This document shows, piece after piece, positions 1-64,000 of a stretch of 64,000 bases of DNA. The notes below the pieces were generated by a model. It saw only the letters and a program-made list of their open reading frames with translations, was not told the origin of the DNA and ran no database searches. A program made the translations under genes and the position numbers. The stretch covers positions 43,028,001 through 43,092,000 of the forward strand of contig CM126223.1 in assembly GCA_052327205.1 (NCBI GenBank), given 5' to 3'. Within the stretch, counting starts at the first letter, position 1. Each line of letters begins with the position of its first letter. The DNA comes from Somniosus microcephalus (lineage: Eukaryota).

Positions 1-281
1 ATCTCCCTTGAACTTTTGACCTTTCAGCAGGAAAATCCTCGTGCTCTGATTATTTGCCTTTGCAGCCTTCTGTGCCGGCTTGCGGGATACCGGAGCCGCC
101 CGTGCGCAATACCCAGTTGGGCTGTGCTTTCGTCGGCTCCATGCGGAATCAGGGGATCCGTTGGTGGCCAGTGGGGGGCGGGGGGGTGGGAGATCGAGGA
201 TTGATAGGGGAAGAGAGGGAATCGGAAGGGGGGAGGGAGTGGGAGCGGGGGGAGGGAGAGAGAGACTGGGGAGGAGAGGGG

Positions 282-781
282 NNNNNNNNNNNNNNNNNNN
301 NNNNNNNNNNNNNNNNNNNNNNNNNNNNNNNNNNNNNNNNNNNNNNNNNNNNNNNNNNNNNNNNNNNNNNNNNNNNNNNNNNNNNNNNNNNNNNNNNNNN
401 NNNNNNNNNNNNNNNNNNNNNNNNNNNNNNNNNNNNNNNNNNNNNNNNNNNNNNNNNNNNNNNNNNNNNNNNNNNNNNNNNNNNNNNNNNNNNNNNNNNN
501 NNNNNNNNNNNNNNNNNNNNNNNNNNNNNNNNNNNNNNNNNNNNNNNNNNNNNNNNNNNNNNNNNNNNNNNNNNNNNNNNNNNNNNNNNNNNNNNNNNNN
601 NNNNNNNNNNNNNNNNNNNNNNNNNNNNNNNNNNNNNNNNNNNNNNNNNNNNNNNNNNNNNNNNNNNNNNNNNNNNNNNNNNNNNNNNNNNNNNNNNNNN
701 NNNNNNNNNNNNNNNNNNNNNNNNNNNNNNNNNNNNNNNNNNNNNNNNNNNNNNNNNNNNNNNNNNNNNNNNNNNNNNNNN
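282..781. other. Assembly gap (500 N)
   Basis: Run of N; the ORFs spanning it are artefacts. Confidence 0.99.
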
Positions 782-1628
782 GGTCCTGCTCCGGGCCGCC
801 GCCGCCATTCACGCACTCGCTGTCTCCCGCCCCGCCAGCCTTTACCAAGATGGCGGCGATGGCAACGCTTGGCTCAGTCCCGCCGCGCCAGCCTTTACCA
901 AGATGGCGGTGATCGCGGGCCGCTGGTTTGGAATCGGGCCCAGCGGGACGGGCGGTGCCTAGCTCGGGCGTGGCTGGCGAGGAGAGGCCGAGGCTTCGAG
1001 GCCTGAGGCAGCTCATCCACCGCCGAGGGGGGGAAAGCCCGAGTACCCTTTGCAAAAGGATGTTTTTTTCTTTTAAAAGCAACTTTTTTTTTGTTGGAAA
1101 TCTATTATTTCAAAATAAACACACAGAAAGTGGGAAAAATAAATCAATAGTTAGGAATCAAGATGGTGGCCACTCACCTCAGCTCAGAAGGATTAGGCGC
1201 GCCCACACACGCAATGAAACGCCCCCCGTGACGCACCGATTGGTCAACCATCAGGTTACTTAACTGTAGGATTGGTCAACCATCACGTCACTCAACGCTA
1301 TCCCCTGTAGGATGGCCTGCCCACACACACAATGAACCCCCCCCCCGTGATGCACCAATTGGTCAACCATCACGTCACTCAACGCTATCCCCTGTACGAT
1401 TGGTCAACCATCACGTCACTCAACGCTAATGAGCGGAATTTTGCCGTTTTTTGACCCTTTCTGTATACTGTCCGAACAATTTTTGTCAACCAAAAAGTTA
1501 ATACGCCTATTAGACTCCCCTAATGATAAGCTTTCTTTTGATGTAACATATGTGTAGGTACGCTCTATAACTTTTGATTGTATAGCCAGACGGACAGACA
1601 GACAGACAAACTCTTTTATATATATAGA
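782..1628 (-). mobile_element. Helitron-like non-autonomous element, 5' end (3' end lies in or beyond the gap, not seen)
   Basis: Minus strand reads A|TCTATATATATAAAAGAGTTTGTCTGTCTGTCTGTCCGTC. That is a 5'-TC terminus after host A, then an AT-rich start and a (GTCT)n microsatellite, as at animal Helitron 5' ends. Internal minisatellites are present. No CTRR/hairpin 3' end found. Confidence 0.6.
1201..1428. repeat. Nested minisatellite: 4 x ATTGGTCAACCATCA(C/G)GT unit inside a ~118-bp higher-order duplication
   Basis: ATTGG units start at 1239, 1271, 1358 and 1399; GCCCACACAC..AATGAA..CCCCCCGTGA recurs at 1201 and 1319. Confidence 0.9.
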
Positions 1629-2304
1629 TTTTTTTTAAAGTCAATAAAAAGACGTTTAGGAAGAAACTAAAAAAGGGGGGGAAATGCAAACGATTTTATT
1701 TTGTCTGTCGTTCTATAGTCCTAACAAGTCCCAGGAATAACATAAATATAGATTTCCTCTTAAACGTTTAGTGAAGTGTTAACAGTAACAAGCGTTATGT
1801 AATGATGTATAAAAATTGCAGGAAGCTACTTTAGAAGAAACTATTATTTATTTATTGAGAGACACAGAAAATACTTCGATTAAACTGATAATTCTTTTTA
1901 ATACTGTGAACTAAAGACCTACAGCACTTTATATTTGTTGGTTGTCTGGTTGCATTGTGATTAATATTCTAATCACTTATGTGGACGTACAGTGCATCAG
2001 CACCATAGGAAAGCCGCTGCTCCTGCTGCTTGTGCAGCCACTGCTATAGTGACATAAGGGATGGGCTAATACGTTGAAAACTTTCAAATGAATACAAATT
2101 GCACGGATAGATCTGCCTCTTTCAGCACACCATGACCTTTTGGATTGTTTGTCGATGCATAACCGTGTAACTGAGTGACGTTTCTGAAGTGTTAATGCAT
2201 TATTAAGCATTTCTTTTATATCGCAGTCATTTCTGTCAAGTAATTTTTTTATTAAATCGAGTTTGTGCATGACGAACTAAATGCTTTTAATTAATTCTAC
2301 TGTA

Positions 2305-2607
2305 AACAAATGTGCAGAATGGGCATGTAAATGACAAATGAATTTCAATATAGATAAGTGTGAGGTGGTGCATCTGGTAGGAGGAATTAGGAGGAATAAG
2401 GAGGCGACCTATTCCTTGGAAAATAAGAATCTAAATATCTAAATGGGGTAGAGGTGCAAAGGGATCCAGGGGTATAAATTCACAAATCATTAAAAGTAGC
2501 AACGCAGGTTAAAAAAGCCATAAAAGTGCAAATAATGCACTGGGGCTCATTTCTAGAGGAATAGAATTCAAAAGCAGAGAAGTTATGTTAAACTTGTATA
2601 GACCTTG
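2305..2607 (+). mobile_element. Degenerate CR1 LINE ORF2 fragment
   Basis: Decayed 'W.M.FN..KCEVVH.G' and 'FISRGIEFKSREVMLNLY' coding remnants, similar to the CR1 at 4.8-5.1 kb. Confidence 0.75.
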
Positions 2608-4047
2608 TCTGATTGTCTCATGATTGGAGACGGTGGGGTGGCACTATAGTATTACTGTATATATGCTTTTAAGTGGTTGTTGTTGTTTTAAAATTTGCTC
2701 ACGGACAAAAGGTCTCGCTTAAAGGAGTTCGTGGCCCTCTCGGTGCAAAAAAAAGTTAGAAGGAACACTGGTTGAGGCTGATGATTGGGGAAGTACAAAC
2801 CACTAGCTGAGCATGGAAGGGAAAATAATGTGAGTGTGGAGAAGTTGTTGGTGGTTAGTGGATGATAAGGTGGGAATTTGGGTTGAATGACAGTGAAGAG
2901 GAAAGTTAGGAGTTGCAGTGAGTTTGGTGGTCAGTGAAAGAGATTGGTGGGATGAGGTGCGAACGGTGGTGAAGAAAAGAATGGTGGGCAAAAAGCTATG
3001 AAGGAAGGAAGTAAAAAAAAATATCTGTATTAAAGGGAAGGAGCATCTTGAGGTGTGGGAGAAGTAACAAGAGTGTCACCACTGAGCCAAGATATGGCGG
3101 GAGTGGCAGAGCATGGAGGGAGGGGAAGAGTGGCATGCCAATAGGGATTTCAGGTCAACAATGTGAGGAAACGAATGGTGCTTGCTGTGGGGGTGGAAGC
3201 TGCAGAACGTGGCAGAAGGAAGTTGGGGGGGTGAGGGGGAAGTCCTGCTGCATGGGAACAGAGGCGTAACAGCAGTAAGTGGACTGGTGAGAGGGAATGC
3301 ATTGCTGTTCAGCGGCAGGATCAGGTGGCACAGAAGAGTGAGCAAGGCCAGGGCACGTGCAAGAAAGGGTGGCAATAGAAGGGAGAAGGAAACGGCACAG
3401 GTGGAAGCAGTGGAAAGAGAAAGCACGAAGGTGGCAAAAGGGAGTAGGAGAGAGCAGGGAGTAGGAAGAGGCATAGGCATGGTGGGTGGAGAGGAATGAA
3501 AGCAAATACTCCCCCTCCATTCCCCAGAGGATTAAAAAATCTACCCAATGCTTTCCTATACTGGAAAACCCAATTTTGTTTAAATTCAGGGTTTTCCCAC
3601 ATAGCAGGGGAAAGCTCCACCCTTGTTAACATAGGGATCCCAGCCCTGCCCAAAGAAAGACTGGGCTCCTACTGTGAGCAGAAACCAGCTTTAAGTGCTT
3701 TTAAAAACTATCAAAGTGCTTAAGAAACTGAAATGACCAGCGCTGGTGTTTGCAGGGCTCCTGGTGGAAGTTGTGTTTGGTGGTGGGTGATCCAGGATCT
3801 GATCATGGGAAGTGAGAGAGGTCGCAGGTAGGGAATCCTTCCCATAGGTACGAAAGCCCATTCCTGCTGTGAAGTGTAACTGGCTTTACGGTTCTGTAGC
3901 AATTGGGCTGCTTCAAAGATATTAAAGGTAATGAAATTTTAAATAGGATTAATAACTTAATTTTGTTTTTGAAGTGCTCAATAACCAACTCACAGTTCAC
4001 ACTCCCAGTAGGACCAGAACCAGGACCAACAAGAAGCAGGCTTAAAA

Positions 4048-5603
4048 GTGGATAAATCCCCAGGCCCAGACGAGATGTATCCCAGGCTGCTATGTGAGGC
4101 AAGGGAGGAGATTGCAGGGGCTCTGACACAAATTTTCAGAACCTCTCTGGCCACAGGGGAGGTGCCAGAGGACTGGAGGACAGCTAACGTAGCACCATTA
4201 TTTAAGAAGGGTAGTAGGGATAAACCAGGGAATTACAGGCCAGTAAGCCTAACATCAGTGGTAGGGAAATTATTGGAAAAAATTCTGAGGGACAGAATTA
4301 GTCTCCACTTGGAGAGGCAAGGATTAATCAAGGATAGTCAGCATGGCTGTGTCCGGGGGAGATCATGTCTAACCAATTTGATTGAATTTTGAGAGGGGGT
4401 GACTAGGTGTGTGGATGAGGGTAGTGCAGTTGATTCGTCTACATGGGCTTCAGTAAGGCTTTTGACAAAGTCCCACATGGGAGACTGGTCAAGACGGTAA
4501 GAGCCCATGGGATCCAGGGCAATTTGGCACATTGGATCCAAAATTGGCTTAGTGGCAGGAGGCAGAGGGTGATGTTCGAAGGTTGTTTGTGTGACTGGAA
4601 GCCTGTGTACAGTGGTGTACCGCAGGGATCGGTGCTGGGTCCCTTGCTATTTGTAGTGTACAATAATGATTTAGATATGAATGTAGGAGGTATGATCGGT
4701 AAGTTTGCAGGTGACACAAAAATTGGTGGAGTGGTAAATAGCGAGGAGGGAAGCCTCAGGCTACAGGACGATATCGACGGGTTGGTCAGAACAGTGGCAA
4801 ATGGAATTTAACCCTGAAAAGTGTGAGGTGATGCATTTTGGGAGGACTAACAAGGCAAGGGAATACACAATGAATGGTAGGACCCTAGGAAGGGCAGAGG
4901 ATCAGAGGGACCTTGGTGTGCATGTACATAGATCCCTGAAGGCAGCAGGACAGGTAGATAAGGTGGTTAAGAAGGCATATGGGATACTTGCCTTCATTAG
5001 TCGAGGCATAGAATATAAGAGCAGGGAGGTTATGATGGAGCTGTACAAAATGCTAGTTAGGCCACAGCTGGAATACTGTGTTCAGTTCTGGTCGCCACAC
5101 TATAGGAAGAATGTGATTGCATTGGAGAGGGTGCAGAGGAGATTCACCAGGATATTAGCTGGGCCGGAGCGTTTCAGCTATGAAGAGAGACTGGACAGGC
5201 TGGGGTTGTTTTCCTTAGAGCAGAGAAGGCTGAGGGGGGACCTGGCTGAGGTGTACAAAATTATGAGGGGCATAGATAGGGTAGATAGAAAGGAACTTTT
5301 CCCCTTAGTAGAGGAGTCAATAACCAGGGGGCATAGTTTCAAGGTAAGGGGCAGGAGGTTTAGAGGGGATTTGAGGAAAAACTTTTTCACCCAGAGGGTG
5401 GTTGGAATCTGGAACTCACTGCCTGAAAGGATGGTAGAGGCAGGAACCCTCACAACATTCAAGAAGCATTTAGATGAGCACTTGAAACGCCATAGCATAG
5501 AAGGCTACGGACCAAGTGCTGGAAAATGGGATTAGAATAGATAGGGCTTGATGGCCAGCGCGGACACGATGGGCCTCTTTCTGTGCTGTATAACTCTATG
5601 ACT
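4048..5603 (+). mobile_element. 5'-truncated CR1 LINE (RT domain and 3' UTR), frameshifted
   Basis: ORFs 4048-4392, 4443-4811 and 4801-5535 carry KSPGPD, NYRPVSLTS, KAFDKVPH, GVPQGSVLGP, FAGDTK (from FADD) and LEYCVQFWSP. Tail ends CTCTATGACT. CTTAAAA is repeated at both junctions (4041-4047, 5604-5610). Confidence 0.95.
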
Positions 5604-6924
5604 CTTAAAAAGAAAGGACCATAGCGCCATCTACCTTAGAGATGGGAGGATTCATTCAAAGGTATATGTGGCAAGCATAAATATTTATCATTTAAATGAA
5701 CACCCAGCATGATGAAAATAGCATCACAAGGGGAAGTAATTAATTAGTTACTGAGTATAAAAAGCACACCCTATACACAAGACTTTCACTATATTATAGA
5801 TATCTGAACATAGAAAAGGCATGTATATTCAGAATGGCACGTACATTGATCCAATTCAACAACTTGCCTTTAACGTAGGAAAACATCCAACGCACTTCGC
5901 AGGGGCATAATCAGATAAAAGTTGACACCGAGCCAAAGAAAGAGATATTAGGTGGGGTTACTAAAAGCTTGGTCAAAGAGGTAAGCTTTAAGGGGGGGGG
6001 GGGGGGTCTTAAAGGAGGAGAGCGAGGCAGAGAGGTGTAGGGAGGTGGAAGTCGGTGGTCTTTGTGATGCCGTGAATGTGCTTTAATTCATGCCATTAGT
6101 GTGTTTCTGGCCCATTTCCGATATTAGCTGCAATCCACAAAAGCTTCAGATGGTTTCAAACACACTGCTTAGTCAAGGAAAATGTTTGTGTTGAAGCTGC
6201 CTGTGAATTGAATAAAAGCATCTGGTAATCAGCCTTGATTGGCCAGATAAAGCAAAGCAAGGACAGTGCATAATTTGAACTTGCAGCATCCATAATCTGT
6301 GTACCATTGCCAGAAGTAAGCAAAAGAACATGATGTAGTAACGAGATGATGAAAACAGCAGGGGAAAAAATATGAAAGACAGGTGGCCATAAACTACAAG
6401 AGACAAAAAGCAGCAATATGTGGACAAGTGCCAAAGGGCAAAGTGAAGCCAATTGCTAAAGTTGTGGGTCTTCCATTTGAATTCTCAAACAGTTGGCGAT
6501 ATCAGTGACAGCAGAAGCATTCAAAGAGCTCACACTGAAAATGCAACTTTTAATTATTTATTTATGCTATCTTCTTTATCTTGACCATCCTCACTTTCTT
6601 GCTGAATACTGACCTAATAACATTCATAAAGAGATTCAATTTTTTTTTTTTAAAAGAGCTTCCTTGGATAGAATTCTCCCCTTTCCAGACAACAATGTAA
6701 CTGTAAGAAAGATATCAAAGAAGCATATTTCTGTCACAATGTGTGCCAATATTGTAGGCAGTCAAGATGTAGTTGCTTACTATTAGGAAAACTAAGAAAC
6801 GATGTTATTACTGTGACAACCATACCATCAAATCCAACATGAAGTGAAATAAAGAGAGGGAAAGAAAGATGGGATTAAGAGCGATGAACGAGACAAAAAA
6901 CGTAAAATAAAGTTTTTATCTTAA

Positions 6925-7560
6925 TTTAAAAAAAATCTCCAACAATAATTAAAATCTGAAGGAATGAGACATCAAACTTTTAAAAGTAAATTTTCAGTAC
7001 CAGAGAGGTGTTTGGCAGAAATTAAGACTTGATACGCTGTTAAAAATTCATTTACACTTGAATGTTCAAGCCCCAACTAGTCCTGACGGAGGGTCTTCGA
7101 CCTGAAACGTTAACTCTTTTTCTCTCTCCACGGATGTTGCCTGGCCTGCTGAGTTTTTCCAGCGTTTCCTGTTGTTATTCCTCACTTTTTCTGGTGTTTA
7201 GTGGGTATCTAGTGGGGCTCGAGTAGAGCATAAACACCGGCGTGAACTGGTTGGGCCGAAAGGTCTGTTTCTGTGCCATATATATCCTATGTAATCCTAG
7301 TGGGTAAGTACCCCAAATTCACGTCCTTCATGTATCTGAATGCCGAGTCTCTCGGCAAGGTATCAGTGTAGCGAAGCTTGTGGAGGAGCAGGGCAACTCG
7401 GACAGCAACTTCCTGATTTCCGTGTTTATCTTCGCCTGTGCAGACCATTATACGATGTGCTAAATCTAGGCCAATGTGTGCCACTACTGTCCGATTTACT
7501 CCTTTATAGCGGTGAGCGCCGATAGCCTCACCATTATTTTAACTGCAAAATCTGGGCCAT
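6925..7560 (-). mobile_element. Old non-autonomous DNA-transposon-like repeat, same family as 37972-38527, with nested inserts
   Basis: Ends ...ACTGCAAAATCTGGGCCA. The internal TTTTCAGT..ATACGCTGTTAAAA segment matches the reverse complement of ~38280-38360. Confidence 0.5.
7078..7180 (+). mobile_element. Penelope-like terminal repeat (family B), solo copy with mutated minimal hammerhead
   Basis: AGTC-CTGACGG-AGGGTCTTCGACCT-GAAA-CGTT-AACT...GATGTTGCCTGGCCTGCTGAG; homologous to the terminus of the GIY-YIG element at 21973-22508. Confidence 0.8.
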
Positions 7561-7719
7561 TGACATACGAGACCCACCTCCTGCTCCCTGACCCCATTTC
7601 TACTAAACTGACTACCCAATTTATGCTAGCTGAAATTGTAAATGGTTCCCTCTCCTCAAGTACTGTTCCCCTCCATTTCAAAACCCCTGTCATCACCGCC
7701 TGCTCAAAAACCCACCAGA

Positions 7720-7915
7720 CCAGACAAGGACAGCAGGATTCCTTCCTTAAAGGGGATTGTCGAACCTGTTGGGGTTTTCCTGATAAGAGCATTTTATTGC
7801 CAGATTTAAACTGAATTAAAATTCTCAAACTGCCATGGTGGGATTTGAACTCACGTTCCCTGGATTATTAGTTCAAGCCTCTGGATTACTGGTCCAGTAA
7901 CATAATCACTAGACT
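7720..7915 (-). mobile_element. tRNA-head SINE fragment (same family as 48612-48974)
   Basis: Reverse complement contains TAGTGATTATGTTACTGGACCAGTAATCCAGAGG..GTGAGTTCAAATCCCACCATGGCAG. Confidence 0.7.
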
Positions 7916-7924
7916 ATATGCCTA

Positions 7925-8505
7925 TATATTGCCCCTGTGCTTGATGATTTACATTGGCTCACTGTCCCCCAAAGACTCAAATTTAAAACTCTCATCCTTT
8001 TGGAATCTAGGGGAATCAAGGGATATGGAGACCGGGCGGGAAAGTGGAGTTGAGGTCGATGATCAGCCATGATCTTATTGAATGGCGGAGCAGGCTCGAG
8101 GGGCCGTATGGCCGACTCCTGCTCTTACTACTTATGTTCTTGTATTTAAATCCCTACATCGCCTTGCTCTGTCTGTAATCTCCTCCAGCCCTATGACACC
8201 CTTCCCAAACACTCCGTTCCCTTGACCATGGTCTTTTGTGCAATCCCTCCTCCCCCTCTTGTCGCACCATTGGCAGCCATGCAATTCAGCTGTCAAGGCC
8301 CCATGTTCTGGAATTCCCTTCCTAAACTCCTCCACCTGCCTCTCCTCCTTTAAGACCCTACTGAAAACCAACCCCTTTGACCAAGCTTTTGGTCACTTCT
8401 CCTAAAATCTCCTTCTTTGGCATAGCATTCATTTTTGTCTGATTAAACCTCTGTGAAGTTCCCTGGAATATTTTTTCTATGTTAAAGATGCAAAATAAAT
8501 GCATG
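7925..8505 (+). mobile_element. L2 LINE 3' end with a nested CR1 3' fragment (7998-8141)
   Basis: L2-type tail (CTCTGTGAAG..TATGTTAAAG..ATAAATGCA) is interrupted by the CR1 3' UTR GATCAGCCATGATC..GGAGCAGGCTCGAGGGGCC..CTCCTGCTC. Confidence 0.7.
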
Positions 8506-9788
8506 TTCCTGGTCGGCATCTGTCAACGTTCAATGCGCTGGACAACTGCATCAACTACAATAGGAAGAGAGACCGCTATAATAGATTTTATTGAGAGTAA
8601 ACAAAGAACTACTTCTGTTCTTTAGTTTTTGTAACTTTCCCTAATTCTATCCATTCTTTAATATAAAGTATAGGTAATTTAAGTTAATTTACTTGCAGAT
8701 GTTTAGCTCTTGTTCCCAATGCGGTCTCATTTTGACTGAACACCCAAGTATAAAAGCTTTAGCATAAAATTGGTATTCACTAAATGTGGGGCTCACTGTA
8801 TCAGCGAAGTTCTTTTTAAACCTGTTGCTGAATATAGGTGTGTGGCATTCCACTTACTGCCTGTAGGTGGTGAGTGAATTACACAAAACAGGAATTACAA
8901 GTTTCTATCTTCACTCTTGTGAAAGAAGAGCTTGATTGATCAGAGTGGTTTATGGTCAGAATCCAATAATCAAAATACAGTCTTAAAACTCTCAGCATAA
9001 TCTATATCTTTTCGTATTATTATAGGTGAAAGGGTAGAAAACCAGACTGTGACAACTGACATTAAGTAACAGCTAAAACAGTTTAGATTTGCTTTTTCAG
9101 TAACCAATTACCAGTAAATATTATAAATGGCCAGTAAATATTATAAATGCATGACCCTGCTTCATAGATATGAAAGGTTTAATTTAAAAAAGAAATCAAA
9201 AAACCAAAGCACACCGTAAGAATTATTTGCTTCTTAAAATCCCACCTCGCTTTTATACAGCGAGCCACCAGTATTCCCCACTTTAAGTTTCCACTGACAC
9301 TGCAGTTTCTCTTTAGACTACAGGACTTCTCAAAATGCCAGTAAGCCAGTTTGTCCCCTTCCTGCACAAAGGCTGAACTGTTAGTCTGAGACAAATGCTG
9401 ATTATCATAATTCAAGGGGATAACCCTTGGTTGTACTATTTGAAAAAAAAACAGAATGCATTTGAACCCAGGATATTATTTTAACAACTTGCATTTCTAC
9501 GTCGCTCCTTATGTGCAGAGACACATCTCAAAGCAGTGGAGAAATAGCCACAGAGCAGGAGGAAAAAGAGAATAGAGAGGCTAAGGGTTGCAAAAGCATG
9601 ATCAAAGAAAAGGGACTTAAAGCCACTCGAAAACACAAAGAGAGGTGGTGAGGTGTGTAGTGTATGTACCTTTAAGAGCCCCTGTGTACTGTAATACCCA
9701 TGGTGTGGAGATGCCGGAGTTGGACTGGGGTGGACAAATGTAAGAAGTCACACAACACCAGGTTATAGTCCAACAGCTTTATTTGAAA

Positions 9789-9825
9789 TCACAAGCTTTC
9801 GGAGCGCTGCTCCTTCGTCAGGTGA
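9789..9825 (-). ncRNA. Minimal type-I hammerhead ribozyme motif (family A), minus-strand copy
   Basis: Exact reverse complement of 10429-10465. Confidence 0.75.
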
Positions 9826-10428
9826 AGTGGAGAAATGCATAAAGACAGAGAATCATGTCAGATGTTTACAGGTAATCTTGCCAACTGCCCTTTATCACAC
9901 CTCGGCAGAGAGATAATCACAGCAATCAAAGGTGTGAATGGTGTCCAAACAGGTCAGTCAGGAAAACATTACATCAAAGAACAATGAGGTGGGGTCACAA
10001 GGGGTCAAATATTGCAGATGCTGGGGTCTGTATGAAAAACAAAAAAAGACAAAAAACCTTTTTTTTTTTGCTGGAAATCACAGCAGGTCCGGCCGTATCG
10101 GTGTAGAGAGAACAAGCCAATGTCGACTTGGCTTGTTCTCTCTACACCGATACGGCCGGACCTGCTGTGATTTCCAGCAAAAAAAACCCTGTTTTTTTGT
10201 TTTTCATACAGACCCCAGCATCTGCAATATCTGGCCCCTTGTGACCCCACCTCATTGTTCTTTGATGTAATGTTTTCCTGACTGACCTGTTTGGACACCA
10301 TTCACACCTTTGATTGCTGTGATTATCTCTCTGCCGAGGTGTGATAAATGGCAGTTGGCAAGATTACCTGTAAACATCTGACATGATTCTCTGACTATAT
10401 AAGCTGTGTCTTTATGCATTTCTCCACT

Positions 10429-10465
10429 TCACCTGACGAAGGAGCAGCGCTCCGAAAGCTTGTGA
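10429..10465 (+). ncRNA. Minimal type-I hammerhead ribozyme motif (family A)
   Basis: TCAC-CTGACGA-A-GGAGC-AGC-GCTCC-GAAA-GC-TT-GTGA. Core CUGAnGA and GAAA, 5-bp stem II, stem I TCAC/GTGA, palindromic AAGCTT stem III; predicted cleavage after 10461. This matches the minimal hammerheads described from Penelope-like elements. Confidence 0.75.
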
Positions 10466-11113
10466 TTTCAAATAAAGCTGTTGGACTATAACCTGGTGTT
10501 GTGTGACTTCTTACTGTAACCACTCGGGCTTTATAAGCCTGTATAGTGTCTTGTATTTTCTAGTTCACCTCCAGACTTTGTTCAGTAAACACCTGTTAAA
10601 CCAACTCCTGCATTCCATGTCTCCATTAACACACGGATACAACAGTGGCGACGAATTGGAAACGGACTTACCTGCAATTCGGCAGCACCTCAAGGAGATC
10701 GATTCCTCAGACGAAGGTCGAAGAAAAAAAAAACTGTGGTTTCACCAGCTTGCCGGGCTGGTGGCAGGTACTGCACTAATCCTTCCTGGGCGGCGGGCTG
10801 GGGCTCGATCGGGTGGCGCTGCAGCGGGGCCGAGCAGCGAGTCGGAAGGCGGAGGCAAACAGAGACGGAGGGTGGAGCACTCGGGAGACGGCCGGCGCTG
10901 CAAAGCAGGTCGGCGTTCGGACCAAGCAGAGGGAGGGAAAAGTCCCAGAGAGTCCGGCGGGAACGAGTCTCCAACTATTAAAAATATGTGTAAATAAAAA
11001 CCGCGTAGAACAGCATTGTCAGCAGCGGCAGCAGCGGGAAAGCGCGGGAGACGCCATTTTTTCTTGGCAGGGAAGAAAGGAAAGTGAGGGAGGCGCCATT
11101 TTTGATTTTCAGG

Positions 11114-14100
11114 ATGCCTAAGACTGGCAATATTACTGCTTTCGATAGTGATATAGAGGATTAGACCACATATGTGGAAAGAGTGGAGGTATATTGCACA
11201 GCGAATGAAGTAGAGGATGATAAAAAGGCATCGGTACTTCTAAATCTGATGGGCGCAAGGACATACGGGCTGTTACGAAACTTAATCACTCCAGCCAAAC
11301 CGATGGACAAGAATTTTAAGGAGATTGTTGATACCCTACAGGAGCACTTAAACCCAACACCGCTGCTGATAGCGGAACAATTCAAATTCTTCAGGAGGAA
11401 TCAGCACAAGAATGAAAGTAACGCTGATTACCTCACCGAATTAAGAAAGCACTGCCAATTCGGGGCAGGACTGGCAGATTCTCTACGAGACAAATTCGTC
11501 TGCGGTCTCCTAAGTGAAGGAACACAGAAAAGGCTACTTTCTGAGAAAGATTTGACACTGGACAAGGCTTTCAGTGTGGCTGTATCATACGAAGCAGCAG
11601 CAAGAGGAGCTGCAGAGATACAGCAAAAGCCACAGGACTTCGGCACCCATGAAATGACATGGGGTTTCGAGAGATGTTATCGCTGCGGCAGATCCACCCA
11701 TGACCACAGGGGCTGCTGGTTCAAGGACAAAGCATGCAGGCAATGCAGAAAGATGGGACACATTGCACGTGTATGCCGATCTGGAAACAAAAAATCCACT
11801 GACAGAAAAAAAATCAATAAGGAAAAGTACAGAAAGGTACAAATGATGACGGACAGTAGCTCCGAAGACCAGAAGAGTGACAGCGACTCCCGAAACAAGA
11901 GACTAAGCTGTCTCAAATTACATAATGTAATTGCCAAAGAAGATTACCAGACCATTTGGGTTACCCTCACGATAGCGGGGTCCCCAGTTAAAATGGAGCT
12001 AGATACAGGATCAGCTCTGACCGTCATAAGTCGACGGGATTACGAGCGGCTATTTCCGCATATACCTTTGAAAGACACATCCATTATCTTGAAGACATAT
12101 ACGGGGCAGAAAGTATACCCCAGAGGGAAAATAAGGGTGCCTGTTGTATACAACGGCAAGGAAATACAGAAGTTGTATTTATACGTTCTGCAAGATGGTG
12201 GTCCACCGCTGTTGGGACGTGAATGGATCAGGAAGATACGTTTAGACTGGCACTCCATTCAGGCACTGACGGTGACCAGTAAGAAAAACAATGATGATGA
12301 CGTCATACCTGAACGATTAAAAGACATCTTGGCCAACGCCAAAGAAGTGTTTCAACAGGAACTAGGAACCTTGAAAGGCGTCACCGCCTCAATAAAAGTG
12401 GAAAATGCGGCAATTCCCAAGTTTTTTAAGGCAAGACCGGTGCCATACGCAATTCGTCCAGCAGTCGAGGCAGAGCTGGAGAATTTGGAAAAGGCAGGCG
12501 TGTTATCCAAGATAGATTGGAGCGAGTGGGCAACACCCATCGTCCCGGTCATGAAGAAAACGTTGAATAATGATAAATCTGAAGAACAGAGAAAAATTTG
12601 CATCTGTGGGGACTTCAAGGTGACTGTAAACCCGGTCCTTCACACGGTACAGTATCCTCTTCCGAGGATAGAAGATATTTTCGCCTCACTATCCGGAGGG
12701 AAATGTTTCACCAAAATTGACTTGGCACAGGCATATCTACAGATGGAGGTTGAGGAGGCCTCTAAAAAGTATCTCACGATAAACACACACAAAGGCCTGT
12801 ACCAGTACAATCGACTGGTTTTCGGAGTAGCATCAGCTCCAGCTATCTGGCAAAGAGCTATGGAGCAAGTCCTGCAAGGGATTCCGGGGACTCAATGCTA
12901 CCTAGACGACATCCTTGTAACAGGAGAAAACGACAACGAGCACCTTGCCAATTTGGAGCAGGTGCTCACTAGGCTGAGAGAACGGGGCCTACGAGCAAAT
13001 CGCCCCAAGTGCGAATTTTTCCAGAAACAAATATCATATTGTGGCCATATAATTAACGAAGAAGGGTTGCATAAATCACCTGAAAAAATTGAAGTGGTCA
13101 TAAAAGCCCCAGCACCTGAAAATGTCTCACAATTAAGGTCGTTCCTGGGATTGATAAATTACTATCATAAATTTTTACCGAACTTGTCGACTGTTCTGCA
13201 CCCTCTTAACGCACTGCTACAAACGGGAGTAATTTGGAAATGGAGCGAAGACTGTAAACGTGCCTTCCATAAATGCAAAGGCTTGATCACGCCCAAGGAA
13301 GTGTTGGCTCATTACAACCCATCACTGCCAATCAGACTGGCGTGCGATGCATCCCCTTACGGCGTAGGTGCGGTATTATCGCATAGATTCCCTGATGGCT
13401 CGGAGCGGCCGATAGCTTTTGCGTCACGCTCATTGAACTCAGCTGAGCGTAACTATGCCCAGATCGACAGGGAAGCACTCAGCCTGGTATGGGGAGTGAA
13501 GAAATTCAACCATTACCTACACGGACAAAAATTTACCTCGTTGACTGACCATCAACCCCTCGTCTCCATATTCAACCCTAAAAAGGGCGTTCCCATTATG
13601 ACAGCGCAAAGGCTACAGAGGTGGTCCCTTTTCCTAGGGGCACACCAATATGACATAGAATACAAAGGATCAAAACAGCATGGGAATGCTGACGGGTTAT
13701 CGCGCCTACCGTTGCCAACGGTAGAAGAGACACCTACAGTGGACCCAGTGGAGATGTTCCACTCAACCATAGTGGAATGTCTACCAGTAACAAATTCTAC
13801 CATTGAAAAGGAAACGAGAAATGACCCGACTCTCTCACGAGTCTACGATTTAATGGTGAAGGGATGGCCAGCACATGGCGAACCACTGTTGCCAGCATTC
13901 TCGCAAAGAAGAGAACAGCTGTCAGTGTGCCGAGGAACCTTGATGTGTGGATCCAGAGTGGTGATTCCACCCAAACTCCAGGATAAAGTGCTAAAGGAGC
14001 TTCACGAGGGGCATCTGGGTGGAGTGAAAATGAAGAACCTAGCCAGAGCGTTTGTGTGGTAGCCAGGTATCGATGGAGACATCGAAGAAATGACCAAGAG

Positions 14101-15076
14101 CTGTCTAGGATGCCAGAAGGTCCAAAACGCCCCACCACAAGCCCCTCTACATCCATGGGAGTGGCCCTCATCTCCATGGCAAAGGGTACACATCGACTTT
14201 GCTGGTCCATTTATGGACTCAATATTCTTAATCGCATTTGATGCACACTCCAAGTGGCCGGAGGTAATAAAGATGTCCTCCACCACCACGGAAAAAACCA
14301 TCACAGTATTAAGGACCATATTTGCCAGGAATGGGCTGCCTGAACAGATCTGTTCTGATAATGGACCGCAATTTGTGTCCGAAGAATTCAGGAAGTTCTT
14401 AAAAAACAATGGGGTTAAGCACTACACGTCCGCCCCATACCATCCCGCCACCAATGGATTAGCTGAAAGGTTTGTCCAGACCTTCAAGAAGGCCATAAAA
14501 GCCATGGGTAATGAAGACATAAATCTACAACATAAGGTAGATAACTTCTTGTTTGCATACAGGAATGCAACACATGTGGTTACAAACCAAACTCCCGCCA
14601 TGATGTTTTTCAATAGAAGACTAAGATGCCGGCTGGATTTGATCAAGCCAAACATCAGAAGGGACATAAAGAACCGGCAATTTCAAGGCATGAATGAAAG
14701 GCCAACTAGAACCTTCCAGATAGGTCAACAAGTTTTGGCCCGGGACTACCGTACCGAGAAATGGCAGCCTGGAACTATTTGCACATGACTAGGACCTCTG
14801 ATGTATACCATGGACATTGGAGAAAGCATAATAAGGCGCCATGCTGACCAGATCATAGAGTCATCCGAAAAGGGACAACCTACACCACAACTCTATACGC
14901 CTAATGATGAAGCAGAGATACCCATAGTATCTACCTCCGATCCGGTGATACTGGAACCAGATGAACCCGACACTGGCATTCAAGCCAAATCGACCTTGCC
15001 AAAAGAAACTACTACACCACCGAGGCGTTATCCGGACCAAGTCAGGAAGCCTCCAGAGAGACTGACTTATAATTGA
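11114..15076 (+). pseudogene. Gypsy gag-pol polyprotein (Gag zinc knuckles, protease, RT, RNase H, integrase) with 3 premature stops
   Basis: One reading frame from ATG 11114. Motifs: CYRCGRSTHDHRGC and CRQCRKMGHIARVC; LDTGS; YLDD; CDASPYGVGAVL; H-H-C-C; HIDFAGP..SDNGPQF..NGLAER. Stops at 11162 (TAG), 14060 (TAG) and 14786 (TGA); no frameshift. Confidence 0.93.
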
Positions 15077-15394
15077 TTAACTGCAGCAAATGTGTAGATT
15101 ATTGTTCTTGTAAACATGTTAATTAATGATTACTTAAAATGTTATGTACTAATTATCTAAAAGGGGAGGAATTGTAGTGTATGTACCTTTAAGAGCCCCT
15201 GTGTACTGTAATACCGGTAGTGACCACTCGGGCTATATAAGCCTGTATAGTGTCTTGTATTTTTTAGTTCACCTCCAGACTTTGTTCAGTAAACACCTGT
15301 TAAACCAACTCCTGCATTCCGTGTCTCCATTAATACACGGATACAACAAAGTGCATGGGAAATGAGTGGCTATCAATGAAGAAGCAATCGAGTG

Positions 15395-15575
15395 TCTATA
15401 AATATATTCAAGAAGGAGTTAGATATATTTCTTAAGGCTAAAGAGATCAAGGGATATGGGGAAAAGGCAGGGACAGGGTACTGAATTTGGATGATCAGCC
15501 ATGATCTCATTAAATGGCGGAGCAGGCTCGAGGGGCCGAATGGCCTACTCCTGCTCCTATCTTCTATGTTTCTAT
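15395..15575 (+). mobile_element. CR1 3' end fragment (same subfamily as 19377-21710)
   Basis: AATATATTCAAGAAGGAGTTAGATATATTTC..GGCCTACTCCTGCTCC..TTCTATGTTTCTA is near-identical to the reverse complement of 19377-19545. Confidence 0.9.
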
Positions 15576-16699
15576 GTATCGAGATGTATGGCTAGAAGGG
15601 ATTACTGAGGAAGGGTGGCGTGAGGCCATTGAAGTATTTGAAGGTCAAGAGGAGGATATTCAAATCAATTCACTACGGTATGGGTAACCAGTGGAGCTTG
15701 GTGAGGAAGTGTGGGCAAAGATGGAGGCAATATTTTGGATGATTTGTCTTTTTTTTTTAAAGAGAGTGGAAAGACCAACAAATAGAGTGTTGGAGAAGTT
15801 GAGCTTTGAGTTAATAAATGATGGATTAGGATTTCAGCAGCAGAGAGGTGGAGTGGGAGGTAGGCAACATTTCAGAGGTGAAAGAAAACAGTCTTGGTAG
15901 GGGAGAAAGGTGTGTAAAGTGTCAAGCTGTGCAACAAAGATTTCAAATGCCTGTATTTAGGATGAGACGGTTGCTAGGGAGGTTGAGGACAGAGGTGCTT
16001 ATGTGTATGTAGAGAAAAAGAATGGCTTTGGTTTTGCCAACAGGTCAAAGGTAGTTTGGGAGACTGGCAACATCCTTGACGGAGCTGAGTGTTGTCTGGA
16101 AACATCAGGTAACTGACCTTGTGTATTCATATATCACATCACTGAGGGGTAGCATATACATGAAGAGGAGCCCAAGGATGGAGGCCGGGGATATACCAAA
16201 GGTGACTGTGCGTGGATGAGAGGAGAGGCTATTGACAAGTACTGTCTATGGTGCAACAAGTTGGAGCAGAACCCTGGGAGAGCAGTGCATCGGAGGTGGA
16301 CTGTGGTGGTGGAGAGATGTTCCAAGGGATGGTATGGTCAGTGATGTGGAAAGTGGCATAGAGGCTGAGGAGGGACAGAGAGCTGTGGCAAGATGGCATT
16401 TGTGACTTTGGCCAACACTGTCTCAGTGCTGTCAGCAATGATTGGAGGGTCCAGATCAGAGAGTGGTGGGGCCGTAAGTACAACAATTTTCTGCATACAT
16501 TATTTATTTTACCTTGGTTAATACTTATAACCAAGCACAGATTTGAAATATCAGATCTTGACAGCTTTAGGGGGATTTGTAGCAAAAAGTAAGATTGTTT
16601 GCAAAGCCATTTAAACATAATAGAGGTAACAATTTAAATCCAAATGAACAAGACTTGTCTGGAGTGAAATGAAATGAAAGATGCGAGAATTCTCAGCGT

Positions 16700-17105
16700 G
16701 AAAGGCTGAGAAACATGAACGGGAAAAGCCGGATCATCGCAGAATCGGAGTTTAAGCTTCCGGACATCTCCGGGAGTCCGTGTCCCGGTTGCACCAGGTA
16801 CCTGGTTCCGTTTAGCCAATTATTTACAACAAATTAATAAACGTGGAAGCGAAATAATAAAAACTTACACTTCCATCTTGCCTGAGCGCCACAGCTGTAC
16901 CTTCCTGACGGTCACTCCACGCTGAATGTTCGTTCCGCCCTGCCACCCGGTCGCTAAAAATACAAAGATTTCATTGGCTGAAAAGCCCAGTGTACCTGGA
17001 TTTTTCTACTATTTCACTTCTCATTTTCTGGGGGTGTAATAAATTAACCAAATATCATGGCCTGTATCCTTACCTCACACCTTCCTCACCAAGTTCCATT
17101 GGTTA
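16700..17105 (-). promoter_or_regulatory. CpG-enriched promoter and first exon of an unidentified minus-strand transcript
   Basis: Local CpG enrichment in non-repeat DNA. On the minus strand: GGCAAGATGGAAGT|GTAAGT (ATG 16877-16875, donor 16869), GC box near 16935, CCAAT boxes near 16973 and 17098, ETS-like CCGGAAG near 16757. Confidence 0.5.
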
Positions 17106-17204
17106 CTCGTGCCCTTTTTGTTTAGAATTGAAATGGAATTGGGGGGGGGAAACTTCAGGTGGTTGGAAGAAGTTGATAGAAATTGCTTGAAAGATTTCTA
17201 AGAT

Positions 17205-17651
17205 TGGGGTTGCCAATTCTGGTTGGAGATAATCCTGGAAGTTTCAAGCGCGCCGAGCTGTCCCCACCCCCGTCGGGAGCCCAACACGTCCACCCAATTG
17301 GAAATTGAAAAGTCTCTTCCATTCCCCATTGGAAGATTCTTGACATAACAGAAAATGCTGGAAAAACTCAGCAGGCCAGGCAACATCCGTGGAGAGAAAA
17401 TAGAGTTAACATTTCGGGTCAAACCCTTTGTCAAGACAAAGATTCTTGAGAGTCAGTTAACAGCCTTCCTCCCCCCCCCCCAATCACCAATATTCCCATA
17501 ACTAGTAAATGAAAGCATTCAAAGAAAATGCAAAAATCAATTATTTTCAATGCCCTATGATTTTTCTCCCGGGTTGCTTGCAGCGGTGTCATAGAGATTC
17601 ATCTTGAATTCCTGGAGATTTCACGACAATCTTGGAAGGTTGGCAACCCGA
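17205..17651. mobile_element. hAT (Tip100-like) MITE
   Basis: TIRs TGGGGTTGCCAA / TTGGCAACCCGA; 8-bp TSD TCTAAGAT (17197-17204) / TCTAAAAT (17652-17659). Confidence 0.8.
17344..17438 (-). mobile_element. Solo Penelope family-B terminal repeat nested in the MITE
   Basis: Flanked by the 11-bp direct repeat AAGATTCTTGA (17333-17343, 17439-17449); decayed hammerhead TTGACAA-AGGGTTTGACCC-GAAA-TGTTAAC. Confidence 0.8.
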
Positions 17652-19376
17652 TCTAAAATATGCAGCAAGATCTCGATCCGATTTCCAGTTTGTCACTTCA
17701 CAAAAGATTGTAGACTTTCAATCATTTATTTGGAGGAGAATTTTTGTAACATAATTACTAAATAGTATGAACATTAAAAAAAATTGCATATAAAATACAA
17801 ATAGCAAATATAATTTTATGGTTAGAGCATAAAATACTGTACAATTTTAATATTTAAAATCAAATAGGGTGTGTGTATTTTAGGAAGAACCGTTCAAAAT
17901 ACTGAGATTCAAAACACTTTGCATCTCTATTATTTGAAGACCTGTTTTAATCAGCATTATTAAAGGTCAGGTCATGCTTGACCAACCTCATACATTTATT
18001 TGAAGAAATAGTAGAGGATAAAGGAAATGCAGCAGATATGTTCCATATGGATTTTCAAAAGAGATCTGATACAGTAGAATGAAATGGATTTCTAGCAGCA
18101 ATATGGTATGTGTGGTGTCATGATAAAGGATAGGGGCAAAAAAGATTCACAGATTGAAAAGTGGTGTTCCACAGAGGTCTGTGGTGGGTATGATAAAAAT
18201 GATCAAGAATTAGGTATCAAACATTTGACATCAAACATTTGACACTAAATTATGGGGCATGACTTCTATCCTCCAGCATTTCTAACTGCTTTGCCTCAGT
18301 GAAACTTCTCATATATTTCCCTTTGACACAACCCAATTGCTCTCTGCCTTTAACAAAATCTGATTGCTGCCAGAGCCTTCTTGGTTGTTTTAAAACTTGT
18401 TTTTAGTGTCCCTGTATCTTAATCCCTTTTTCCACAGAGACCAAATGTGTTTCTAGCACAATGGGTGCGAGGTGTTTTCTTTACCTAGACAAGCTGCTTC
18501 TTCGTAGGCAGTCCCTCAGAACCGAGGATGACTTGCTAATCAAGCGAATGAATTACTCATAGTTTAGACTCTGGGGAAAGCACCTTCCATTTAGCATATT
18601 AACCACCTTTTGTCTTGGGGGTTATTTTTTGAACATAAAGTAAAAATAACCTGGTTTCAAATCCTTTTTGTTGAAGTAGTCAAAATATGCAGAAACATTG
18701 CAAAGAACATTCAGCCCATCTTGGTTCATCCACCCCAAAAGATGCTAAAGTCCCTTAATTTTAGAATCCAACCATTTTTATCTCAATACACTTCCTGGAA
18801 GTCTATTCCATGTGTTGATCACTATTTGTGTAAAAAAGAATTTTCTGATTATCGGTCCTAAACTTACCTTTTACGAGCTTGAATCTTTGTCCTCCATTTT
18901 ACCCTCACTATTTAGTTTAAAAGCAATATTCTGGATTTACCTTTTCCATTCCCTTGACTATCCTAAATCACTCTTTTGGATCAGCTCTCAAACATCTCCT
19001 TCCCAGGCTAAAACACCCTAGTTTCTCCAAGTTTTCTTCGTGACTGACACCTTTGAAACTGGACATCAATCTTATGGCTCTAACACTTGAAAGTCTCCCA
19101 GAACTGGACACAGTACTCAAGGTGCGGTCTAATGAGAACACTGTATAGTTTGCCAAAATAATAGAATACAAGTCGGATGAAGTTGTGGCCAATGTAGTTC
19201 AACATTCCATTGGCTTTGTTGACTGCTACTCTGCATTGATTGGATATGTTGAGCATTGAGTCTACCAAGATGCCTAGGTCTCTTTCAAATCCATCCTTAG
19301 CTATTTCAACACCATTCATGGAGCATGCATCACTTCACCTCCCCCACCACCAATGTGCAGTACTCTAGTCTGAATT

Positions 19377-21710
19377 AGAAACATAGAAGATGGGAGCAGG
19401 AGTAGGCCATTCGGCCCCTCGAGCCTGTTCCGCCATTTAATGAGATCGTGGCTGATCATCCAAATTCAGTACCCTGTCCCTGCTTTCTCCCCATATCCCT
19501 TTAGCCTTAAGAAATATATCTAACTCCTTCTTGAATATATTTAATGAATTGGCCTCAACTGCCTTCTGTGGTAGAGAATTCCACAGGTTCACCACTCTCT
19601 GGGTGAAGAAATTCCTCCTCATCTCTGTCCTAAATGGCTTACCCCTTATCTTTAGACTGTGACCCCTGGTTCTGGACTCCCCCGCCATCGGGAACATCCT
19701 TCCTGCATTTAGTCTGTCTAGTCCTGTTAGAATTTTATAAGTTTCAATGAGATCCCCTCTCATTCTTCTAAACTCTAGCGAATATAAGCCCAATCGACCC
19801 AATCTCTCTTCATACGTCATTCCTGCCATCCCAGGTATCAGTCTGGTGAATCTTCGCTGCACTCCCTCCATGGCAAGAACATCCTTCCTCAGATAAGATG
19901 ACCAAAACTGCACACAATACTCAAGGTGTGGTCTCACCAAGGCCCTGTACAACTGCAGCAAGACATCCTTGCTCCTGTACTCGAATCCTCTCGCTATGAA
20001 GGCCAACATACCATTTGCCTTCTTAACCACCTACTGCACCTGCATGCTTACCTTCAGCGACTGATGCACAAGGACACCCAGGTCTCGTTGCACTTCCCCT
20101 TTTCCCAATCTATTGCCGTTCAGATAATAATCTGTCTTTCTGTTTTTGCCACCAAAGTGGATAACCTCGCATTTATCCACATTATACTGCATCTGCCCAA
20201 TCACCCAACCTGTCCAAGTCACACTGGAGTTTCTCTGCATCCTCCTCACAGCACACACGCCCACCCAGCTTTGTGTCGTCTGCAAACTTGGAGATATTAC
20301 ATCTAGTTCCCTCGTCTAGATCATCATTAATATATAGTGAATAGCTGGGGTCCTAGCACCGATGCCTGCGGTACCCCACTAGTCACTGCCTGCCACTTGG
20401 AAAAAGAGCCGTTTATTCCAACTCTTTGCTTCCTATCTGCCAACCAGTTCTCTATCCAAGTCAGTACCTTACCCCCAATCCCATGTGCTTTAACTTTGCA
20501 CGCTAATCTCTTATGCGGGACCTTATTGAAAGCCTTCTGAAAGTCCAAATACACCACAACCACTGGTTCTCCCTGATCTATTCTACCAGTTACATCCTCA
20601 AAAAATTCCAGTAGATTAGTCAAGCATGATTTACCTTTTGTAAATCCATGTTGACTTTGTCTGATCCTGTCACTGTTTTCCAAGTGCTCTGCTATTACAT
20701 CTTTTATAATGGACTCTAGCATTTTCCCCACTACCGATGTCAGGCTTACCGGTCTATAATTCCCCGTTTTCTCTCTACCACCTTTTTTAAATAGTGGGGT
20801 TACATTAGCTACCCTCCAATCCATGGGAACTGTTCCAGAATCTATAGAATTTTGGAAGATGACCAGCAATGCATCTACTATTTCTAGGACCACTTTGTTA
20901 AGTACCCTAGGATGTAGATGATCAGGCTGTGGGGATTTATCAGCCTTCAATCCCGTCAATTTCCCTAACACCATTTCCCTACAAATACTGATTTCATTCA
21001 ATTCCTCTCTCTCATTTGACCCTATGTTTCCCGACATCTCTGGGAGGTTATTTGTGTCCTCCTTTGTGAAGACAGAACCAAAGTATGTATTTAATTGGTC
21101 TGCCATTTTTTTGTTTCCCATTATAAATTCCCCTGATTCTGACTGCAAGGGACCTATGCTTGGCTTCACCAATCTTTTTCTCGTCACATATCTATAGAAG
21201 CTTTTACAGTCAGTTTTTATGTTCCCTGAAAGCTTCCACTCATATTCTATTTCCCCCCCTCTTAATTAATCCCTTTGTCCTCCTTTGCTAAATGCTAAAC
21301 TGCTCCCAATCCTCATGTTTGCTGCTTTTTCTGGCCAATTTATATGTCCTCTCCTTGGATCTTATGCTATCCCTAATTTCCCTTGTTAGCCACGGTTGAG
21401 TCACCTTTTTTGTTTTATTTTTATGCCAAATAGGGATGAACAAATTCTGTAGTTCATCCGTGCGATCTTTAAATGTTTGCCATTGCCTATCCACCGTCAA
21501 CCCTTTAAGTAACGTTCCCCAATCCATCCTAGCCAACTCGTACCTCATACCATTGTAGTTTCCTTTATTTAAATTCAGGACCCTAGTCTCTGAGTCAACT
21601 ACTTCACTCTCCATCTTAATGAAGAATTCTATCATATTATGATCACTCCTCCCCAAGGGGCCTCGCACAAGATTGCTAATTAATCCTCTCATTACATAAT
21701 ACCCAGTCTA
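19377..21710 (-). mobile_element. Younger 5'-truncated CR1 LINE ORF2 (end of endonuclease, RT, 3' UTR)
   Basis: ORFs 21288-21692 (PLGRSDHNMIEF), 20327-21187 (NYRPVSLTS, YLDFQKAF, GVPQASVLGP), 20031-20285 and 19437-20030 (LEYCVQFWS, NFFTQRVV); 3' tail at 19377. Confidence 0.95.
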
Positions 21711-21972
21711 ATTAAATTTAATTAAATTTCATCTGCCATTTTTCTATCTACATTAATATTTTGTCCAACCTATTCTGTAATTTCTGAGCCGCCTCCTGCG
21801 CTTCCACTACCTCTGCTAGCTTGGTATTAAATGCAAACTTGATCATCTTGAATTAAGTTTCTGAGTCCATGTCATTGATATAAATTAGAAGTTTTAATGG
21901 TCCAATGACAAACCTGGGGACCCCCACTCAGTAATTGCTCCCCACCTCCCCAACATAACTCCTCTAATACTT

Positions 21973-22508
21973 AAAGAACAAGAAGAAAATACTGCAGATG
22001 CTGGAAATCAAATAAAAACAGAAAATGCTGGGGATACTCAGCAGGTCAGGCAGCATATGTGAAGAGAGAAACAGAGTTAATGTTTCAGGTCGATGACCTT
22101 TTGTCAGCATTGGAAAAAAAAAAAACAGGAAATGGAACAGATTTTTACGCAAGTGTAGGGGCTGGGAAAGGGGTTGAAAGAACAAAAGGGAAGGTCTGTG
22201 ATAGGATAGAAGGCAGGAGAGGTTAAGAGACGGTAATGGGACAGGTTAAGAAACAAAGGATGGCTCTAGGTGAAATGTAAATTGCGCTGGCAGAATGAAA
22301 GACAACTGCCATGTGAGAGAGAAGAAAAGACACAAACAAAAGGTGTGGATAAAAAAAATATATATATAGGATAGGGGCCGAGGTTGTGATCTGAAATTGT
22401 TGAACTCTATGTTGAGTCCAGAAGGCTGTAAAGTGCCTAACCGAAAGATGAGGTGCTGTTCCTCGAGCTTACGCTGAGCTTCAGTGGAACAATGCAAGAG
22501 GCCGAGGA
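21973..22508 (-). mobile_element. 5'-truncated Penelope-like element: GIY-YIG endonuclease C-terminus, 3' UTR and family-B terminal repeat
   Basis: ORF 22246-22497 EAQRKLEEQHLIFRLGTLQPSGLN resembles the PLE endonuclease C-terminal LxTLxPxGLN motif. Decayed hammerhead at ~22075-22110; 9-bp TSD CTAATACTT (21964-21972, 22509-22517). Confidence 0.85.
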
Positions 22509-25500
22509 CTAATACTTGTTGCTTTCTACCCTTTAGCCAATTTCTTATCCATTCCCAGGATTTACTCTAAATACCTGCACTTTGAGTTAACTTTGTGCAA
22601 CTTTGTAAAATGGTTTTCCAAGTCTAGATACACTACACTAAGGGCGTCCCACAGTCTGCGTGAATTGTCACTTCCTCAGAGATTGGTCAGGATCTTTTCC
22701 TTCTGAAAGGCATCAAAAAGGGCAATTATTCTTTATGAATGTACATGACATGCATTTAATTGATTAGGTTTCACTCCTTTCGTGGCTCAGCTGAGAGCCA
22801 GCAAAATTTGTCCATTCAAGAGTAATAGGTTTAAACTACACTAGAAACTGGGATTCTAAACTTCACTCTGAACAGGAATTCCGTGATTGACCAATAGAAC
22901 TACCCGGGTAAGAGTGTATTTAAATAACGGTGTGCGATATTCATGGCAAGCAGTGATTAATTTGAGACAACGGCTCTGCTTGACGCAGCAAAATTAACAA
23001 TAATGGTCATAGAATAGATGGAGGATCCTAACTGGGGCCGTGTGATGAAATGCTTATGTAGGACAGTGTTGTCCAATAGAAATTGGTGACTAGACACAAG
23101 TGTGGCTATGGCAACACTATTTCAGCCACATGCACTAACTTTAGTAGAAAATGCCGTAGACATTCACACAATACAGGTACATATACTTCACAAGGTGTAT
23201 ATTTTCTTAAAACATCTACCACCATTCAGTACTCAAGGAAGTAAAATGCTCCATGTTCAAAAAACATTTGCACACTCTGCTTTTCCTCTTACCATTTTAC
23301 CAACAAACTCACAAGTGTACAGGCATACGCCGTGCAAATATGAATATCGAAATCACATGTCCAACAAAGGTGTCAATCACTCATTTAAAACATTTTAATC
23401 AGAAATGCAATTAGCCGCATCTGGATTCCCAATTAGCCAGACGTGTCTAGTGGTTAATGTATTGGACAACACTGATGCAGGATAAAATAACCTTAGTTTG
23501 TTAGAAGGTCACACACAAATATTTAATCGCCATAGTATCACGCAGTTTACCATTTAGGATTCCATTTTGTATAAAAGTAAATGCATTTTTATTTATTTAT
23601 TTATTATTTTTTTTATTTTTTTTAAATGGGACTTATGTATGTTACAGCTCCCAGTGCATTAGATGTTACACAATATATTGTGGGACTCCAATTCCAAACA
23701 AGTAGACTACCATAAATACAAGATTTGTGTATTTGCAATTCAGCATAATTATAATTTAGCAGAACTTGCTTTTGACAAATTTTCCATTAGTCACAGGTTC
23801 ACAGCTTCTTGCATTATCAAAAAAATCTGTTTACACATTTATTCAAGTCAGTCATTCCAGCCACTGTATTTATTGTCTTTTTAATAGTTACAGATGAACA
23901 GGTTCACTCCATATACAATTACCAGTACAGTTTTTACAGCTCGTATTACAATACATCACTGCCATTTGTTTATTTACAAAGCACTTATGTACATAAAAAT
24001 CTTCCAATTAATTCAGTGCAATGTCAATATTTTTTGTACAAGAATTTACAAAATAAGATGTAATGTAATTACTCAGATAATTTAATAAATTCTGCAGTTA
24101 TTAATGATTTAATTTAATAAAAAAAGAATATTTTTCAACCATTATATCTATAACAGACTTGTAAGAACACACAATACAGCAGTAGATTGCACTACCTTGC
24201 CCTTATTTCAGGACTGTGGCTGAGACGATGGTTTAAAATATTCATTTCTCACACAATCACTCAGGCTTTTTGTTTTAAACTCATGTATAATATAAAAAGA
24301 GGAACAATTCAGGAAACACAACTTAACGCAAAATTGCTGCTTTTGTTCGAATCATAAATGAGCACTTGTATGTTTTGTCAGGGTATTCAAAATACACCTA
24401 ACATTTAAGCGTACGATCTCTGCTTTAATGTTACTGTGTGTAGATAAAGCATGGCATGATTGATTTAGAATACCAAGCAATGAGGCACAGAATTTAGCCA
24501 TCACTTCTAGAATCAGTATGCGAGAATTGTGTAACACACTGACTGCACCTACACAAAGGAACTAAATGAAAGGAAACAGGTGGTTCTACATCACATTGTG
24601 TTTGCCAATGTTCCCCTTTAACAGAGCTTAATTAGTAGTCTTTATATGAATACATATATATATATATTTAAGACCATCTGAAGTAGCTGTAGGGTGTTGC
24701 AGTATATCAATAAAAATCACATTGGGCGGGAATTGCAATGACCTGTAAAGGTAAAACACTGTTCAATTATAGTACCTAACTCTGGAAATCAAATGTTTGT
24801 TCCAGTTTTGAATATAGTAAAATAGATCAACAAATCATCTGTTTTTGCTAACTAGATTGTTTTTTATGCCAAAAAAAAATTCTGCTTTAAAATGCATCTA
24901 GATGTATGGACGCTTTGTAGCTCAAGAAATGACATCAAATTAAAAATCCAAACTGACAGTAAAGTAAAACACAGAAATCCACTGTGCCCAAGGTATTTAT
25001 AATGTAATACAGACTTAAACAAATCATATGGTATATAGCAGTGCTGAAAATGCAGGTGAAATTTAAATGCAATACTATCAAAACCTTTAAAATCAGGTTT
25101 CTTTAGTTTCAGTCTAATGACCCAAAGATGGTTTAATCTATATTCATAATAAATATGAATTGTTAAAAGTACAGAAAATGCCAAGACCAGTGTAGCATAA
25201 TCTGACTTATACAATTCCTTTCTTGGTTTAAGGAACATGTAAATCAACGGAACAGTGAGGAAAATTCAAGAAACACAACCCAACTTTACATTACCTTTTT
25301 AATTTGCTTAAATTGGTTCAGTTCAATTCATTCTCAGTTGTGTCAAGAGTTTTAAATGGTCATGGCACATATTTTGTAACTTTTCAGGATTTTACATTAA
25401 ACAACAAAAGGAATTAGTCCTGGAGAATTTACACGAGGGTTTTAAAATATTAATTTTCCTACAACTATATAACATTAAAAATACAAGCTGAAGTAGTAGT

Positions 25501-25952
25501 TAAAAAGGTAACAAATGTAAACTGTGTTTCATGAACTATTCACTCCAAATTCACTAGGGGAAAATATAGTCGACACAGATAATTATAACTCTGTTAGAGT
25601 TAATATGCTGTAGCCCAAGTTTTAGTAGGTTTAAATTTCTTTCTGGCATGCTACCATTCTGGTCTCGTCAACACAATGCATGAAACCCAAACAGTTTAAG
25701 AAAAGGAGGTAGCAGATCGCATTGGCTGCTGATACACGTTGCAATTAACAACTGGAAAAATCAGTATTACCATCTGTTTTCAACTTCTACATGTTTTTCT
25801 TGTGCTTCATAATCACAGAAAAGGTAATTTGCAGAAGCAGTACATTTTGAGCAGAAAACCTGTCCAACCCTGAAATTCTCAACTTGGAGTGTGTTGTTGC
25901 CACATAGTCATTCTGCAATCTCATGGCATTTTGCTAATGGAAGAACACATAT

Positions 25953-61463
<35,511 letters not shown>

Positions 61464-64000
61464 CTATAATAAAAGCAGGAAAGGAACAAAAAAATCAAGA
61501 ACTGAAAGGCAACAAGCATTATTCCACAGCCACATCTATCAACAAACACTGAGAATATAAGCTGAAGCTAGTTCAAGATCCTTTCTAACAATTTATTTGG
61601 TTTAAATTAATACCCTTCTTTATACAGAAGCCATGAATTCTAACCTTCAAGATAACATTTTTGACCCATATGCACGTTTTTGGTCCCCTTCTACTATTCA
61701 ACAAGGATGGGCAAAGGGCCTGCACTTTCAATCCCACTATTTAGTTGGCAACTTAGACGTCCTTATGGACAGCCCAAGATGGCTAACCTGAAGATTTTCT
61801 GTATCTCACTATAGGGAATTAGTTAACTTCTGTTAACACCTTTCAGGATTCAGAAAATGTGCGCACAAACCTAGACTCTGCCACTCAACTGCTACACTCA
61901 TTTGGATCACAAACAGACTGCCATTGTTTCAGCTAAGTTGCACTTTTCTTCCAATGGAACTAGAGTTCTGTTCTTTTACTCAGCCACAGCTTACCTACAA
62001 GTATTAAATCTATTACAACACAGAATCACCTTGGTTAGTAAAATAGAAACCAAAAGCATAAAAGCACAATGGAACCTATTTTTGAAACAGAACGTGTCCT
62101 TGATAAATATTATTCGCCAAAGGATTTTAAACAGCTTTCAGGGCACTAGATCCAGTATATAACCATATGGAGATTATAAAAAAAATCTGCTTGTAGCATT
62201 CATTTTCTGTATTTTGGCAAAAATGTTAACGCATAACAAAAACATTGTTTTCTCAAACTACTGCACTGGCTGCACAGTTTAGAAGACAACAGCGGACTAT
62301 AATGTGACAGAATTAAAGCTGCATTGTACTTCAAACAGGAATATTTTTGGTGTCGATAAATTTTGTTAGTATTTTAGATAGATTGAATAATATGAATTTA
62401 AAATTGACTAATTAGTTGTGGTTGAAACAGACTATTCTGACTTGCTGTCAAAAGCAATATACAATATTTGAATATATCTAGATATAGCCACATTTCAGAA
62501 GGGCACGGAACATGGATGCATCTGGCCTAGCCAGCTCTCTTCAGTGACGTAATTGTCTGTATCCACAACGGCATCAGAAATTACCTCATATATTTGAAAG
62601 ATTAATGTATTCTAGCTTGTAAAATAAGAGAGACAGCAAAACTTTATCTCTAAATGGCGGAACCATCAAGGATGCAATTCTGTAGTCCAAATTCCGATAT
62701 GCATGGTGTCAGATCATTCTTTAGTATGCCCGCCAGTACTTTGTACATCTTTAATTTTAGGTACTGAAACCTGTATTTTGAAGTCCCAGAAAGGTACAAG
62801 AGCTGAGGGTTTCCCTGAAGACTTGACCTCCCTACTTTGAACACCTATTTCCACATTGAAGCTGCAAAGAGAGGCTCCACGAAAGTTCAATTATGTTTCA
62901 TCAGAAACTCAGTTAAAAGATTGTAAAAAGGACTACACAGATTTTGGACTATTATTTTTGGAACAGGTTAAAGTATTGTACAAGAGATGCATTGTACCAG
63001 AAGTTCCTGGCTGTGCTTCTCTTCTTCTGTGTAATTATCTCACTTGTAATTTTTTTTATTTTTTATATAGCTTGAAGAATATGATCTACAGTATGATACT
63101 TATCACCTTTTGAAATGGAGAGAAGAACACAGTCAGCAGTCCATGTAGTCTCCAATGTAAAATACTATAGTAAATGGGTAATTATTAGACTCATGACATA
63201 CTACGCCATTCACATTACGTGAAGATTGCAAATTTTAGTTTATAGGAGATGTGGGACTGTGGAGGAAAATGGTCTTTTTGCTGTAAACAGGAATCAAGGT
63301 TGAAAGAAAAACCTGATTTGTGTCAAATAAAGACATGGCTAAAGGTATTTAAATGTTAAACCTTTTTGATACCCTAAAATATACAAAAGTGCACTTTTAA
63401 TACATTCTAATCACCTAGTAGCTTCACTTTGTTTGATGTTGATGCATTCTCATCTGTAATGCTGTATTAATTTCTCAGTACATATTTACCCCTGAATTTT
63501 ATTCCTTGAATGACACAGTAAGCACTTCTCCCTTTTATGCAGGCATAATACAGATATTTTTTAAGTCTTCATAAGACTCTTGAGAGCAATTACAAAAATG
63601 TGCAAGTTTGAAGAGGGAAGATTGAGAAAATATTTAAAAATAAAAATGTTATTTTGGCGCCTCCAAAATTAAGCCAAGGCTCCTGGCGATATGCATTCCA
63701 AGCACAGTAGAATACTGTTGTATTCCCTGACCTCTACACTGAAAAAAAGAGCTTCAGTATGACAATGAAAGTCATTTGAATGAAATATTTATTACCACCC
63801 ACTGCTTCACAATAATCTTTCTCCCATAGCTGAGTTTTTAATCTTGCCTTCAAATTTTTAGTCCTAACTACAAGCTGATTTTTTTTTTTTTATTAAACAA
63901 CAAATTGAACCAATACATTATGCATAATGGCAATATTGAAATACCATTTCCTTAATTACATTCTCTGATATTAAATGTAACCGTGGAGTGAGTATTGGAA

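Follow-up and report, generated by a model that had tools for sequence, protein, structure and literature searches.

A head-to-head pair of Penelope-like 3' ends with a hammerhead on each strand, probably a single insertion in a Gypsy-type LTR of Somniosus microcephalus

The stretch of Somniosus microcephalus DNA analysed here (64,000 nucleotides, hereafter the window) contains, within an LTR of a Ty3/Gypsy-type element, a palindrome of 775 bp (9740-10514 in the assembly sequence) which carries a hammerhead ribozyme motif on each of its strands. The question raised by this locus is whether such a structure is a replicating entity in its own right, viz. a fold-back non-autonomous family or a viroid/retrozyme-like RNA as suggested in the initial annotation, or the product of an insertion by an element of a known kind. 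The results presented below make it highly probable that the palindrome arose as one 5'-truncated insertion from an abundant EN+ Penelope-like element, consisting of two head-to-head 3' ends, where both cut ends of the target likely primed cDNA from the same source RNA.

The palindrome as first described is confirmed to be real in the assembly. When 9740-10124 is globally aligned with 10125-10514 in reverse complement, the reported differences between the arms are borne out, viz. three substitutions, one 15-bp gap in the left arm, a block of A/T runs that differs and one extra T at the centre. The tail and the hammerheads on both strands are present as well; a repeat search within the window returned the arms as three pieces (91-99%). 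The features of the palindrome are listed below, with family positions counted from the pLTR end (window position 10514), which is taken as 0; on this scale the stop codon of the family ORF lies at -440.

9699-9739, minus strand: tail of 41 bp, lying between the pLTR end and the ATG with which the ORF of the Penelope element begins; in long copies it runs into the ORF
9740-10127, minus strand: left arm, Penelope-like 3' UTR/pLTR from -409 to 0, with a 15-bp deletion absent from other copies
9789-9825, minus strand: type I minimal hammerhead whose cut is predicted between 9793 and 9792
10121-10127, no strand assigned: junction, 7 nt of one arm only, with the self-complementary hexamer GTCGAC; single occurrence in the genome
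10128-10514, plus strand: right arm, the same 3' UTR/pLTR, stopping at the pLTR end and tail-less
10429-10465, plus strand: minimal type I hammerhead, predicted cut 10461/10462

The tailed arm spans -409 to +40 and the tail-less arm about -402 to 0, and both are non-coding because the stop codon is located 5' of both of these extents. The palindrome had been called spacer-less, and it is correct that no loop is visible at its centre; however, 7 nt (10121-10127) belong to one arm only, six of them being the family's own GTCGAC, and the loop is invisible because the family itself reads this self-complementary hexamer at -409. The absence of a real ORF also stands, as the only two ORFs of at least 100 codons that overlap the palindrome (9938-10270 and 10503-10997) have no Pfam match. 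The former was considered as a coding sequence and rejected, since it further does not resemble the last 220 residues of the parent protein. A search against Rfam gave no match to a hammerhead model, the only matches being weak ones to microRNA hairpins and tRNA, all below the gathering score.

The location of the insertion inside a Gypsy LTR is likewise upheld. The palindrome splits the 5' LTR (9656-10644) of an element whose 3' LTR is at 15173-15348, and the two direct LTRs together with the pol order protease-RT-RNase H-integrase identify the host as a Ty3/Gypsy-type element. The features of the host element and of the target site are as follows.

9656-9698, plus strand: portion of the 5' LTR left of the insertion, matching 15173-15215 of the 3' LTR
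9687-9698, plus strand: left copy of the inferred 12-bp target-site duplication, its first 8 bp repeated at 10512-10519
10512-10519, plus strand: right target-site copy, 8 remaining bp (the first 3 common with the pLTR end), followed by a 12-bp loss
10520-10644, plus strand: portion of the 5' LTR on the right-hand side of the insertion, containing a TATA-like word (about 10530-10537)
11174-14788, plus strand: gag-pol part of the host element, lying in two frames (protease, RT, RNase H; integrase)
15173-15348, plus strand: 3' LTR, unbroken, displaying the empty site

Over 168 compared bases, the 5' and 3' LTRs show 4 differences. On the right side 8 of the 12 bp of the target duplication are kept, and relative to the empty site, which is seen in the 3' LTR and in all 11 other LTR copies, 12 bp are missing after this remnant. 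The TATA-like word at about 10530-10537 may represent the LTR promoter; as the palindrome is upstream of it, this promoter probably would not transcribe the insert. Elsewhere in the window, a second head-to-head palindrome from a different repeat family is present at 39641-39833, with 95-nt arms lying 3 nt apart; a minimal hammerhead, on the minus strand from 39736, is intact in one arm and damaged in its core in the other, and related single copies are found at 7084-7179, 17330-17400, 22005-22107 and 57515-57564. At 24-1082 of the window, long open frames overlap on both strands, which is probably a tandem repeat.

The identity of the arms is indicated by their relatives in the same genome (6.4 Gb). 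A search with the right arm gave 1,217 candidates, and all 40 that were scored match it, 39 of them being other places at 95-97% and the remaining one its own left arm at 92%. In all 29 other loci that were fetched the arm extends upstream into a common family 3' UTR, which in the longer ones extends on into the end of a GIY-YIG-type ORF. One natural copy, L032, contains a stop-free frame of 920 codons, which the window copy lacks, with a reverse transcriptase (Pfam RVT_1, E 2.4e-10) and a GIY-YIG domain at E 2.5e-4 and 21.7 bits, slightly below the cut-off of 22.6. Direct reading of the family protein shows two Cys between GIY and YIG and two His downstream, and a GIY-YIG at the C-terminus, bearing a CCHH motif, forms part of the definition of EN+ Penelope-like elements given in PMC8557442. 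Further, the parent family has a single ORF with RT and C-terminal GIY-YIG, pLTRs from partial tandems, inverted copies, a tail of 30-40 bp and a hammerhead in the pLTR, all of which characterise this group. The RT-EN linker in the family frames is C-x4-C-x2-C, in accordance with the pattern CX2-5CxxC given for the Neptune clade (PMC8557442), and by this linker motif the family is Neptune-like and not Poseidon. A search of PDB sequences with the parent protein gave no match. The 35-mer of the hammerhead has 10,109 exact matches genome-wide (5,122 + 4,987), and the reversed-pattern control has none. Based on these sequence comparisons, both arms of the palindrome come from an autonomous Penelope-like retroelement with RT and C-terminal GIY-YIG and correspond to its non-coding 3' end (pLTR), and the family copies thus support the earlier description of an inverted Penelope-derived pLTR with a tail and minimal hammerheads.

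In L032 a second hammerhead-shaped motif (1490-1550 of this locus, minus strand; about -430 to -403 of the family) is found directly after the stop codon. It has a 5-bp stem II and an altered core (A9, A14 and the 15.1-16.1 pair), resembles the hammerhead of the other family at window position 39736 and may be a relic. The window junction falls at the 3' edge of this motif as it is seen in L032, with the motif lying just 5' of the junction.

The frequency of the head-to-head layout was determined in the surroundings of the first 100 matches listed for the hammerhead 35-mer (contig C1, 0.5-46 Mb), which correspond to 84 loci, two of them duplicates of one segment. Head-to-head pairs are present in 51 of the 84 loci, a proportion which is probably somewhat high as choosing loci by an intact hammerhead favours two-armed ones, and tail-to-tail pairs are present in none. 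After setting aside seven pairs as complex (one arm being short of the 3' end), 44 simple pairs remain. A single tail of about 40 bp is present in 41 of these 44, and in 41 of them the gap or overlap between the arms is at most 12 nt; both arms are wholly non-coding in 30, and in 16 they are non-coding with a complete hammerhead in each arm. Direct repeats of 10-15 bp flank 29 of the 41 pairs that were scanned, their length being 12-13 bp in 22. The window copy is odd in its symmetry alone, the arms being within 20 nt of each other in 2 of the 13 pairs in which both arms are at least 200 nt long. Hence, the head-to-head pair is a routine insertion product of the parent family and the commonest layout in the 84-locus sample; extrapolating from 51 of 84 loci and 10,109 hammerhead matches, the window palindrome is one of probably thousands of like insertions. 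In one locus (L067:506-578) the arms are separated by a 73-nt filler, itself a hairpin of non-family sequence.

This layout is also known from published work. EN+ Penelope-like elements produce complex insertions (Craig et al. 2021, PMC8557442; Arkhipova et al. 2013, PMC3846280) in which an inverted 5'-truncated copy is located directly at the 5' end, the orientation is head-to-head with a tail of 30-40 bp at one end only, and palindromes at the inverted junction, a target duplication and a pLTR hammerhead are found as well; the inverted truncated copy and the one-sided tail are described in these papers as typical. The window copy differs from them in that its arms are wholly non-coding and nearly equal in length and its duplication is partly deleted, which are differences of degree only. 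The palindrome is thus ordinary, an instance of the already published architecture of an inverted pLTR with a tail.

The junction at its centre requires separate consideration. The 29-mer across the centre has one exact match genome-wide, and a 23-mer over the junction with up to two mismatches finds one further place, L210, where a solo copy (1508-1953) begins at this hexamer too (-409) and is preceded by a short inverted snippet. The window junction is thus private, and -409 is a recurring stop. Contigs of four public runs (X1-X4) do not extend over 10136-10165 and leave the palindrome centre uncrossed, whereas the related junction of L210 is present in the contigs of three of them (X1, X2 and X3), as might be expected if a read folded back on itself had given rise to the palindrome during assembly. 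However, the absence of the centre from these contigs may equally reflect a polymorphic insertion or the loss of hairpins in short-read data, and a fold-back read would not readily explain arms that differ by three substitutions, a 15-bp deletion and run lengths, for flanks that are not mirrored but represent two halves of one LTR with a duplication remnant, or for a tail on one side only, as in the family pairs described above. An artefact of this sort is therefore regarded as highly improbable.

How the two arms came to be joined can be explained by a model that takes as its basis the family membership, the arm extents, the tail on one arm, the duplication remnant, the unique junction and the common layout, and to which we add, by inference, a staggered cut, two priming sites, a stall, and annealing with fill-in. 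According to this model, the GIY-YIG nuclease would cut the target in a staggered manner about 12 bp apart. Priming from one cut end would take place at position 0, the pLTR end, and priming from the other some 40 nt further downstream, at the ATG of the ORF, giving the tail. Both cDNAs would stall near -409, where short palindromes overlap and a local hairpin has its 3' side, and would then anneal via the self-complementary GTCGAC and be filled in, the hammerhead on each strand being a passenger of the duplicated pLTR. Biochemical precedent is provided by the purified Penelope-like protein of Anolis, which cleaves both strands and extends them, starting at two sites on either side of the tail (PMC11167929). 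This element, PAc (Anolis carolinensis; Frangieh et al. 2024, PMC11167929), resembles the window's family in its two adjacent RT start sites bracketing the tail and in that both target strands are cut and extended, with the hammerhead unneeded for insertion in vitro. However, PAc belongs to Poseidon whereas the window's family, with its C-x4-C-x2-C linker, is Neptune-like by motif, and in PAc the start sites and the hammerhead cut are inside the ORF start, while the window's family has its hammerhead in the pLTR and a tail that ends at the ATG.

The main alternative is that a single cDNA, initiated from the tail, came to a halt at -409, folded back at GTCGAC and was extended on itself as far as the pLTR end. 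Self-priming of this kind has been proposed for the inverted junctions of rotifer Penelope-like elements (PMC3846280), and the near-perfect symmetry of the window copy, its longer arm being the tailed one, and the private variants common to both arms (-381 and -377, present in none of the 29 best-hit copies and in none of the 25-26 sampled arms) are all in accordance with it. However, in 20 of 41 family pairs the 5' reach of the tail-less arm exceeds that of the tailed arm, the difference being over 20 nt in 13 and up to about 900 nt, and a single folded-back cDNA is excluded for those pairs because copy-back cannot outreach the first strand, nor can it add a tail that is missing from the first strand. 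Further, the tail-less arm ends at a fixed position near 0, which copy-back leaves unexplained. For the window copy, the formation of both arms from one cDNA is thus a possibility that we consider rather unlikely.

Returning to two-ended priming, a common source for the two arms of a pair is suggested by several observations. Arm lengths within pairs are correlated (rho 0.79); the divergence is 2.3% from arm to arm versus 4.4% between loci, with the arms being closer in 39 of 40 pairs; and at 16 family-polymorphic sites the arms of a pair agree in 289 of 316 comparisons, with 207 expected if they were independent. The window arms, too, have the private variants at -381 and -377 in common. As regards the stall, the independent solo copy L210 also stops at -409 with its short inverted snippet. 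However, the likeness between arms could also be due to later gene conversion instead of a common template; the tailed arm of the window copy is the longer one (by 7 nt) and the argument for two primings comes from the family; the symmetry of the window copy is uncommon among the long pairs; and the sample was selected for an intact hammerhead and covers the first 46 Mb of C1. Priming twice on one source, with the products joined at an inverted microhomology, is nonetheless the simplest reading of the family data and of the activity reported in vitro (PMC11167929). A literature search on Penelope, twin priming and inverted arms found nothing on point by title or abstract start, in a coverage largely without subscription journals. 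Of the 136 sampled arms, 24 begin at family positions -90 to -83, the front edge of hammerhead stem I, in a sample that required an intact ribozyme; this pile-up of 5' ends could be either an RT stall or an RNA start site.

The proposal that the palindrome belongs to an undescribed fold-back non-autonomous family predicts the same junction at independent sites. For the window palindrome no such site was found: the search for further copies of the whole unit located its junction once in the genome, and the pairs in the sample mostly differ in their junctions. With its central junction at this one place only, the palindrome is not supported as a fold-back family. In favour of a fold-back, non-autonomous element propagating as an intact unit are two other loci on C1, L068 (354-717, at 35.38 Mb) and L071 (376-741, at 42.18 Mb), which have one junction in common, with a 4-nt insert, and share an arm-specific difference at -133, yet are 6.8 Mb apart in different flanks, each with its own duplication of 12-15 bp. 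The likeness of these loci could be explained by whole-unit copying or by ectopic conversion; conversion between existing palindromes fits equally, their junction has just two exact matches in total, at these loci only, and even with two mismatches the window junction leads only to L210, a solo copy. Taking these observations together, copying of the window palindrome as a whole unit is considered very unlikely. A related suggestion is that head-to-head stubs of this kind record priming from two ends by the element's enzyme on one source RNA, and that some of them are re-copied whole, junction included, giving rise to a nascent fold-back non-autonomous class of Penelope elements. Whole re-copying is conceivable because each strand of the palindrome contains a sense pLTR, and if it took place L068 and L071 would be an example and the window copy so far a single potential founder; we regard this suggestion as doubtful, with a small chance of being correct.

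The significance of the two ribozyme motifs must be interpreted in the light of their position. Identical minimal hammerheads are present at 10429-10465 (plus) and 9825-9789 (minus), of type I with a 4-bp stem I, an extra A after A9, a 5-bp stem II and a palindromic 15.1-16.1 core. The minimal hammerheads of metazoan Penelope-like elements (Cervera and de la Pena 2014, PMC4209133) are also of type I without stem III, with an extra nucleotide between 9 and 10.1, a G10.1-C11.1 pair and a palindromic 15.2-16.2, and relative to their description in that paper no difference was found at the motif level. A dimer has been proposed for them (PMC4209133); however, the two hammerheads of the palindrome occupy opposite strands, and dimerisation within a single transcript is not possible. 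Folded alone, the ribozyme is no better than shuffled sequences (z -0.1 and -0.9). In a read-through RNA, 750 of 816 nt are predicted to pair in a long rod, as had been anticipated, with all 37 nt of the ribozyme paired with the antisense arm that is transcribed first, and forcing the ribozyme structure within this RNA is predicted to cost about 69 kcal/mol. Since the ribozyme lies downstream of its own complement and is predicted to be fully paired, the read-through RNA would be a dsRNA rod and not a self-cleaving replicon, and the ribozyme is predicted to be off within it.

A viroid- or retrozyme-like RNA, in which ribozymes working in both polarities would lead to cutting and circularisation, is thus not supported here, despite the intact catalytic core on both strands and the rod-like predicted fold. 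A single ribozyme per strand provides no tandem unit to excise and no cis-dimer, and it is predicted to be completely paired with the earlier-transcribed arm. Minimal hammerheads are reported to lack cleavage as monomers and to have low activity as dimers (PMC4209133), and the Anolis hammerhead needed protein and was dispensable for insertion in vitro (PMC11167929). The presence of 10,109 copies of a 35-mer which spans the cut site further indicates that most templates are copied uncut. Non-LTR retrozymes (bioRxiv 10.64898/2026.07.22.740005) are similar in being non-coding, related to pLTRs and equipped with a type I hammerhead, but they are described as units in head-to-tail tandem order, with two or more ribozymes following one another on the same strand, whereas the window palindrome is an inverted pair with one ribozyme per strand and a unique junction. 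A replicating RNA of this type is considered extremely improbable.

Genomic traces of cleavage were also looked for. A rule that full-length copies begin at the hammerhead cut site (-52) was rejected, as only 2 of 30 ORF-start copies lie within 3 nt of it and L032, one of its two first examples, has the whole ribozyme upstream; none of the 136 sampled arms starts at -56 to -49, in a sample biased against such starts. Junction-like starts number 113 at -52 versus 60 at the control position -46, but this excess is not evidence of cleavage because several of 20 inspected cases join via the 4-nt complementarity of stem I. No good genomic sign of cleavage in vivo was therefore found among the ORF-start copies, the junction-like starts and the 136 sampled arms.

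The remaining consequence to be considered is that of the duplex itself. Read-through of the copy could produce a duplex of about 385 bp that buries the ribozyme, and its role as a potential source of siRNA is plausible. In Drosophila, inverted-repeat copies of Penelope similarly contain long inverted repeats that would give dsRNA, and siRNAs have been mapped to their inverted regions (PMC3681739); the insert in the window differs in lying upstream of the TATA-like word of the LTR, and for it a role in siRNA production is a prediction. Reads of two RNA runs (X23 and X24) match in both orientations, mostly at 90-99% likeness, and thus are largely from other copies; among the public runs, none with RNA could be attributed to the window copy.

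For the question of how Penelope elements build their inverted ends, the family as a data set is more useful than this single copy. The regularities that it offers for testing are one tail per pair, either arm being the longer, a common source haplotype, and joins at inverted microhomologies. Further, with short perfect hairpins in such numbers, the genome may produce large amounts of dsRNA directed against the element that is most active in it.

Follow-up and report, generated by a model that had tools for sequence, protein, structure and literature searches.

Why does a large inverted repeat built from Penelope sequence turn exactly where it does, and did a ribozyme cut the RNA from which it was copied? 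The question is raised by a palindrome in the window, by which we mean the whole 64,000-nucleotide stretch of Somniosus microcephalus DNA analysed here. Self-comparison of the window revealed a large inverted repeat at 9699-10514 with ~400 bp per arm, whose axis, 10124|10125, lies in the hexamer GTCGAC. A sequence-only reading had placed this axis at the predicted cleavage site of a second hammerhead and had proposed that cDNA made on a ribozyme-cleaved RNA snapped back at the cleaved 5' end. Had that held, hammerhead cleavage would have been tied to the formation of inverted repeats.

Two terminal repeats, head to head, make up the palindrome

Inverted-repeat detection bore out the proposed centre: it recovered the arms as three pieces (9740-10120 / 10128-10514), and across the whole palindrome the arms are identical in 368 of 400 aligned columns. 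Eight aligned substitutions, plus indels, separate the two arms, and three rare variants are common to both. Each arm corresponds to the pLTR (terminal repeat) of a Penelope family, called family A here, minus its first ~35 nt (Table 1); no ORF sequence remains in the palindrome. The 3' end of the left arm lies about +439 from the axis, in the tail class, with a ~38-nt tail that reaches the ATG of the ORF, and the 15-nt deletion in this arm is flanked by microhomology. As read from the sequence, hammerhead A is built from stem I TCAC/GTGA, CTGACGA+A, stem II GGAGC/GCTCC and GAAAG CTT.

The insertion split the 5' LTR of an LTR retroelement (9656-15348) that has short LTRs (~176 bp) and a 965-aa protease-RT-RNase H frame, with these three domains in 11165-14059. 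Rejoined, the two LTR pieces (9656-9698 and 10516-10644) match the 3' LTR at 15173-15348; compared with that LTR about 4 nt of target are missing at the insertion, and there is no clean target duplication. We considered an assembly artefact and rejected it, since the arms differ from each other, the flanks are not mirrored and the flanks rejoin into one LTR. The reverse nesting, an LTR that starts inside hammerhead A, occurs in two among the matches listed of the 16-position profile described below. We conclude that the window palindrome is an ordinary head-to-head pair of Penelope terminal repeats, of a known kind.

Table 1. Features of the palindrome, its insertion site and a comparison case (window coordinates)
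Feature	Position	Strand	Description
left arm	9699..10124	-	family-A Penelope pLTR, 5'-truncated inside relic hammerhead; 15-nt internal deletion
right arm	10125..10514	+	same family-A pLTR; 3' end at no-tail site (about +400); one A lost beside axis
GTCGAC	10122..10127	.	native 6-bp palindrome of the window's subfamily, the fold-back axis; junction ambiguous over 6 nt
B-type segment, right arm	10125..10230	+	last core letters of relic hammerhead and downstream segment; 3' part of B-type terminus at start of family-A pLTR
B-type segment, mirror copy	10009..10124	-	from self-comparison of the window
hammerhead A, intact minimal motif	10429..10465	+	motif read from sequence; predicted cut 10461|10462
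hammerhead A, mirror copy	9789..9825	-	motif read from sequence
family-B palindrome, comparison case	39641..39870	.	axis near 39737; core kept in both arms
5' LTR, left piece	9656..9698	+	LTR retroelement; 43/43 identical to 15173-15215
5' LTR, right piece	10516..10644	+	96% to 15220-15348

Family A carries a B-type terminus behind its ORF

Pattern and similarity searches covered the 6.4 Gb genome. Queried with the inner arm, the genome yielded 41 matches. Of the 30 loci that we fetched from these, two were the window itself; all 28 others have the same inner-plus-outer arrangement, and a GIY-YIG-type ORF end precedes most of them. One locus, L160, is a full-length family-A copy, a pLTR-ORF-pLTR tandem with a period of 3148 nt in which a stop-free 891-aa ORF (L160:4425-7097) lies between two pLTRs. 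Pfam places RVT_1 in this ORF at E 1.3e-9; GIY-YIG has no Pfam call, and the C-terminal motif VVYLIRC...YIGET was recognized by eye as a GIY-YIG-type end. Family A has the features of an endonuclease-bearing Penelope-like element, namely a single ORF (RT, then GIY-YIG), pLTRs in partial tandem, a hammerhead motif in the pLTR, and an inverted 5'-truncated copy with a one-ended tail of 30-40 nt. We presume from its architecture that it belongs to the Penelope/Poseidon clade. The second unit of L160 is 99.5% identical to the first, which marks family A as young.

In the family-A pLTR a relic and the intact hammerhead A, both of them hammerhead-derived motifs, share one orientation and lie ~345 nt apart; the predicted cut of hammerhead A falls ~90 nt before the ATG. 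An Rfam search at E<=1 gave no matches in the window; these minimal motifs escape Rfam. The relic and the B-like segment follow the stop codon in 100 of 100 among the matches listed of 9,109 (one with an internal deletion), and family A has at least 9,109 copies. Loci L012, L013 and L014 share flanks, as do L097 and L099, and such segmental duplications inflate the pattern counts slightly.

The sequence-only reading had likened the inner ~120 bp of each arm to family B downstream of its hammerhead. The likeness is real (66 identities over 97 columns with 15 gaps, and a score of 73, where 2000 doublet shuffles reached at most 36), but it extends over ~105 bp (10125-10230). Taken with the relic, the segment aligns with B ends over ~150 columns at ~66%, starting at the core and reaching B's tail. 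Family B, with 7,689 exact core matches, is a Penelope family in its own right. ORF remnants, present in 8 of 30 B loci, are about 26-40% identical to A's protein and end roughly 290-320 nt before the hammerhead.

In L160 the B-type terminus behind the stop codon occupies positions 3951-4115, flanked by a direct repeat that matches at 12 of 13 positions, its copies 164 nt apart. From this degree of DNA similarity between families with ~30% protein identity we infer that an ancestor of family A captured a B-type end just behind its stop codon; the similarity and the flanking direct repeat are the two observations that suggest the capture. A genome pattern search found no family-A allele without the captured segment. 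The captured second hammerhead would have decayed while hammerhead A stayed intact. The B-type terminus of family A is fixed, family-wide and old. The earlier proposal that one element joins the termini of two Penelope families was thus right as to the join, but the join is ancestral, fixed in a family of at least 9,109 copies, and was not formed at this locus.

The motif at the axis is a degenerate hammerhead

Six bases past the stop codon, the family-A pLTR reads CTGAYG[C/T]A, stem II, GAGTCG(AC|TC), (A|G)TTGG, and by alignment this motif is homologous to family B's hammerhead. Minimal hammerheads are thought to act as dimers, and the letters of the hammerhead core are needed for cleavage. 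The 15 core nucleotides are described as highly conserved (PMC6155905). The relic core, CTGAYG[C/T]A...GAGTC, is broken in both core boxes: CTGAYG[C/T]A departs from C3 U G A N G A9, and GAGT departs from G12 A A A15. The NUH triplet and stem I are damaged as well, with GAC^ATTGG in the window's subfamily, which has no U and has lost the first stem I pair. An older subfamily has GTC^GTTGG and 4 of 5 stem I pairs (CCCAC/GTTGG). Stem II is still closed by G-C, as GGGTC/GACTC around a 5-nt loop. The two family-A subfamilies differ in how far the relic has decayed (GTC^G vs GAC^A); GACTCGAGTC and GTCGAC are new palindromes that arose through this decay.

Intact versions of the relic did not turn up. 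None of 90 distinct relic sequences has GA at core positions 8-9 or GAAA, there was no intact relic core in 100 among the matches listed of 7,646 and none in those of 9,109, and a version with an intact core and the same stem II had no match genome-wide. The motif CTGAnGA..GAAACGTC, which had been predicted upstream in relatives, is therefore absent. We conclude that the relic is, across the family, a decayed hammerhead that is predicted to be inactive. What survives of the proposed second hammerhead is a hammerhead-derived motif directly upstream of the B-like segment, but not one that is predicted to work.

The axis also lies off the homologous bond. A gap-free core alignment and the stem I pairing of the older subfamily place the site homologous to B's cut 3 nt 3' of the axis, and a pairwise alignment with a 3-nt gap places the same cut 6 nt 3' of it. 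The register in which AATGTC|GACT corresponds to the cleavage position of B, AACGTT|AACT, is thus displaced, with the axis preceding the homologous cut by 3-6 nt. Both arms keep GAC, and in either register GAC lies on the 5' side of the cut. Non-palindromic relatives read ...GACTC GA GTC GAC ATTGG or GA GTC GTC GTTGG; the GAC of GACTTGGC is thus core sequence of the decayed ribozyme, with just one A gone from the right arm.

Fold-backs are not enriched at the relic

We searched the genome for fold-backs with a pattern of exact 12-nt arms and at most 30 nt between them, which missed locus L120 and is blind to arms that start from the +6 register. There were 6 fold-backs at the relic (window included) against 26 at a ribozyme-free control site with a similar copy count (7,646 exact matches for the relic, 7,025 for the control), and with the control 257 nt downstream, nearer the 3' end, this means no excess at the relic, yet no depletion either. 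At least three of the 26 control fold-backs look like segmental duplicates. Spacers at the relic measured 7-30 nt, and two of these fold-backs have the neighbouring palindrome GACTCGAGTC at their centre or are made of it.

The 5' ends of copies gave a concordant picture. We sampled by position, taking the first 100 from a total of 7,025 anchor matches (60 regions fetched, the rest taken from the loci), and obtained 93 usable ends after two tandem, two censored, two duplicated and one mis-chained case were dropped. Two of the 93 lay in -3..+8 of the axis, where 2.0 were expected from the 49 ends in -50..+249. A hot spot of 5' ends at position 663 of L012 proved to be an artefact of a truncated reference. 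Junctions of family-A inversions scatter from +385 to -2295, and other symmetric junctions likewise sit on native palindromes, including ones in the ORF (L122, L120, L140).

Fold-backs are therefore unenriched at the relic. With axes scattered and no excess there, the locus gives no support to the claim of direct evidence linking hammerhead cleavage to inverted Penelope repeats. Relatives without an upstream hammerhead, and axes random with respect to the cleavage site, were the two outcomes that the sequence-only reading had set against itself, and they are in essence what the genome shows.

Transcripts cover the region. RNA-seq reads on the pLTR numbered 3,882 and 5,112 in two runs, on both strands. 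None of the 10 listed read-end pile-ups falls at the relic (L160 3987-3993) or at A's cut (4334), a result to which we give no weight because fragmented cDNA libraries are insensitive to such ends. Family sequence over L160:3800-4700 is abundant in both runs, and its ends lie loosely around both 3' end sites, which fits read-through of copies by host transcripts.

Most fold-backs at intact hammerheads retain sequence 5' of the cut

Hammerhead A has 179 fold-backs genome-wide. Counted by eye among the matches listed, 46 of 50 retain, in one arm or both, 5 or more bases on the 5' side of the cut; of the other four, two keep at most 2 bases and two keep none. The turns among the matches listed fall in the stem III palindrome (7), in stem I (9) and otherwise in stem II. 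Hammerhead B has 285 fold-backs, and 48 of 50 among the matches listed keep sequence 5' of the cut; 2 of 50 have zero spacer, at a position where the cut is in any case the centre of a native palindrome. The axis of the window's own family-B palindrome lies ~29 nt 5' of the predicted cut, 39766|39767; this palindrome has one tail arm and one no-tail arm. Because most of the fold-backs listed for the intact hammerheads retain sequence 5' of the cut, we conclude that the bulk of inverted copies come from uncut RNA. For the bulk of events, inverted copies from uncut RNA turn where the sequence is self-complementary, ribozyme stems being just the strongest of such sites. This useful negative agrees with in vitro work reported in PMC11167929.

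Arms that start exactly at A's predicted cut numbered 102, against 41 at +3 and 28 at -2, as raw counts that include duplicates and variants. In about 38 of 100 among the matches listed at A's cut the arm joins the 5' strand of stem I, and microhomology accounts for these cases. Five palindromes have both arms starting on A's cut, with filler, against none at +2. We also tallied by eye a 16-position profile from 100 among the matches listed of 420, with the first 30 rows checked and 19 rows dropped for indels, substitutions, internal deletions or later insertions. It placed 13 of 81 arms at A's cut, 7 of them stem-I joins; the next bins held 10, 10 and 9, and the mean was 5.1. The excess is weak to modest, not a spike, and it lies at hammerhead A, not at the site named by the sequence-only reading.

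It is conceivable, though we think it rather unlikely, that some arms, a minority, derive from RNA that hammerhead A had cut at CUU^GUGA and so form a genomic footprint of cleavage. If true, this would amount to in vivo evidence for cutting by Penelope minimal hammerheads and for retrotransposition of the cut RNA, in a family whose terminus also holds the captured, silenced ribozyme of another Penelope family. Family A is a natural two-ribozyme control, with one dead and one intact ribozyme in the same RNA, and makes an excess at the intact cut directly testable. The captured dead ribozyme, carried by the whole family, is a minor curiosity.

A probable origin from uncut RNA

The ends of the arms bear on how the palindrome was made. 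Family-A 3' ends cluster near +400 and +439. Among 34 inverted pairs from 38 loci, 28, including the window, combine one tail arm with one no-tail arm, five have a tail arm plus another kind and one has two tail arms, with no pair having two no-tail arms. This pairing implies that the two arms were made in one coupled event. The 40 inversion junctions show microhomology in 23 cases, filler in 14 and blunt joins in 3. Seven of the 40 are near-symmetric (within 15 nt), where 1.27 were expected (permutation, p=1e-4), and several of these sit on native palindromes.

We favour, as the probable course of events, that the head-to-head pLTR pair was made as a short cDNA from uncut RNA that stopped at the native GTCGAC and folded back. 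The element's endonuclease and RT would prime the first strand at the tail start site, and synthesis would stop about 440 nt in. The self-complementary 3' end of the cDNA would then prime the mirror arm, with the loss of one base, and the intermediate would resolve at the no-tail site and join the target's other end. The fold-back step itself is plausible. An RNA template that happened to end at GAC can give the same junction sequence: GTCGAC is self-complementary, so a blunt hairpin at an RNA beginning with GAC also fits. The arms may differ because the insertion is old or because two templates were copied.

Annealing of two cDNAs yields the same junction as fold-back does, and twin priming is accordingly a possible, though less probable, origin. 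Here both ends of a double-strand cut would prime cDNAs, from the tail and no-tail sites, on uncut RNA, and the two same-sense cDNAs would anneal via GTCGAC; in a variant, proposed in PMC3846280, self-priming takes place on an antisense transcript. The enzyme is reported to cut and extend both strands from two start sites (PMC11167929), 33 of the 40 junctions are asymmetric and 14 carry filler, and family A is transcribed on both strands in the two RNA runs. However, an independent choice of start sites predicts both-tail and no-tail pairs, which make up 1 and 0 of the 34, and the near-symmetric excess, some of it with little microhomology, better fits an intramolecular turn.

A deletion between two GTCGAC copies that removed an originally longer spacer, of the kind that most copies have, strikes us as quite improbable. 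Many inverted pairs do have spacers that run from hundreds to thousands of bases, and the left arm shows that a microhomology-flanked deletion of 15 nt did occur, but a deletion at the centre would need to create symmetry, not break it. In long perfect palindromes the centre tends to be lost asymmetrically. Moreover, the class seen most often is that of very short palindromes close to the 3' end (the 179 at hammerhead A), as truncation during insertion would lead one to expect.

That a working second hammerhead cut the RNA at GUC^GAC, and that cDNA snapped back at the cleaved 5' end, we regard as very improbable. The axis does fall on a GUC triplet in a hammerhead-derived motif, and a blunt hairpin fits apart from the one lost base. 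Against this, only GA, not GAAA, stands between stem II and GUC, the core is broken in 90 of 90 relic sequences with no intact version in the genome, and there is no junction excess. Snap-back at a cleaved end is thus at odds with a degenerate relic, an axis off the bond on a native GTCGAC, and scattered junctions. At the intact hammerheads, 46 of 50 and 48 of 50 among the matches listed keep sequence 5' of the cut, and the window's family-B palindrome keeps the whole core in both arms. A one-off chimera of A and B termini at this locus has next to no probability: the inner segment does resemble B, but the same arrangement recurs in all 28 other loci and is contiguous with the ORF in the intact L160 copy.

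Comparison with known systems

L1 5' inversions arise by twin priming, the inverted segment being made during insertion with microhomology at the junction, and to our knowledge they do not duplicate the 3' end. The window resembles them in insertion-time inversion and in microhomology, but here the 3' end is on both arms.

Inverted, 5'-truncated pLTRs with palindromes at the junction are described in PMC3846280, which proposed self-priming, and clades without canonical hammerheads are reported to form the same inverted repeats and tails (PMC8557442). As far as the descriptions in these two papers go, the published pairs are like the window in their head-to-head arms, junction palindrome and one-ended tail of 30-40 nt. 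The window differs from them in that it has no ORF sequence, its junction lies in a decayed second hammerhead and there is no clean target duplication. In the open-access literature that we searched, we found neither a map of junctions relative to the hammerhead cut nor a captured second hammerhead.

Minimal hammerheads in Penelope pLTRs are reported to have low activity, and dual motifs are described 100-700 bp apart on opposite strands (PMC4209133). Hammerheads A and B are like the type described there in their core, the extra base after position 9, the G-C-closed stem II, the palindromic stem III and the short stem I. Family A is unlike the dual motifs of that account: its two motifs are in the same orientation ~345 nt apart, and one of them is dead and of another family's type. 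Retrozymes are reported to derive from pLTRs (bioRxiv 10.64898/2026.07.22.740005).

The closest experimental parallel is Poseidon of Anolis, for which the in vitro work in PMC11167929 describes two RT start sites that define the tail, finds cleavage unneeded and reports no RNA reads that end at the hammerhead cut. Family A is like this element in having two 3' ends ~38 nt apart (about +400 and +439) and a hammerhead near the start of the ORF. The Anolis hammerhead, as described there, overlaps the start codon, whereas the predicted cut of family A lies ~90 nt before its ATG.
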